This document shows positions 1 through 64,000 of a stretch of DNA of 64,000 bases, in pieces. The translations under genes were made by a program, and so were the position numbers. Location: NCBI RefSeq assembly GCF_039830195.1, contig NZ_JBDODG010000007.1, positions 4,638 to 68,637 of the forward strand, read 5' to 3'. This stretch comes from Acetobacterium sp. GTDB taxonomy: Bacteria; Bacillota; Clostridia; Eubacteriales; Eubacteriaceae. Numbering within the stretch: the first letter of the stretch is position 1; each line of letters opens with the position of its first letter. The notes below the pieces were generated by a model, which was not told the origin of the DNA, did not search any database, and saw nothing but the letters and a program-made list of their open reading frames with translations.

Positions 1-2
1 TT

Positions 3-236
3 GTGGGGATGTCTTTTGATTCCGGCGGGGTCTCTTCCGGCCCGATGACGGCGACTTTTATTCTTGCTTTTGCCCAGGGTGCAGCCGAATCCATCGAAGG
101 CGCAAATGTGCTGGTCGATGGTTTTGGACTGATTGCCATGGTTGCCCTGATGCCGATTATTGCCCTGCAAATTCTGGGCCTGATCTTTAAAATCAAAACT
201 GTTAAAGGGGGAATCTCCGAAAATGGATACTCATGA
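3..236 (+). CDS. DUF1538-family membrane protein, C-terminal part (runs off window start)
   Basis: SFDSGGVSSGPMTATFILAFAQG...DGFGLIAMVAL motif typical of DUF1538; followed by a PII-like gene as usual for this family. Confidence 0.8.
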   Translation: MGMSFDSGGVSSGPMTATFILAFAQGAAESIEGANVLVDGFGLIAMVALMPIIALQILGLIFKIKTVKGGISENGYS

Positions 237-909
237 AAATGTAACAGAAAAAAAGAGCTATGAAATATTAGCTGTCATTGTCAATTTCGGTGTTGGTTCC
301 AAAATTCTGCAGCTGGGAAAAAAATGCGGAATTTCCGGTGGTACCATCTTTTTAGGAAAGGGCACCCAGCATTGCCTGATCAATGATTTTCTGGACATTT
401 GTGATGAACGGGTCGAAGTGGTTCTGATGATTGCCCAGACCGGAAAAATAGAATCAGCTGCCGAGGAAATCAGCCGTAAATTCAAATTTGCCAAGGCCCA
501 TCATGGGATTGCCTTTACGGCTACGTTAAATAATTTTTTAGGGGTTCGGAATTGTGCCTATGATAAAACTCATGAAGAAAAAGGAGTCAATAAAACAATG
601 TATGAGGCGATATTTGTGATTGTCGATCGCGGCAATGCGGAAACGGTTGTCGGTGCAGCTGAAGCCGCCGGTGCCAATGGCGGAACCATTATTAATGCCC
701 GGGGCTCGGGTGTTCATGAATACGCAAAACTCTTTGCCATGGATATTGAGCCGGAAAAAGAAGTGGTGATGATGATCCTGGAAAGCGCTAAAACCGAAGC
801 AGTTGTCAATGCCATCCAGGATGCTACCGAAATGGACAAGCCGGGAAATGGCATAATCTTCACCATCGGCGTGAATAGAACCTATGGATTGTATCAACAC
901 AACCATTGA
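223..909 (+). CDS. Tandem (two-domain) PII-like regulator
   Basis: Two PII-like repeats (EILAVIVNFGVG...GGTIFLGKGT and EAIFVIVDRGNA...GGTIINARGSG...EKEVV...GNGIIF); overlaps the upstream stop. Confidence 0.85.
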   Translation: MDTHENVTEKKSYEILAVIVNFGVGSKILQLGKKCGISGGTIFLGKGTQHCLINDFLDICDERVEVVLMIAQTGKIESAAEEISRKFKFAKAHHGIAFTATLNNFLGVRNCAYDKTHEEKGVNKTMYEAIFVIVDRGNAETVVGAAEAAGANGGTIINARGSGVHEYAKLFAMDIEPEKEVVMMILESAKTEAVVNAIQDATEMDKPGNGIIFTIGVNRTYGLYQHNH

Positions 910-964
910 TATGAACCGCATCTGATCCTGATTAACGATTTTTTTACTGTTTTTTCTAGACTGC

Positions 965-1007
965 AAGCCAGCCCGATGTGTTTTCGGCAAACACACCGGG
1001 CTGGCTT
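965..1007. terminator. Hairpin between convergent genes, probable intrinsic terminator
   Basis: AAGCCAGCCCG...CGGGCTGGCTT inverted repeat followed by ATTTT. Confidence 0.7.
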
Positions 1008-1039
1008 ATTTTGACGTCTTTAATCGTCTGTAAAAAAGG

Positions 1040-2113
1040 TTATGCTAACAATTTCTCGACCTGATCGTTTACCTCAAACAAGGTACACCCGCCATGGTTT
1101 CCGGCCTTTACGGCAATTTCCCGGAGATCAGCAAAATATTGGGAGCGGAGCACGGCTTCCACCGAATCACTGGTCAGGTTCTGTTTGGCATGGGGTGAAA
1201 AGGGACAGGGTTCGGCATCACCATAGGGATTGATATGAAAAAATCCCCGCCCGGAAGCCAGACAGCCGCCCATTTCCTCCTCGTCGCCGGGGAAGGACAA
1301 GATCACCATGCGCCGAAAGGATTTTCGCAGTTTAAGACAAATCGCCTGAAGTTGCTTGATTTCGCTTTGCGTAATGACCAGATAGTCGGTTCCTGGTTCC
1401 GCCGGAACATATTCCACATACAGGTTCACGCCACAACCTTTATCCTCCAGTGCTTCAAGAAAGTCATTTCTGGTCACCAGCGCCATGTTTTCCCTGGTAA
1501 CGGTAATGGCTGCCCCGAACAGGATTTTGCGCTTTTTTAAAGCGGCCATGGCGGCTTCAATCTGCACATGGGTACCCGCCCCGCGGCGGGCATCAGTTTC
1601 TTTTGCATTGCCTTCTATGCTGAGAATGGGGATCAGATTGCGATGGTTGTCGAGAAATTCAATGGTCTCCTGATCCAGCATTGTGCCATTGGTAAAAATT
1701 GGAAAGATCACATTTGGGTATGCCCCGGCCAGCTCCAGAATATCCCGGCGTAAAAAGGGCTCACCGCCGGCCAGCAGCATAAAGGCAACACCAAGTCTTG
1801 CCGCCTGATCGAAAACATTCCCCCATTGACCGGCATCCATATCCGTTTTGCCGCTGGTAGGGCCACAGCCGCCACCAGCCCGGGCATAACATCCGGCACA
1901 GTGGAGATTACATTGGGAGGCGATACTGGCAATCAGAAATGGCGGTACGTGCAGGCCTTCTTTTTCCTGCTGCTTTCGGCGGGCACTGCTTTTGGCCAGC
2001 TCCGGCAGTACACCCATCAAAAAGGCCCGGCCTTTGCTATTGTTGAGATAGAATCGGCCGGCGGTTGTCATAATTTGGGCAATGCCCTGATCCATCATTT
2101 TATTTAAATTCAT
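1040..2113 (-). CDS. Radical SAM protein with C-terminal SPASM/twitch-like region
   Basis: CNLHCAGC (CxxxCxxC), GGEP, FTNG motifs; C-terminal GCLASGRGFFHINPYGDAEPCPF. Confidence 0.9.
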   Translation of the reverse strand: MNLNKMMDQGIAQIMTTAGRFYLNNSKGRAFLMGVLPELAKSSARRKQQEKEGLHVPPFLIASIASQCNLHCAGCYARAGGGCGPTSGKTDMDAGQWGNVFDQAARLGVAFMLLAGGEPFLRRDILELAGAYPNVIFPIFTNGTMLDQETIEFLDNHRNLIPILSIEGNAKETDARRGAGTHVQIEAAMAALKKRKILFGAAITVTRENMALVTRNDFLEALEDKGCGVNLYVEYVPAEPGTDYLVITQSEIKQLQAICLKLRKSFRRMVILSFPGDEEEMGGCLASGRGFFHINPYGDAEPCPFSPHAKQNLTSDSVEAVLRSQYFADLREIAVKAGNHGGCTLFEVNDQVEKLLA

Positions 2114-2751
2114 CAGCTTTCCTCATTTCTTATTTGATAAATTGACGCAAACTGTTCGATATGCGCCATCAGCAGGGCCATCGCTTCATCTTCTTTTTCC
2201 GGCAGCTTGTCATATTGACATAAAAGGGTGTAGAAGGGACCGTAAAACTGCAAAGCGATGATCTGCGGCGGGCCTGCTCTGAAGCTTCCCTGCCTGATCA
2301 TCTCACTAAATAAGTCGGTCTGAAATAAAATCGCGTCGTTAAAAAACCAGTTGTACAAGGTCTTGGCGGCATCATCACTTTTATACTGTTCGATGGTCAA
2401 CATCCGGCGGAACTTCGATGCCTGCGGATCTTTCAGGAAAAACAGAAAAACGGCCTCGCAGGCTTTCTTAAGCCAGATCAGATCATGACGGCCATATTCC
2501 CGGGCGACACTTTCCATCTCGCCCTGGGGCAACCGGTAAAACGTCACGGTTTCTTCAAACTTCTGATTCATCCACGTAAGCAAGGTATCATAAATGGCCT
2601 GCTTACTGTCAAAATGTTTATAAAGTGAGCTGTCCTTGATGCCCACCGCCTGGGCAATTTCTTTAACGGTCACACTCTGATAACCTTTTACCGAAAACAG
2701 ATTCAATGCTTCCTCTAATATTATTTCCCTGGTATTGCGTTTTGTCATCAT
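2113..2751 (-). CDS. TetR/AcrR-family regulator
   Basis: N-terminal HTH ILEEALNLFSVKGYQSVTVKEIAQAVGIKDSSLYKHF; translationally coupled to the radical SAM gene. Confidence 0.92.
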   Translation of the reverse strand: MMTKRNTREIILEEALNLFSVKGYQSVTVKEIAQAVGIKDSSLYKHFDSKQAIYDTLLTWMNQKFEETVTFYRLPQGEMESVAREYGRHDLIWLKKACEAVFLFFLKDPQASKFRRMLTIEQYKSDDAAKTLYNWFFNDAILFQTDLFSEMIRQGSFRAGPPQIIALQFYGPFYTLLCQYDKLPEKEDEAMALLMAHIEQFASIYQIRNEES

Positions 2752-2781
2752 TTCTCCTTAAATTTCTGCAAAAAACTAAAA

Positions 2782-2829
2782 GCTAGCGTTCGTTAGCCTT
2801 ATTGTAGCTAATGAACGCTAGCCTGTCAA
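2782..2829 (-). promoter_or_regulatory. SigA promoter with two overlapping TetR-type operators
   Basis: TTGACA (2829-2824), 17 bp, TACAAT (2806-2801); GCTAGCGTTCGTTAGC (2782-2797) and GCTAATGAACGCTAGC (2807-2822) are near-perfect inverted copies. Confidence 0.8.
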
Positions 2830-2899
2830 GTTATGTTTTGCGAATTTTTTAGATCCGGATATTGCTATCAACTAATCCTGCCAGCACGCCACTTCAAAA

Positions 2900-4267
2900 T
2901 CACTCGGTTCTATTGATGATGTGCTTAAACTTTCCGCTTTGCGGATGCTGTATCGGCGTCAAATCAGAAAAAGAGATATCGGCAGTTGTCACCCCATGGC
3001 TGGCCAGAAAAGCCGATAAGTTCTTCTGTGCTGCTTCAAATAAGCGCCGTAGATCGTACCCGCTCCCGGGGGTGATTCTCAATTCAAGCTGATTCTCTCC
3101 ATGGGCAATCAGCTGAAACCGGATGATCCCATGGATTTCTTTCAGCGTTGCGTAAATCGCCAGAGGCGGAATTTTGATGATCTTTCCATCTTCATAAAAG
3201 ATCAGGATATCATCGGTACGTCCCTCAAGAGTCAGCCAGGGTGACGGATTGTTGCAGGGGCAAGGTTCATGATGCATCACCACCCGGTCAGTAACCTCGT
3301 AGCGAATGAATGGCTGGGTATAATTGTAAAGGTTAGTAATCAGGATCTTATCCGACTGCACCCCATCCGGTACCGGCTGATTCTGATGGTCAACCGGCTC
3401 TACAATGATCCAATCATCATTGATATGAAAGTGCTGTTCCGGACATTCACAGGCAATAGTGCCGCCTTCGGTACAGGAATATGAGGTTTGAACCGGGCAT
3501 CCAAATGCCGCTTCCAAGGCCTCTCTAAGCTGATCACTCAGGTATTCACCGCCTGTCATAATGATTACCGGAGCGATCTGTAGCCGCCCGTTTTTCTGTT
3601 CATCAATGAGCAGTTCAAGGATGGTCGGATAGCCACCCAGCATCGTCGGTTTAAAAGCATTCAGGTCATCGACGATCCGGGCGATTGGATAAAGGGCACT
3701 GGTCACGCCGAACTGTCTTTTTTTCCAGGGCATCGCCAATAAGCGGGCCCGGACCGAACTATTTCCCAAATAAAAACCACCGGTTGCAAAAACCCCCATG
3801 GTTTTTCCGCCCCCTTTTAGAAAGGCCATAAAATCTGCTTTTCTGGCAAAGCTTCGCATCATATTGATTGCAGCCATAACATTATTGGTGGATTGGTCGC
3901 ATAGTGCTACCAGGGGGTTGCCGGTGGAACCGCTGGTAGTAAACACCAGATATTTCCCCTTGATTTTTCGCCCGATATTGTCCAAATCCGTCATAAAAGT
4001 TTCCACTTCTTTCAAGGTGATATCTTTTGCGGTTATCCATTCATCAAAATGCGCCATCAGATCGACCTTGTTCGTTGCTGGCAAATCATTCAGATTAAAA
4101 TTCTCGCCTATGTTTTGATAGTGCTCGCGATAGTACGGGCTGTTCTGCTTGGCATATGCCACCAGCCGGTTAAGCCGCTCTGCTCTGATTTCGGTTTTTT
4201 CTGAATCGCTTATTTTTTTATCGCGATAACAAAGCCAGATCGCCTTCATTAAGCTGATTGGTTTCAT
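2900..4267 (-). CDS. Phenylacetate-CoA ligase / F390-synthetase-like adenylate-forming enzyme
   Basis: TTSGSTGNP loop, YSCTEG, LITNLYNYTQPFIRYEVTD, GRTDD motifs. Confidence 0.85.
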   Translation of the reverse strand: MKPISLMKAIWLCYRDKKISDSEKTEIRAERLNRLVAYAKQNSPYYREHYQNIGENFNLNDLPATNKVDLMAHFDEWITAKDITLKEVETFMTDLDNIGRKIKGKYLVFTTSGSTGNPLVALCDQSTNNVMAAINMMRSFARKADFMAFLKGGGKTMGVFATGGFYLGNSSVRARLLAMPWKKRQFGVTSALYPIARIVDDLNAFKPTMLGGYPTILELLIDEQKNGRLQIAPVIIMTGGEYLSDQLREALEAAFGCPVQTSYSCTEGGTIACECPEQHFHINDDWIIVEPVDHQNQPVPDGVQSDKILITNLYNYTQPFIRYEVTDRVVMHHEPCPCNNPSPWLTLEGRTDDILIFYEDGKIIKIPPLAIYATLKEIHGIIRFQLIAHGENQLELRITPGSGYDLRRLFEAAQKNLSAFLASHGVTTADISFSDLTPIQHPQSGKFKHIINRTE

Positions 4268-4908
4268 GATGATACTCCTTCCTTGACAACCCCATTTAAC
4301 ATGAAATCAAGATACTCTTTTATTTCTGTTTTAATCTCTGCGGAACGCTCAAAAAATAATTCCGGGGTCTCTTTATACCGTTCCAGATATTTGTTTAGAA
4401 TCACCCCCAGATATATCGTTATGGCGTCTTTTAGTTTTTCTGTGTTGACATCTTTGAGTTCAAGGGCCGCGATGGCTTTTTCGATAATCTGCTGGGATTT
4501 TTCACGGGTGCTGACCATATACCGCACGATCAGCTCATTCTTTTCGTTAAGCACCTTGGTGCTCATTTCCCGGGCGGCCATATTGACCAGGCGCATTTCG
4601 CTGGGATATTTTTCGCATAATTTAAATTTTTCATCAGCATAGGAAAAGATAATTCCATAAAAATCGGTCTGATCCGGCTGGGGAACATCTATGAGCAGTT
4701 GTTTTAAGGCCAGCTCCAGACAATAAAGATAGAAATTTTTCTTATTGCCAAAATAGTGAAACAGGAGCCCTTTAGAGATCCCACAGTTTTTAGTAATCTC
4801 ATCGGTGCTGGCATCCATATAGGATTTTTTCGAGAATTCCGCCATTCCAGTCTGGATGATGGCCGCTTGTTTTTCGTCCGATATTTTTTCAAAAGAATCA
4901 ATTGACAT
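4264..4908 (-). CDS. TetR/AcrR-family regulator (start moved to MSIDSF)
   Basis: HTH IIQTGMAEFSKKSYMDASTDEITKNCGISKGLLFHYF; RBS AAGGAGG before ATG 4908. Confidence 0.9.
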   Translation of the reverse strand: MSIDSFEKISDEKQAAIIQTGMAEFSKKSYMDASTDEITKNCGISKGLLFHYFGNKKNFYLYCLELALKQLLIDVPQPDQTDFYGIIFSYADEKFKLCEKYPSEMRLVNMAAREMSTKVLNEKNELIVRYMVSTREKSQQIIEKAIAALELKDVNTEKLKDAITIYLGVILNKYLERYKETPELFFERSAEIKTEIKEYLDFMLNGVVKEGVSS

Positions 4909-4919
4909 AAAACCCTCCT

Positions 4920-4975
4920 TTGACTCGTCAGTCAATGCATGAGCTAAGCATACACCCTATTGACTGGCAAGTCAA
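4920..4975 (-). promoter_or_regulatory. Promoter with two TTGACT-N4-AGTCAA operators
   Basis: Identical-arm palindromes at 4920-4935 and 4960-4975; -35 TTGACT, 17 bp, -10 TATGCT. Confidence 0.8.
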
Positions 4976-5011
4976 CAGGGCGTCCCTATTATTTCCAATA
5001 TTCAGGCTATG

Positions 5012-5758
5012 TTAAACACGCTTCAGCCAGTCATCCAGCTCCTGCTCCCGATTTGCCCCAGCCGGTAGTTCTTTTCCGCCGGCGATCTCACCGTCGCGGA
5101 GATAGATGACTTTTTTAGCCCGGACGGCCACCCGGGAATCATGGGTAACCGTCACGATCGTCATTCCTTCGTCATTTAACGCTGCCAGGATATTCAGGAC
5201 CTGATCGGTGGCTTCAGAATTCAGGGCGCCGGTGGGTTCGTCCAGAAACAGCACCTCCGGTTTATTGATCAGCGCCCGACAAATCGACGCCCGTTGCAGC
5301 TGTCCCCCGGAAACTTCCCGGATATCCCGGCCGCCAAGCTCCTCAATATCCATCCGCTTCATCAAATCCCGGGCCCGGTTTCTGATGACTTGTGGTTTTT
5401 CTTTTTTCGCCACCATTCCCGGGAGAATCAAGTTGTCGAAAAGCGACAGGTTTTTTAACATCTGGGCCTGCTGAAACACAAAGCCCATTTTGTGAAGCCG
5501 CAACCCGGCCTGGCTTTCCTCATTCATTTCGGTCAGGTTGATCCCAGCAAAGACGACCCGTCCCGCGGTTACCTGATCCATGCCACTGACACTGTAAAGC
5601 AGGGTGGATTTTCCTGACCCCGAAGGCCCCATCACAGCGACGAAATCGCCCCTACCGATCGCAAAAGAGATCCCTTTTAGAATGCTTGTTTCGATTGCCC
5701 TATTGCCAGCCGGGGATTTCTCCCTAACGGATTTACTGATCTGTTCTACTTTTATCAT
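5012..5758 (-). CDS. ABC transporter ATP-binding protein (LolD/SalX type)
   Basis: Walker A GPSGSGKS, VSGGQLQR signature, LFLDEPT, H-loop VTHD. Confidence 0.95.
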   Translation of the reverse strand: MIKVEQISKSVREKSPAGNRAIETSILKGISFAIGRGDFVAVMGPSGSGKSTLLYSVSGMDQVTAGRVVFAGINLTEMNEESQAGLRLHKMGFVFQQAQMLKNLSLFDNLILPGMVAKKEKPQVIRNRARDLMKRMDIEELGGRDIREVSGGQLQRASICRALINKPEVLFLDEPTGALNSEATDQVLNILAALNDEGMTIVTVTHDSRVAVRAKKVIYLRDGEIAGGKELPAGANREQELDDWLKRV

Positions 5759-5768
5759 GACTGTCTCC

Positions 5769-8099
5769 CTATTCCATTATTTGTTCTTTAATATGATAAT
5801 GCTTGACTGCCCGGGTGCCGCCAATAGCGGTGATGGTGACCACCAGCAGCTGAATGGCGGGACAAATCAGATAGGCTTTCAACGGCTGGATTAATAAGGT
5901 CATTCGCGTTGCCCCCATCGATGACAGCATCAGGCTGAAGATCCCTTCCCCCAGGGTATTGGCCAGCACCGTGCCGATCAGAATCCCAAGACCCTGAATC
6001 ACCAGCAGCCGAATCCCCAACTGGATCCGGATATCCCGGTTGGTCAAGCCAAGCGCTTTTTTGACGGCAATATCGCGGTGCTCCCGGGCCATTACCAGTT
6101 GTAAAAACATCACCGTGACCAGTGCGCTTAACAGTAACGCGATCACCATCGCCGCCGCTTCCACCCGGCTCAGGTTATCAACAATTCCCCCCAGGGTCTG
6201 AGCTATAAAACTGGGTACCGGGGTGACCTTGATTTCCGGCAGCGCCCCCCGCAGTTCGTCAGTTTTGGCCTCAAAGTCAACGCCATCCGCCAAACTCAGA
6301 TACAGAATATAAACCTCTACATCCTCATTGTTAAAATTAATGGCGGCCTTGGCCGTTTTTCCGCCGTAGGTAATATCCTGATAAATTCCGGCGACGGTAA
6401 GCTCCATGGTTTCACCGTCATAGACCACCGCGAGTTTATCGCCAACTTTTTTGCCCAGCTCCCCAGCATTCATTGACGACAAAGCGATTTCGTTTTTGCC
6501 AACCGGCGCCTGTCCGGCCAGATAGACAAGCGGAAAAATCGCTTCATCACCGCTTTCCACCCGGATCTTTGTCTCTTCACCCTGGCTGTTTTCAGCCTGA
6601 ACATAGCCATTTTTATAAATGGCATATTTATCAATATCCGAATCATTTTCCAGTACTGCCAAAACCCGCTCCTGTTGCTGGGTAAGCTGCGGTGAATACT
6701 GAATATCGATCCGGATATCTGCTTCACCCACTCCCATATAGGTAATAAAAGACGGATCCTGAATGGTCTGTTTCATATTCATCGGCAACAGCAGCAAAAA
6801 TGCCGAGAAAATAAAAACCAGTAAGATTACCCGATATTCCCGCCATTTGCAGACCAGTTCCCCCAGGGCGATGGTTAGATTGGAATATTTGAAGCCCGAC
6901 GATGGCAGCGTATAGTGGCCCTCCCGGCGCCGGCCGCCGGAACCCCGAAGCAGTTCTACTACGGTACTGTGGAGATTTTTTTTGACTACCCGATGGCACC
7001 CCCAAGCCACCATCCCGCTTAAGAGCAGCAGGCCGAGAAACGGCAGCCCCCATTTCAGCCCCGGATTGCTTCCCGTTCCACAATAACGGACCACCGCAGC
7101 CGCAAAGAAATTCCCGAAGGGGATAGCACCCAGATAACCGAAGATCCCAGCGACCCCCATCAAGATCAGATACTTCATCTGGTACAGGGTCGCAATGGCT
7201 TTACCCGGAAAACCGATGGCCTTCATCTCGCCAATGGCTACCTGCTCATCAGCCATGGTGGCCCGGATAATAAACGACAGACAGAGCATTGCCATAAAAA
7301 TCAACAGCAGGCTGATAACGATGATGATCATCGCCACCAGGCCATAAGAAAAGACATTGAATAAATTCAGTAGATCAGCCGTGATGTCCACCCCATTGGC
7401 GGGCAGCTTAGCAGCCGCGTAGGCTTGCGAAATAACCCCGCTATCGACCCCTTCTTTTAATAGAAATTCAAAGCTGTACTCCCATTCTCCCAACTGCTGA
7501 CTGAGCGCTTCCTGATCAGCCGGGCTGATCAGGAAGCGTTTGGAAGAGGTCATCGCTACATTCATCTGGGCATCCCGGATAATCGTGGCGACCTTAAATT
7601 CTTTCATATAATTATCTTTTTTCAGGGTGATCACATCTCCGGTTGCAACCCCCAGGGTTTCGGCATAATAAACCGGCACCCCAATCTCCCCGTCCTTAAC
7701 CGTGGCGATCTGGTTATCCATATCCAGCAGATAATCAAAGCCCTGATTCTGAACTACAAAGCTGTTATCCATCAGCACCTTTTCCAGGGTTTCGCCCTGA
7801 TAGACGATGTTGGCATTATGAATCGTCAGCATCCTGACGGTCAGAAAATCGGCAATGCCGTCCTGGCTTGCCACAAAACCTTCCAGGGCGGCGGCTTGAT
7901 ACTCGCCCTTATGCATCTGCAGATAATCCGGCGGCAGTGCCTTGTGGTTAAGCTCGTCATAGGCGGAGATCATCGTGCCCGCCACCCGCAGTCCGCCGGC
8001 CATCAGCAGTGCCGCCATGATCAGAAAAACGGTCAGTGCCGTGGTAATAGCCGGATTTCGCTTAAAGTCCTTGCGGACAAGATTCAGTAAAAGTTTCAT
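5769..8099 (-). CDS. FtsX-like ABC permease (duplicated architecture)
   Basis: Two sets of TM segments with large loops; IGEMKAIGF and IAVKKALGL motifs; RBS GGAGG before ATG 8099. Confidence 0.9.
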   Translation of the reverse strand: MKLLLNLVRKDFKRNPAITTALTVFLIMAALLMAGGLRVAGTMISAYDELNHKALPPDYLQMHKGEYQAAALEGFVASQDGIADFLTVRMLTIHNANIVYQGETLEKVLMDNSFVVQNQGFDYLLDMDNQIATVKDGEIGVPVYYAETLGVATGDVITLKKDNYMKEFKVATIIRDAQMNVAMTSSKRFLISPADQEALSQQLGEWEYSFEFLLKEGVDSGVISQAYAAAKLPANGVDITADLLNLFNVFSYGLVAMIIIVISLLLIFMAMLCLSFIIRATMADEQVAIGEMKAIGFPGKAIATLYQMKYLILMGVAGIFGYLGAIPFGNFFAAAVVRYCGTGSNPGLKWGLPFLGLLLLSGMVAWGCHRVVKKNLHSTVVELLRGSGGRRREGHYTLPSSGFKYSNLTIALGELVCKWREYRVILLVFIFSAFLLLLPMNMKQTIQDPSFITYMGVGEADIRIDIQYSPQLTQQQERVLAVLENDSDIDKYAIYKNGYVQAENSQGEETKIRVESGDEAIFPLVYLAGQAPVGKNEIALSSMNAGELGKKVGDKLAVVYDGETMELTVAGIYQDITYGGKTAKAAINFNNEDVEVYILYLSLADGVDFEAKTDELRGALPEIKVTPVPSFIAQTLGGIVDNLSRVEAAAMVIALLLSALVTVMFLQLVMAREHRDIAVKKALGLTNRDIRIQLGIRLLVIQGLGILIGTVLANTLGEGIFSLMLSSMGATRMTLLIQPLKAYLICPAIQLLVVTITAIGGTRAVKHYHIKEQIME

Positions 8100-9219
8100 T
8101 AGTAACCTCCTTCTCTTCCAGGGTTCTGACACTTTTTAAGCGGGCTGCCACCAGCCCGGCCACGGCCAGACTGATTCCGGTAATGATGATCAGCAGAGCA
8201 TTGCCGCGGCCAACCCCAGCACCGATTACTGTGCCAATGCATGTCGCCAACGCGGTATTACCTTGCATCAAGGGTTCAAAGACCAGATCTGCTAAAATGC
8301 CGGCCGCGATAAAGGCCAGGATATAACCCATCTGAGTAATCAAACTGATCAGACCAAAGGCCCGACCCTGAACGCGATTATCCAGATTGGCGCGAATCAG
8401 CACCTCGGCCCCAATCTGAATGGCCGGCATAAAGACAAACATCAAAAATCCAAAGCCAGCGATCAAAACCAGATTTTCACTGACCCCAATCAGAGCCATA
8501 AAAACTCCACAGCCAACCAACCCAAGCGACAACATCCGCAGATAGGATTTTGGCTGCTTGACCATACTGATGACGATGCTTCCGGCCATCATCCCCAGGG
8601 CAATAACAGTTGTCAGAATGCCTAGCTCCCGTTCCCCGGCAATGGCCAGAACCAGGGGCTTACTTAACATCTGCACAAACCCCAGACAGAAGGTGGCGAT
8701 CGTCATCGTCATGATCATCGTCATGATCCCCTTTTTGCCCCGGATGGCGCTGATGCCTTCACTGATTTCACGGCAAAAAACCGAACTGGTCGCTGCGTTT
8801 TTTTTGCTGACCAACCCTTTTCTGACAAATGCGATGATCAGAACCGTAGTGAAAAAAGTCACCATATCCAGCATGATCAGGGTGCCGACTGTTGTCACTT
8901 GTAGCATCAGACCGGCTATGGCTGGGGAAATCAGCAGTTTGGCACTTCCCGCCAGCTGAACCATACCGCCGGCCCGGGCAAAGTCTTCGGCCAAAACCCC
9001 TCCCACCGGGGCCAGCATGATCGCGGGCAGAAAGGCGCAGATGGCAAAAATGCCGGTGGCGCCGACCGAACCGGTTAGCTTTAAAATATAGATCGCCAAG
9101 CCAAAATCCGTCAGGCCGCTACCAATGCTGGAGATAAAGGCGCCAACCACCAGGACCATAAATTTTTTCATGGCAGTATTCTGTTTTGCGATACCCTTAA
9201 TTGTCTGTTGTTGTTTCAT
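8062..9219 (-). CDS. MFS transporter with apparent in-frame internal deletion (possibly non-functional)
   Basis: SSIGSG TM1 and QGRAFG motifs present; motif A is cut (GGVLA|EDFARAGG) and the TM3-TM4 region is missing. Confidence 0.75.
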   Translation of the reverse strand: MKQQQTIKGIAKQNTAMKKFMVLVVGAFISSIGSGLTDFGLAIYILKLTGSVGATGIFAICAFLPAIMLAPVGGVLAEDFARAGGMVQLAGSAKLLISPAIAGLMLQVTTVGTLIMLDMVTFFTTVLIIAFVRKGLVSKKNAATSSVFCREISEGISAIRGKKGIMTMIMTMTIATFCLGFVQMLSKPLVLAIAGERELGILTTVIALGMMAGSIVISMVKQPKSYLRMLSLGLVGCGVFMALIGVSENLVLIAGFGFLMFVFMPAIQIGAEVLIRANLDNRVQGRAFGLISLITQMGYILAFIAAGILADLVFEPLMQGNTALATCIGTVIGAGVGRGNALLIIITGISLAVAGLVAARLKSVRTLEEKEVTNETFTESCPQGL

Positions 9220-9281
9220 TGGGGTTCCTCCAATTTTTTTATTTTTTTCTTCAATCGGGCATTTCTCATCAACCCCGCTCA

Positions 9282-9296
9282 TCGACCGTTGGTCGG
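9282..9296. promoter_or_regulatory. CGACC-N3-GGTCG operator upstream of MFS-ABC operon
   Basis: TCGACCGTTGGTCGG; the same palindrome recurs at 9980-9994 upstream of the TetR gene. Confidence 0.7.
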
Positions 9297-9337
9297 TAAG
9301 CGGGTAAAAAAATTTTACAAATGCCGCCCCGTGTTAG

Positions 9338-9961
9338 TCAGGCAAACATTTGTAAAAAGTCCTCCAGTGCTCCTGCTTTAGTCCCCAGCATTCTTTCCAT
9401 ATTGGCCAGAAAGCCCTGGATCTTGACCGGATAGTCGGCCATTTCCCAGTCCATGATATTGCCGTCAAACAACATATGGCCCAGCAGCAAAATCGACTCA
9501 ATCGTTTCCCGGGGATAATCCAGATGAAAAAGATCGGTTGCTACGCCTTCGGCTACCGCTACTTCCAGCAGCGGGGTCATCCGCTTGAGCATGGTTTTAG
9601 TGTATAGCTGTTCCAGTTTGGCATTATCGACCTTGTGCATTTCGTCTCTGATCTCCTCTGCTCCTTCAAACTCCGGGGATTGGGCCATAATCGCCATCAT
9701 GATCCGGTTAATCAATGGTACTGATTTGTCCTTCAGAATCTGCTCGGCCCGTTTGGCGCCTTCCTCAACAATATCCAGAATGATGGCGGCCAGCACCTCT
9801 TCCTTGGAAGCAAAATAATAATAAAAGGTCCCTTTAGCAATGTCCACAATTTTTAAAATATCATTCACTGAGGTCTGTTCATAACCCTTGGTGACAAAGA
9901 GTTCCCGGGCTACCATCAGGATTTCCTGTCGGCGAACCTCGCCTTCTTTGACTGTCTTCAT
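9338..9961 (-). CDS. TetR/AcrR-family regulator (start moved to MKTVKE)
   Basis: HTH ILMVARELFVTKGYEQTSVNDILKIVDIAKGTFYYYF; RBS GGAGG before ATG 9961. Confidence 0.92.
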   Translation of the reverse strand: MKTVKEGEVRRQEILMVARELFVTKGYEQTSVNDILKIVDIAKGTFYYYFASKEEVLAAIILDIVEEGAKRAEQILKDKSVPLINRIMMAIMAQSPEFEGAEEIRDEMHKVDNAKLEQLYTKTMLKRMTPLLEVAVAEGVATDLFHLDYPRETIESILLLGHMLFDGNIMDWEMADYPVKIQGFLANMERMLGTKAGALEDFLQMFA

Positions 9962-9979
9962 TGAGCACCTCCCGATCTC

Positions 9980-10030
9980 TCGACCAGCGGTCGATAGATG
10001 TATCTTAAAGCAAATCTGCTCATCTGTCAA
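9980..10030 (-). promoter_or_regulatory. TetR promoter and operator
   Basis: TTGACA (10030-10025), 17 bp, TAAGAT; TCGACCAGCGGTCGA at 9980-9994. Confidence 0.7.
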
Positions 10031-10165
10031 GTTTTTTTTATTCGCCCCCATGATCCCATGCTAATAATTTTTGGCTATCCCAGCACCTCACTTGCAATGT
10101 AACAATTATCTATGATAATATTAAATAAAGCTAACATCTAAATCCCTAAGAAACGAGAGAAATAA

Positions 10166-11395
10166 ATGAATACACCAACGAATTCTACTAAAAAAGGTGT
10201 CACCCATCAAAAATATCTGGGTGATCGGGGCCTGCTGATCTTCCTGGTTTTTTTAAGTGCCTTTGCTCCGCTGTCTACAGATCTTTATCTGCCGGCCCTG
10301 CCGACGATGACCACTTATTTCAATGTTCCTGAATATCTGACAAACCTGACCCTGATTTTGTTTTTTATCTTTTTCAGTGCCGGTATTCTAATTTGGGGAC
10401 CGCTCAGTGACAAGTATGGCCGGCGTCCGATTTTGCTGGTCGGGATTACCGGCTATGCCATCGCCAGCCTGCTCTGTGCGGTATCAGGCAGTATTTATCA
10501 GTTGATCTTTTTCCGGGTTCTGCAGGCCATCGGCGGCGGTTCGGCCAGTGCGGTGGCCACCGCTATCGTTAAGGATGTCTACCAGGAACGACGGCGCGAG
10601 AAAACCCTGGCCTTGGTTCAATCAATGGTCATTATTGTCCCCGCAGTTGCGCCGGTGATTGGGGCGCTACTGCTGAGCTTCACCTCCTGGCGGGGGGTTT
10701 TTATCATCCAGGGCATATTGGGCGTGATCATCCTGACGGGTTCCATCGTTTTCCAGGAAACCATTGAACACCGGGGTTCCGGAAATATTCTCCATACTTT
10801 GGGACGGCTGGGGGTGGTCCTGAAAAATCCCGGTTTTACTTCCCTGCTGCTGATTTTTTCGCTTTCCAGCATCTCTGGCCTGGCCTTTATTTCATCATCC
10901 TCTTATATTTATCAAAATGATTTTGGGACGAGCAGCCAGATTTACAGTTACTTTTTTGCCTTTAACGCCCTGGCGATGCTGTTGGGCCCCTTGATTTATA
11001 TTAAACTGTCCAACCATTTCAAGCGCTTTTCGATTATTAATCTTTGTTTTGGCATTACCATTTTAAGTGGTCTGGCCATTGTTCTGTTGGGCCAGAGTAA
11101 TCCCTTTATCTTTGCTCTGGCCTTATTCCCGGCTACCCTGGCGCAGAGCTGTTCGCGGCCACCCAGTGCCTACCTGATGCTGGATCAGCAAGCTGAGGAT
11201 GCCGGTTCGGCCTCCTCGTTAATGGGCTCCTTTGCCACCATTATGGGCAGCTGTGGGATGATTATTATTTCCTTCAACATGGATCATCTGATTCCTGTTA
11301 TTGGCGGACTCAACATCATTCTGGGATTGCTGTCCGGTGGCTTGTGGCTGGCCGTTACCAAAACACCTCTGCTCAGCAAAATCAGAGAAGCCTGA
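10166..11395 (+). CDS. Bcr/CflA-family MFS drug efflux transporter
   Basis: STDLYLPALP, GPLSDKYGRRPIL (motif A), RVLQAIGGG, AGSASSLMG. Confidence 0.92.
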   Translation: MNTPTNSTKKGVTHQKYLGDRGLLIFLVFLSAFAPLSTDLYLPALPTMTTYFNVPEYLTNLTLILFFIFFSAGILIWGPLSDKYGRRPILLVGITGYAIASLLCAVSGSIYQLIFFRVLQAIGGGSASAVATAIVKDVYQERRREKTLALVQSMVIIVPAVAPVIGALLLSFTSWRGVFIIQGILGVIILTGSIVFQETIEHRGSGNILHTLGRLGVVLKNPGFTSLLLIFSLSSISGLAFISSSSYIYQNDFGTSSQIYSYFFAFNALAMLLGPLIYIKLSNHFKRFSIINLCFGITILSGLAIVLLGQSNPFIFALALFPATLAQSCSRPPSAYLMLDQQAEDAGSASSLMGSFATIMGSCGMIIISFNMDHLIPVIGGLNIILGLLSGGLWLAVTKTPLLSKIREA

Positions 11396-11423
11396 TTTTT
11401 ATCATCGACTTTTGGGGCAAATT

Positions 11424-11466
11424 AAAACTTCCTTATCGACAATGCTGTGGATAAGGAAGTTTTTTT
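11424..11466. terminator. Bidirectional intrinsic terminator
   Basis: AAAACTTCCTTATC...GATAAGGAAGTTTTTTT between convergent genes. Confidence 0.85.
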
Positions 11467-11468
11467 GA

Positions 11469-14402
11469 TCACTTTTGCCGATCCCGGATTTCTTTTTGCA
11501 ACTCCGGATTGATCGCAGAAAACTCAAATGCCGGTCGGCCCAAATAATAACCCTGGGCATAGTCAACGCCCATCTCAATCACCGTAACCAGATCCGCTGA
11601 TGTTTCGATACCTTCGGCCACCACCTTAACACCCTTGTTATGACAAAAACTCACCAGATTCGCGACCAGGTTTTGTTTATCGACATTATTGTGGATGCCC
11701 TGAATCATCTCCATATCAATCTTGATGATATCCGGCAACAACGATAAAATTCGAATCTCATTGGAATAACCGCTGCCAAAATCATCCAGGGCAATCTGGA
11801 TCCCATCTTTTCTGATATAGTTGATTTTTTTAGCCAGACCTTCAGCGTTTCGACTCTCTTCCTCGGTCACCTCAAAAACCACCCGTTTAAAATGCTGAGC
11901 GTATTGCGTCTCCAGGATTAAATAATCTTCATGGTTCAGCATCTGGCTGGGGATACTGTTGATAAATATTTTACACTCACCAATCTCCTGAGCATGCTCA
12001 GCAATGGTCTGAAAGGCCATCAAAATGATCATCCGTTCCAGTTGCGCCAGTTTTGACTGGGCGGCGGCAACGGCCAAAACTTCGCTCGGATTTTTGAAGG
12101 TTTCCAATAAGGGACGCATTAAAGCCTCATACCCACTAATCTCAGCGGTTTTTAAATCAACAATCGGCTGAAAGGCAAAGCGAATCAGCTGTTCATCCAA
12201 CAAGCGATTGATAGCTTCCCGATTTTCCAGCAGATAGGACATCTGCTGATAATACGCCCGATTAAATTCAAACAACCGGCCTTTTTCCTTGTGTTTAGCC
12301 TCATACATGGCAAAATCTGATAATTTCAGTAAATCCATGACCGCGGTTGCATCCTGAGGATACCAGGCAACGCCGGCTGAAAAGCGGATCTGGTTGTCCC
12401 GGCCATCCGGTGTCGTCAGCGAAAAGGACCGGCCATATTCATACAGGTTATTGATAATTTTGCGAAGCCCCTCCTGGTCATCATAGCCGTGCAGGTAAAT
12501 GGCAAATTCATCGCCTGAAATCCGGGAGACAATGCCGCCATATTGTTCAAAATAACGGAAAATTTCACTGGCCCGAATAATCAACCGATCCCCGACATCA
12601 TGTCCGAAATTGTCATTGATATATTTGAGATTATCCAGATCAATGAAAATCATCGCCCCGATCTGATTTGGTTTTTCTGTTATTCTCCGGGTTGACTCCC
12701 GCTTTAAGGCGGTGTTGCTGAACAGCCCCGTCAAGGCATCATAATCCAGCTCATTGGTAAGTCGCCGTTTTTCTTCGATATCATCGGTGACATCCTGGAT
12801 TACCCCAACCACCCCGCTGGGCGACTTGGCTTCAAGAATCCGCAGCCACATCAGTTTTTCGGTATATTCGTCGTAATACTCATAGATATTTTCCTGATCT
12901 TCCAGCGGCTTTTGGGTAAGTTTCTGGTAGTAACGGCGCCAGTCCTCCTGGGCAATCAGACTCCCGGGATCCAGGTGCAGCAACCAATAAACAAAATCAG
13001 TGAGAATCACCTGATCCCCGTCCATCACTTCGTAGCCCCCAATGGGCAATAAACTCAGTTCCAGAATTTTAGAGGTGGTTTTGGTAACATTCCGCAAGCG
13101 CTGGTTTAACAATTGAACCGCTGCGGTCAAGTCATCGACCTCGAGCATTCCGGTAGGCTTGAAGTGAATTTCGTCATATGGCGAAAGCTCCCGGACATAT
13201 TTTGATAACCGCGAGATCTTGCGGGTAAAAAAGTAGACCAGTACCAAAACTGCCACAAAGGCCAGGATAGTTGTCAGCAGTATGCTGTAAACCAGCTTCG
13301 CTCTAACTGATGCGGAATTCTCTGACAAAACTTCACTGGGGACAAAACAGGCCAGAGTCCAGTTCTGTGCTGCAAAGGGTGAGTTGTCACTATAAACCTT
13401 CAATTCCCGCACGGAAGCAACCATCGCTCCCAATTCGCCCAGTTTTGTTGCAAAAATCCCTTCGTCTTTTTGACTTCTGAATTCAAGCTGCTCCCCGCTT
13501 TTTAAATAAGTTTCGGCCAATACCCCACTGGGAATAAACCAGTCGAGGTCCAAGGTCTGATCCTGCATTCCGGCAATTACATAGAAACTGTTATGATAAA
13601 GGAGATCTGAATCTGGCAGGTAGTGTTGAGCAAAATAGGGCATATCAATTTCGATTCCCACTACCCCATAACCATTCCCATTTTCATCAAGAACCGGTAT
13701 GGTGTAGCAGACGACCTGTTGATTATCGTTTAACAGATCCCGGGGCGGTGTCCAATAGCCATAGCGCTCAATTTCCGAGTTTTTAAACTGAGTACTGGCC
13801 CAGATCGGTTTTTCATAAAAATCAAACTCCCCGTCTTCACTGCCTGAGCGGATATCCAGATTCCAACGGATGCTGGTCGCCATGGTGTATTGCCGGGACA
13901 CCGCGATGGGACCAATTTCCAGTAGATAATTTGATGTACCGCGACTATCTGGTGTAGTATTGCGAATATATACGGCCGAATGGGCCGCTGGATCTCCTTT
14001 GTTTGAATTCGATCCATTCAAAACAAAGAAAGCCCCAGTCACCCGATTTTCTTTCAGGATTGATACCAACGAATCACTGGCCAGTAACGCGGCCTCATTA
14101 TATGCTGAATCGTTAAGATACAGACTTTCCGGGCTACTGCCCTGTTGTCGGGCTAATAATATCAATGCTGAATTCAGTTGTTCGGTCTGATCAGCCATAT
14201 TGGTAATCGTCTGACCCACCGATGTATTAAATTTTTCCATTCGGGTTTCGGTAGTATTGTTTAGTAATCGGACCGCTTCTGCATCCAGCATGAAAAATAC
14301 CTGAGATACCCATAGTGCCGATAGTAAGGCCAGACTTTGAAAAAATACAATCAAGGCCAATAGAATATTTAGCTGTCTTCGGAGTGTCCAGGTTTTTTTC
14401 AT
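11469..14402 (-). CDS. Membrane GGDEF-EAL c-di-GMP enzyme with large extracytoplasmic sensor domain
   Basis: Two TM segments flanking a ~370-aa external domain, HAMP-like linker, SGDEF, EAL and DDFGSGYS motifs; RBS before ATG 14402. Confidence 0.9.
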   Translation of the reverse strand: MKKTWTLRRQLNILLALIVFFQSLALLSALWVSQVFFMLDAEAVRLLNNTTETRMEKFNTSVGQTITNMADQTEQLNSALILLARQQGSSPESLYLNDSAYNEAALLASDSLVSILKENRVTGAFFVLNGSNSNKGDPAAHSAVYIRNTTPDSRGTSNYLLEIGPIAVSRQYTMATSIRWNLDIRSGSEDGEFDFYEKPIWASTQFKNSEIERYGYWTPPRDLLNDNQQVVCYTIPVLDENGNGYGVVGIEIDMPYFAQHYLPDSDLLYHNSFYVIAGMQDQTLDLDWFIPSGVLAETYLKSGEQLEFRSQKDEGIFATKLGELGAMVASVRELKVYSDNSPFAAQNWTLACFVPSEVLSENSASVRAKLVYSILLTTILAFVAVLVLVYFFTRKISRLSKYVRELSPYDEIHFKPTGMLEVDDLTAAVQLLNQRLRNVTKTTSKILELSLLPIGGYEVMDGDQVILTDFVYWLLHLDPGSLIAQEDWRRYYQKLTQKPLEDQENIYEYYDEYTEKLMWLRILEAKSPSGVVGVIQDVTDDIEEKRRLTNELDYDALTGLFSNTALKRESTRRITEKPNQIGAMIFIDLDNLKYINDNFGHDVGDRLIIRASEIFRYFEQYGGIVSRISGDEFAIYLHGYDDQEGLRKIINNLYEYGRSFSLTTPDGRDNQIRFSAGVAWYPQDATAVMDLLKLSDFAMYEAKHKEKGRLFEFNRAYYQQMSYLLENREAINRLLDEQLIRFAFQPIVDLKTAEISGYEALMRPLLETFKNPSEVLAVAAAQSKLAQLERMIILMAFQTIAEHAQEIGECKIFINSIPSQMLNHEDYLILETQYAQHFKRVVFEVTEEESRNAEGLAKKINYIRKDGIQIALDDFGSGYSNEIRILSLLPDIIKIDMEMIQGIHNNVDKQNLVANLVSFCHNKGVKVVAEGIETSADLVTVIEMGVDYAQGYYLGRPAFEFSAINPELQKEIRDRQK

Positions 14403-14437
14403 GCAATATTCCTTATCAACGATTTCGATTCGTCCAA

Positions 14438-15898
14438 TTATTTTTCTACATAAGTTATGCCAGACTGATCCAGTCGGCTGCGAATAGCTGTCAGCCACTC
14501 TTCAAAGCGGGCATTTAAATCCAGCGCTGCTAATATTTCGGCTTCTGATAGCCCCTGTTCCTTTAAGGCCGCGACATTTTGACGCCCGGTTTCACCCATG
14601 GTCGTCAGCGATTCGGCCAGGGTGGTTCGTACTTCATAGCTCCCTTTAAACGGCAAGGAGGCATAGGTATCACGTTCCCGGATCTGATTCAGGGCAACAT
14701 CATAGACTTCAGCAATATTCTTTTGGGCGGCCTCGCCAGCCTGCAACTTTTCCAGGGATGCCGTAAATTCAGCGTTGTCGTAAGCGCCGGATTGCACCGG
14801 CAGATAACCCGTGGTTATAGCAAAATCAATATTTTCAGCTTCTGAGGTAAACCATTTTAGAAAAACAACTGCCCCTTCCTGCTTTTCTGGCGTCGAATTG
14901 GCCACACTCATTCCAGCGCCCTGCTGGATTGCGTAAGGACTGCCCCCGTCAAAGACCGGATAGGACAGTGCCTGAAAGTCAATCGGCTGTTGGGTATTAT
15001 CCTTTTCAATCCAGGTTGGAAAATAGGCGGCTCCCGACGATGAACCCACATAGGCGGCCAGATCGCCAGCCTTAATATCATCCGACCGGAATTTGCCCAC
15101 GGCATTGAAATAGCCCAGGCTGATGCCCCCATAATAAGTATCAAAGATCTTCTTCATCGCGGCTCGATCTAAAACCACCTGCTGGTTTTGGCCATCAATG
15201 ACTTCAACCCCTAATTGTTTATTGCCGATAATGACATAATTGGCAACCGAATCAACGCCCATCAGGCTTTTTCCATCCCCGACCGTTTCCGGCGTTTGAG
15301 CATCGGTCCACTGATAATAGGCCTGCGCCGCCGCATAAACCCCTTCCCAGGTATTAAGCTTATTGGCGTCGATCCCGGTGGCCACCGCAAATTCGTTCCA
15401 AGCCGTTTCATTAACATAAAGCAGTTCGGTACTTTTGACAATCGGCAGAATCAGCAGCCGCTCGCCATCAAACTGGCCGTCATTCAGAAATTCTTTTATA
15501 TACAGGGCCGTCTCAGTTTCAGTGAAGTAATCGTTTAAGTCACAGAGCTTGCCGAGTTCATCTATTTCCAACGCTTTGTCCGGATAACTGGAAAACAGAT
15601 CTGGCATCGCTTCAGCATTTATGACCCCTTTAGCCGCGTCGGTGACGGCTTTTTCCAACTCCGCAACACTGCCTTTGGCTACCGCATTGACAACAACCCC
15701 TTTTTCTGAACCGACACTTTTATTAAAGCTATCCACTGCGGTTTCCAGGGCAATCTTATTGTCTCCCACATAATAATGCCATAAGGTAATGGACACCGGA
15801 TTTTTCGGGTTCAGAGCGGTTTTTTCCCCCGCCGAGCAGGCCGTCAACAAGATCAGCACACTTAAAACCAGTCCGGTCAATAAAAACTTTCTTTTCAT
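14438..15898 (-). CDS. Extracellular solute-binding lipoprotein (family 1-like)
   Basis: Lipobox LTAC, ITLWHYY, QQGAGMSV, FLKWFTS, TGYLPV; RBS before ATG 15898. Confidence 0.88.
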   Translation of the reverse strand: MKRKFLLTGLVLSVLILLTACSAGEKTALNPKNPVSITLWHYYVGDNKIALETAVDSFNKSVGSEKGVVVNAVAKGSVAELEKAVTDAAKGVINAEAMPDLFSSYPDKALEIDELGKLCDLNDYFTETETALYIKEFLNDGQFDGERLLILPIVKSTELLYVNETAWNEFAVATGIDANKLNTWEGVYAAAQAYYQWTDAQTPETVGDGKSLMGVDSVANYVIIGNKQLGVEVIDGQNQQVVLDRAAMKKIFDTYYGGISLGYFNAVGKFRSDDIKAGDLAAYVGSSSGAAYFPTWIEKDNTQQPIDFQALSYPVFDGGSPYAIQQGAGMSVANSTPEKQEGAVVFLKWFTSEAENIDFAITTGYLPVQSGAYDNAEFTASLEKLQAGEAAQKNIAEVYDVALNQIRERDTYASLPFKGSYEVRTTLAESLTTMGETGRQNVAALKEQGLSEAEILAALDLNARFEEWLTAIRSRLDQSGITYVEK

Positions 15899-16052
15899 CG
15901 TTTCCCTCTCTTTTAAAAACAATCATTGTCTTCTAATAGCTATTTTAACAGAGGTTTCCATCGATGAAAAGAATTATTAGTAAAACTGCTGCTGTTTTCA
16001 ATTTTATCAGCACTCATCACTTCCCCCTTTGCTTGAGTAATGGGATCAACGC

Positions 16053-16104
16053 AAAAAAAGACTGGAGCCGATTCCACATTTTATTCTGTAGAACCGGCTC
16101 AGTC
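16053..16104 (-). terminator. Intrinsic terminator ~150 bp upstream of the solute-binding gene
   Basis: Minus strand GACTGAGCCGGTTC...GAATCGGCTCCAGTC followed by TTTTTTT. Confidence 0.7.
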
Positions 16105-16706
16105 CAAAATCTCTGTTGTCATCCGTTTGGATTCCTCCTATTGATTTTTTATCAAAAATCTTCTTTTTCTCTTTTTATCGTAAATTTCATCAACCGTTTA
16201 CTTTTAAGACTTGTTTTGTTTTATACTCACCAGATGCTTATTTACTAGACTTTTACTTGTTATTTTTGATTGGGAACTTTTTCTCTGTTCCAATTTTTCT
16301 TTGGATGTGGTTTTCAGAAACCGTGAGAACTTTTCTTGTTTCAAGAATATCTTTCAATGATCGTTCATTTAATTCTTGTGAGTTTGCCTGCGTTTCTTAA
16401 TTTCATGGGAATTTTAAAAACTCTTTTTTACCGATAAACTAATTGATTTTGTCCGTTTCAGTTATTATCCTGATATTGACGTATCGTTAACTTTATTGGC
16501 TGGTTGATTAGTCTTTACTTTTCAATGATCAGAATCATTAAATTCTAAAAAGAATTAGTTGATCTTTGATTTATCTATATTATAGCACCTTCTACTAATA
16601 AGTAAATAGTTTTTTTTGTAAACGTTTGTATATATTTTGTTGAACTCAATATAAATTTTGTAAAAAGGGTTGCCAACTTGTATAAACCGTGAAGGAGCCA
16701 TTAAGA

Positions 16707-17327
16707 TCAGGGCTTTACGAATCCTTCATCCGACGCATTCTGAATGTTGTTTAAAAATTCCTGGATCTTCATCTTCGACTTTTGGCTTTGTTCCTCATCG
16801 TAAAACGCCGATCCGTGATCAAGATAACCATGCCTTGCCTGAAATTGATAAACCTGCACCCTCGTCTTTTCGCTGATTTGGCCGACCACTGCCGGCACAT
16901 CAAAGGAATCCTGTTCAGCAAACAATAACAGTACCGGACAGGCCGGCTGAAGCTCTAAGTAATCCCGAATCCGGGACCCATAACAGCCGATAATGCCATC
17001 ACACCACGGCGTTTCGCTGCAACGCCAGGCGATGGTTGCCCCAACACTAAAACCCATGATAAAGACCTGTCGGTAAGTCTGCTTGAGTTGTCGCAGCTGT
17101 GCTACAATCGTCTGATAGCAGGCAAAACCGACCTCACGGTTAAAATAGTCATAGGCAGATTGCGCCTCGGCATATGAAAAAGCCTCCCGCTTCAGGAGGT
17201 TGGGACAATACACGGCAAAGCCCTGTTGTTGATACTCCGCTGCCAGGGTTTTAATAAAGGGATTGATCCCATATATTTCATGGAGAATAATGATGGCGGC
17301 CTGGTGGTTATTATCGATCTTATTCAT
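16707..17327 (-). CDS. Dienelactone hydrolase-family protein
   Basis: LHEIYGIN, GFSVGA, YGSRIR, HGY motifs. Confidence 0.88.
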   Translation of the reverse strand: MNKIDNNHQAAIIILHEIYGINPFIKTLAAEYQQQGFAVYCPNLLKREAFSYAEAQSAYDYFNREVGFACYQTIVAQLRQLKQTYRQVFIMGFSVGATIAWRCSETPWCDGIIGCYGSRIRDYLELQPACPVLLLFAEQDSFDVPAVVGQISEKTRVQVYQFQARHGYLDHGSAFYDEEQSQKSKMKIQEFLNNIQNASDEGFVKP

Positions 17328-17373
17328 CTGTCTCCCTTTACACTTAACGCGGTGTTACCGCCGGTGGATGCAG

Positions 17374-18300
17374 CTAATCCCCAAACGCCCGCTTCAAGGC
17401 GTCGACACGCCGGATTAGGCTGCCTTTGACTATTTCACTTGTTTCGGCTATTTCAAACCCATGAATGGTTCCTCTGGTCTGATTCAACTCAACCGCAACC
17501 CGGCTTTGCTGCAGCGCTTCAGTGAAAAGAATCCCTTCGTCCCGGAGACAGTCAAACTCGGCCACTTCAACATAAGCGGGGGGCAGGTTGTCAAAGGATG
17601 TTGCTTCCATCGGCGACGCGTAAGCCTTGTCACGATGAACCTGATCACCCAGGTAAAGCTGCCACATTTTCTGATTCTGTCGGGCATTCCAGAGCGGGGT
17701 GTCGACAAATTCCTTGATTGAGTCAGTTATCTGCCGGGCATCAGTGACCGGATAGATGAGCATCTGAAAACTGATTTTCGGTGCCTTGCGATCCCGCGCC
17801 ATCAAACAGACTGCCGCCGCCAGGGCGCCGCCGGCACTGTCACCCCCCACGGCAATTTTTTCGGGATCAATGCCGATTTCTGCCGCATTGTGATGGACCC
17901 AATTAAAAGCAGCATAACAATCTTCCACCCCCACCGGGAAAGCATGTTTGGGTGCCAGCCGATAGTCAACGAAAACCACCTTACAGGGGGTATGCTTAGC
18001 ATATTCACAGATCAGATGCTTATGAAAGGCGGCCGACTTCAACACAAAGGCGCCACCGTGGAGATAGATCAGACAGGGCAAGGGCGCCGCTATCTCCTCC
18101 GGTTCGTAGATGATAATCTCCACTGGTTCATGAAGATAGCCGGGAATTCTTTTTCTGATTTCACGCACTCCTTGATTCGGCAAGCGTTTATTAAAGCCTC
18201 GCTCTATAATCCCATTCATCAGCGGTAATAAGCCTGGTGCTATCGGTGTTTTCATCTTTTCATATTTTACAAAGTCCGGATGGATCGGGTATTTCGTCAA
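17374..18300 (-). CDS. Alpha/beta hydrolase, HSL/family IV esterase
   Basis: HGGAF, DYRLAPKH, GDSAGG, EFDCLRDEG, HGF. Confidence 0.92.
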   Translation of the reverse strand: MTKYPIHPDFVKYEKMKTPIAPGLLPLMNGIIERGFNKRLPNQGVREIRKRIPGYLHEPVEIIIYEPEEIAAPLPCLIYLHGGAFVLKSAAFHKHLICEYAKHTPCKVVFVDYRLAPKHAFPVGVEDCYAAFNWVHHNAAEIGIDPEKIAVGGDSAGGALAAAVCLMARDRKAPKISFQMLIYPVTDARQITDSIKEFVDTPLWNARQNQKMWQLYLGDQVHRDKAYASPMEATSFDNLPPAYVEVAEFDCLRDEGILFTEALQQSRVAVELNQTRGTIHGFEIAETSEIVKGSLIRRVDALKRAFGD

Positions 18301-18362
18301 AATGGGCCTCCTGATAAATCATTAAATTTTTTGCGCTAAATTTTCGCTACATTCTATTGTAA

Positions 18363-18815
18363 TCAATGGTTCTCTTCATTCCAGCGGTATCGCTTATTTG
18401 TTCGTAAAGTCTCAAGCTCACAATGCAAACATAGCCCGTTATGACAACAGATTGGTTCACCGCATTTAGGACATGCCCATTTTTCCGTTTCGCTTTTCAA
18501 AAAAGCATCGATGCCATTTCGCTGAATATCTTTCAGGTTTTCAATCATACTCATATGATATTTGGTGCGATAACGCTTATCCAGTCCCTTTAAACGCCGG
18601 CAGGGAAAATCACTGCATTCATAACAAAAACGAATCCGGCCGTTTTTTAGCAGCTCACACTGATCACCCATATGGGTGCAGTTTTCACCTCTGGGGATAC
18701 AGCCGGGACAATATTTCCGATTAAATCCCTGCTTCTTTAAATCGTTTTTCATCATTTGATAGTGGACACACAAACTACAATTCATACCACAGGGGGCCAT
18801 CAGATTTTTGTCCAT
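18363..18815 (-). CDS. DUF3795-like cysteine-rich protein
   Basis: APCGMNCSLC, CPGC, FCYECSDFPC plus C-terminal CPKC...CLHC. Confidence 0.75.
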   Translation of the reverse strand: MDKNLMAPCGMNCSLCVHYQMMKNDLKKQGFNRKYCPGCIPRGENCTHMGDQCELLKNGRIRFCYECSDFPCRRLKGLDKRYRTKYHMSMIENLKDIQRNGIDAFLKSETEKWACPKCGEPICCHNGLCLHCELETLRTNKRYRWNEENH

Positions 18816-18907
18816 CACGAACACCTCCAATTATTAAGTGAGCAGTATCTGTAAAAATAAGCGCCTTCTTTCAAATAAACTAACTGCCATAACCACGCCC
18901 ATCGCCC

Positions 18908-19267
18908 TCATCCGCTCGGCATGGCCATGTTTCCGTACATGGTCAGTAGGCTCATTCCAATTATAATAACGTATGGCGAATACTTGTAGATCGGATCTTT
19001 TAGCAGCTGTATAAACATAATGAAAAAACCGACCAGGAAGGCTACTAAGCCAAAATTGAAGAATAATGCCCGAAAATTGATGCTTTCCCAGGACTGGGTG
19101 ATAATATTGATATAACTTGAGTGTGAAATACAGATTAAAAAACAGGCCCAAGCAACGAAAGCATTCGAAATCCTGATTGATCGTTCACTATTTTTGGTCG
19201 TTCTTGATAACACGATCAAGCAACAAACTATGCTTGCCGATCCACTCAATAGCAATAAATCATTCAT
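18908..19267 (-). CDS. Small 4-TM hypothetical membrane protein
   Basis: 119-aa ORF with four hydrophobic segments, co-oriented with neighbours. Confidence 0.6.
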   Translation of the reverse strand: MNDLLLLSGSASIVCCLIVLSRTTKNSERSIRISNAFVAWACFLICISHSSYINIITQSWESINFRALFFNFGLVAFLVGFFIMFIQLLKDPIYKYSPYVIIIGMSLLTMYGNMAMPSG

Positions 19268-19377
19268 TTCCTGACCGCCCCTTTCGATCGCTTTTTTAGT
19301 AACAACACCCGTTTTATCCGGTTATCGTACGATAACCAAACCAACCGTTTTTTTTATTGTATCATGTCGCTGCAGCG

Positions 19378-19404
19378 ATGACAAACAAAACGTCGCCTTG
19401 TCAT
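19378..19404. repeat. 27-bp dispersed palindromic repeat, copy A
   Basis: ATGACAAACAAAACGTCGCCTTGTCAT; 23/27 identical to the reverse complement of the 60100-60126 copy. Confidence 0.75.
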
Positions 19405-19432
19405 AATTAACCGATTTAAAAATGTATGAAAT

Positions 19433-19483
19433 AAAAAACAGGAAGCGTAATCTCGTCAGTTGATCTCACGCTTCCTGTTTTTT
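19433..19483 (-). terminator. Terminator of the aldolase gene
   Basis: AAAAAACAGGAAGCGT...ACGCTTCCTGTTTTTT. Confidence 0.85.
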
Positions 19484-19503
19484 GTTATTAATGTGTAGCT
19501 AAT

Positions 19504-20391
19504 CTATTTAATCGAGGCCGCGTAAATCGATTGGATCGATTCATCTAACATCTTGTTAAATTCTTCATCACTTTGGTTCGCATTAAGTCCTTCGGTTAGG
19601 GCTCTTGAGAAACTGGCAATCAGTTTCGGATTCTTAGCCAGTTTTTGATTTGATTCTTCGCGGGAATAGCCTCCCGATAAGGCAACTGTTCTAACAACAT
19701 TTGGATGCGCAATAATCTCTTGATAAAAATTATCAACCTCTGGAATGGTCAGCTTAAACATAACCTGACAGCTCGCATCCACAGTTTTCAGGTACCCAAG
19801 GATTTCTTGTTTGAGGATGGCTTCCGCTTCAGCCTTATTGGGTGTATGAATATCAACCTCCGGCTCTAAAATTGGAATAAATCCAGCCGCAACAATCATT
19901 TTGCCCAGTTCAAATTGTTGTTCAACAATCGCTTTGATCCCAGTTGGATTGGCTTCTTTGATGACAGAACGCATTTTTGTCCCGAAAATATGTCGGTCTT
20001 TTGCACGAACGAGTAAGGCATCAAGGTCCGAAATCGGTTTCATTAATTGAACGCCATTCTCTAAATCCAATAAACCTTTATCCACTTTTAGAATCGGCAC
20101 GATACCTTTCGTCTCCCAGAGATAATCCGCACTATATTTTCCATCTACTTTCAGATCCATTGTTTTTTCAAATAAGATTGCTGCCAGGATCCGATCTTTC
20201 GTAAAAGCAGGACTCTTCATAATCCTTGAGCGCATCTCGTGAACCATTTGAAACATCTCCGTTTCATCAGCATAGGCTTCTTTAGGAATTCCATAGCTAG
20301 CCAGTGCTTTTGGTGTACTACCCCCACTTTGATCCAGGGCTGCAATAAAACCTTTGTCATTTTTCATTCGCTCCAATTGTAAGATATTCAT
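19504..20391 (-). CDS. fda: Class I fructose-bisphosphate aldolase (Staphylococcus Fda type)
   Basis: [53 protein letters not shown]; RBS GGAGG before ATG 20391. Confidence 0.93.
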
Positions 20392-20677
20392 AACTAACCT
20401 CCGCTTATTATATGTTTTCATTGTATTATACACCTTTTCGAAGCTTTTAGCACCACCCCAGAGCCAAACTTTTAAAAAGAATTTTTAGTGGGACTTTTAT
20501 GACCCCATTTACGCGCCGATCTTTTCTGCATTTTACAACCTTTTATCCCTGTTTTTCGATTTTATCACTACTGCGTATTTTCTTTTAATGATATTTTGCA
20601 GCATTCTAAGCACTACTTAAGCCTATCCAACAGATTGCTTACAATAACTGTGACTGTGAATCCAGCCAGTCTTAAAC

Positions 20678-21247
20678 TCAGACTCTCAGCTGACCCCGGA
20701 AGCCTCTGACGCCATAATAAGAGGGTGCGCTGTTATGATAGATAAAGACGTGGTCATAACGGCGATCGCCAAAGAGCGCCCCGCCGAGTTTTCTGATCTC
20801 AACCGGCGTTTTCACCCAGCTTGATGTTTTCGTATCAAAATGTCCCAGCTTCTGTAATTCCCGATATTGTTCTTCCGTTAAAAGCTCAATGCCCATGGCG
20901 GTCGCCATATCAATGGCGCTATTCTCCGGTTTATGTTCCTTCCGAGCCACCAATCCTTCGCGATCATAACAAACATTTCTACGGCCGTGCGGACTTTCGG
21001 CCGAGCAATCACAAAAGATGTATTCCTTCCTATCCTGATCATAGCCGACCACATCCGGTTCACCGCCGGTTTTTTCCATTTCATTGAGGGACCATAGTTT
21101 TTCTGGCTTAGTTTCCAGTTTTGCCTGAATCTCAGTCCAGGTTAACCCTTGATGACGATTCATATTCTTTTCGAAACGGGCGCTCAAAAGACCGAGTAGC
21201 TCTTCACACTGTTCTGAGGACAATTCTTTGTTTGCATTTTTCATCAT
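20678..21247 (-). CDS. DUF4256-family protein
   Basis: LNEMEKTGGEPDVV, SAESPHGRRNVCYD, FDTKTSSWVKTP, YHNSAPSYYGVRGFRG. Confidence 0.85.
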   Translation of the reverse strand: MMKNANKELSSEQCEELLGLLSARFEKNMNRHQGLTWTEIQAKLETKPEKLWSLNEMEKTGGEPDVVGYDQDRKEYIFCDCSAESPHGRRNVCYDREGLVARKEHKPENSAIDMATAMGIELLTEEQYRELQKLGHFDTKTSSWVKTPVEIRKLGGALFGDRRYDHVFIYHNSAPSYYGVRGFRGQLRV

Positions 21248-21283
21248 GAAACCTCCTTGTAAAAATTTAACGCTGTGTACTGG

Positions 21284-22105
21284 TTACCTGCTTTGCCAAC
21301 TGATAGGAGATGATAAATTCGGCGGAAGCTTGGTTTTAGCATTTCCCTGGGCGGCGTTGATCTGCATTTGTGTTAAAAAAAGACTGCCCCTTAAATCGGT
21401 GTTCTTGATGTTGGCATCCCGCAAATCGGCACCGAGAAAATTGGTTCCTGTCAGGCTGCAGCCTTCCAGATTTGCCGCAATCATCAACGCCATACTAAAA
21501 TTGCGGCCATTAAGATTAGCCCGTTTAAAATTTTTACCAAAATAATCTTGGCGCTCCATTTTGTCAAAAGAATCGGCTGCCAGTTGATTACTTACCTTTT
21601 TTAACACCTGATTAACACCGATTTGATAATTTGTTATATCCATCTGCAGAATTTCAGCCGGAGCCAATGCGGTCATTTGACTGTTTTGGGCAATCAGCAC
21701 CTCAACCTCCGCACCGATCCGTTTATCAGTGTTTAAAGACGCCGCTTCCAATAAATACCAGGCCATCTGATGAAGTTGAAAAACAATCCTAAAGACCCGG
21801 AAGATTTCATTGGCCTTTTCCGGATTGGTTTTCCAGTTTACATTGACATAACCGCTTTGGGTCACTTTTTGGCCAGCCCCAAAACAATCATATGCCAGAC
21901 AGCCTTTCATCTTTTTGTTTGCCAGCTGCGCATGGATGTCGCAACAAAAATCTGGCATTAAGTGTTTACAGGGTACCCCAGCTTGCTTATTTTCGGGAAA
22001 CCCATCCGTCTTCATACAATATAATGCGACGCAACATAAGCCACTACATTTTTCACAATCAATCTTTAGTGCTGCCTCTAAATCAGCGTAGTTGTTATTC
22101 TTCAT
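21284..22105 (-). CDS. Pentapeptide-repeat protein with N-terminal Cys-rich domain
   Basis: CEKCSGLCCVAL, GCLAYDCFGAGQ; C-terminal A(N/D)LxG repeats. Confidence 0.88.
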   Translation of the reverse strand: MKNNNYADLEAALKIDCEKCSGLCCVALYCMKTDGFPENKQAGVPCKHLMPDFCCDIHAQLANKKMKGCLAYDCFGAGQKVTQSGYVNVNWKTNPEKANEIFRVFRIVFQLHQMAWYLLEAASLNTDKRIGAEVEVLIAQNSQMTALAPAEILQMDITNYQIGVNQVLKKVSNQLAADSFDKMERQDYFGKNFKRANLNGRNFSMALMIAANLEGCSLTGTNFLGADLRDANIKNTDLRGSLFLTQMQINAAQGNAKTKLPPNLSSPISWQSR

Positions 22106-22275
22106 CTTATCCTATCCTTACATCTTATCCTGCCAAATTTTTTTGATCATGTTATCTGTTCAGATTTCATCGCCTGTTTTTTAATATTATTCTTATTATA
22201 TCGCAACTCCCGAACTGATCACATCAAATTATTTGCCTTCATTAAATTCATTTTTTAATTATTTTTTAACTACTA

Positions 22276-22311
22276 TTGACAAATCAGCTATATAGCGTTA
22301 CTATATAGCTG
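22276..22311 (+). promoter_or_regulatory. padR promoter with overlapping inverted repeat
   Basis: TTGACA (22276), 17 bp, TACTAT; CAGCTATATAG-N5-CTATATAGCTG at 22285-22311. Confidence 0.7.
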
Positions 22312-22332
22312 TAGTAAGTAATACTAAGTAGT

Positions 22333-22674
22333 ATGGAGGTGATTATCCTGGAAAACTTAACGGAGATGTTCAAAGGCCTGCTTGAGGGCTGTGTCCTTGA
22401 GATTATTAGTGGCGGCGAAACCTATGGCTATAAAATCACGCGGCGATTGAATGCGCTAGGCTTTACCGATGTTGTCGATGGAACGATCTACACCATTTTG
22501 GTGCGGCTTGAAAAGAATAACCTCGTCGATATCGAGAAGAAACCGTCCGATATGGGGCCACCGCGCAAGTTTTATGTGCTCAACGACGCGGGACGCAGAG
22601 AACTGCAGCAGTTCTGGGAAAAATGGGCGTTCGTATCATCAAAAATATACGAGTTAAAGGAGACCAAACCATGA
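22333..22674 (+). CDS. PadR-family regulator (true start possibly CTG 22348)
   Basis: KGLLEGCVLEII, YGYKI, GTIYTILVRLEK, GPPRKFY. Confidence 0.92.
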   Translation: MEVIILENLTEMFKGLLEGCVLEIISGGETYGYKITRRLNALGFTDVVDGTIYTILVRLEKNNLVDIEKKPSDMGPPRKFYVLNDAGRRELQQFWEKWAFVSSKIYELKETKP

Positions 22675-23024
22675 CTTTTTGGGAAAAAATTACCGGTAAT
22701 GACATGACTAAAGAATTGCAGATTTTTGAATCCCGGGCCCAAAAGCTGCCGAAAGATTATCAGATTGTTTATAAAGAGATTCAAAAATATCTCTTTAAGG
22801 TCGGTCCGGTTGAGCTAACCGAGGGAACGGAATTGCTCTCGGGGATTGTCGATCTTTTTGAAGACGGCGTGGCTCTGGGGAAAGGCGTACTCGAAGTGAC
22901 CGGCCGTGACGTAGCGGCTTTCTGTGACGATCTAATCAAAGATTCAAAAACATACGCGGACATCTACCAAGCATCAGTTGCTCAAGAAGTCAATCAGGCC
23001 ATGAAAAAGATTACGAAAATCTAA
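22671..23024 (+). CDS. DUF1048-family protein (apparent chimera of two paralogs)
   Basis: LPKDYQIVYKEIQKYL, DLFEDG, VTGRDVAAFCDDL; ATGA overlap with padR. Confidence 0.85.
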   Translation: MTFWEKITGNDMTKELQIFESRAQKLPKDYQIVYKEIQKYLFKVGPVELTEGTELLSGIVDLFEDGVALGKGVLEVTGRDVAAFCDDLIKDSKTYADIYQASVAQEVNQAMKKITKI

Positions 23025-23154
23025 AAGCGGCAAAAGCGATACCTCATAATCCCCTTAACGCAACCAATGCTGACATTTTTTGTGCCATTATGTTAACATC
23101 AATTGATGGATGTCATTGCCAAAACCTGCTAAAATAGGCACAGGTGGTGAAAAT

Positions 23155-23622
23155 ATGAAAAATGTGATTAGTATGAATTTACAGACCCTACGAAAAACCC
23201 ATCAATACACGCAGGAAGATGTGGCCGAAAAGATCGCGGTTTCCCGGCAGTCCGTTGCTAAATGGGAAAACGGCGAGAGCTTACCGGATATGAATAAATG
23301 CATTGCCCTGGCTCAGCTTTATAACATTTCCCTTGATACCCTCGTCAATGGCACCGAAACAGCCGGCGTACCCTTGCCGCCAAAAGGCAAGCACGTTTTT
23401 GGTACGGTGATTGTTGGCGAGCGGGGGCAAATTGTCATTCCCAAAAAAGCCCGGGAAGTCTTCCAGATCAATCCCGGCGACAGTCTGATAATTCTCGGTG
23501 ATGAGAATCAGGGCGGGCTGGCGCTGATTGACGCCAATCGATTTATCAGTCAGTTTGAATTTGTTAAACAAGGTTTGGGCTATGCCGATCAAACCGTTAA
23601 GGGTAACGAAAGTGAAGATTAA
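23155..23622 (+). CDS. XRE HTH plus AbrB/SpoVT-domain regulator
   Basis: LRKTHQYTQEDVAEKIAVSRQSVAKWENG; VGERGQIVIPKKAREVFQINPGD. Confidence 0.9.
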   Translation: MKNVISMNLQTLRKTHQYTQEDVAEKIAVSRQSVAKWENGESLPDMNKCIALAQLYNISLDTLVNGTETAGVPLPPKGKHVFGTVIVGERGQIVIPKKAREVFQINPGDSLIILGDENQGGLALIDANRFISQFEFVKQGLGYADQTVKGNESED

Positions 23623-24688
23623 AAAAATGCAAGTAGTCCTGATTGTTTTGGCTTTTTTAGTAATCGGCAGCGTCGCCGTCCTTGGTTACTTTTTTTATCG
23701 CAATTTACATCCGATCGATGATCGTTATCTCCAACAGACCCTCGCCGCTGGTTTTACTGAACAAACCGCCGCGCTGGATAATGGTTCAGTTATTAATTAT
23801 GGTGAGGGACCCGATAACGGCCCCGCCCTGCTGTTAATCCACGGACAGGGCGTTTCCTGGGAGGATTATGCCGCAGTTCTGCCGGAATTATCGAAAAACT
23901 ATCATGTTTTTGCAGTGGACTGCTTTGGCCACGGTCAATCCAGTCATGATCCGGCGCTTTATTCCTGTGCGGCCAACGGCCAGGCGCTGATCGCATTTAT
24001 GGAGCGTGTTATCGGTGAAACATGCTTTGTCTCTGGTCATTCTTCCGGTGGTATTCTGGCTGCCTGGCTTGGGGCCAACGCACCGGAGCTGGTCTGCGGC
24101 GTTCTACTTGAAGACCCCCCACTCTTTTCCGTGACCCCAGCGGAAATGCAGGAAGGATCGGGCTGCTTTGCCTGGCAGGATACCTTCACGACCATTCATA
24201 GCTTTCAAAATCAAACGGATGAAACCGATTTTGTTGTTTATTATTTTAAGCATGGCTATATGATTTCCCTTTTTGGTGGCCTAAAAGAGCCGGTGGCAGC
24301 GGCCGTTGCGACCTTCCGCGCTGAACATCCCGGTCAGGGGCCCCGAATCTACTGGATCCCCTATTCCTGGCTGCGACTGATGAACACCTTTGACCACTAT
24401 GATCTGGCCTTTGGCGAGACCTTTTACGATGGTTCATGGATGAACGGGATCGATCAGGAAGCAATGCTAAAAATGATTTCGGCTCCGACAATTTATCTCA
24501 AAGCCGAAACGAATTACGGTCAGGACGGGGTTTTGTACGCTGCCAACAGCGATGAAGATGCCCACAAGGTTCAGGCATGCCTCTCCGCTTGCGAAACCAT
24601 GACCATCAAATCCGGTCATGACATTCATTATGAGCATCCCGACTTTTTCATTTCCGCAGTAAAAAACCTGGAAAATAGAACAAAATAA
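23612..24688 (+). CDS. Membrane-anchored alpha/beta hydrolase
   Basis: N-terminal TM, LLIHGQ, VDCFGHG, GHSSGG, C-terminal GHDIH; start GTG 23612 or ATG 23627. Confidence 0.88.
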   Translation: MKIKKMQVVLIVLAFLVIGSVAVLGYFFYRNLHPIDDRYLQQTLAAGFTEQTAALDNGSVINYGEGPDNGPALLLIHGQGVSWEDYAAVLPELSKNYHVFAVDCFGHGQSSHDPALYSCAANGQALIAFMERVIGETCFVSGHSSGGILAAWLGANAPELVCGVLLEDPPLFSVTPAEMQEGSGCFAWQDTFTTIHSFQNQTDETDFVVYYFKHGYMISLFGGLKEPVAAAVATFRAEHPGQGPRIYWIPYSWLRLMNTFDHYDLAFGETFYDGSWMNGIDQEAMLKMISAPTIYLKAETNYGQDGVLYAANSDEDAHKVQACLSACETMTIKSGHDIHYEHPDFFISAVKNLENRTK

Positions 24689-24722
24689 TTTACCAGCCTT
24701 ACCAGCCTGGCTGCTATTTCAC

Positions 24723-24771
24723 CCAAACAAGCAGAACCAACAGAAAATTTCTGTTGGTTCTGCTTGTTTGG
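24723..24771. repeat. 49-bp near-perfect palindrome
   Basis: 24-bp arms CCAAACAAGCAGAACCAACAGAAA with a 1-nt spacer. Confidence 0.85.
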
Positions 24772-24790
24772 CAGCAATGATATCTTTTCA

Positions 24791-24819
24791 TTGACAATGG
24801 CGATTGCGTTGTGTAAAAT
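24791..24819 (+). promoter_or_regulatory. SigA promoter of the nitroreductase gene
   Basis: TTGACA, 17 bp, TG-extended TAAAAT. Confidence 0.7.
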
Positions 24820-24866
24820 ACAATTGTCTAAAATTTACGCGGATTATTATCCTAAGGAGAATCACA

Positions 24867-25709
24867 ATGAATATAAATTTTCCCGTTGAAGAAACCGTAA
24901 AAAAGCGATATAGCGTCAGAAACTATCAGGATCAGGCGATTGAATCCGATAAACTAAAAGCCATTGAAGTTTTTATTGCTTCATTGGAAAACCCCTTTGG
25001 TCCCAACATCAAGTTTCATACCCTTGATATCAAAACCGGGCCAAACACCCAAAAGCTTGGTACCTATGGGGTCATCAAAGGTGCCAGCCACTATATTGGT
25101 ACGACGATCACCCCGGAACCGCTGGCCCTGGAAGCTTTGGGCTATGAATTTGAAGCCCTGGTCCTCTATCTGGCCGATCTTGGTCTCGGCACGTGTTGGC
25201 TGGGTGGCACCTTTGACCGGCAGAGTTTTTCCAATGCGATGCAAATCGAAGCTGGTGAAATTTTCCCAATCATCACCCCCGTTGGGTATGCGGCCGACCA
25301 TAAGCATTTTAAAGAAAAAGCGATGCGCAAACTGATCAAAGCTGATCAACGGAAAGAGTGGCCGCAATTGTTTTTTAACAATGATTTTCAGTCACCACTG
25401 ACGGCCGCTGCGGCTGGCGACCTGGCCTTTGCTCTGGAAATGGTGCGATTGGGACCATCAGCATCCAATAAACAACCCTGGCGCATTGTCTTAATCAATG
25501 GCAACTGTCATTTTTATGAGGCCAAGGAACCCGGCTATAGCAAAGCTTTTTCCTACGATATCCAACGGGTCGACCTGGGCATTGCTGCCGCCCATTTTGA
25601 TTTTGCCATGAAAGAACGGAAAATTGACGGGCATTTTATCACCTCGGCCCAACCACTGATTGATTTGCCTAAGCATATGGAATATGTCTTTTCGTGGATC
25701 AGGGCATAG
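24867..25709 (+). CDS. Nitroreductase-family protein (two-domain)
   Basis: KRYSVRNY, GLGTCWLGG, PSASNKQPWR, DLGIAAAHF. Confidence 0.9.
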   Translation: MNINFPVEETVKKRYSVRNYQDQAIESDKLKAIEVFIASLENPFGPNIKFHTLDIKTGPNTQKLGTYGVIKGASHYIGTTITPEPLALEALGYEFEALVLYLADLGLGTCWLGGTFDRQSFSNAMQIEAGEIFPIITPVGYAADHKHFKEKAMRKLIKADQRKEWPQLFFNNDFQSPLTAAAAGDLAFALEMVRLGPSASNKQPWRIVLINGNCHFYEAKEPGYSKAFSYDIQRVDLGIAAAHFDFAMKERKIDGHFITSAQPLIDLPKHMEYVFSWIRA

Positions 25710-25879
25710 TCCTCCACTTTTGGATCGCACAATACTTTGCGGCGGAACTATATCCTAAGTTTTACTCTGAGAAAAATGTACTACATCCAATGGCTGCGCT
25801 TGCGGCCATTTTTTATATCCTGCAATGCCTCTTCTTAACGCTGTTCCCGTGTTTTGATAAAACGTTCGATTCCGTCCAT
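25710..25879 (-). pseudogene. DUF1810 pseudogene (5' part, stops and frameshift)
   Basis: RBS + MDGIERFIKTREQR*EEALQDIKNGRKRSHWM*YIF, then in a shifted frame GYSSAAKYCAIQ; collinear with the intact 48362-48775 protein. Confidence 0.8.
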
Positions 25880-26020
25880 AATTCCTCTTTCTTATGTAAT
25901 TCCGTCTTTAAATTCTTAGCATGATAACTATGTTAATCATGAGACCATCGGTACACAGCTGATACTAAGCTGTTTTTCTGACTTAACTCACACTTTTCAT
26001 AAAAGCTGATCAATTATCAT

Positions 26021-26098
26021 AATTAAATTAATAATATTAATCAATGTATTAATATTATTAATTTAATTTTTGACATATTTAATTTTTGGTAGTATATT
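26021..26098 (+). promoter_or_regulatory. Perfect 20-bp A/T inverted repeat abutting a SigA-like promoter
   Basis: AATTAAATTAATAATATTAA-N8-TTAATATTATTAATTTAATT (26021-26068), then TTGACA (26070), 17 bp, TATATT. Confidence 0.7.
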
Positions 26099-26130
26099 AT
26101 AATCAAATAAACATAGGACTGGTGAAAAGA

Positions 26131-26520
26131 ATGAAGTACAAAGCTCCCGGCAGATGTCCCATCTGTGGTGAAAAACTTTCCATTACCAAACTAAGTTGTT
26201 CAAAGTGTGCCACCACCATTGAAGGTCATTTTGAGCCTTGTGAATTCTGCCGTCTGCCAGACGAAGATCTTGAATTTATCAAAATATTCATCAAGTGCAG
26301 GGGGAATATTAAGGATGTTGAAAAAGAACTGGGCATCTCTTATCCGACAGTACGCGGTAAACTGGATACGGTTATCAGAGGTCTGGGCTATGAAGTGCCC
26401 TCAAAGGAACTGATTAAGGAAAACGAAAATAAAACAGCCGCCCGAAATGAAATCCTGGACCAGCTATCAAACGGTGAAATCACCTCAAAGGAAGCAACCG
26501 AACGGATAAAAAATTTATAA
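26131..26520 (+). CDS. DUF2089-family Zn-ribbon/HTH protein with C-terminal SHOCT-like helix
   Basis: CPICG...CSKC, FIKCRGNIKDVEKELGISYPTVRGKLD, ILDQLSNGEITSKEA. Confidence 0.88.
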   Translation: MKYKAPGRCPICGEKLSITKLSCSKCATTIEGHFEPCEFCRLPDEDLEFIKIFIKCRGNIKDVEKELGISYPTVRGKLDTVIRGLGYEVPSKELIKENENKTAARNEILDQLSNGEITSKEATERIKNL

Positions 26521-26539
26521 AGAAAAGGGAGATTAGACA

Positions 26540-26977
26540 ATGAACGAACAACAGAAAATATTGGAAATGATCGAAAGTGGCCAAATCACAGCTACCGAAG
26601 GAATGGAATTGCTGGAAGCTCTGACGATGACCAGTAACGTGGCCACCATTCAGACGGTTGCCACAACTGGCAACCATGGTTATAAATTCTTTAAGGTTAA
26701 AGTGACCTCGGATAATAACTCGGTCAATGTCAACATCAATATCCCGATCCGGCTGCTGACGACTATTGGCGAAATTGCTGATCGCATGACGGCAGTGCTT
26801 CCTCCAGATGCCAGAAAAGATATGGAATCAAAGGGAATTGATCTTTCCGGCATCGATTTTGCTAAAATCGTCGAAGAGGTGATCAGTGGTACCCTGGATG
26901 AACCGAATATCGTTGACGTGGAAGCCTGGGACGAAAACAGTCAGACCATGATAAAGGTACGGGTCTATGTCGAATAA
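26540..26977 (+). CDS. SHOCT-like (YvlB N-terminus-like) domain protein
   Basis: EQQKILEMIESGQITATEGMELLEAL; VNINIPI; C-terminal VRVYVE. Confidence 0.75.
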   Translation: MNEQQKILEMIESGQITATEGMELLEALTMTSNVATIQTVATTGNHGYKFFKVKVTSDNNSVNVNINIPIRLLTTIGEIADRMTAVLPPDARKDMESKGIDLSGIDFAKIVEEVISGTLDEPNIVDVEAWDENSQTMIKVRVYVE

Positions 26978-27281
26978 GGGTTTTCGCAGCTTATGGATCC
27001 GGCTCCAGATTGAGGACAAACGGTTCATAACGATTCCTTTTCCGATCCCCTTATATATTTTTGAAGATTTACTGGACAGTTTTCTGGATGTTCTGATCAT
27101 CGCATGTTTTTTCGCCCCAAAGACACCCGCTCCGAATCCATCTTCCCGGGTCTCAGTCCATTTAGTGAAAGAGCTTGTTGTCGCTGTGATGAGCCTGCTA
27201 CGGTCTTTAAACAGCGATGAGCCCTACGACCTTGTCGATGTTGCCACCGACAAGGTCAAGGTTTTAATTAAAATCAGATAA
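26967..27281 (+). CDS. Conserved hypothetical protein of DUF2089 operons
   Basis: Overlaps upstream stop; FITIPFPIPL...YDLVDV...VLIKIR. Confidence 0.7.
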   Translation: MSNKGFRSLWIRLQIEDKRFITIPFPIPLYIFEDLLDSFLDVLIIACFFAPKTPAPNPSSRVSVHLVKELVVAVMSLLRSLNSDEPYDLVDVATDKVKVLIKIR

Positions 27282-27300
27282 ACTGTTTTGGGAGGTAAAA

Positions 27301-27648
27301 ATGAAAAAACTGTTCATGAAATATCTATCGATCCTTGCGACGATTTACTTGCTGTCACTCGTTTTATACAGCATCCATATCGACAGCATTTCAGCCCTGC
27401 TGATTATGGGTTTGGTATTATTGGGCGTAAATTTAGTGTTAAAGCCGATTCTGCTGCTAATTACACTACCCCTCAGTCTTCTCACCCTGGGCTTATTTAG
27501 TTTCATTGTCAATGCCTGGATGATTATGATTGCAGACCATTTTGTCGCCGATATCAGCATGGGTGGTTTTCTTAATTCATTAATTGCCGCTTTCATCATT
27601 GTTTTATTCAATCATCTCTTGACCGGGATGAATAAGGAATCTTGTTAG
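27301..27648 (+). CDS. YvlD-like 4-TM 'phage holin family' membrane protein
   Basis: VNLVLKPILLLITLPLSLLTLGLFSFIVNAWM, GFLNSLIAAFII; RBS GGAGG. Confidence 0.85.
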   Translation: MKKLFMKYLSILATIYLLSLVLYSIHIDSISALLIMGLVLLGVNLVLKPILLLITLPLSLLTLGLFSFIVNAWMIMIADHFVADISMGGFLNSLIAAFIIVLFNHLLTGMNKESC

Positions 27649-27676
27649 GCGCTATCATCTCTAATTAAGCCGGACC

Positions 27677-27691
27677 ATGACGAAGGGACGT
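27677..27691. repeat. Half-copy of the 27-bp repeat at the left edge of the GC-richer island
   Basis: ATGACGAAGGGACGT resembles ATGACAAGGGGGACGT. Confidence 0.4.
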
Positions 27692-27827
27692 ATGGGACCT
27701 GTATCTTGCTGTTTCTTTAGATACCTTGGATGAACTTCAGATAGAAATCATCTGCGCTAGTGGTACCATATCGCAACGCACACTGAATACGGAAAACTAA
27801 AACCACATCCAAATTAGCCTTTTATTT

Positions 27828-28187
27828 TCATAGCGCAGTTCCGCACTGACCGCAAAATCGAGCACCGGGAACAACGCCGGAGCCACATTTCGAGCAGAAC
27901 TTCATCTGCGGAACGTCTTGGTATGACAGCGGCAAATCCTCATTCGACACATCATCGGACAGAAACAGCCAGTCGATGCCCTCTCCGTCCTCGCATAAAC
28001 CGATGGCTCCGGCGGGCGAAACTACAAAAAAGTTGTCTTCATCGATGGGGTCTTCGCTATCGCCTGTTTCGGCAAGTACCAGCAAGTCTTTTACATCGTA
28101 TCTATCATTGGAAGCGGAAAAGCTCCAGCTTCCGCAGACTGTGGCAGCAAACTCAGCCGCCTCCAACATGGTGTTAAATCTCTCCAT
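27828..28187 (-). CDS. Hypothetical protein with C-terminal zinc ribbon
   Basis: FCSKCGSGVVPGARFCGQCG; RBS AAGGAGG. Confidence 0.85.
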   Translation of the reverse strand: MERFNTMLEAAEFAATVCGSWSFSASNDRYDVKDLLVLAETGDSEDPIDEDNFFVVSPAGAIGLCEDGEGIDWLFLSDDVSNEDLPLSYQDVPQMKFCSKCGSGVVPGARFCGQCGTAL

Positions 28188-28201
28188 TTCAGCAATCCTC
28201 C

Positions 28202-29530
28202 TTATTTGAACAACAGATTATTACACCGCTTGCAGCGGTCGTTTTGTATGGGGTTCATCATAGAGCAGACGTTGCAGTAGATGATGCGGTCTTTGGATTT
28301 ATCGTATTTCTCGTATGTACCGAATCTTGGGTGAAACCGCACCCTATCTCCAACGGAAAGATAGTCGTACATATGCCGCCCACTGCCCTTTTCCACGATG
28401 GTCTTTTTCTTGCCCGTGTCGGTGTTGATGATTGTGGTATATTCCGTATAGGTTCGCCAGTTATCATCCTCGCCGCCTCTATGCTCGCTTTTTTCCTTGC
28501 TGTACTTATTGACGACTACGCCCTCCAACATGGGCTGCTTGGTCTTTCGCAGTGCCAGCAGGTTAATGACCAGCATGACAGCAGCGATGCCCACACCGAT
28601 GACAAGGGATTCTCCAAAGGGGAAATCGTCCATCAGCAGACCGGCGACGGGAAAGCCGATGAGCGGCACAAAAACCAAAATCCACATACAGCCAATGGAG
28701 AATTTTTTGTTTTTCTGTGCTGCTGCCAGTATCTCAGGGCAGTTATACCTGTCGGAAAATCCGAACAGCCCCGTACCACCCTGTGATCGTGCGGGAGCTG
28801 CCGAACGGCTCGGCTCCATCGGCTGCGGCACTGCCGGACTCACTGCCGCTCCACAGCCGATGCAAAATTCGGCTCCCTCCGGCAACTTTGCGCCGCAGGC
28901 CGCACACACGCCAGAGGCGCTGTCCTGTGTTTTTGCGCCGCAGGCCGAACAGAAAGCTGAACCCTCCGACAGTTTATTTCCACAGTTAGGACAAAACATA
29001 TCTTTATCACTCCTTGCTTTGATTGTTTGAGGTGCGGCGGGTTTCATCGCCGCTGTTTTATTCTTTTTTCCCCGTCTGGCTGTGCGTATGACAAGCAAAA
29101 GCAAAAGCAGATAACCGATGGGGGCGAGGATATGGTAAATGATCGCCACCTCGCCCATCTCATCAAATTCGCACAGCGCGGCGGGCTTGTTGACATAGGG
29201 GAAAAGGTCAAGGTAGCGGATGCGCTCGGAGCGCGTTTCGCCCTCGTCTAAGCTCGGCCACGCCTCGTCGCTGCCATACATCACATAGCCGCGATACTCC
29301 TTGCTGTTTGCCACAAACCAATAGCCCTTGGAAACGGTTCGGGATCGGTTTTGCCCCGCGCCCGTATCATCCAGTCGCGCCTGATAGCTGTCCACTGTAC
29401 CCATAACGGAATCGCCCCATATTGCCAGCGCCAGCGTAGAGAGGCTCAAATACATAGCAAACAGCAGTACAGCACAGATAAGGATGAGAATGGGCAGGGG
29501 GATGTTTTTATTTGTTTTCTTCTTTGCCAT
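28202..29530 (-). CDS. Membrane protein with double zinc ribbon and C-terminal CxxC pair
   Basis: Two N-terminal TMs, FCPNCG...FCSACG, CAACG...FCIGCG, two further TMs, YCNVC...CKRC. Confidence 0.85.
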   Translation of the reverse strand: MAKKKTNKNIPLPILILICAVLLFAMYLSLSTLALAIWGDSVMGTVDSYQARLDDTGAGQNRSRTVSKGYWFVANSKEYRGYVMYGSDEAWPSLDEGETRSERIRYLDLFPYVNKPAALCEFDEMGEVAIIYHILAPIGYLLLLLLVIRTARRGKKNKTAAMKPAAPQTIKARSDKDMFCPNCGNKLSEGSAFCSACGAKTQDSASGVCAACGAKLPEGAEFCIGCGAAVSPAVPQPMEPSRSAAPARSQGGTGLFGFSDRYNCPEILAAAQKNKKFSIGCMWILVFVPLIGFPVAGLLMDDFPFGESLVIGVGIAAVMLVINLLALRKTKQPMLEGVVVNKYSKEKSEHRGGEDDNWRTYTEYTTIINTDTGKKKTIVEKGSGRHMYDYLSVGDRVRFHPRFGTYEKYDKSKDRIIYCNVCSMMNPIQNDRCKRCNNLLFK

Positions 29531-29547
29531 GATATTCCTCCTTTTGT

Positions 29548-31836
29548 TCAATCCACCCGCACATATAAATGCTCATTTTCGGAATACATAAATTCCTTGC
29601 CCGGAATCCTTTCCCCACTATATGGGCCACTACGGATATAGTCTTTGCCGTCCTCTACATAACCGTAATAGGTAGTTGCGCGTAATGATACGAGGTCGGA
29701 GGCGTATTCCGTCGTAATCGAAGCTGTTTTCGGGTCAAAGGTAATGGCTGTCCGGGTAGTTAAATCCGCTCCGTTGATGAATGCTGTATAATCCAATGTT
29801 TTGTCGTCCGGGATGCCTAAACGAATGATCGTGTCATATTCCACGCTTTTCCAGTTTCCCTCAAACCATTTTGGGGTGATGCCCGTGTCACCCAACAAAA
29901 TCACCGTAACCTTTTCCGTCACCTTGAAGGTTTGTGTCAGTATCGGGTCGTCCTCAAACTCGTCATCGCCCTTGTTCCATAAACGAAGCTGAGTGGGGAT
30001 GCCTGCCTGCATATACCCCAAGATGGTGGCGTCTATGGCTGCACGCCCATCCTTATCCAGAACCGTCGTCCAATTTTCATCGACGAGGGCATCGGGGCGG
30101 CAGATATCAATGGTACAGCCCGCGTATTTGCTCTTTTCACCATCGGGAATTTCCTCAATGATTTCAAACTCCAGCGGTGCGTTGAGCGCTTTCCGCAGCT
30201 CCGTGGCGTTTTCACTGTATGCCTTTCGGTTGTCGTAGCGGATCTTCTTCATAACGTCTTCCAGCACCGGCTGGAGACTTTCACTCAAACGCACCATATA
30301 CTGCTCGATGCAATACTCCCTGGCGGCATCTGTTGCGGGCAGGAGTCCCGTCGTGTAAGTGTGCAGCCCAGCTTCGTTAGTGGCTACAAGCTGTTCCTCC
30401 GGATTGTCGTAGAAGTAGCGGGAGCTGTAATTCTCCATGATACCGCGCAGGGCGGCGTTGAACTTCTCCGGGTCATCGCCACGGGTTTTATACAGACCCA
30501 TAATACGAGCGTACCATTCGGCCTCCGTCCACGGGTGGATTTCCTCGTTGTAGGCGATGACCACCTTAAACAGGGCGTCCTTATAAGTCTGGTCGGCTGC
30601 CACCATGAACTTGTTCAGAGAATAGTCGAGGGCGATGACCCCCAGCATGGAGAGCTGTATCATGCCGGTGCTTATCCTTTTATAGTCCAGCATTGCCACG
30701 CCCACATTGTATGACAGCTTATACGCCTCAGCCGCCACGGTTTCGGCTGACTCGTTGCCTTTATATGCGTCGATCATGGTGTCGCCCAGCGATAATGCAG
30801 AAAGTCCCAACAACATATAACCGCTTTTCTCCCAAACACTTGCCATTTCTTTGTTTCCGACGCCCTGTTCTGCCAGCTCAAACACGTCGGTCAGCCAGCC
30901 CAAGACCTCATGAAGCAGCCCCGCTTCAGCGTCACCAAGATTTGGAATGTATAAGAGCTGTTCATAGAACTCGCTCAAGAGACTGTCGCCTACCTCGCCG
31001 GGCTGCCCGGTCTGTTCATACTCACGCAGGATCGCCATCGCAGTTTCATCGTCTAGCCGCCTGCTGCTGAATTTGGACAGCAGCGCGTAGGGCGAACCGG
31101 CGTCCCGCAAGGTGACGGTGCAGTATTCCGAAAGATGATCGGTGGTGATGGTAAGGGTGTTATCGGCGGTGTTTACGGTATAGTCAACCAGCTCCCATTC
31201 ACCGGTTTCGGGGTTAAAATACTCCGCTAGCACGGAGCCACCCTCGTCAGCAGAATCGGTTTCGCTTTCGTCATAGGGCAGCGTGATCGTCAAAAGGCCG
31301 TCAAATACAGTGCGTTCACTAGCTGAAATGTCATAGGCCGTGCGTATGGCGCCCTCTATGGTGTCACTGTCGGCTGACAGCTCCTTGACCGATACCCTTT
31401 CTCCATCCATCACGTTGTATGGGCCAAAATCCACTGTCACGCCGCTGTCGGTTGAAACTGCGGTCTGCCCCTCCTGCAAGGTAAAGCTATCACTTTTCTG
31501 TACAGATGGGCGCTTAAACCCACCGCCGACCATAAACCCCGGCCAGCCGTAGAGGGCCACTGTTACACTCTGTATGACGAGTAAGGCGGACAGCACAATA
31601 CACAGCGTATTGCGCCCTTTGCTTCTTTTTGGTGCTGTGGCGCTTTTTCTTTTCGACGTCGCAGCAGGCGGAGTCCGTTTTTGTGGCAAGGCCTCGGTGA
31701 TTGGCTGTGGCACAGGTTTTGGCTGTGCTGCAGCCACAGGATTTGCGGCCGCTTCAAGTACCCCCGCGCCGCATTTGGCGCAGAAGTGAGCGCCGCTATA
31801 AAGTTCATTGCCGCAATTCGTACAATATTTCCCCAT
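29548..31836 (-). CDS. Large single-pass protein: N-terminal zinc ribbon, Pro/Lys linker, TM, large acidic extracytoplasmic region
   Basis: YCTNCG...FCAKCG; TM LCIVLSALLVIQSVTVALYG; ZU5-like TITLPYD...YFNPETGEWE...TTDHLSEY. Confidence 0.85.
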   Translation of the reverse strand: MGKYCTNCGNELYSGAHFCAKCGAGVLEAAANPVAAAQPKPVPQPITEALPQKRTPPAATSKRKSATAPKRSKGRNTLCIVLSALLVIQSVTVALYGWPGFMVGGGFKRPSVQKSDSFTLQEGQTAVSTDSGVTVDFGPYNVMDGERVSVKELSADSDTIEGAIRTAYDISASERTVFDGLLTITLPYDESETDSADEGGSVLAEYFNPETGEWELVDYTVNTADNTLTITTDHLSEYCTVTLRDAGSPYALLSKFSSRRLDDETAMAILREYEQTGQPGEVGDSLLSEFYEQLLYIPNLGDAEAGLLHEVLGWLTDVFELAEQGVGNKEMASVWEKSGYMLLGLSALSLGDTMIDAYKGNESAETVAAEAYKLSYNVGVAMLDYKRISTGMIQLSMLGVIALDYSLNKFMVAADQTYKDALFKVVIAYNEEIHPWTEAEWYARIMGLYKTRGDDPEKFNAALRGIMENYSSRYFYDNPEEQLVATNEAGLHTYTTGLLPATDAAREYCIEQYMVRLSESLQPVLEDVMKKIRYDNRKAYSENATELRKALNAPLEFEIIEEIPDGEKSKYAGCTIDICRPDALVDENWTTVLDKDGRAAIDATILGYMQAGIPTQLRLWNKGDDEFEDDPILTQTFKVTEKVTVILLGDTGITPKWFEGNWKSVEYDTIIRLGIPDDKTLDYTAFINGADLTTRTAITFDPKTASITTEYASDLVSLRATTYYGYVEDGKDYIRSGPYSGERIPGKEFMYSENEHLYVRVD

Positions 31837-31848
31837 GTCCGCACCTCC

Positions 31849-32478
31849 TTATGGCCGCACCAGCGCCACAAGCGCCGGTATCCCGCCGGGCGTATCCATC
31901 GTGCCGACGGCGTATTGCTTTCCGTTAAGCTCGTAGAACTGCGTCAGGCGAATTGTTCCCCCGCTGGACGCCCACAAGCCGCCGTTTTCCCACTTACCGC
32001 TGAATCGGCCGTCCTCCATCTCCGTCTCATCAAAGCTCTCTCCCTCATTTGCCCAAAAAATCTGATACCAGTCAAGGGTGAGGTTCAGACTCTCAGCAGT
32101 ACCCGCAAGGGCGATATTGAGAAACTCCATAGCGACCGCATCGTATTCGTTGTTGGGGTCATAGAAAATCAGCGCTTTCCAGCTCCCGGTCAGCGGGCCG
32201 ATCTTATCGATGATACTCGCATCGGCTGGAACGCCGTCGTAAGCCACGCCCTCTGTGTACCAGAGAAAGTCCTCCAAACCGGGCCGTTCCTCCGTGGATA
32301 AGCTCACGCCTGTTTCCTCCGGCGACGGTGTGACGGACTCTGTTTGCTCTGCCCTCGGCACAGACGGTTCCTTTTTTTCTGCTGACTGCAGATTAGGCGG
32401 TATCGTGAGAACGCCTATCACAAGCATCAGCAGGTTGGCCGCGATAAGCACGGCAATCAAACCTTTCTTCAATTTCAT
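31849..32478 (-). CDS. Membrane-anchored acidic hypothetical protein
   Basis: N-terminal TM, Pro/Glu/Thr linker; RBS AAGGAGG. Confidence 0.8.
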   Translation of the reverse strand: MKLKKGLIAVLIAANLLMLVIGVLTIPPNLQSAEKKEPSVPRAEQTESVTPSPEETGVSLSTEERPGLEDFLWYTEGVAYDGVPADASIIDKIGPLTGSWKALIFYDPNNEYDAVAMEFLNIALAGTAESLNLTLDWYQIFWANEGESFDETEMEDGRFSGKWENGGLWASSGGTIRLTQFYELNGKQYAVGTMDTPGGIPALVALVRP

Positions 32479-32622
32479 CAATCCTCCTTGATTTACTTCG
32501 CGCCGAACGGAGTAATCCTTGCTGCACCTTTTTCTCCGATTAAATCAGCAGTTCCAGAAACATAAATTCTCTCATACTCAGAAGTAACAACAAATATAAG
32601 TATCAACGAGCCGACACTTTCG

Positions 32623-33132
32623 TTACCAATCACAGATTTCCGCCTTTATGCCTGTTTCATGCCACAGCTTTTGTGCGGACTCCACAACCGTCTGTTTATG
32701 AAGCATACCGTGTAGCAGCTCTACCCGCATGGACTGATTCTTATCGCCAAAGATCAGATACATTCGTTCCTGATCAATTTGAACGATGCTCAGACGCACA
32801 CCATGTACCCCGTCGAGACCCCATCGGTAGATTGTGCTACCAATTAAGATACCAAAAGTAGATACCACAGTTTCCTCCGTGTCAGCTTGCTTAAGGCTGT
32901 CTTCTGTTGAAATAAGAGCCGATGGCACCGCAAGGATGCGATTATCCCAAATGAGTGTTGCGTCATAGAGCAGACGACTCTGCCTCACCAATAACACGAG
33001 AGAGATAAGGCTGATCACTCCAAGGGTGAAAACCGCTTCTACCATGAATGCCATGCCGAGCCACACCGCCAAACAAATACTAGCTGCGAACAATAAGGCA
33101 TAACCATTGCGACGTTTGCGGATTAATTTCAT
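32623..33132 (-). CDS. 2-TM hypothetical protein
   Basis: Two N-terminal hydrophobic helices; RBS AAAGGAGG before ATG 33132. Confidence 0.75.
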   Translation of the reverse strand: MKLIRKRRNGYALLFAASICLAVWLGMAFMVEAVFTLGVISLISLVLLVRQSRLLYDATLIWDNRILAVPSALISTEDSLKQADTEETVVSTFGILIGSTIYRWGLDGVHGVRLSIVQIDQERMYLIFGDKNQSMRVELLHGMLHKQTVVESAQKLWHETGIKAEICDW

Positions 33133-33185
33133 ATGCACCAACCCTCCTTTTGTATAAATTTTAAGGTAGGATACCTCAAAAAGCA

Positions 33186-33241
33186 TCGTTCGAAAGGATG
33201 ATTCTGCTTAAAAAGCCCCTCATACTTTAGTATGAGAGGCC
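33186..33241. promoter_or_regulatory. Palindromic sites/hairpin between luxR and the zinc-ribbon genes
   Basis: CTCATACT-TT-AGTATGAG (33219-33236) and related TCGTTCGAAAGGATGA (33186-33201). Confidence 0.5.
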
Positions 33242-33273
33242 AGTTAAACCCTTTATTTATGGAGTTTTATGTA

Positions 33274-34686
33274 TCATTCAATCCCATGATTCTTCAGCAG
33301 GGTGCTGATGAGTTCTGCACGACTACCTACATCATATTTTGAAAAAATATTCCTTGCATGTGTTTTTACAGTACTCTCACTGATAAACAAAGCCCCAGCA
33401 ATTTCGCGGTTGGATTTGCCGGAAAGGATAAGCTGCAATACCTCTTGCTCTCGGACGGTTAGCGGACCAAGTGTTTTAATTTGACGAACAATGTCCGTTT
33501 GCTGTGACTGATTCATATTGTCATAAACGGCAAGGTAGGTATGGCTTTTCAGCAGTAAAACAAGCTGGTGGTTCAGTGGCGGCAACATAACCAGTGTAAC
33601 GCAAACCACAGTAAGGGCAATCACAGCAACCTCCGCACTGAGAAGCCCAATGGATGTTACCGCCATTCCTAAGAAGTCTCCGCAAAGGACGCCAAATACA
33701 TTGGCAGAAAGCCCAATGCCAAAGGTTTGTGTGGGGTTGTCGCTATAATCCACCATTTCTCCAAGAATGCTCCACCAAAAGAGATCAAAAATACCGCAAG
33801 CACCGAGCATCAGTGTATCCACAATCAGATAGTCGGAAGTGTTTCGCCCTAATAGCATAAAGCTGATGAATGCTCCTATAAGCATTGCCATCCCGATATA
33901 CAAAATTCTGGAACGCTTTGCTTTCTTGGGTAAATTTCGCATAATAACAAGCGCTACAATATAAGGCACGGCCCAATACCAGCTCGTCAATCCTGTCAGA
34001 TGCTCAAAAGAAGGATTGATGACCTGATACATCAGTCCAGAAATAATTGTAATGATAAAGACAAAAAGGCACAGTAATATTAGCGGGTTTTTAATGCTGC
34101 CGTGTGCCTTATTTTTAAATGTTTTGTTCTGCTCATTCTCCTGCTCCAAGGGCAGCATCCAGATGAAGGCAATACCGATCACAAGGCAAAGCATAGCTAG
34201 ACTTAGCCCGATAAACGGTGAGCGGTTCATGGCAACCACGTTGACTGCAATCATCAGCAGATTGGAATAAATCAGAACATCTGCACAGGATTTAATGCGT
34301 TCGTTCTTGGGCGTAAAGTCCCTGAGAAAAAATCCCCATGCCGCCACCGCGCAGCCGCTAAAGTATCCGCTGATAATCAGTCCGCCCATCCATCGATAGG
34401 AGGGAGCAAAAAAGAAGGGGACAGTAGCAACAATGCATAGGCCCATACCGCCGAGCATTATCCTTTTCGCTGCCGCCCCGGACCTGACCAAGAGACCGCA
34501 GGTGAGAAGCCCCATGAAATGTACAATCATGGCGGCCAATATGTAGGCAGAGGCATTGATCCCACGCATTTCCAGCAGGCTATACAGCACCTGTCCCTCG
34601 AACTGAAACGACAGAATATAGGCAAAGAGAAATGAAAATCCGGCAACAGAAAGCCTGCCGGCATTTATTGGTTTATGGCCGTTCAT
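33274..34686 (-). CDS. MFS-like 12-TM membrane domain fused to a LuxR HTH (one-component membrane sensor)
   Basis: About 12 hydrophobic segments, then LTVREQEVLQLILSGKSNREIAGALFISESTVKTHARNIFSKYDV. Confidence 0.88.
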   Translation of the reverse strand: MNGHKPINAGRLSVAGFSFLFAYILSFQFEGQVLYSLLEMRGINASAYILAAMIVHFMGLLTCGLLVRSGAAAKRIMLGGMGLCIVATVPFFFAPSYRWMGGLIISGYFSGCAVAAWGFFLRDFTPKNERIKSCADVLIYSNLLMIAVNVVAMNRSPFIGLSLAMLCLVIGIAFIWMLPLEQENEQNKTFKNKAHGSIKNPLILLCLFVFIITIISGLMYQVINPSFEHLTGLTSWYWAVPYIVALVIMRNLPKKAKRSRILYIGMAMLIGAFISFMLLGRNTSDYLIVDTLMLGACGIFDLFWWSILGEMVDYSDNPTQTFGIGLSANVFGVLCGDFLGMAVTSIGLLSAEVAVIALTVVCVTLVMLPPLNHQLVLLLKSHTYLAVYDNMNQSQQTDIVRQIKTLGPLTVREQEVLQLILSGKSNREIAGALFISESTVKTHARNIFSKYDVGSRAELISTLLKNHGIE

Positions 34687-35014
34687 GTGATAGCCTCCTC
34701 TCTTTTCTACGCCGCTTTCGTTCGTGACGCATTCTATTTCATTGATTTTAACGTTAAAAATGGGCCTATGTCAAGATTTAGTACAAATTAAAATGAGCAT
34801 TTGATACTCACATCTTTACCTGCTATTCACAAATTTTCGTTTTGTATTTTAGCAAAAAGTTTTTCAAAACTATCCGGCAACATATAATTGCAATGACTGT
34901 GTGTACGGGTTGTATTGTAAAACTTTCCAGATATGCATTGGGGCGTTTAGGATAGTTTTCAGGTAGAGAAAAATACTTTACTATAGTAATTAACAAAGAT
35001 GAAGGATCCACCAG

Positions 35015-35276
35015 ATGACATGACACAGTAAGGAATTCAAAGATAATATTATCAGACAGATGATGCCCCCAACCAATAAATCAGTTAACCAGCTTACCGC
35101 CGAAACCGGTGTTTCAGAACATACCCCCTATACGCATGGAAACGGGCTGCTAAATCAGCTGCTATTGCAGCCCCAGCCGGTGAATCACCATCGGAACGCT
35201 GGTCAAGCGAAGATAAATTTTTAATCGTTCTTGTAACTGTCACAATGAACCAGGCAGAACTGGCGGCTTATTGCCG
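35015..35276 (+). mobile_element. IS3-family transposase OrfA remnant
   Basis: MT*HSKEFKDNIIRQMMPPTNKSVNQLTAETGVSEHT, frameshift, WKRAAKS...ERWSSEDKFLIVL...MNQAELAAYCR; no OrfB. Confidence 0.8.
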
Positions 35277-36184
35277 GGGACTTCTTAAACAGTATTTCGG
35301 TTGTTTTTATTCTTTTGCTCATCCATCAAGGTTTGTGGCAAACCGTTTTTGCCGCTACCCTCGTCTCTTCGATGGTCAGTCAGTTTTCAGCCCCTTCATC
35401 GGTTATCATGTTCAAACGAAATATTGATGAAACACTCATCACCCCGGTGATTTCGCTCTCTCAAGCGCTGCAATCCCTCTATCTTATCATTGGACCGATT
35501 ATTGGTACCGTGCTCTATCAAATCCTCGGCATTACCTTTTCGCTGACAATCATTGCCGTCCTGTTTTTATGCTCAACACTGGTACAATTCTTATTGCCCG
35601 CCAGCTCCAGAAAGGCTGATTATACTAAGCCCAGGCTCTTCTCTCAAATGAAAGAAGGCTTGCTCTATATCAGTTATGATAAGGGGTTGACGGTGCTTTG
35701 TGGATTGCTGAGCTTGTTTGGTTTAGCTCAAGGTCTGATTCAACCGTTAACCATTTTTATCCTGACCGATCGACTATGCATTGAAAGTGAAAGCCTCCAG
35801 TGGTTCTATTCATTATCCGGCGTGGAGCTTCTGATTGGCGCAATTATCGCCATGTCAATCGTCAGTAAATACAAAACCAGAACAATCTTATTCTTTGGGA
35901 TGATTGCTTTTGCCGCCGCCACCATCACTTTTATTCAAGTCGCTATCAGTGTGCCCTTGATTCAAAATGTTCAGGAAGATTATATCGGCAGAATCAACGG
36001 CCTGATCACACCGTTGATGATTGCTGGGATTCTGATCGGCACCGCACTGTCAGGTATCTTAATCGAACAGCTCTCATTGATTCCGGTGTTTATGTTATCC
36101 GCCTTCATTCTGGTCATTTGCGGTATCATCAGCCTGGGATACCAAAGTGCCACAAAACCTGTCGAGCTTGACCGCGTACCGTAG
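35277..36184 (+). pseudogene. 5'-truncated MFS transporter
   Basis: Frame opens at GDFLNSISVVFILL without a start or TM1-2; later YIGRINGL motif; probable further deletion near AATITFIQ. Confidence 0.75.
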
Positions 36185-36213
36185 GTTCTGTCCAACGATG
36201 CGCTCTCCTGACA

Positions 36214-36237
36214 ATGACGCGTAGACGTTGTTGTTTG
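36214..36237. repeat. Degenerate copy of the 27-bp repeat
   Basis: ATGACGCGTAGACGTTGTTGTTTG vs ATGACAAGGCGACGTTTTGTTTG. Confidence 0.45.
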
Positions 36238-36246
36238 GCTCAGTCA

Positions 36247-37023
36247 TCAAATACTTCCGGGAATGCCATATGAACATGGCATTCCACACATACATTTGCC
36301 ACAAGCATCGCCCAAACCAATCGGGTATTCTGGCACGATCTTTTCATAGATTTGTTCATTACAGCTTTGACGGTTGAAAACGACCTGATCATCCTGCCAT
36401 TCAAACGCCTGATTAACGCATTTCTCAATACATTTTTTACATGTTCCATTAACCTTATAAAGACAGTACTCCTCGTTTGTTCTTAACGAAGGCGTTAATT
36501 CCATATCCGTTATCACACTTCCTAATCTGCCGCAACAACCGCTCCTTGTTATGAGCATGTTATGGATACCAAATTTCCCGATCCCAGCTATATAGGCGAC
36601 ACTTCGATGGGACCAGTCACTGATCAGTTTTTCTTCATCATAATTATAGGTCGACGGCAGCAATGAGGCATTAAAACCCATCTCCGTTATCGTTTCATGC
36701 AGATATTTACTTAGATCATTGATCAGATTATTTGTTTCAATACAGGCGTAGTCCCATTCTTTAGAACTTTCTTCCCCGCTGATATTGCTTTTAACAATTT
36801 CTTTGGAAAAAGGCAGAAAAAAAACAATCACTGATTTGGCATGCGGGACAATATCTGTGGGCAGGACATGGTTTGGTCCAATGATTTTTTTTAACTCCGA
36901 AAAAAGAGGATCTTCAGCATCGGCAAATCCAATCACCGGTTCTCGCCAACTCGTTTCGACAGGTTTCAATTTTTTATAGTTTTCAATATATTCACGAATT
37001 AAGCCGATTATCTTTTTGTTCAT
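36247..37023 (-). CDS. QueG-like (epoxyqueuosine reductase superfamily) Fe-S protein
   Basis: WSHRSVAYIAGIGKFG, GCCGRLGSVIT, CKKCIEKC, CGKCMCGMPC. Confidence 0.8.
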   Translation of the reverse strand: MNKKIIGLIREYIENYKKLKPVETSWREPVIGFADAEDPLFSELKKIIGPNHVLPTDIVPHAKSVIVFFLPFSKEIVKSNISGEESSKEWDYACIETNNLINDLSKYLHETITEMGFNASLLPSTYNYDEEKLISDWSHRSVAYIAGIGKFGIHNMLITRSGCCGRLGSVITDMELTPSLRTNEEYCLYKVNGTCKKCIEKCVNQAFEWQDDQVVFNRQSCNEQIYEKIVPEYPIGLGDACGKCMCGMPCSYGIPGSI

Positions 37024-37555
37024 TTTGTTCCCTTTCTGGCATATGTCAACCTTTATAAGGTACATATCCATTCATCGAAATATTGCGCTTCATGGCTCTG
37101 TTTCCGGTTAAACCTGATCGCCAATGTTGGCAATGAAATTATTGGCAGTATACCACATTTTTGATTGCATGACGACTGCTCCGCCCATTTGCTCTGCAAA
37201 GATGTTTGCAGGAGATTTTCTGATTACCTCGACGCACTCTAACATTCTTTGTTTTTTGTTTTATTATTTATCCGCATTTAATTTTTATTGCTTTTTTTTA
37301 TGCGAGATGATTCATCTTGAAGTCTTCTACTAGATCCTAATAAATAGCTTTATAAAAGGATATTTCTCCCGAACGAAAAAACCTTTCTTTGCTTTTTTTC
37401 ATAAAATACTGGATTTTACAAATAATCCATGTTATATTTTAATTGCAAGTAATATTTAATCCCAGTTCCTGATATATTTACAAAAGGATATTGTGGGGTC
37501 ATCGCCTTGCTTGCAATCGCTTACAGTATTCTGATAATGAAAAGGAGATTTTTCA

Positions 37556-38545
37556 ATGAATCTGAGAGAAAATGTTATGGCAGTATATCGCGGCGAACAG
37601 CCAGATTACTATGGAGATTTGATGGCCGCGGTCGAATTTATCCCCGATCCGCTGTTTATTCGAGATGCCCTGCTTCCTCAGGACGGCCAGGAATACAAGG
37701 ATTCCTGGGGAACCGTACGGGTCTTCCTGCCCGGAGCACCCGGCCCCCACCCCCACATTACCCGGGAAAACGTCGTCATCACAGACATTGAAAAATGGCA
37801 AGAGCAGCTGGTCGTTCCTTCCATCGATGATCTGGACTGGACAGTGGCCCGAGAAGTAGCCGCTCAAATTGACCGAAATGAAAAATTGGCCTGCTTCTTT
37901 TATCCCGGCGGCCTTTTTGAACGCAGCCATTTTTTGATGGGTATGGAAGCTGCCTTAATCAATTATTTGGAATATCCCGACGAAATGCAAGCGCTGCTGA
38001 GGGTGATTGCCGATCATAAGATGACTTACATCCGGAAAGTTGCCGAAGAAACCCATCCCGACATCATCTTCTATCATGACGACTGGGGCACCAAACAAAA
38101 CCTGTTTCTGCCTCCGCGAGTCTGGCGAGAAATCATCAAACCACTACAAAAAGAAATCGCTGACACGATCCATGAATGCGGGATGATTTACATGCATCAT
38201 GCCGACTGCATCCTCGAACCCATTGTCACCGATCTGGTGGAGATTGGTATCGATATCTGGCAGGGCGTCATCGCTCAGAATGACATCGTAAAAATCCAGG
38301 CCCTCACCCAAGGCAAACTGGCCATGGTCGGTGGCATTGATGGACCTAAGATCGACGTGGAAAATATTACGGAAGAGAAAATTCGCGAAGAAGTCCGGCG
38401 GGCGGTCGATACCTACTGTCCGGGCGGGCGTTTCTATCCGTCGATCCCCAACGGCGTCTGCTTCCGTGAATGGAACAATAATATCTTTATCGACGAACTG
38501 TTGAAATATGGCCGGGAATATGCCCAACAAAAACCCATCGCATAG
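37556..38545 (+). CDS. UroD-superfamily corrinoid methyltransferase (MtaA/MtbA-like)
   Basis: DSWG, GLFERSHFLMG, YHDDWGT, HHADC, GGIDG; RBS AAAGGAG. Confidence 0.85.
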   Translation: MNLRENVMAVYRGEQPDYYGDLMAAVEFIPDPLFIRDALLPQDGQEYKDSWGTVRVFLPGAPGPHPHITRENVVITDIEKWQEQLVVPSIDDLDWTVAREVAAQIDRNEKLACFFYPGGLFERSHFLMGMEAALINYLEYPDEMQALLRVIADHKMTYIRKVAEETHPDIIFYHDDWGTKQNLFLPPRVWREIIKPLQKEIADTIHECGMIYMHHADCILEPIVTDLVEIGIDIWQGVIAQNDIVKIQALTQGKLAMVGGIDGPKIDVENITEEKIREEVRRAVDTYCPGGRFYPSIPNGVCFREWNNNIFIDELLKYGREYAQQKPIA

Positions 38546-38620
38546 TTTAAGGTCTGACCTATCTTTAATTACGTTGTACTCCTGGTAGTAGGCATATCTT
38601 GTAGTTGACCTAAACAGCTA

Positions 38621-38661
38621 TTTTGGAGGAGCAGGTCGCCCGGATCTGCTCCTCCAAAAAA
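38621..38661. terminator. Bidirectional terminator
   Basis: TTTTGGAGGAGCAG...CTGCTCCTCCAAAA. Confidence 0.85.
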
Positions 38662-38680
38662 GTCTACTGGCCGCCTTCAG

Positions 38681-39529
38681 CTACGCGATTGAAATCTTCC
38701 ACACCGCTCTGCCGGCGATTTCACTGACTTTTACAGTTGGCTGCCAGCCTCTGTCAAGTAGTCCAAGCCAGACATGGCATGCGCATATGCCAATATCAAC
38801 ATTCGGGTGTTCCCATTTAAAGTGCTGATATCCCGGCGGCATTGCAACGGTGATTGTATTGAAGGAATCTTCAAAGCCGAAGCGCCACATTTGGGAATTC
38901 CCAGCTGAAGGCGCTTTTCTGCCTAAGTCAAGCGCATACAATATGTCATCTGACAGATGACATAAATCATCCTGATGCTCAAGCAACTCAATAATTTCTT
39001 TCCGTTTATGACTGATCGTCTTTTCTGTGATCCTGTCCATCAGTCGCAATCCGTTATCCTCATAATAACCAAGTGGCGTGATGCAGATCGCCCGCACCCC
39101 GGTGGTTTCGCCCCTTGAATACCCAAACCCCTTGTTTGCTTCATTTAACTGGTCGGGCGATTGCAAATGGGGCATCAAGCGTTCAAGCTCAGCCAGTTTG
39201 TAGTGCCCATACCAACAAGAGGCAAGTTCTTTGCTCTGGGCGTAAAGAATCAGTAACTCCCCGACGAAACCCGCCTTTGAAATGGAGACTCTATCGGTTT
39301 CTGCCACAAACGCAATGTTATCCGGCGGTGATTTCATAAACGGATAGAGCACTTTTGTCGGATCGGCATGAAAGAATCGGATCTCAGTATGATGATCAAA
39401 CGGAATTGGCATTGCCCTGGCAAAGTTTTTGATCGCGTCCATGACGTCTTGATCAACTGGTTTCATTCGATAACTGCGTGCCGATCGCCTGTCATCGATC
39501 GTACTTTTAATAGAAAACGTAATTGACAT
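38681..39529 (-). CDS. Nitroreductase-family protein
   Basis: DRRSARSY, LASCWYG, APSAGNSQMWR, DIGICACH; ATG 39529 with GGAGG. Confidence 0.85.
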   Translation of the reverse strand: MSITFSIKSTIDDRRSARSYRMKPVDQDVMDAIKNFARAMPIPFDHHTEIRFFHADPTKVLYPFMKSPPDNIAFVAETDRVSISKAGFVGELLILYAQSKELASCWYGHYKLAELERLMPHLQSPDQLNEANKGFGYSRGETTGVRAICITPLGYYEDNGLRLMDRITEKTISHKRKEIIELLEHQDDLCHLSDDILYALDLGRKAPSAGNSQMWRFGFEDSFNTITVAMPPGYQHFKWEHPNVDIGICACHVWLGLLDRGWQPTVKVSEIAGRAVWKISIA

Positions 39530-39540
39530 TTGTAGTACCT

Positions 39541-39617
39541 CCATAATACCGGGCCATTTCGCTCCGGCCCGGCCCTTTAAACTGGGGAAAAACATACCAC
39601 ATCCAATATCTGCGCTT
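39541..39617 (-). pseudogene. Internal DUF1810 fragment
   Basis: 65/77 nt identical, ungapped, to 48621-48697; encodes KRRYWMWYVFPQFKGPGRSEMARYYG. Confidence 0.85.
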
Positions 39618-39641
39618 TTGACAACTTCTTATTTTAGCAGC

Positions 39642-40133
39642 TTACCCGAGTTTAATTGTCTCAACTGAACGCCCGTGATCCCGCAACAGCTCAATCAGGG
39701 CCTCTGTTTTCAACCATAACGTCATGGTATTTTCATTGGGATGAATCGCAATTGTGCGATTATTATAGCGTTCATCAATAAAAACTTTAACCCTTTTATT
39801 CTTGTCGTTTAAAACTCCAAATGGTGTGACTGAACCTTTTTCCAGTCCGATTATTTCCTGTAAATCCTTTTCAGAAGCAAAGCTGAGCCGCCGCGAGCCA
39901 ATTATTTCCCGCAGTTTTTTTAAATCTATCGGCTTTTCTTCTTGCACCGAAACCAAATAGAAGTGCTGCTTTTTATCATCCCGAACAAATAAATTTTTGG
40001 CAATACAATCGGCGTCAGGCAAATTTAATTTCTTCATTTCATCAATGGTATATACCGCTTCGTGTTCAACCCACTGATAAGAAATTTTAGCATCATCCAG
40101 CAACTCCAGTACTGCTTGCTTATCAACAAACAT
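39642..40133 (-). CDS. YbaK/ProX-family aminoacyl-tRNA editing protein (ProXp-ala-like)
   Basis: AKNLFVRDDKK, LSFAS, GSVTPFG, HPNENT. Confidence 0.88.
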   Translation of the reverse strand: MFVDKQAVLELLDDAKISYQWVEHEAVYTIDEMKKLNLPDADCIAKNLFVRDDKKQHFYLVSVQEEKPIDLKKLREIIGSRRLSFASEKDLQEIIGLEKGSVTPFGVLNDKNKRVKVFIDERYNNRTIAIHPNENTMTLWLKTEALIELLRDHGRSVETIKLG

Positions 40134-40348
40134 GATGGTTCACCTTCCTTTTTTGATCGCAGTTGATCTTTATCGATGAGCTGATTTTACCACAAAACAA
40201 CAGCACGATAAGCTGTTTTTTGATTTATGCCTTGTTTTCAGTTGTGATGTGCGCCAGCCGTGCAAATTACGGCAGCATTCCTCAAGAAATTGTTCCCTTC
40301 ATAATTAAGAACAACAACTCAGCAGATCCAGCTGGTTCCAGAAAATAC

Positions 40349-40377
40349 TTGAAAATAACGGTTGAAAGCATTAGAAT
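40349..40377 (+). promoter_or_regulatory. Candidate promoter of the RNHCP-rsgA operon
   Basis: TTGAAA, 17 bp, TAGAAT; implies a ~230-nt leader. Confidence 0.55.
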
Positions 40378-40502
40378 AAGAATGTGCAATCGACTGAGAT
40401 AAACAGAATTTGATCAGCGCCTCGTTTAGAAGTCGCGCTGTCAAATACTCCGTTTAGCATTCTGTCTTGTTTGCATTGATCGACAGATTGAAAGGAGTTT
40501 TT

Positions 40503-40559
40503 ATGTTAAAACAAAATAAAGCAGAGAGTGTGGCAGACCGGGAGGTTTGCAAAATCTAA
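40503..40559 (+). CDS. Candidate 18-aa leader peptide MLKQNKAESVADREVCKI
   Basis: Strong RBS GAAAGGAG; 3' end overlaps hairpin 40539-40577. Confidence 0.55.
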   Translation: MLKQNKAESVADREVCKI

Positions 40560-40611
40560 TCTCTGCAAAACCTCCCGCATTGTATCCAACATACTTTCAG
40601 GAGGAAAAATA

Positions 40612-41028
40612 ATGAAATATTCAAATAGAGAAAAAAACATTTATCAGCGTCAATCCTGTCAGGAGAGTTTCTTCTGCCAGAATTGCGGCCGTGTCGTTTC
40701 ATTTACCGGCGCCGGAACCAAACACCGTAATCATTGTCCCCATTGTCTGTTCAGTCTTCATGTTGATATTTTACCCGGTGACCGCTCAGCCAATTGCAGT
40801 GGTCTGATGGAACCGATCAGCGTCTGGATTCGCAAGAATCAGGAATGGGCAATTATTCATCGCTGTCGTCGCTGTGGGCAGCTTAGCTCCAACCGAATTG
40901 CCGCCGATGACACCCCTCTTAAACTAATGTCCATCGCCGTAGCCCCTTTGGCCAGTCCACCCTTCCCTCTGGAAGAAATGACGCAGGTCCTAACTAGCGC
41001 CACAGGTGACAGCAATGAGCAGGATTGA
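40612..41028 (+). CDS. RNHCP-domain protein
   Basis: FFCQNCG...HRNHCPHCLFSLHVD..PGDR...CSGLMEP...HRCRRCG. Confidence 0.92.
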   Translation: MKYSNREKNIYQRQSCQESFFCQNCGRVVSFTGAGTKHRNHCPHCLFSLHVDILPGDRSANCSGLMEPISVWIRKNQEWAIIHRCRRCGQLSSNRIAADDTPLKLMSIAVAPLASPPFPLEEMTQVLTSATGDSNEQD

Positions 41029-42073
41029 TTTGGACGGGTACGGTTTAAGCGTATCCTTGCGTTTGGAAGCCGCTCAATATCCGGAACTTTTTGTCGCCCG
41101 CATTCTGTCTCAGTCCAAGGGGATCTACCGGATTATTTCGGAACAGGGCGAATTTTTCGCTGAATTGTCGGGCCGGCTACGCTACGAAAGGATTGAGGCC
41201 GCCAATTTTCTGGCTGTCGGCGATTTTGTGATGCTCGATCGTCCCTCCGGAGACCAGGGTCATGGCATTATTCACCATCTGCTGACCCGCAAAAGCGTCT
41301 TTATTCGCAAAGCTGCCGGATCATCCAGTCAGGCGCAGGTGATCGCCGCTAATATCGATTCCATCTTTATCTGCATGTCCGTCAACAACGATTTTAATCT
41401 GCGTCGGCTGGAGCGCTATTTGAGTCTGGTCTGGGAAAGCGGCGCAACCCCGGTAGTCGTCCTGACCAAAATCGACTTGACTGATGATCTGCTGGCCAAA
41501 TGCCGAGCGGCTGCAGCAATCGCCATCGGCGTTGATATCCTCGGTATTTCAACCCTGCAAAATGAAGGCTTTCAGGATCTCATGGCCTATTTGTCAGCAG
41601 GTCAGACCGTCGCTCTACTCGGCTCATCTGGGGTTGGAAAATCAACCCTGATCAATTGGCTAAGCGGTGACCAACTCTTAGCTACCCAGATGATCCGAAA
41701 TGATGACAGGGGTCGTCATACCACCACAAGACGAGAATTGATCCGGTTAGCCGATGGCGGCATGCTGATCGATACCCCGGGTATGCGTGAAATTGGCATG
41801 CTTGATGTCAAAGCAGGGTTCGACCGCACTTTTAGCGATGTGGAAACCTACCTCAACACCTGCCGGTTTCGCAATTGCACCCACACTAACGAACCGGGTT
41901 GTGGCATTTATGCCGCTTTAAAGGCTGGTCACTTATCTGAGCAGCGCTGGCAGGCCTACCAGAAACTGACCGCAGAAAATGACTATTTCGAGAATAAGGC
42001 AGCCTTCTTAAAAAAGAAGAAGGAAAAATTCTATCAGATCGCCCGCTTAAATCGAAAGAATAAGAAAAAATAA
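41015..42073 (+). CDS. rsgA: RsgA/EngC-family circularly permuted GTPase (long, paralog type)
   Basis: G4 TKID before Walker A GSSGVGKST, GRHTTT, IDTPGMR, Zn finger CRFRNCTHTNEPGC. Confidence 0.92.
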   Translation: MSRIDLDGYGLSVSLRLEAAQYPELFVARILSQSKGIYRIISEQGEFFAELSGRLRYERIEAANFLAVGDFVMLDRPSGDQGHGIIHHLLTRKSVFIRKAAGSSSQAQVIAANIDSIFICMSVNNDFNLRRLERYLSLVWESGATPVVVLTKIDLTDDLLAKCRAAAAIAIGVDILGISTLQNEGFQDLMAYLSAGQTVALLGSSGVGKSTLINWLSGDQLLATQMIRNDDRGRHTTTRRELIRLADGGMLIDTPGMREIGMLDVKAGFDRTFSDVETYLNTCRFRNCTHTNEPGCGIYAALKAGHLSEQRWQAYQKLTAENDYFENKAAFLKKKKEKFYQIARLNRKNKKK

Positions 42074-42080
42074 TATTATT

Positions 42081-42125
42081 AAAAGACCTTGCCTGAATTG
42101 GTTATATTCTGGCAAGGTCTTTTTT
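42081..42125 (+). terminator. Terminator after rsgA
   Basis: AAAAGACCTTGCC...GGCAAGGTCTTTTTT. Confidence 0.85.
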
Positions 42126-42140
42126 ATAAAAATGCTGCGA

Positions 42141-42510
42141 TCAGGCCAAGCTTTCCACTTCCTCCATATCGTGTGAGTAAAAAAGAACCGTCTGATTGTT
42201 ACCAGCCATCTTCCGAATCAACTTCCTGATTTCATGGCTGGCCCGGGGATCAAGACCGGCTGTTGGCTCATCAAGAACGATTAGCGTCGGCTGATGAAGA
42301 GTCGTCACTAGCCAGAGCAAGGCGCTTTTGTTGACCCAGCGATAATCTGATTGCCGGGGTATTCCCGGTATCTCCCAGGTACAGGCTTCCAACCGCGTTT
42401 GCAGCTCGGTTTCACTGAGCCTGATCCGATATAGGGCCCCGAACAAGGCCAGATTCTCCCGGGCTGAATAGCCTTCGAAAAAAGGCGTTGTCTGAAGTTG
42501 GACAGCCCAT
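42141..42510 (-). pseudogene. ABC ATPase fragment with frameshifted signature motif
   Basis: AVQLQTTPFFEGYSARENL...LDEPTAGLDP...SHDMEE; no Walker A; LSLGQQKRLALA lies in another frame. Confidence 0.75.
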
Positions 42511-42557
42511 AAATAGTCACTGTTGCTTACGGATTGCTGAGGCGTCGGTGACCTCGC

Positions 42558-43640
42558 TTAATCCTGACGTAATAGCGCCTGGGTTGCACAACGCAAGGAA
42601 CCGCCCTGGGCATTATGGGCGCCAAAGAAAATCGGATAAACCGTGATCCCCCGTTTTTCCAGTGCTGCTTGGATTTCATGATTGTCTTCGTTTTCATTAT
42701 AGCCCATGATATAAGTATTGGCGTCAATTGGCAATCCATTAATCACAAGGTACTTCAGCTTTTCGATTCCTACTTCGATCAAATCCCAATCTTTTAAAGC
42801 TTCCGGAAGTCCCTCTATGAAGGCGTCGGGACAGACGATTGCCAGCCCCTTCCGTGGTACCGACAGGGCACAATCCAGATGTAAAACCGTATCGCAAAGG
42901 GGCACCCTGACCACCTCGTAGTCACGTCCCAGATAATTTTTCAGCCACAAATAGCCCATTTCGTTGGAGCCAACTGCAGCATTCTCTGAATTACCCACCA
43001 GGATGGTTTTACCCAGGACCATGACGTCACCACCTTCAAGCAACGGTGCATCATTGGCATAGTCACCCAGCAGCGGCAGATGCGGCATTGCGGCCCACTT
43101 AACCGCCGGCACATTGCATTTCTCCGTCAGCAGTGGTCGGAGCCCTTCAATATCGACGCGCCGCAGCGGCGTCCGCAAATTGGCTTCGATGACCTGATTG
43201 CCGATGATAATCAGGTTATCCCGGGGGAAATCCTGTGAATAACCGTTAATCAGAGCCTCGCCGCCAAAGCATATTTTTACATCCTCTTCGCTAAGCCACC
43301 TCGGGCGATAAACCTTGACGTCAAGACTTTCTAATATTTTAACAAATTCATCATTTTCGGCCCTGAGCAGCTCAGCTTCTGTCACGCCACTTTCGGCATC
43401 AACGATGCACGCATCCCAACTTTTTCCGGCATTCTCGATGGCAATTTTCTGTTCCGCTGCCGGCAAGACCTTTAAGGCTTCCTGAAGCCATGCCGCTTGA
43501 AGCGATGGATTAAAACCACTTGCTTCACCGACGATCACTTCTTTTAAACGGCCATATTCACTGCCGATATAAACGGGCCCTTTACTCTTGCCCGTTTCAT
43601 TAATTGATTCATCCTTTGGATTGGAATAATGTTGGCTCAT
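42558..43640 (-). CDS. Amidinotransferase (pentein superfamily)
   Basis: FPRD, EGGD, HLDC, GGSLRCAT (catalytic Asp/His/Cys positions present). Confidence 0.85.
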   Translation of the reverse strand: MSQHYSNPKDESINETGKSKGPVYIGSEYGRLKEVIVGEASGFNPSLQAAWLQEALKVLPAAEQKIAIENAGKSWDACIVDAESGVTEAELLRAENDEFVKILESLDVKVYRPRWLSEEDVKICFGGEALINGYSQDFPRDNLIIIGNQVIEANLRTPLRRVDIEGLRPLLTEKCNVPAVKWAAMPHLPLLGDYANDAPLLEGGDVMVLGKTILVGNSENAAVGSNEMGYLWLKNYLGRDYEVVRVPLCDTVLHLDCALSVPRKGLAIVCPDAFIEGLPEALKDWDLIEVGIEKLKYLVINGLPIDANTYIMGYNENEDNHEIQAALEKRGITVYPIFFGAHNAQGGSLRCATQALLRQD

Positions 43641-43813
43641 TATGGTAACCTCCCGATTGGTTAATTCTAATTAACGTCATTATACAACGGAAAGCCCTGT
43701 CCACTCAATGCTTTTTCTATCGGAAAAGGGCGTTATGCTTCGCTTTCGCCATGGCCGTATTCAGCAATCGGCACCGGCTCAAAGTGAAAGCAACCAAAGG
43801 ACTGACCGATAGA

Positions 43814-43848
43814 GATAAAAAAACAGTCGCAATGACTGTTTTTTTATC
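43814..43848. terminator. Bidirectional-type terminator downstream of the histidine kinase
   Basis: GATAAAAAAACAGTC-N5-GACTGTTTTTTTATC. Confidence 0.8.
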
Positions 43849-43955
43849 ATTAAGAGCTTTTGCTCCATATACCATTTGTCGTATCATAAACGAAGGTGCC
43901 GCCTTCGGAATTCATTGCTCTAAAAAAGTCGCTCAGGATCTGTCTCGATACTCCC

Positions 43956-45308
43956 CTAACTTTTATCAAGACTAAAGGATACCCTGGCCCCTTGTTCATC
44001 ACTTCTGTTTTCAATTTTTAGTGTGCCATCGTGCATTTCAACCACTTTTTTGACAAAGCTCAAGCCTAAACCATAGTGCTGATTTTTACGTGACGCATCC
44101 TCTGTGAAAAATTCCTGGGCGGCTCTTTTTAAGCCTTCCTCCGAAAAGCCCGTCCCACCGTCTTTTATCTCAAAAACAACATGGCTTTCACGGTCTAATA
44201 TCATGATATCAATTGCGCTGCCCGGCGGCGAGTGCCTGACGGCATTATCGATAAGATTGATGATTGCCCGTTTGATCAGCTCCCTGTCGATAGACAAATA
44301 ATCGCATTTTGCCTCATTTTGGATATTGATCTCAATCTGCTTTCTTTTGCAGAGGGGCAAAATTTCGGTGGTCAGATCATCGATAAAATCCTTTAACTGA
44401 ACCACTTCTCTGTTAAACAGCTGCGGCTCATGGATCACAACGCCCATCAATAATTCCAGATATTTTTCAATGCTATTGGATCCACTCAGAATATAAGTCA
44501 GTAATTCTTTATTTGCCTCAGTCGGCCCTTCTTCGAGCAGTAATTCGGTATTGCCTTTAATGATGGTCAAAGGCGTTTTAATATCGTGAGCCAGGGCAGA
44601 AAGTTGTAGCTTTCTTTGCTCTTCCTCATGCCATTGTGAATGAAGGGAATCCGCTAAAGCAGCTTTTAATTTATCAATGGTATCGAGTGATGCATTAAAC
44701 TCAGTGATTTCTGTGGGCCTGATGTCAAAATCCAAATCCTGAGCCTTTATTTTTTCCGTTGCCAGATTAATGGGAACTAAGTTTTTCGCTAACTTCCTGC
44801 TGAATTTTAATGCTGTCATAATCGCCAGCAATATAATGACGATTAGAAGCAGCACTATAAAGAACAGTTCTGGATTGGGTATGACTTCGTGCAAAAGGGG
44901 ATTGCTGAAATGTGCCAGCATATCGTATTTAATTAACACGATATTGCCATTGTCCTGGGCTATTTCTTTGTAAAAATCATAATATGCCTTTTGGCCGGTT
45001 GATAATGCTGCTTTCGTTTTTGCCAGTTCCTGATCACTCATATCGCTTTCAATGACACTTCCACTGCTATCGATGATTATATATTGACAATGAACCGGTA
45101 ACACCTCTTTATCAAAACGCGTTCTGATCGTTTCCTCTAATTGATTCAATTTCAGCTCCGTTGCGTTCGCCTGTAAAAGAAAGCCCGATTGAAAAGCAAT
45201 GGAACCTGCTATAATTGCTGCAATTATTATCATCAGAACAGCCGCCGAAAATCCAACAAGATGCTCTAAAAACAGCCCAAATACTGAAATTGTTCTCTTT
45301 ATTTCCAT
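43956..45308 (-). CDS. Sensor histidine kinase (NisK/SpaK-like)
   Basis: Two TMs, HAMP, LAHDIKTPL, NLIDNAVRH, DGGTGF, YGLGL. Confidence 0.92.
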   Translation of the reverse strand: MEIKRTISVFGLFLEHLVGFSAAVLMIIIAAIIAGSIAFQSGFLLQANATELKLNQLEETIRTRFDKEVLPVHCQYIIIDSSGSVIESDMSDQELAKTKAALSTGQKAYYDFYKEIAQDNGNIVLIKYDMLAHFSNPLLHEVIPNPELFFIVLLLIVIILLAIMTALKFSRKLAKNLVPINLATEKIKAQDLDFDIRPTEITEFNASLDTIDKLKAALADSLHSQWHEEEQRKLQLSALAHDIKTPLTIIKGNTELLLEEGPTEANKELLTYILSGSNSIEKYLELLMGVVIHEPQLFNREVVQLKDFIDDLTTEILPLCKRKQIEINIQNEAKCDYLSIDRELIKRAIINLIDNAVRHSPPGSAIDIMILDRESHVVFEIKDGGTGFSEEGLKRAAQEFFTEDASRKNQHYGLGLSFVKKVVEMHDGTLKIENRSDEQGARVSFSLDKS

Positions 45309-45958
45309 TTGTATCCCACTCCCCAAACGGTGACAATCGGACAGTCAATGAGGGCACCAATTTTACTGCGGATATTTTTTATATGAACCCGAATCGATGA
45401 CACATCACTTTCTGAATGATAGCCAAAGACTTTTTCTAAAATGCTTTCCAGCGAAAAGACCTGTCCTTTGTTTCGGGCCAGCAGTTCACAGATTTCGTAC
45501 TCACTTTTTGTCAGACCTGTTAACTCTCCCTTAATGGCCAGGGTCCTTTCTGACAGATCGAAAACACACTGGTCTATAATCAGGCGCTGGTGCTTGTCCC
45601 GGCTTTCTCTGCGAAGATGGGCCGTCACCCGGGCTCTCAGTTCGGCAATCCCAAAGGGCTTTTTGATATAATCGTCGCCACCTGCCAGAAAGCCCTCAAC
45701 CACATCGCCTTCCATCGTTTTGGCGGTTAAAAATAAAATGGGACAATCGATAACCTGCCGGTTTTCTTTGCAAAAGCGGATGCCGTCAAGTTGCGGCATC
45801 ATGATATCAAGCAGGATCAGGTCGATCTTTTTAAGCGCTTGTATTTCAAGCTCGGCTGCCGAATTTTTTATTTGAACACGGTGTCCATCGCGCGTCAGAG
45901 CGGTTTCAATCATCCTGCAAATTGCTTTGTCGTCGTCGATGACAAGGATCTGAGCCAT
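45299..45958 (-). CDS. OmpR-family response regulator (NisR/SpaR-like)
   Basis: VIDDD, LLDIMMP, DDYIKKPF, VHIKNIRSK, TVWGVGY. Confidence 0.93.
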   Translation of the reverse strand: MAQILVIDDDKAICRMIETALTRDGHRVQIKNSAAELEIQALKKIDLILLDIMMPQLDGIRFCKENRQVIDCPILFLTAKTMEGDVVEGFLAGGDDYIKKPFGIAELRARVTAHLRRESRDKHQRLIIDQCVFDLSERTLAIKGELTGLTKSEYEICELLARNKGQVFSLESILEKVFGYHSESDVSSIRVHIKNIRSKIGALIDCPIVTVWGVGYKWK

Positions 45959-45969
45959 TGTTTTCTCCT

Positions 45970-46722
45970 CTAATCGTCAGATTTTCTGCCCTCCCATTTA
46001 TTAAATGATAAGACCAATATTGTTGTAAAAAGAAAAGTATAAATGAAAATAAAACTGCCGCCGTTTATGGCATCCCTGGCTTGTAAAAAAGCCCCATTGG
46101 ATAACTTGGCGGTTAGCAGCATTTCGGCAAACCGTGACGAAATTCCCCAGGGAAGATAGGGCCATATGACGTCACCAAGACCGGTTAAGAGTAAAGCCCC
46201 AAGCAAGGTGCCGACTATGCCAAGGCCGATGCTGAAGCCTTTACCAAAGCGAAAGCTTACCAGATAGTGTAATAAATACAGCGGCATCACACTTAGCCAT
46301 AAAAGAACTGCTGTTTCGCCGTAAAACAAGATATTCTGCCGGATATAACCCATTTTTATAAAGACTGTGCCAAAGCCCACTAAAGCCAAGAAAGCAGAAA
46401 ACAAGCCCAATAAAATCAGTATCAAAAGCTTACTTATATGTGGCAGCGACTTTGCGGTGGCACAAGATAAAATCGTTTGAAAACCGCCGGCGCCTTGCTC
46501 CAGCTCCGAAAAAAGCGCTGTAATAATGCCAATCAATACTGGAAAAACAACCGCTAATGCCTGCAGATAGGCTGACAGTTTAGCTGTTTCATCCCATGGT
46601 GAAATAGAATAGTAGCCGATAAATAAGCCAATCCCTATCAACGGAATGATTACATGAATCAGCCAGATAGGGGTATGTAAAATCTTATAACAATCTGATT
46701 TTAGATTTGTATAGACGTTCAC
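45970..46722 (-). CDS. Lantibiotic immunity ABC permease, LanG/MutG type
   Basis: Six TMs, ELEQGAGGFQTIL, YLPWGISSR; follows lanF-lanE. Confidence 0.85.
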   Translation of the reverse strand: MNVYTNLKSDCYKILHTPIWLIHVIIPLIGIGLFIGYYSISPWDETAKLSAYLQALAVVFPVLIGIITALFSELEQGAGGFQTILSCATAKSLPHISKLLILILLGLFSAFLALVGFGTVFIKMGYIRQNILFYGETAVLLWLSVMPLYLLHYLVSFRFGKGFSIGLGIVGTLLGALLLTGLGDVIWPYLPWGISSRFAEMLLTAKLSNGAFLQARDAINGGSFIFIYTFLFTTILVLSFNKWEGRKSDD

Positions 46723-47448
46723 TTATTTGACCTCCCGTCTATTAAACCATATTGTCGTAATAAATGAAATGATAAAATATAAGGCGATGGTGATGAGCAT
46801 GCCCGGCAAAACAACCCGCCCGTCCCCCAGGGGGTGGCCGGCCTCAAGGGGTAAGCCATTGGGCATGACGTTTATGATCGGACACATCAGTCTAGCAGGA
46901 ATGGCAAAAGGAACCATCCAAAGTTTTGTTGGCGAAAAAAAGATCCCAAAGCCTATGTTGCCAATTAAACTAAGCATAATCGTAAAAAAAGTGCCCATCT
47001 TCTCGCTGATAAATAAAAAAAAGGGGATTTGCCAGGCCAGGCTTACAAATAACACCAGATTCCCGATCAGCGCCTTGCTAAAGGGAACCGTAATGCCCAA
47101 AAGTGCGCCCAATAGGATCAGATCAATACAAAAAATCAGATTAAGCAGCAGCAGCTGAAGGGTATTCATAAAAAGCTGCGCCAACCATAAATCTTTTTTA
47201 TTGATATAAACAGCAAAAAGGCCGTGCCGGTTATGTCTTTTTTCGGCTGCGACAGTAAAGGCGACCATCATCGCCAGGGTGCCCGGCAGCAGCAGTGTAT
47301 ACCACCAGTTGAAAGCGGCTTCAAAAAAATAACGCCCCCCCATCAGAATAAGCGCCAGGACAAGGGGAACAAGCGGACTGATCCAGACGAGTTTTAACGA
47401 AAACCGGTGTTTTTGTTTTAACCATTCGGATTTCAGACAATTAATCAT
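46723..47448 (-). CDS. Lantibiotic immunity ABC permease, LanE/MutE type
   Basis: KSEWLKQK, NWWYTLLLPG, WQIPF, PINVMPNG-like motif. Confidence 0.88.
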   Translation of the reverse strand: MINCLKSEWLKQKHRFSLKLVWISPLVPLVLALILMGGRYFFEAAFNWWYTLLLPGTLAMMVAFTVAAEKRHNRHGLFAVYINKKDLWLAQLFMNTLQLLLLNLIFCIDLILLGALLGITVPFSKALIGNLVLFVSLAWQIPFFLFISEKMGTFFTIMLSLIGNIGFGIFFSPTKLWMVPFAIPARLMCPIINVMPNGLPLEAGHPLGDGRVVLPGMLITIALYFIISFITTIWFNRREVK

Positions 47449-48145
47449 TGGCAGTCACCGACTTTCTGACCACATCCATAAACAGATCCTCCAGGTTTTC
47501 ATGGGCATGAACCGCCTCTTGATACCAGAGTTTGCCATTGGCAATGATGCCAATATCATCAGCGATTTGTTCCACCTCCGATAAGAGATGGCTTGACAGG
47601 ATCACCGTTATGCCTTTTGGGGGAAATGATAAAATCAGTTTTCTTAAATCCTGTACCCCAATCGGATCAAGGCCATTGGTGGGCTCATCTAAAATTAAAA
47701 GCGTCGGATTATTTAAGAGCGCCAGCGCAATTCCCAGCCGTTGTTTCATCCCCATTGAAAATTGTCCGGCTTTTTTCTTGCCGGTATTTGTCAGTCCGAC
47801 AAGTTTAAGCACCTCGTCAATCCTGCTGTTTGGCAAATTGTATAAGAGGGCCCTGGCCTTCAGGTTTTCAAAAGCGGTTAAATTCTCATAAACCGGTGGT
47901 TCTTCAATCAAGGCACCGATCTTCAGCAGATCTTTTCGTTCCCACTTCCTGCCGTCAAAAAAAATCTCCCCTGATGATGGCTGTATCATGCCGGTTATTA
48001 TTTTGAGTAAGGTCGATTTCCCCGCGCCATTCGGACCGAGCAGACCGTAAATACTGTTTTTTCTGACCGTGATTGAAATCCTGTCGTTCGCTTTCTGATG
48101 CCGGTAGTTTTTGCACAAATCCTTTGTAATCAATAGTTTTTCCAT
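47441..48145 (-). CDS. Lantibiotic immunity ABC ATPase, LanF type
   Basis: GPNGAGKST, IEEP (LanF E-loop), FSMGMKQRLGIA, LDEPTNGLD. Confidence 0.92.
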   Translation of the reverse strand: MEKLLITKDLCKNYRHQKANDRISITVRKNSIYGLLGPNGAGKSTLLKIITGMIQPSSGEIFFDGRKWERKDLLKIGALIEEPPVYENLTAFENLKARALLYNLPNSRIDEVLKLVGLTNTGKKKAGQFSMGMKQRLGIALALLNNPTLLILDEPTNGLDPIGVQDLRKLILSFPPKGITVILSSHLLSEVEQIADDIGIIANGKLWYQEAVHAHENLEDLFMDVVRKSVTAND

Positions 48146-48188
48146 AAATAGCCTCTTTTCCTTTGATATAACTAGGCTAAGCGACAGT

Positions 48189-48207
48189 TATAAAGAAAGT
48201 ATAAAGA
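48189..48207 (-). promoter_or_regulatory. Tandem direct repeat, candidate response-regulator box
   Basis: TATAAAGA repeated at 11-bp period (48189-48196, 48200-48207) upstream of lanF. Confidence 0.6.
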
Positions 48208-48361
48208 CTGAACTATTATTGACAATTCCAATCTTATGACCATCCCATGTACGAAGATGGACAGCAGTTAGTTGACATGTTTATTTGAAAAGAGAGCTAT
48301 AAAACTGAGGTTGCGCCCATCAACAAAACCTAAATAACACATATTTTTGATACTGCTATGC

Positions 48362-48775
48362 TCACTTGTCAAGTTGATCAGCGGTAACTTCATCCAGCTC
48401 ACCAGCAAAAAATTTATCCAGAACCGCTTTAAAGATCAGATTACCATCAACCAGATAAAACAGAGTCATTGACGATTTGAGCTTCACATCATCGGGCCGG
48501 CCAAATACCTCCCTGGCATCACAAGACTCAAGCTTTAACAATTCTCCGGAAATCTCCAGCAAACGCGAACCCAGCAGTGGATGGGCCAGATAGGCCTCAG
48601 CTTCGGTCCGATTGACGATGCCGTAATACCGTGCGGTTTCACTCCGGCCCAATCCTTTAAGCTGGGGAAAAACATACCACATCCAATGGCTACGCTTGTG
48701 GCCATTTTTTATTTCCTCTAGTGCCTGCCCATAGCTTTCTTCCTGGGCTTTGATAAAGCGTTCAACAGTGTCCAT
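48362..48775 (-). CDS. DUF1810-family protein (intact)
   Basis: KRSHWMWYVFPQLKGLG, YLAHPLLG, FGRPDDVKLKSSMTLF. Confidence 0.92.
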   Translation of the reverse strand: MDTVERFIKAQEESYGQALEEIKNGHKRSHWMWYVFPQLKGLGRSETARYYGIVNRTEAEAYLAHPLLGSRLLEISGELLKLESCDAREVFGRPDDVKLKSSMTLFYLVDGNLIFKAVLDKFFAGELDEVTADQLDK

Positions 48776-48968
48776 CAGTCTTCCACTCCTTCTTTTAATT
48801 TGCCAACTTTTAAGCTGATTTTATCATAACATATCCTAACGTATTTACCATTGGCTTCTCAAATAAAAGTGACCTGATCCTTGCGTATTGCGATGCAAAG
48901 ATCAGGCCCTTTTTCTTGCTAACCGAGGAATTCTTTAATTTAATATCATATTGCGGCTCCCGCCGCCC

Positions 48969-49400
48969 TTATTCGGCTTTCTTGCTGAATAAGGCACTAA
49001 CATCCTTAATCGTGCCATCTTCGCCATAGCTGTAAAGGGCGGTGGTATCCTTTTTACCGGTGGTAATCACAGCAAAGGTGCGGGCGGCCTCGGGAGAATC
49101 GGTATTATGATCAACCCAGGTGCCGGTGTTCAGGTAATATTGCCCATCGCCCAGCTCCTGATAAATCGGCACATGGGTATGGCCAAACAGCACCACCTCG
49201 ACATTTTCGTTCGAATTTTCCAGATACTGGGTTTTCGCCTGACCGAAGTAATATTCCCAGTCGAGTGCACCGGCAACCGCTTCACTGAAGTTATTGGGAA
49301 CCTTGATCTTATTAAGACTCTGTCGCTGCGCCCAGGTGCGCTGAATATTCTTAAACAGTACCGGGGCCGAAATCGTTCCGTCCGCCTGCTGGGCTGCTAT
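48969..49400 (-). pseudogene. C-terminal fragment of a metallophosphoesterase
   Basis: Frame open for 144 codons from ATA 49400 with VLFGHTH and YLNTGTW; N-terminal metal motifs absent. Confidence 0.7.
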
Positions 49401-49625
49401 CTAGGCTCCTTGTTCTTTATTCACTGCGATGATTTTACCATAAAACAGCTCATACAAATATCTGTTTTTTACTTATTGTCATTTGACAATAAATAAAAAC
49501 GCCTGCCTCCGGCTACCTTTGTCATCCCTAACTTAATAAAGACCCTGCGCCTTCACGTCACAGGGTTTTTCCCGACTATTTTTCTTTTTTTATACCATCT
49601 TTTAATTTTTATTCTTGCCGGGGAC

Positions 49626-51590
49626 TTAAAGCATCTCAGCTTTTAAAACATCATGGTCTTTTAGTATTTTTTCAATCACGGTTCCTTTTGTAAAATGAAT
49701 AATTGGTTTTTTTATCAGATTCAGCGGGCCCGGCAGTTCAATTTCCAATGGTGATTTTCCATCCATCAGTTTAACACTGCTGTCAAGCAGCTCTCTGATA
49801 TCATAGACACTCCCCCAAACTTCCGGCACACCTCGATCAACACCAAGCAGCCCATAGACCGATTCCATTGCGGTTCTTACTGAATACTCGGTTGTAAAGA
49901 CGGTATCTCTGGGGGTTTCGGCAAACTGCCCCAGAAAAGCAAAATTAACGCAGCCATCCGGAATGACATCGGGTCGGTCCCCTTTGGTTCGTGGCATGAA
50001 AAAGGCGGTAATATAAGGCATCATGGTTGGTACACAGATGGCACTGTTTTCAGCCAGTTCATCAATTTGATTGACTGGCACACCCAAATGATACAACCAT
50101 TCTTTAGTAATTTCTTTGCCGGTACAATCTTTCATTGGTTTTTTTATGTAATCTCCCGATACATCTGAGAATAAGCCATAGACCCATACACACACTTTGT
50201 CTTTATCCTGTTCCTTGAACTGTCCTTGTCGGTTAATGGTCCAGCTGAGCAGCCATGACGAATCCACACAGCTGACAATCCCACCGGTGACGACTTTACC
50301 GCTTTTGGGATCTCTTTTACAGATATTTGTGAGATATGGCATTATTTTATCGTCTAAGGTTGTGATCGTTGCTGATTCCCAATTTGTTTTCTTAATATCA
50401 GAGCAGAACTTTTCCGGATGTCCAAATGCCGGATCCTGCTGGGCGATGTTTTTCCACAAGCTCCAGCTGCCACTGGTTCTCACTTCGGCATCCCCGTTTG
50501 GCGCATGATTCTGATCGCCGTAAATTGTTCCTTCGGTGCAGCTTCCATTTGTCACAAAAACCAGATCATTTTCTGTCAGCACCAGCCCTTTCTCAACTCC
50601 GTTTACGTTATATTCAATTGCTTTGGCGACCTTTTTATTATCAGCGATCTCAAAGATGACATTGGTTACTTCGGTATTAAATTCAAATTTTACACCGGCT
50701 GCTTCCAGATACTTCTGCATCGGTAGAATTAATGATTCATACTGGTTATATTTGGTAAATTTCAAGGCGCTAAAATCCGGCAATCCGGCAATGTGGTGAA
50801 TAAATCGTTGAAAATACAGTTTCATCTCCAGCGCACTGTGCCAGTTCTCAAAGGCAAACATCGTTCGCCAGTAAAGCCAGAACGTGGAATCGAACACCTC
50901 TTCATCAAATACATCCTCAATGGTTTTGTCATATAAATCTTCATCCTTTGTCATGAAGAGTTTCATGATTTCCATGCAGCCCTTCTGACTTAAATTAAAT
51001 TTCCCATCTGTCTGGGCATCAACGCCCTGATTTCTGGTGGCACGGCACAACGAATAATTGGGATCTTCTTTGTTTAACCAATAAAATTCATCCAAAACTG
51101 AGGCACCCGGGATTTCAAGCGACGGAATACTGCGAAACAAGTCCCACAGACACTCGAAATGGTTTTCCATTTCCCGGCCGCCCCGCATCACATATCCTCT
51201 GGTCGGATCTTCAATTCCATCACAGGCCCCACCGGCGACATCCATCGCCTCCAGAATATGAATGTGCGAGCCCGGCATTTGTCCATCCCGAACCAGAAAA
51301 CAAGCCGTTGCCAGTGCCGCTAAGCCACTACCGACAATGTAGGCGTTTTTGTCATCGACCCCTTCTGGTTTTCTGGGGGTTGCAAAAGCTTCGTAATTAC
51401 CATTGGTATAATAGATCCCCTTACTATTTTTTTGATGTTTCCCACGTTCGGTGTTCCGGTAATTGGAATCCTGGGGTATTTGCTTTTTCTCATTATTTTT
51501 TTTCAGCTTGTTTTTTACCACCATTGCGGTGGCCCCGGCGCCAGCCACTGCCACTGTTGCCAATCCGACTTTCACTTTTTTATTTGCCAT
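49626..51590 (-). CDS. ohyA: Oleate hydratase (myosin-cross-reactive antigen family)
   Basis: VGSGLAALATA, RGGREM, YNQYES, NGS, WESAT, FTTEYSVRTAM. Confidence 0.93.
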   Translation of the reverse strand: MANKKVKVGLATVAVAGAGATAMVVKNKLKKNNEKKQIPQDSNYRNTERGKHQKNSKGIYYTNGNYEAFATPRKPEGVDDKNAYIVGSGLAALATACFLVRDGQMPGSHIHILEAMDVAGGACDGIEDPTRGYVMRGGREMENHFECLWDLFRSIPSLEIPGASVLDEFYWLNKEDPNYSLCRATRNQGVDAQTDGKFNLSQKGCMEIMKLFMTKDEDLYDKTIEDVFDEEVFDSTFWLYWRTMFAFENWHSALEMKLYFQRFIHHIAGLPDFSALKFTKYNQYESLILPMQKYLEAAGVKFEFNTEVTNVIFEIADNKKVAKAIEYNVNGVEKGLVLTENDLVFVTNGSCTEGTIYGDQNHAPNGDAEVRTSGSWSLWKNIAQQDPAFGHPEKFCSDIKKTNWESATITTLDDKIMPYLTNICKRDPKSGKVVTGGIVSCVDSSWLLSWTINRQGQFKEQDKDKVCVWVYGLFSDVSGDYIKKPMKDCTGKEITKEWLYHLGVPVNQIDELAENSAICVPTMMPYITAFFMPRTKGDRPDVIPDGCVNFAFLGQFAETPRDTVFTTEYSVRTAMESVYGLLGVDRGVPEVWGSVYDIRELLDSSVKLMDGKSPLEIELPGPLNLIKKPIIHFTKGTVIEKILKDHDVLKAEML

Positions 51591-51673
51591 TAAATGATCC
51601 TGCCTTTCATCACGCTTCAACGCTAATAGGTTTTTTCTTTATGGTAAGGCTTTTTTAATGACTTATCAATTTA

Positions 51674-51718
51674 CAAAACAGGCAGAATGATAAAAAATTG
51701 ATCACTCTGCCTGTTTTG
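51674..51718. terminator. Hairpin between tetR and ohyA (terminator or operator)
   Basis: CAAAACAGGCAGA...TCTGCCTGTTTTG. Confidence 0.55.
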
Positions 51719-51730
51719 ATAAAAAGATAC

Positions 51731-52297
51731 TTATTCATGATGTTTGGCTGCGAAATTTTGAATTGAATTGGCAATATTACCGCTGAGGGTTGTGCTCATT
51801 TTGTCAACAATGGCATTCGGATCCTCACTCATGCCTTTTTTAATCCAATCCAGCATCATTCCCACAAAACCGTATTTGTAGAACTCGGCGATAAAATTCA
51901 TCTCTGCCTCGGTAATTGACCGATCCCGGACCTGTTCTTTAACCACCCCTTCCAGGAGTCCATAAGTCAACTGATATAAATAATTTTCTATTTGCTCTCT
52001 ACTCACCGAGCGATAAACATTCAAGATAAAGGGTTTGTTCTCTAAAACCGCTTCAAACAGCTGCAGCAGACCTTCCTGCCAGGTTTGATATGTTTTTTTC
52101 CCCTGCAAAGCTCTTTTTCCATCTTCTTCACAGCTCCATTCCACTAAATCGTAGATGTCTTTAAAATGGTAGTAGAATGTCATTCTGCTAATTCCGCAAT
52201 CCGTTGCCAGATCACTAATTGTAATCTTGTCAAATGGTTTTATGAGTAATAGTTTTTTTAAAGACACTTCCAAATCTGCTTTTGTAGAATTTGACAT
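51731..52297 (-). CDS. TetR/AcrR-family regulator (DhaS-like)
   Basis: KPFDKITISDLATDCGISRMTFYYHFKDIYDL. Confidence 0.92.
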   Translation of the reverse strand: MSNSTKADLEVSLKKLLLIKPFDKITISDLATDCGISRMTFYYHFKDIYDLVEWSCEEDGKRALQGKKTYQTWQEGLLQLFEAVLENKPFILNVYRSVSREQIENYLYQLTYGLLEGVVKEQVRDRSITEAEMNFIAEFYKYGFVGMMLDWIKKGMSEDPNAIVDKMSTTLSGNIANSIQNFAAKHHE

Positions 52298-52324
52298 AAT
52301 CGGTCCCTTCTGTTCTGTAATTTT

Positions 52325-55300
52325 TTAAACTCTTCTTTGTTCATGTATCGTTCTTAGCAGGTCCCCCACCGCTTCCGCCGAAAGCGGCGGATAAAAATAA
52401 TAGCCCTGAATGACCCGACAACCTGCCGCCAGCAGGAATTCAAGCTGTTCTCCGGTCTCGACCCCTTCGGCCACCAGCTCCAGATCAAAAATAACGGCCA
52501 GGGCAATAATCGCCCGGATAATACCGATACTGCTGACGTCTTTGGGCAGCCCATCAATAAACCGCTTGTCGATTTTAATCTCGTCCACCGGCAGATTTTT
52601 CAGCCGATCCAAAGATGAGTACTCAGTCCCGAAATCATCAATTGAAATGGCTACGCCCAGTTGTTTTAGGTCCTGAACGGTCTGGTCAATATGGGTGAAA
52701 TCATATACGTTGATACTTTCCGTTATTTCAACTACCAGCGTTTTGGGTTTCAGATCAAATTCCTGAATTACCGCAGCAATCCGCGGGACAATCCCCGCCG
52801 CCATAAACTGAACCATCGAAAAATTCACCGATATCCGCATCGGACCCAGTCCCATCATTTCCCAGGCCTTGTTCTGGCGACAGGCTTCCCGCAGTACCCA
52901 GTCTCCCAGTTCATTGATCAGGCCGTTTTTTTCGGCAATCGGGATGAAAATTCCTGGGGATACCATCCCTAATTGGGGATGGTACCAACGAGCCAGCGCC
53001 TCAAGACCAACAATTTCACCTGTGCGGCCATCCACCTGCGGTTGATAGTGGAGACTCAACTGCCCCTGTTCGATGGCCTGGTAAAGATCATTAGACAGAG
53101 CCATTTCGCGATTTTGAGCGGCTTTCAGTTCCGATGAACAGAATACCGCCTTGTTTTTTCCGTTTTCTTTGGCATGATACATCGCCAGATCAGCGTGTTT
53201 CATCAATTCTTCAGCCCGTTCCCCATCCTCCGGCGCCAGGGCGATGCCAATACTTAAGGTTAAAAATAGTTTCCGGCTATTTAGTCGGATTGGCTCCAGA
53301 AACTCCTGCTGAATTTTGTCTATGGTCGACGTAAGGCCCCTTCGTTGGTGAACCATGACAGCAAATTCATCGCCACCGAAGCGCGCTGAAAAATCCGCTT
53401 TGTCAAGGACATTGGTAATGCGCTGACCAATCACCATCAGGATCCGATCACCGACATCATGACCAAAGGTATCATTGATGGTTTTAAAGCCATCCACATC
53501 GATGAATATCACCGCAATGTCAAGATTGGCTGACACCGCCTGATTGAGACGATCAGTAAAATAGGCACGATTCATCAACCCGGTGATGCCATCGTAATTC
53601 GCCTGGTAAGTGATTGCTTTTTCAACCATCAGTTTTCTGTCAATCTCAATGATGCTGTGATGGAGAATGGTCATAAATTCCTGATAGTCATTTTTCCAGA
53701 CCGCTTCCCGGTCAAATCGGGCGAACCACAAAAAGCCCCGAAAACCCTCTTGGGCGTCGCCCAGGGGTTGAATCATCTGAGCGGTGATCCCCCATTGTGT
53801 GGGCAAGGCAGCGGTACCAGCTGACTCCGACGACGGCAAATTTTTGATCACTCGAAACTGCTCGGGCATCAAGGCAAACAATTCTGATACTGGCATCAAT
53901 TCAAAATACCGGTAGACTCGCGGCTTTAACAGCGCTTCCCGCTGTGGCTCTAAAAACCATTGATAGCCTTCATGGGGGCCATCTTCATGCACGATCAACA
54001 ACAGCACATGCTGGGCTGCAAACTGGTCGCCACAAAGGCCTAGCATGGTTTCCATTTTCTTTTCGACGTTCTGTTCGCTGACTTTCAGAAACAGGGCGTT
54101 AATCTCCGACAGCAGTTTTTGTTGTCCGGTTTTTTCCTGATTTTCCTGGATCACCCGATTGAAGGTCCGATTGATATAGAAAGCAAAAAACAACACCACT
54201 GCCAGGACGATCAACCGAATCAGGTGATCGACCCAGTTAAAATTAACAACCACTGTCGTCGCCCGGACAGCCACCACCACCAGACTTATTAACGTCGCTA
54301 CTCCGACTGAGGCTAGGAGGCGTTTCTGCCCAAATAGAACCGTGATCAGAATCAGGGCCACCGGCAGCATCCAACCCGTCAACGGATCAGCTGTAGAATA
54401 GCTAAGATTAGTCACCAAAATGGCGCTCCCCATCACCCCTCCCGACAACCAGTCCCGGACATTGCTTGTCAGTTTCAGGTATTGAAAACTCAAAAGCAGC
54501 ACGCCGCATAGAAATAAGAAACCGCCAAACACAAAAATCTCTTCGAGGGATTTTCGGCCCGTAAAATAGGTCATCACAAAGCTGACAAATCCGCTGAAGA
54601 AAAAACCCAAGGCCAGATACTGGTAAAGCCGCATCCTGGTGGCAACACTGATGTTTCCCTGGGCATCGCTAAGACCCTCGTTCTGAATAGGTTTCATGAA
54701 CCCATAGCGTTTGAGGCAGTAAAAACTCAAGCCGATTGGAATGGTCATTAGAATTGGCGCCAATTGCAGGACTTTTACCTCGAGCAAATTATTGAGCACT
54801 ATCTCAGTCAGTGAACCCAGCAACAATACCCCCACAAAGGCAGGGATCAGGATTTGCGCTGATTTGCGATCTTCCTGACGGACGGCCTGACGGCCCCAAC
54901 GATAGACAATCACAATGGCTAATAGCGAGTAGCTTAAATAGTAGGCGGTGTATAGATAATCCCAGAAGGTACTGCCGGCAATATTGATCCAGCCCATCGG
55001 AGTCTGAACGAGATCAAAGGTAGACTCGGCCAAATCTGTCAAAACCCCGTAGACCAGAACCGAATAAATAGCCGGCAGATACAACAGCAACAGACTGAAT
55101 TTTCGCTTCAGCCAGTGGCCGTTATTGGTCATTAAAATAAAGAGGTGCAGTATCAATGCAAAATAAGGCCCCCAGCCAAAGGCTCCCAGGCGGCGCCAGA
55201 ACAGACAGGTACTCAAATCCGGAGCGGCGATCGACAAGCCCATGGTAAAAGACCAGAGCGCCAGACTCAGGCAACTGATGAAGAAAATCTGCAACAGCCG

Positions 55301-55396
55301 GGAGCGGTGATCATTACCCAGGACCAAAAGTCCCGTAAAAAAACAAAATGCGGTTGTCGGAAAATAAATAAATGAAATTGTTAATGCCTGATCCAT
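52325..55396 (-). CDS. Multi-TM (HisKA_7TM-like N-terminus) GGDEF-EAL protein
   Basis: About 12 TMs, RFGGDEF, GLEALAR, DDFGTEYS, AEGVET. Confidence 0.9.
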   Translation of the reverse strand: MDQALTISFIYFPTTAFCFFTGLLVLGNDHRSRLLQIFFISCLSLALWSFTMGLSIAAPDLSTCLFWRRLGAFGWGPYFALILHLFILMTNNGHWLKRKFSLLLLYLPAIYSVLVYGVLTDLAESTFDLVQTPMGWINIAGSTFWDYLYTAYYLSYSLLAIVIVYRWGRQAVRQEDRKSAQILIPAFVGVLLLGSLTEIVLNNLLEVKVLQLAPILMTIPIGLSFYCLKRYGFMKPIQNEGLSDAQGNISVATRMRLYQYLALGFFFSGFVSFVMTYFTGRKSLEEIFVFGGFLFLCGVLLLSFQYLKLTSNVRDWLSGGVMGSAILVTNLSYSTADPLTGWMLPVALILITVLFGQKRLLASVGVATLISLVVVAVRATTVVVNFNWVDHLIRLIVLAVVLFFAFYINRTFNRVIQENQEKTGQQKLLSEINALFLKVSEQNVEKKMETMLGLCGDQFAAQHVLLLIVHEDGPHEGYQWFLEPQREALLKPRVYRYFELMPVSELFALMPEQFRVIKNLPSSESAGTAALPTQWGITAQMIQPLGDAQEGFRGFLWFARFDREAVWKNDYQEFMTILHHSIIEIDRKLMVEKAITYQANYDGITGLMNRAYFTDRLNQAVSANLDIAVIFIDVDGFKTINDTFGHDVGDRILMVIGQRITNVLDKADFSARFGGDEFAVMVHQRRGLTSTIDKIQQEFLEPIRLNSRKLFLTLSIGIALAPEDGERAEELMKHADLAMYHAKENGKNKAVFCSSELKAAQNREMALSNDLYQAIEQGQLSLHYQPQVDGRTGEIVGLEALARWYHPQLGMVSPGIFIPIAEKNGLINELGDWVLREACRQNKAWEMMGLGPMRISVNFSMVQFMAAGIVPRIAAVIQEFDLKPKTLVVEITESINVYDFTHIDQTVQDLKQLGVAISIDDFGTEYSSLDRLKNLPVDEIKIDKRFIDGLPKDVSSIGIIRAIIALAVIFDLELVAEGVETGEQLEFLLAAGCRVIQGYYFYPPLSAEAVGDLLRTIHEQRRV

Positions 55397-55662
55397 AAGC
55401 CCTCCCTGATTAAACTAACCTTTCTTCTCCTGTTGTAACCATGCCCGTCATCGCCACTGTAGATTGAATTTGGCCAGGTTAATGCCTAATTATAAACATC
55501 GGCTAAAAATGATGTTTCTTGACAGTAAATTTTTGGCGACTTCAGAAACGTTTGCCATTTTTAGCAAAATCAGAAATCTTAAACTCATCGAAAAGGCCTG
55601 CCGTAGAAATATATCCTTCGCCAGGCCCTTGCTTTCATTATATTAGCTTCTCAATTAAAATA

Positions 55663-57129
55663 TTACGTCCCGCAATAGGTCTTATAAGGACTACTTGACG
55701 GTTCCGGTGGGGTCATAAATTCCTGATTAAGCGCATTGTAATCATATGGTGCTTGCAGCACTGCCACTAACTGCTGCAGGGGCTTAAGATCATCCTGATC
55801 GGTCGCCGCCTGCAAGACTTTTTCAACCTGATGATTTCTGGGGATGACCACCGGATTCGCCTGTTTCATGAGCTGCTTGCTGTCGTGATCGGTTTGCTCC
55901 TGTCTTTCCCGACGGGCTTGCCACCTGGCCAGCCAATCTTTAAAATCATCACTTTCGTATAATTCAGACGACTGGGTTCGGTCGAGAGTTAAATCAACAA
56001 AGGTATTAGTATAATCGGCCTGATACTCCTTCATTAACCCCAATAAGTCGGCGATCAACCGCTCGTCTTCTGGTTCTTCATTGGCAATCCCCAGTTTTAA
56101 GCGCATTCCCTGGAGCCAGTCCGCCTGATATAGTGAAGGAAAGTTTCGCAGTGAGGCTTCAACTAATTGAAGGCCCTGTTGCTGATTATCATCGACTAAG
56201 GGAATCAGGGTTTCGGCCAGACGGGCCAGATTCCATAAGCCAATATTGGGTTGATTCCGATAGGCATACCGTCCCTGCAGATCAATGGAACTGAACACCG
56301 TGGTCGGATCATAGTGATCCATAAAGGCACAGGGCCCATAGTCGATAGTCTCGCCACTGATGGTCACATTATCGGTGTTCATGACCCCGTGGATAAAGCC
56401 GACCAGCTGCCATTTGGCAATCAGCGCCGCCTGTCCTTTGATGACTTCATCCAACAAACCCAAATAGGCATTTTGTTCTGCCTGAAGCCAAGGAAAATGG
56501 CGGTTAATGGCATAATCGGCCAAAGCCTTAACATCCGCAGTGGTCCCCCACTGCGCGGCATATTCAAAGGTGCCGACCCGCAGATGACTGGCCGCCACCC
56601 GGGTTAAAACAGCCCCTTTGAGCGGGTTTTCGCGATACACCGGATCGCCCGTTGTCACAACCGCCAAACTGCGGGAAGTAGGAATGCCCAGATAATGCAT
56701 CGCTTCACTGATCAGATATTCCCGCAGCATCGGGCCCAGCGCCGCTTTGCCATCGCCATTGCGGGAATAAGGCGTTCTGCCGGAACCCTTGAGTTGGATA
56801 TCAAAGCGCTCACCGGCTGGGGTGATCTGTTCGCCAATTAGCATGGCCCGGCCATCACCAAGCATCGTAAAATAACCAAATTGATGACCGGCATAAGCCT
56901 GGGCGATTGGTTTGGCATTGGCCGGTAAAGCCTGACCGGCTAAGATATCGATCCCGGCTTGACTCCTCAGCGCCTCAGCATCCAAACCAAGATTTTCTGC
57001 TAAGTGTTGATTCAAAATTACCAGTTTCGGCGCGCTGACCGACCCTAATTTAAGCGGAGTATAGAATAACTCCGGCAATTTTGCATAACTATTTTCCAAA
57101 TTCCAACCGATATCTTTTTTTTTCATCAT
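55663..57129 (-). CDS. selO: SelO/YdiU-family protein adenylyltransferase
   Basis: [50 protein letters not shown]-terminal YCGT. Confidence 0.93.
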
Positions 57130-57353
57130 TATCACCACTTCTTTCGTTTCACTCAAAGCCCACGCGACCTGAAACAACTTGTCATCTGTGATGGCATAAC
57201 CAACTAAGCGACACAAAGTCATTCCCAAATCGAAACGCCAATTTTCTTTACATTTCCCTCTCCAGCCCTTATACTCAACATATGTCCATTTTACAGGCAT
57301 TTAAACAATGTTTTCCGGATGTAATCGCACATTATGATCGAGAGGTAAAAAAC

Positions 57354-57641
57354 ATGTTTCGAATTTGGGGAAAACTGATGAAACAAAACAAATTTCTGGA
57401 AGAGAAAGTTGTCGAATTTGATGACAATTCTTTGAATATAAATGATAAAATACAAACCGCTTTAGAGCTCATCTGCTATGACTTTGATTTGGAAAAACCG
57501 ATGTGGTTTGACAAAAATACAATAGAACTTAATCAGATTTCCAAGACAACTTTTCGTGAAGACCAGTTTATCGAATCCATTTGGTTTGATTATTTAGAGC
57601 TTGAAATTATTGACGATGGTAGAAAGAATAAAAAATTCTGA
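57354..57641 (+). CDS. Conserved clostridial hypothetical protein
   Basis: MFRIWGKL...ICYDFDLEKPMWF...KTTFREDQFIE; RBS GAGG. Confidence 0.75.
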   Translation: MFRIWGKLMKQNKFLEEKVVEFDDNSLNINDKIQTALELICYDFDLEKPMWFDKNTIELNQISKTTFREDQFIESIWFDYLELEIIDDGRKNKKF

Positions 57642-57662
57642 TAACTAAAGGAGAAGAAGGTA

Positions 57663-57851
57663 ATGGCTATGAATAAAAAAAATGGCAGAAAATTATCCTG
57701 GGAACTGTCAGCTTTACTGTTAATTGGCATACTTTCCAAAACCAATGACGATGACCACTTGACAGGCACGATAAAGATCCCCCGGATGGAATCCCTCCGG
57801 GGCTTGAATAAATCGTTCAATGCCGGCAAAGCCACAAACATCGGCGCCTAA
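57663..57851 (+). other. Short ORF with RBS; probably a truncated N-terminus joined to an antisense remnant
   Basis: AAGGAGAAGAAGGT before ATG; 3' half is the reverse strand of the QueG-like stub. Confidence 0.35.
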
Positions 57852-57884
57852 ATCCAAAACTTTTTTTCTGATCGATTCTTTCAC
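57720..57884 (-). pseudogene. N-terminal stub of a QueG-like protein
   Basis: RBS CAGGAGG + GTG; MKESIRKKVLDLGADVCGFAGIERFIQAPEGFHPGDLYRACQVVIVIG, then stop. Confidence 0.65.
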
Positions 57885-57940
57885 ATTAACCTCCTGAATT
57901 CACCATCTTACAACTGTTTATCTTTGCTTAATTATAAATT

Positions 57941-58567
57941 TCACTGCACCGAATGGATCAGCGCATAAAAATACTCCGAGTCTTGCGTTTTATAAAGCTG
58001 ATACCAGGCGGCTAATGTTTCTGGTGAAAAAACATCCAGCGCCTTCAACACTGCCACCGTAAATTCCAAAGGTGCTACCCCGGTCGCTGTAATCAGGTTG
58101 CCATCGGTAACAACCGGGTCATTTTTGTAATAGTCTTCACCTTGATAATTTGGACAGATCATTTTTAGATATCCCAGATCATTGCTTGTATGATTGCTTG
58201 AATCTAGAAGTCCATTTTGAGCCAGTGCCATTGTCGCACCGCAGATGGCTGCTACAATAATATTCTTCTCGATACATTTGTTAACTAAACTTATTATTGG
58301 TTGATGAAATGTTTCCATCCACGTTTCGCCGCCAGGTAAGATCAACGCATCCGTTGCTTTGATCTTGCATTCTTTCAAATCAATATCAGGTCGTATTTTC
58401 AACCCGCCCATTGTCGTAATATCGTTCTTTTCAATGCCTAAAGTGACTACTTTAACTGGTGATCGATCCTTCCTGAAATACCTTCCTGAGTTTAACTCTG
58501 CGGTCAAAAAACCGATCTCCCAATCTGCCATTGTATCAAATACATAAACGAATACGGTTCTGTTCAT
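57941..58567 (-). CDS. DJ-1/PfpI-family protein
   Basis: ADWEIG, TMGGL, LILPGG, AAICGAT, LITATG. Confidence 0.9.
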   Translation of the reverse strand: MNRTVFVYVFDTMADWEIGFLTAELNSGRYFRKDRSPVKVVTLGIEKNDITTMGGLKIRPDIDLKECKIKATDALILPGGETWMETFHQPIISLVNKCIEKNIIVAAICGATMALAQNGLLDSSNHTSNDLGYLKMICPNYQGEDYYKNDPVVTDGNLITATGVAPLEFTVAVLKALDVFSPETLAAWYQLYKTQDSEYFYALIHSVQ

Positions 58568-58615
58568 AATAAATTCCTCCTTTTTATGTGCTATGTTTAT
58601 CATACAATTAGGATT

Positions 58616-58660
58616 ATATAACGACTTCCCTGACAACTACTGTCAGGGAAGTCGTTATAT
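58616..58660. promoter_or_regulatory. Perfect 20-bp inverted repeat, candidate WYL-regulator operator
   Basis: ATATAACGACTTCCCTGACA-N5-TGTCAGGGAAGTCGTTATAT; TATAAT at 58618-58613 on the minus strand with no good -35. Confidence 0.65.
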
Positions 58661-59617
58661 TTGATAATATTCCATTAATTCAACGGCGATGGTATATAGT
58701 TTTTCTTTGCAACTCGTTGGTTCAATTACTTGAATGGACTTCCCATAGGTCAGCAGAAAGTGAGCTACATGGTTGTGAATCACATTGTTATCGATTAAGA
58801 ATACTGCCTGGTTTAAAGTTCTCTCCTTCAAATGATGAGACATGAACCAATGATTGCATAAGTCATCTAACGCCTCTGCTCGACCTCCTATGACTAATGG
58901 AATGATGGTGGTATTATTATTCATCTCCGGTATCAGGCTTCTTAGAAAAAATGCTTTTGCTGAAAAATCCTTGGGACGAACAAATACGCTTTCGGTGTGT
59001 GTCATTTTTGTGATCCGTTCTACTCTGAAATTTCTAATTTCACCCCTTAAATGACAAAATCCAACAACATACCATTTGCTACACCAATATAATATCCCAT
59101 AGGGATCAATTACTCTTGAACGATGCTGCTCTTCACTTTTTGTCCGGTACTCAATTTCAATCGCTTGTTGATTAGCAATTGATACCGTTAATTCCTCTAG
59201 TAGAGCTTTAAGGCTTGGGTCAATATGTTGCTTGGCAACTTCAAAACCTACGATATGGCGATTAAGAATACGCGCCTGTTCCTCAGTTGAAAATAACCTT
59301 AGTTTTTCAATCGCACTACTTAGAGCATCACTAAACGGATAGCCTGAGTCCTTTGCATGGGTAGTTGCATAAAGAAGGGCTTTTTTTTCTTCGATATCAA
59401 AAACCAACGGTGCTTGATGAAAATCATTTATCAAAGAATACCCGCCATTATGACCGGAATCTGAAATAATAGGTACGCCACTTGTGTTGAGAGCATCAAT
59501 ATAACGGTAAACGGTTCGTATATTAAGTTCCAATTTTTCAGCAATCTGCTTAGCAGTTATCTTTTTACTTGAACTCAGCATCCATAAAATCGCTAACATA
59601 TTATCATTTTTGGACAA
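58655..59617 (-). CDS. YafY-family HTH-WYL-WCX regulator
   Basis: ITAKQIAEKLELNIRTVYRYIDAL, WYVVGFCHLRGEIRNFRVERI; TTG start 59617. Confidence 0.92.
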   Translation of the reverse strand: MSKNDNMLAILWMLSSSKKITAKQIAEKLELNIRTVYRYIDALNTSGVPIISDSGHNGGYSLINDFHQAPLVFDIEEKKALLYATTHAKDSGYPFSDALSSAIEKLRLFSTEEQARILNRHIVGFEVAKQHIDPSLKALLEELTVSIANQQAIEIEYRTKSEEQHRSRVIDPYGILYWCSKWYVVGFCHLRGEIRNFRVERITKMTHTESVFVRPKDFSAKAFFLRSLIPEMNNNTTIIPLVIGGRAEALDDLCNHWFMSHHLKERTLNQAVFLIDNNVIHNHVAHFLLTYGKSIQVIEPTSCKEKLYTIAVELMEYYQI

Positions 59618-59670
59618 GGTGATTTTCACTTCCCTTCGTGCATATTGAATCAGTAACCACAGGACTTGGC

Positions 59671-59697
59671 ATGACAAACGAAACGCTGCCGAGTCAT
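59671..59697. repeat. 27-bp dispersed repeat, copy B
   Basis: ATGACAAACGAAACGCTGCCGAGTCAT. Confidence 0.8.
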
Positions 59698-59712
59698 ATT
59701 CTAACTTATCGT

Positions 59713-60087
59713 TCACTTACTCATGGCAAACTGATATGCTTCTTTAATCCAGTTCACGAGTTCCAGATCAATTTCATTTTTATCCTGGATTATTACATGA
59801 TGCGTCCATCTGTTTGGATATGGTTCCGCAACTTCCACAATTCGCGGTGATTCAAGGCGATAGGATAGTCCGAATGATACAATGATATAAATATCCGGAC
59901 GATTTTTCATCGTGCGGATCGGTAACCATACAAACGCAAATTGGTGCTTGTTGGAAAAAGAAATCTGTGATTTATGAATCTTTATCCGAACATCAGGGTA
60001 TTCGGCCAGTACTTTTTCTGCAAACATTTTATACAATGGCAATGCCTGAGGCATCTTAGCAAAAAATAAACCCGTTTCGATATCCAT
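59713..60087 (-). CDS. DUF5655-like protein
   Basis: KSQISF, PYPNRWTHHVII, IDLELVNWIKEAY; RBS GGAGG before ATG 60087. Confidence 0.8.
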   Translation of the reverse strand: MDIETGLFFAKMPQALPLYKMFAEKVLAEYPDVRIKIHKSQISFSNKHQFAFVWLPIRTMKNRPDIYIIVSFGLSYRLESPRIVEVAEPYPNRWTHHVIIQDKNEIDLELVNWIKEAYQFAMSK

Positions 60088-60099
60088 CTTTACCTCCGA

Positions 60100-60126
60100 A
60101 TGACAAGGGGGCGTTTCGTATGTCAT
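60100..60126. repeat. 27-bp dispersed repeat, copy C (inverted relative to B)
   Basis: ATGACAAGGGGGCGTTTCGTATGTCAT; reverse complement is 22/27 identical to copy B. Confidence 0.8.
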
Positions 60127-60178
60127 ACTCGTCACTTCACTGCCGACTTTTTTTCAAGTATATCACAGCTTGATGGGC

Positions 60179-60196
60179 ATGACAAAAAAACATCCC
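60179..60196. repeat. Partial copy E of the 27-bp repeat
   Basis: ATGACAAAAAAACATCCC vs ATGACAAACGAAACGTCCC. Confidence 0.55.
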
Positions 60197-60263
60197 GGTG
60201 GCATATGCGAAATTCATTACTGATTAGAACTGTTACTTTTTTCTGTTTGCTCACAAAGACATA

Positions 60264-60314
60264 TTGACATAATCGACACGCGTGTTTATAATATTAATCG
60301 ACACGTGTGTCGAT
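60264..60314 (+). promoter_or_regulatory. Consensus SigA promoter with two TetR operators
   Basis: TTGACA (60264), 17 bp, TATAAT (60287); ATCGACACGCGTGTTTAT and ATCGACAC-GT-GTGTCGAT. Confidence 0.85.
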
Positions 60315-60335
60315 TACGGAATGGAGAAATGGTGT

Positions 60336-60908
60336 ATGACTGCAAAAAAAGAACGCACGCGAGATATGATTTTGGAGGCGACATACGGTCTCTTTGCAAA
60401 GAATGGCTTTAATAAAGTTACCATGAAGGATGTTTGTGAAGCAACAGCTTTAAGTAGAGGTGGCTTGTATAGTCATTTTCCGGGAACAAAGGAAATCTTT
60501 GAAGCGATCCTTGAAAAGCTAAATCAGAAGGAGGAAATGAATTTTACGAAGGAAATGATGGCAGGCCTTCCAGCAACAGAAATTCTAAGCAGAGCCCTCA
60601 ACTTAATGGAGGATGAAATGAAGCGTTCAGAAGATTCTTTAAGCCTTGCCATGTATGAATATGCCGGAACCATCGATCAAGACTTAATGAATCATTTCAA
60701 TACGATTGGCGAAAAAAAATGGACTGACTTAATCGAATATGGGATTAAGCGCGGTGAATTCAAGCAAGTAGATGTTTATGAGATTGTCAATGTGATTTTG
60801 TATGTATATCAGGGCGTTCGCATGTGGAGCCGTATTGTTACAATGCCACCGGATACATTCAGGTCAATTACCTCCCATATAGAAAAACAGCTAATAAAGG
60901 AGCATTAA
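60336..60908 (+). CDS. TetR/AcrR-family regulator
   Basis: ILEATYGLFAKNGFNKVTMKDVCEATALSRGGLYSHF. Confidence 0.92.
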   Translation: MTAKKERTRDMILEATYGLFAKNGFNKVTMKDVCEATALSRGGLYSHFPGTKEIFEAILEKLNQKEEMNFTKEMMAGLPATEILSRALNLMEDEMKRSEDSLSLAMYEYAGTIDQDLMNHFNTIGEKKWTDLIEYGIKRGEFKQVDVYEIVNVILYVYQGVRMWSRIVTMPPDTFRSITSHIEKQLIKEH

Positions 60909-60912
60909 GATT

Positions 60913-62055
60913 ATGGAATTTATTACCGAGAGATTGATCTTACGACCTTGGCAGGAGAGCGATGCCGAGCGTCTTTTTGAATACGCAAAGGATCCTGAAG
61001 TGGGACCGATTGCCGGTTGGCCGGTCCATACCAGTGTCGAAAACAGTCTTGATATTATCCGAAATGTTTTATCTGTTGATGAAACCTATGCCGTTTGCTT
61101 AAAGGATGATAACAAGGTAATTGGCAGTATCGGACTTATTCCACCGATGCAGTCGCATACAAAAGCTGCCGCAGACGAAATTGAAATCGGATATTGGCTA
61201 GGCATGCCGTTTTGGGGAAATGGGTATATTCCTGAAGCTGTCAAAAGACTTCAGCAACATGCTTTTGAAGATCTTGGGTGTAATGCCATGTGGTGCGGCT
61301 ATTATGATGGAAATGAAAAATCAAAACGCTGTCAGGAAAAGTGTGGGTTTATCTATCATCATACTGAAGAAAACAAGCCCTGTGCACTCATGGGAGATGT
61401 TAGAAAAGAGCATTTCACCCGGCTTACAAAAGAAGCTTGGGCGATAAACGAACAAAAGAAACCGGTGGTTCTATTTGTCCACGGAAAGGGTGGATCCGCA
61501 ACTGAAGCAGACCATTATCGTAAATTGTTTCCTGAACATGAGGTTGTCGGATTTGATTATCAGGCGGAAACTCCCTGGGATTGTATCAATGAATTTCAGG
61601 CACAAGCAGATGCATTGTTGTTAGAGTCTGAAAGCATCATACTTGTTGCCCATAGCATCGGGGCATTCTTTGTGATGCATGCTTTATCAGAGAAGCAGAT
61701 TCATAGAGCTTATTTCATATCGCCGATTGTTGATATGGAGAAATTGATTTCTGATATGATGTTGTGGGCCAATGTTACAGATCAGGATCTTCAGGAGAAA
61801 AAGATTATTGAGACTTCCTTTGGGGAAATGCTATCTTGGGACTACCTTTCTTGGGTGCGGGCGCATCCGATTAAGTGGAATGTACCGACAGAAATTTTGT
61901 ACGGCGGGCAGGATAATCTGACATCGCGAGATACGATTGATGCATTTGCTAAAAATCATGGCGCTAATCTGACAATTATGGAGGACGGCGAGCATTGGTT
62001 CCATACCGAGGAACAGATGACATTTGTGGATGCCTGGATAAAAAACCGCAGTTAA
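60913..62055 (+). CDS. RimJ/RimL-type GNAT fused to an alpha/beta hydrolase domain
   Basis: TERLILRP, EIGYWLG...WGNGY, GNEKSKRCQEKCGF; then FVHGKGG, AHSIG, GEHWFH. Confidence 0.85.
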   Translation: MEFITERLILRPWQESDAERLFEYAKDPEVGPIAGWPVHTSVENSLDIIRNVLSVDETYAVCLKDDNKVIGSIGLIPPMQSHTKAAADEIEIGYWLGMPFWGNGYIPEAVKRLQQHAFEDLGCNAMWCGYYDGNEKSKRCQEKCGFIYHHTEENKPCALMGDVRKEHFTRLTKEAWAINEQKKPVVLFVHGKGGSATEADHYRKLFPEHEVVGFDYQAETPWDCINEFQAQADALLLESESIILVAHSIGAFFVMHALSEKQIHRAYFISPIVDMEKLISDMMLWANVTDQDLQEKKIIETSFGEMLSWDYLSWVRAHPIKWNVPTEILYGGQDNLTSRDTIDAFAKNHGANLTIMEDGEHWFHTEEQMTFVDAWIKNRS

Positions 62056-62060
62056 ATCAG

Positions 62061-62115
62061 ATGATCAGGGGAGAACCTCCCCTTGTGACGACAAGGGGGA
62101 CGTTTCGTTTGTCAT
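62061..62115. repeat. Back-to-back doublet of the 27-bp repeat (copies D' and D)
   Basis: ATGATCAGGGGAGAACCTCCCCTTGTGA joined to ACGACAAGGGGGACGTTTCGTTTGTCAT, between convergent genes. Confidence 0.75.
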
Positions 62116-62124
62116 AAAGCAATC

Positions 62125-62769
62125 TCACTGGATAATCGAATGGCTGTGAATAAAAAATTCTTCCTGACTGGGCTGATACTTTTTCTCCATACTTTCCAAA
62201 CCCGCGTCAAAGCGCTCCGCTTCTTGTTCATCAATCTCGAATACAGGGCTTTGATGGTAAACCCATTTTCTTCCATCCAAGGCTCCTGGTTTGAGCTCTT
62301 TTACCATCATTGCCGTCGGATAGGTCCCGTTTTCAAGACAGATATTATATCTCTTGCAACTCTTAAAGCCGCGGCTTACGTAATTATTCGGATTCCCAAA
62401 TATTACAATCACATCATAACCAAGTGCGGCAGCCTGTTCAAAGGAATACTCGATTAGTTTTTTTCCATATCCCTTTCGCTGATACTCTGGCAAAATGCAA
62501 ACGGGCCCGAACGTCAGGATATCTTTTTCTGCCCCGGACTCATCAATCAGTTTTGCTTTCGTATACATGATATTCCCGATGATCTGATTATCAACTTCAA
62601 TCACCAGATCCAACTCTGGCAAAAAATCTTTGTGGGATCGCATCACGTGAACCAAATAGTGTTCATTACACCCCGGAATATATAAATTCCAAAAAGATTT
62701 CCTGGTGAGTTCTTCTACTCGCTGATAATCGCTTTCTTCTTCATTCCTAATCTTAATTACTTTGTCCAT
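62125..62769 (-). CDS. GNAT N-acetyltransferase (YhbS-like)
   Basis: LTFGPVCILPEYQRKGYGKKLI, VIFGNPNNYVSRGF. Confidence 0.9.
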   Translation of the reverse strand: MDKVIKIRNEEESDYQRVEELTRKSFWNLYIPGCNEHYLVHVMRSHKDFLPELDLVIEVDNQIIGNIMYTKAKLIDESGAEKDILTFGPVCILPEYQRKGYGKKLIEYSFEQAAALGYDVIVIFGNPNNYVSRGFKSCKRYNICLENGTYPTAMMVKELKPGALDGRKWVYHQSPVFEIDEQEAERFDAGLESMEKKYQPSQEEFFIHSHSIIQ

Positions 62770-62810
62770 TTATATCACCATTCCTTTCATTCTTCTTTAA
62801 CGGATTCTCC

Positions 62811-62825
62811 ACGTCTCTTTGTCAT
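62811..62825. repeat. Half-copy G of the 27-bp repeat
   Basis: ACGTCTCTTTGTCAT vs ACGTTTCGTTTGTCAT. Confidence 0.5.
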
Positions 62826-62836
62826 GTTCTGCCTAT

Positions 62837-62917
62837 TTAGCAATTCCAGTTGATTTTCGCCGGGTTCGGTTCATTCACCGCTTGAGCCACCGGATTTCCC
62901 GCTACATCACGGGCAGC
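62837..62917 (-). pseudogene. Internally deleted duplicate of the 3' end of the Imm5-like gene
   Basis: 62844-62874 matches 63608-63638 (29/31) and 62878-62917 matches 63831-63870 (36/40). Confidence 0.9.
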
Positions 62918-62926
62918 GACTTTTTA

Positions 62927-63406
62927 TTATAGGCGATTGATTATCGTCGCAACAAATTTCTCAACACCTTGATCAATCGTATTGATCAAGAGCGCCTGAT
63001 CTTCAAAATCAGGTGTGCATGTCAATATCCATTCTGCGATAGCATCCTGATTATTTTTATCATGAAATACATTTATTTCATCTGAAAAACTATCAAGTAT
63101 CGATTCATGTGCCCTGGCAATATCGCGGTTCCGCGCCGAAAGCCATACCTCAAAGGACCCTTTTTCATGTAAATACACAATCGCAATTTTTAAACCCTGA
63201 TCTTTTAATGGCTTTGTACTCAAAGAGAAATAAGACATATCCAGATATCCCTGATAGATGCTGCTGACATCGTAGTGGGGGTATTTCTTAATAAAAGCGG
63301 CTCTTAATTTACCCATAAACGTCAATATCCCTTTGTATGCAATTTGGATTTCACCTTGCTGCAACTGCTGCGTATACCCCGCTACTAGTTTATTAAGCGT
63401 TTTCAT
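62927..63406 (-). CDS. Conserved hypothetical protein (DUF7000-like)
   Basis: YQGYLDMSYF, GLKIAIVYLHE, FEVWLSARNR; RBS GGAGG. Confidence 0.75.
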   Translation of the reverse strand: MKTLNKLVAGYTQQLQQGEIQIAYKGILTFMGKLRAAFIKKYPHYDVSSIYQGYLDMSYFSLSTKPLKDQGLKIAIVYLHEKGSFEVWLSARNRDIARAHESILDSFSDEINVFHDKNNQDAIAEWILTCTPDFEDQALLINTIDQGVEKFVATIINRL

Positions 63407-63445
63407 TCTTTTGCCTCCAACAAATTTTATTTAGCTGTTTTGTCA

Positions 63446-63508
63446 TTATCCAGTCGTGCCAAAAAGCAATAATGCCATACACATTAAACTAATCGCCACT
63501 CGTTTCAT
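63446..63508 (-). pseudogene. Signal-peptide-only stub MKRVAISLMCMALLLFGTTG*
   Basis: RBS AGGGAG, basic N-region and hydrophobic core; stop abuts ATGACAAAACAGC. Confidence 0.5.
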
Positions 63509-63600
63509 TGTTTTCTCCCTGTTTATTAATAAGAGATTACCCGCGCATTTCTAGAGCCTAGATTTAATCACCTGTTCCACTTTTTTACGCTTTATCCTCT

Positions 63601-63999
63601 TTAACAGTTCCAGTTGATTTTTGCCGGGTTCGTTTCATGCTCCACTACCATGCTGCGCAAAGCGGCTTCGATACGACCGCACTCTGCGGCGGCACATTGT
63701 TCAATTTCATCCCAGCTTGCCGCTGTCCCGAGCTGATCATAGGCGACGGCCAAGGCGCCATAAAAAGCCAAACCGATACAATGCCGGGCGGAATGAATGG
63801 TCGATGCCGATTGACCGATGGCTCTCGCCGCCGCTTGCGCCACCGGATTTCCCTCTGCGTCACGGGCAGCGCCATGGCAGGCAAGGATTTCCTTTTTTGC
63901 CTGGGGCAGTTTAATTGTCCCTGACAACCATTCCCGAGCTGCCTTCAAAGCCTGCTGTGGTCGCAGATCATCCGGGTAGTCCCGCTCCCATAATGGCTG
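63601..63999 (-). CDS. Imm5-like 'putative immunity protein', C-terminal part (runs off window end)
   Basis: DYPDDLRPQQALKAAREW, HGAAR, QAAARAIGQSASTIHSARH. Confidence 0.75.
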   Translation of the reverse strand, partial: QPLWERDYPDDLRPQQALKAAREWLSGTIKLPQAKKEILACHGAARDAEGNPVAQAAARAIGQSASTIHSARHCIGLAFYGALAVAYDQLGTAASWDEIEQCAAAECGRIEAALRSMVVEHETNPAKINWNC

Positions 64000-64000
64000 C

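Follow-up and report, generated by a model that had tools for sequence, protein, structure and literature searches.

The 27-nt palindromes dispersed through the 64-kb window (the whole stretch of Acetobacterium DNA analyzed here) are, with a probability that we put at about 0.8, end repeats of small elements in the chromosome coding for a RAYT-related Y1 (HUH) tyrosine nuclease of the TIRYT/TIRtron type, and these elements are probably candidate members of TnpA-Y1 subclass 2.1. The window probably holds orphan ends of their B subfamily, namely an end-pair at 60100-60204, solo ends at 19378, 59671 and 62088, a half end at 62799 and decayed copies, all of which are most likely immobile relics. 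This provides a concrete origin for the dispersed palindromes in the accessory island of an acetogen, and the HUH partner that the first-pass annotation had predicted for its REP-like sites does exist, encoded outside the window.

All four full copies in the window were found at the positions annotated at first, and at a PWM score of ≥8, 4 sites were observed against 0.05 expected. The annotated consensus described a real repeat, but its 28-mer (0 matches in 100 shuffles) fits only the copy at 62088; the family consensus, which was built from 30 Y1-flanking copies, has 27 nt with four Cs (ATGACAAACGAAACGTCCCCTTGTCAT). Whole-genome scanning with Hamming and PWM searches gave approximately 13 family members in this genome (GCF_039830195.1, called G000). 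The core pattern was present in 24 of the 25 Acetobacterium genomes searched, at 2-25 occurrences in each of these (1-25 strict-pattern copies per sister genome) with one genome lacking any, and the reversed-pattern control yielded ~0 matches across them; the motif is nearly missing outside the genus. Copy numbers of this order (~13 here, up to ~25 by strict pattern) are far below those of classical REPs. Half-site scans by the arm alone returned mostly chance matches, and only sites with the central ACGT were kept. The window copies are all intergenic, of mixed orientation and clustered at 59.6-62.8 kb, in agreement with the first description, and those degenerate or half copies that had been placed at 27677, 60179, 62061 and 62811 were retained, whereas the two at 36214 (PWM −6) and 63434 (only TTTGTCAT) were by sequence alone indistinguishable from chance. 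No Rfam family was matched in the window. The features are as follows.

19378-19404, + strand: full solo copy in consensus orientation, ATGACAAACAAAACGTCGCCTTGTCAT, PWM 38.6, intergenic, nearest ORFs 110 nt and 99 nt away
27677-27703, − strand: variant copy with right half ACGTCCCTTCGTCAT and a different left arm, TACAGGTCCCAT
57196-57222, + strand: additional degenerate copy, ATAACCAACTAAGCGACACAAAGTCAT, PWM only 4.3
59671-59697, + strand: full copy with decayed right arm, ATGACAAACGAAACGCTGCCGAGTCAT, PWM 25.6
60100-60126, − strand: full copy forming the right (downstream-type) end of an end-pair without Y1, ATGACATACGAAACGCCCCCTTGTCAT, PWM 36.0
60157-60185, − strand: orphan Y1 promoter, TTGTCA-17-TATACT with TG upstream, promoter scan 10/12
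60179-60204, + strand: degenerate copy, left-end (upstream-type) palindrome, ATGACAAAAAAACATCCCGGTGGCAT, PWM alone 2.9
62061-62087, + strand: degenerate copy read from the sequence, with the outer arm CTCCCCTTGTGAC alone retained
62088-62115, − strand: full copy of 28 nt with five Cs, ATGACAAACGAAACGTCCCCCTTGTCGT, PWM 41.4
62799-62825, + strand: right half copy, ACGTCTCTTTGTCAT, the 62811 site of the first-pass annotation, ~30 nt upstream of a GNAT start

The first-pass annotation had suggested looking for copies that flank a Y1_Tnp/RAYT gene, and this check was positive both in this genome and in its relatives. G000 has one PF01797 gene (C15:245-1015) with a copy ~40 nt upstream, and this upstream copy alone is visible there, as a second ORF follows and the contig ends 244 nt past the Y1 stop. 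In sister species, approximately 20 Y1 homologues carry inverted copies on both sides at fixed distances, a (−) copy lying 37-40 nt before the ORF start and a (+) copy 2-8 nt past the stop, for example in G017:C33, G004:C5, G013:C86, G007 and G001:C223. Alignment of 19 Y1 flanks displayed constant spacing, a common −10 box and a common ribosome-binding site, with the inner arm TTGTCA supplying the −35 box of the Y1 promoters at a 17-nt spacer from TATACT. A complete element is ~0.87 kb long and consists of a left palindrome with the −35 box, a Y1 gene of 255 aa and an inverted right palindrome, with the GGGG/CCCC-bearing halves of both ends pointing outward.

The arm type follows the enzyme subfamily, with GTGACA arms in subfamily A and ATGACA arms in subfamily B. 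The intact C15 gene belongs to subfamily A, and the window copies are of the ATGACA-armed B type. Because the B-type genes of this genome survive only as fragments (C21:506-781, 68% identity, and C7:68779-68898, the latter just beyond the window end), the window copies are probably orphans and immobile. Several Y1 paralogues of several subfamilies, up to three of them intact, were found per genome in some species; within one genome they are 82-91% identical with no identical copies, and gene-less derivatives and paralogues taken together share 69-91% identity and are never near-identical. The gene-less 460-nt derivatives found in three species are only 69-77% alike and so give no sign of recent mobilization. 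The C15 Y1 gene may possibly have inserted into an IS1182 transposase gene, a candidate event for which G000 contains no intact IS1182 copy for comparison. The pairing of subfamily-specific arms with enzyme subfamilies is one of the features of this example and offers a direct biochemical test set of A- and B-type enzymes versus GTGACA- and ATGACA-armed hairpins.

The HUH residues (H64, H66) and Y122 of the Y1 protein are invariant among 40 homologues. The C15 protein matched PF01797 with 48.5 bits and NF047646 with 67.6 bits, the latter under its cutoff of 80, and a profile search of the PDB returned E. coli TnpA-REP (4ER8) as the sole match. Its AlphaFold model (pLDDT 88) likewise had 4ER8 as the nearest structure (Foldseek top match, TM 0.73 on target) and was closer to it than to the ISDra2 and IS608 TnpA structures. 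The protein is ~255-256 aa long and bears a 110-aa C-terminal extension with a conserved SIRQLSRxLGI, whose helices 196-254 were modelled at pLDDT 75-88 as a helical domain with weak HTH matches. In Pfam these weak matches were to HTH_23 (7/40 homologues) and Sigma70_r4_2 (5/40), the G000 protein having none, and neither a single-sequence PDB search nor a Pfam search with the C-terminal tail produced a useful match.

The segment 60094-60144 matches the Y1 gene 3′ flank in relatives (G017 among them), and 60148-60207 matches the Y1 5′ flank in G017:C33 at 92%; 60100-60204 is a Y1-less pair of a left and a right end. The orphan promoter at 60157-60185, near-identical to the Y1 upstream region in G017, has an arm of the degenerate 60179 copy as its −35 box and is now directed at DUF5655, whose ribosome-binding site lies 2 nt from the outer arm of the 60100 copy, and may possibly be reused by this neighbor gene. 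The 62061 copy lies 6 nt past the stop of the GNAT-hydrolase gene and its outer arm abuts the 62088 copy, so that the pair forms a terminator-like hairpin (62078-62099) at the site where a terminator of that gene would be expected, a second possible case of reuse. The 62088 copy itself lies 9 nt past the stop of a 214-aa GNAT gene, in the geometry of a right end after a Y1 gene; A. malicum homology (98%) begins inside it, at 62100, and A. malicum retains only half of it (ATGACAAACGAAACGT). With its inner side toward the start of a WYL-HTH regulator at ~50 nt, the 59671 copy has the geometry of a left end preceding a Y1 gene; on its outer side, the DUF5655 stop is 15 nt away, and its similarity to Y1 upstream regions is weak beyond the motif. 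Similarity in the 62799 half copy breaks off at the central ACGT.

Judging from E. coli TnpA-REP and IS608 TnpA, the enzyme would probably recognize each palindrome as a single-stranded DNA hairpin with a 6-7 bp stem and a loop containing GGGGACG(G/T)TTC, and would probably cut and rejoin near the core. Folding of the consensus 27-mer gave −5.1 kcal/mol (z −4.1) and that of an end-pair −22.5 kcal/mol (z −4.9); with a 6-bp stem closing a 15-nt loop, the hairpin is weak. Distant homologues from Sporomusa, Tissierellaceae, Syntrophomonadaceae, Pelotomaculum, Bacillus and MAGs labelled Acidobacteriota and Chitinophagales show the same layout, in other Bacillota and in two cases from other phyla: the inverted repeats, of 26-30 bp, conserve the asymmetric core GGGGACG(G/T)TTC, and their arms differ yet remain complementary. 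Across six arm pairs, 84.7% of the cells were paired versus 54.5% in shuffles, a level reached by 0/500 shuffles, and the arm covariation score was 0.78 versus 0.08-0.20 with the partner columns slid; inside Acetobacterium alone the covariation is modest. Arm complementarity would be preserved equally by a dimer reading duplex DNA. Inverted doublets were found at C15:6226/6262 and C15:8141/8176, with at least 7 in G001:C3. Tandem 11-nt partial repeats of the outer arm resemble iterons. In many lineages, partial tandem copies outside the repeats have a common end point, GGGGAC(G)(T).

TIRtrons or TIRYTs, RAYT-like genes between TIRs of the GGGGWSAS type, have been described (Di Nocera, De Gregorio & Rocco, 2013, PMC3733652). 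Quentin et al. (2018, PMC6006769) identified TIRYTs with TnpA-Y1 subclass 2.1, whose members have a C-terminal HTH, and found no REP-like sequences for this subclass. The Acetobacterium elements share with TIRtrons a RAYT-like HUH/Y1 gene, inverted repeats with a GGGG-led motif at fixed distances, and moderately abundant additional copies as singles, dimers and clusters; their C-terminal extension, with its weak HTH matches, may correspond to the HTH-type extension of TIRtrons. However, their core GGGGACG(G/T)TTC departs at position 7 from the published GGGG[AT][CG]A[CG], the motif being mostly GGGGACGG or GGGGACGT, where G replaces A, and only a few GGGGACAG fitting the published form; each repeat is itself a palindrome able to form a hairpin, with arms that covary between lineages; and, in contrast to subclass 2.1 as described, solo copies and REPIN-like end-pairs are present. 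This barely studied class thereby gains a well-resolved Gram-positive example, with a clear end anatomy, a loop core conserved and arms covarying across phyla, and REPIN-like end-pairs.

The REP/REPIN-RAYT systems of Proteobacteria (REPtrons), to which the nearest solved structure, 4ER8, belongs, resemble these elements in that inverted palindromes flank the gene, intergenic copies are dispersed, some of them just past stop codons, and inverted doublets (REPINs) fold into long hairpins. In contrast to REPtrons, no GTAG or CGTC tag stands beside the stem, the conserved sequence lying in the loop with CGTC inside the loop core; copies number tens rather than hundreds (classical REPs exceed 100 per genome); a genome may carry as many as three intact paralogues, from several subfamilies; and the enzyme has an extra HTH-like domain, in a Gram-positive acetogen host.

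The first-pass annotation had proposed that a trans-acting HUH or recombinase enzyme inserts and deletes small stress/resistance genes at these sites, building an integron-like accessory array. In such a cassette system, an HUH enzyme would cut within the palindromes and relocate whatever DNA two of them enclose, so that small accessory genes are captured, excised and reordered, which we regard as unlikely. As in attC arrays, short imperfect palindromes separate small, partly co-oriented, miscellaneous accessory genes, and attC sites also function as folded single strands. Five successive gene junctions at 59.6-62.8 kb bear a copy or remnant, gene order varies by species (GNAT-DUF7000 versus DUF7000-GNAT), ~17 small genes are co-oriented in a single array in G007, and the GNAT gene, with a left half 30 nt before it and a right end 9 nt after it, stands where a Y1 gene would be. 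Also counted for such a system were the common end point of the partial tandem copies and two half copies that stop at the central ACGT, at 62799 and in A. malicum (L028:9939), the latter at the boundary of the 98%-identity homology. Homology-block end points gave a divided result: 36 of 227 lay within 20 nt of a motif, a 2-fold enrichment over the 8% background (p ~6e-5, the end points not being independent) to which the Y1 elements themselves trivially contribute a part, but the remaining 84% were without a motif, as were the junctions of a 6.5-kb segment present here and missing from one sister species.

Other observations also argue against cassette shuffling. The position and orientation of the copies relative to genes are heterogeneous, and DUF5655 faces the outward sides of two ends, the reverse of the arrangement at Y1 genes. 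The identities among gene-less derivatives and paralogues give no sign of recent movement, and the genome contains neither 'empty site' palindromes with outer half joined to outer half (GGGGACGTCCCC) nor the cognate B-type enzyme. Compared with integrons, the sequence lacks the RYYYAAC/GTTRRRY signature of attC sites, orientation in the window is mixed, and the enzyme linked to the sites is an HUH nuclease instead of a tyrosine recombinase; no recombinase is found among the annotated ORFs in 58.6-63.4 kb. These results caution against taking the array for an integron analogue.

A related and likewise doubtful idea is that TIRYT ends act as portable expression and exchange modules, in which a unit made up of left end, promoter, ribosome-binding site and right end could swap the Y1 frame for cargo or capture neighbors via an alternative end, in which case the recurrent breaks at GGGGACG^T would mark the cut site. 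The same placement of the GNAT gene and that of the WYL regulator, ~50 nt after a left-end-type copy, point to it, and if it were true, the small accessory genes of Acetobacterium islands would turn over slowly, much as in an integron, through the action of an HUH nuclease. An exact-protein look-up of the GNAT found one 2.2-kb contig only.

The possibility that the palindrome is mainly a duplex-DNA site for the HTH tail of Y1 or for a host regulator, with the copies forming one regulon, appears more remote. Its palindromic nature, the HTH-like C-terminal domain, the iteron-like repeats of the outer arm and the fact that every Y1 promoter takes its −35 box from the inner arm would all suit an operator or promoter module. 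Nevertheless, the second copy always lies directly past the Y1 stop codon; solo copies occur at either end of genes, 3′ or 5′, as well as between convergent genes, and their distance to starts is not constant; the adjoining genes have no common function; tight inverted end-pairs and clusters exist; and the asymmetric core persists from phylum to phylum, with compensating changes in the arms. Reading the whole palindrome as a sigma-70 promoter was rejected, as the conserved core would lie in the spacer and copies occur past stop codons.

An ordinary IS200-type insertion sequence often transposing into the island, with the copies as its ends or scars, is very improbable: the Y1 gene does match Pfam Y1_Tnp, several paralogues per genome occur in some species, decayed copies and remnants are frequent, and the single-domain HUH/Y1 catalytic core and the non-autonomous derivatives retaining both ends recall IS200/IS605 elements and PATEs, but the 256-aa RAYT-like protein is larger, has an extra domain and is nearer to TnpA-REP than to IS200, IS608 or ISDra2 TnpA, the ends are inverted repeats rather than same-strand subterminal hairpins, no genome has identical multicopy insertions, and the copies are concentrated in few islands. 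An ECF-type promoter, a solitary CRISPR repeat and Tn3 or IS21 ends were considered and dropped after the flanking Y1 genes had been found.

Two of the minor window copies have counterparts in other sequences. The left arm of the 27677 variant, ACAGGTYCC, recurs at G000 C33:22544 and in G010 (L035:139), and the degenerate 57196 copy is orthologous to a better-preserved ATGACCAACGAAACGACACGATGTCAT in another species (G013, L031:4032).

The first-pass annotation had placed four full copies of a 27-nt imperfect palindrome in the window, and all four were found at their coordinates, 19378 (+), 59671 (+), 60100 (−) and 62088 (−); in 100 shuffles, the 28-mer proposed there was never matched. Thirty copies flanking Y1 genes, which encode RAYT-related HUH tyrosine nucleases (Pfam Y1_Tnp, PF01797), in sister species served to build a position weight matrix. 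With this matrix, whose consensus is ATGACAAACGAAACGTCCCCTTGTCAT (27 nt), four window sites scored ≥8, compared with 0.05 in shuffles. By comparison, the degenerate or half copies annotated at 27677, 60179, 62061 and 62811 (here 62799) were retained, but those at 36214 and 63434 were indistinguishable from chance; an additional decayed copy at 57196 was recognised through orthology. All copies are intergenic, as had been claimed, and an Rfam search of the window matched no family. Throughout the source genome (3.37 Mb, 46 contigs; the window is C7:4638-68637), about 13 clear members are spread over five contigs, with the arm variants ATGACA..TGTCAT, GTGACA..TGTCAC and GTGACA..GATGTCTC and, more distantly related, CACAA..TTGTG. 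Another variant of the arms, CACAAAAGAACCGTCCCCTTGTG, occurs on contigs C34 (126768, 128019), C15 (11814, 14095) and C11 (45244), one copy adjoining a 22-aa N-terminal Y1 remnant (C34:126645-126710), and the housekeeping gene proA (C11:252746-254200) is preceded at 47 nt by a full GTGACA-armed copy and followed closely by a decayed pair of ends.

The core pattern TGACANNNGAAACRYCCCC, searched in 41 genomes with one mismatch tolerated, was held by 24 of the 25 same-genus genomes, the source genome included, with G008 being the only one of them lacking it. Counts ranged from 1 to 25 per genome holding the pattern (seven in the source genome, strict pattern). It was almost missing in the 16 genomes from other genera of the same order, and a reversed-pattern control gave approximately zero matches.

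Exactly one Pfam Y1_Tnp gene was found in the source genome (C15:245-1015, minus strand), with a GTGACA-armed copy some 40 nt ahead of its start. Its protein was searched against the same relatives, and the positions of the matches were compared with those of the motif sites, which revealed a regular layout with a (−) copy on the left and a (+) copy on the right of each Y1 gene. This supports the REP-like, HUH-linked nature that had been suggested for the repeat.

Y1 genes flanked by copies in relatives (genome, contig)
G017, C33: left copy 22298; gene 22361-23116; right copy 23126
G004, C5: left copy 80066; gene 80094-80846; right copy 80896
G013, C86: flanked gene
G007, C1: flanked gene, twice
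G024, C4: flanked gene, twice
G001, C223: flanked pseudogene

In 19 aligned flanks, the left end reads on the sense strand ATGACAyGGGGACGTTTCGTTTGTCAT, followed by a 17-nt spacer, TATACT, AGGAGG and ATG, and the 255-aa gene is closed by TGA, with ATGACAAACGAAACGTCCCCTTGTCAT beginning 2-8 nt after the stop. With its 17-nt spacing to TATACT, the inner arm TTGTCA thus supplies the Y1 promoter with its −35 box. At both ends the GGGG/CCCC halves point outward, and the outer arm, which faces away from the gene, is often partly repeated in tandem directly outside the ends. Such (outer arm + GGGGAC) tandems reach up to four units with an 11-12-nt period, at C33:30991-31060 of the source genome and in the fetched loci L021, L023, L026-L030, L065, L072 and L093, and the duplicated unit stops at GGGGAC(G)(T), which is the break point of the two half copies. 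Tight, REPIN-like inverted end-pairs of a TGACAGGYGTAACGTCCCC variant, 62-63 nt long, flank a sigma/anti-sigma gene pair outside the window (C15:6226-6288 and C15:8141-8202), and at least seven such pairs, with the conserved flanks tagggt ... cccgggca, lie within 17 kb in a sister species (L041, G001:C3:1-19000). The copy upstream of the C15 Y1 gene marks the exact end of a truncated IS1182-family transposase ORF (C15:1076-2092; 338 aa, matching 331 of 488 profile positions), and the first 55 nt of C15 are found again at the termini of C13, C17 and C38.

The Y1 protein of the source genome (256 aa) matched PF01797 with 48.5 bits and scored 67.6 for the NCBIfam 'REP-associated tyrosine transposase', under the cutoff of 80. 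The HUH histidines H64 and H66 and Y122 are invariant across 40 homologues, and a profile of homologues had E. coli TnpA-REP (4ER8) as its sole match among PDB sequences (E 3.6e-5). This structure was also the best match of the AlphaFold model (mean pLDDT 88; TM 0.73 on target, E 2e-7), with the ISDra2, IS608 and IS200 transposases ranking behind. In the model, residues 140-256 form an additional, largely helical domain with a conserved SIRQLSRxLGI at its end, which had weak HTH_23 and sigma-70 region 4 matches in some members only. Published descriptions of TnpA-Y1 subclass 2.1 (PMC6006769), its probable subclass, and of the TIRYT/TIRtron class, RAYT-like genes between inverted repeats whose motif is GGGG-led (PMC3733652), are matched here, and that of Group 1 RAYTs, reported in Clostridia with flanking words in about a dozen copies, also fits (PMC5581495). 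The Acetobacterium repeat and Y1 gene are a new member of the known but little-studied TIRYT/TIRtron kind. The arms differ with the enzyme subfamily: subfamily A (the source-genome gene and its 74-100% relatives) goes with GTGACA arms, and subfamily B, 55-59% identical to A, with ATGACA arms. An A. malicum gene (NZ_WJBE01000014, 80094-80846) is an example of B.

Among 80 fetched loci encoding Y1 relatives, many distant ones (38-55% identity), from Sporomusa, Tissierellaceae, Syntrophomonadaceae, Pelotomaculum, Bacillus and MAGs labelled Acidobacteriota and Chitinophagales, carry the gene between inverted repeats of 26-30 bp, at distances of about 40-70 nt on its upstream and 8-30 nt on its downstream side. 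The core GGGGACG(G/T)TTC is common to all these repeats, and their arms vary yet remain complementary (GAGTCA/TGACTC, GGGCAA/TTGCCC, GGGACAA/TTGTCCC, TGCGACA/TGTCGCA and AAGACA/TGTCTT). Across 25 lineages and six arm pairs, 84.7% of cells were paired, compared with 54.5% in shuffles (0/500 shuffles reached 84.7%), 46 cells versus 13 in shuffles were changed on both sides, and the covariation score was 0.78, versus 0.08-0.20 with partner columns slid; covariation was modest when limited to Acetobacterium. As single-stranded DNA, the consensus 27-mer folds at −5.1 kcal/mol (z −4.1) and a tight end-pair at −22.5 kcal/mol (z −4.9). Complementarity of the arms would be expected if a single-stranded hairpin is recognised, as in 4ER8, and equally if a dimer binds duplex DNA, so these data do not separate the two readings.

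The window copies are B-type, and B-type Y1 occurs in the source genome as fragments only: the window probably holds orphan ends, that is, ends without their enzyme gene, of a TIRYT/TIRtron, RAYT-related element.

B-type Y1 fragments and element parts around DUF5655
C21:506-781: Y1 fragment, 68% identical to a B-type C-terminus, motif copy directly after
C7:68779-68898 (contig coordinates): Y1 fragment, just past the window end
60179-60204, minus-strand reading (from 60204 down to 59600): decayed left end
60185-60157, minus strand: predicted intact Y1-type promoter, TTGTCA-17-TATACT
60100-60126, minus-strand reading: right end

Between this promoter and the right end the whole Y1 frame is deleted, and the DUF5655 ribosome-binding site lies 2 nt beyond the right end. 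The order of left end, promoter, deleted frame, right end and DUF5655 places DUF5655 outside the element; on either side it meets the outer face of an end, the opposite of the arrangement at Y1 genes. The orphan promoter probably now drives DUF5655. The 59671 copy lies about 50 nt upstream of a WYL-HTH regulator in left-end geometry, with weak similarity outside the motif. The 62088 copy and the decayed one at 62061 meet at their outer arms and together make up a terminator-like hairpin (62078-62099) directly after the GNAT-hydrolase gene. The 62088 copy follows the stop of the 214-aa GNAT gene at 9 nt, and a right-half copy (62799-62825) precedes the start of this gene by about 30 nt. Some orphan ends appear to be reused as promoter and terminator-like hairpin.

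The islands with copies are plastic: gene order differs, paralogues and remnants of genes occur, and the genes are small and miscellaneous (GNATs, DUF7000, Imm5-like, DUF1428, DUF1810, DUF1706/DinB, DUF4825, flavodoxin-like, HD); WYL, DUF5655 and TetR-GNAT-hydrolase had no close DNA match among the 40 relatives searched. An enzyme acting on the repeats had been proposed to insert and delete such genes as in an integron, and some observations speak for this: a 98%-identical A. malicum match starts within the 62088 copy, which in A. malicum is reduced to the half ATGACAAACGAAACGT, the half copy at 62799 breaks at the same central ACGT, and tandem partial repeats terminate at GGGGAC(G)(T) in many lineages. 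However, among 227 homology-block end points at nine island loci, only 36 (16%) lay within 20 nt of a motif, compared with 8% of intergenic positions, a 2-fold excess that is partly trivial because Y1 elements themselves are blocks, and 84% of the junctions had no motif. Motifs were likewise lacking at the junctions of a 6.5-kb block (57628-64180; ORF231, WYL, DUF5655, TetR, GNAT-hydrolase, GNAT, DUF7000, Imm5-like) missing at the orthologous site of the relative G013 (L031:4465-4554). The placement of solo copies with respect to genes is not fixed, within-genome Y1 paralogues are 82-91% identical and gene-less 460-nt derivatives 69-77% alike, giving no pointer to recent movement, and no 'empty site' (outer half joined to outer half) was found in the source genome. 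On balance, these points leave integron-like insertion and deletion unsupported and make active cassette shuffling improbable.

At 62832-62918 the window has what is left of an Imm5-like (PF21805) gene after an internal deletion; an intact paralogue starts at 63601 and continues beyond the window end (63601-64000 inside). In A. malicum (NZ_WJBE01000014, L028:11540-14459), a 2.9-kb insertion sequence that is bounded by terminal inverted repeats and carries two ORFs (527 and 262 aa) disrupts the Imm5-like gene; the source genome lacks this insertion sequence. The Imm5-like, DUF7000 and GNAT genes form a trio recurring in shuffled order in relatives.
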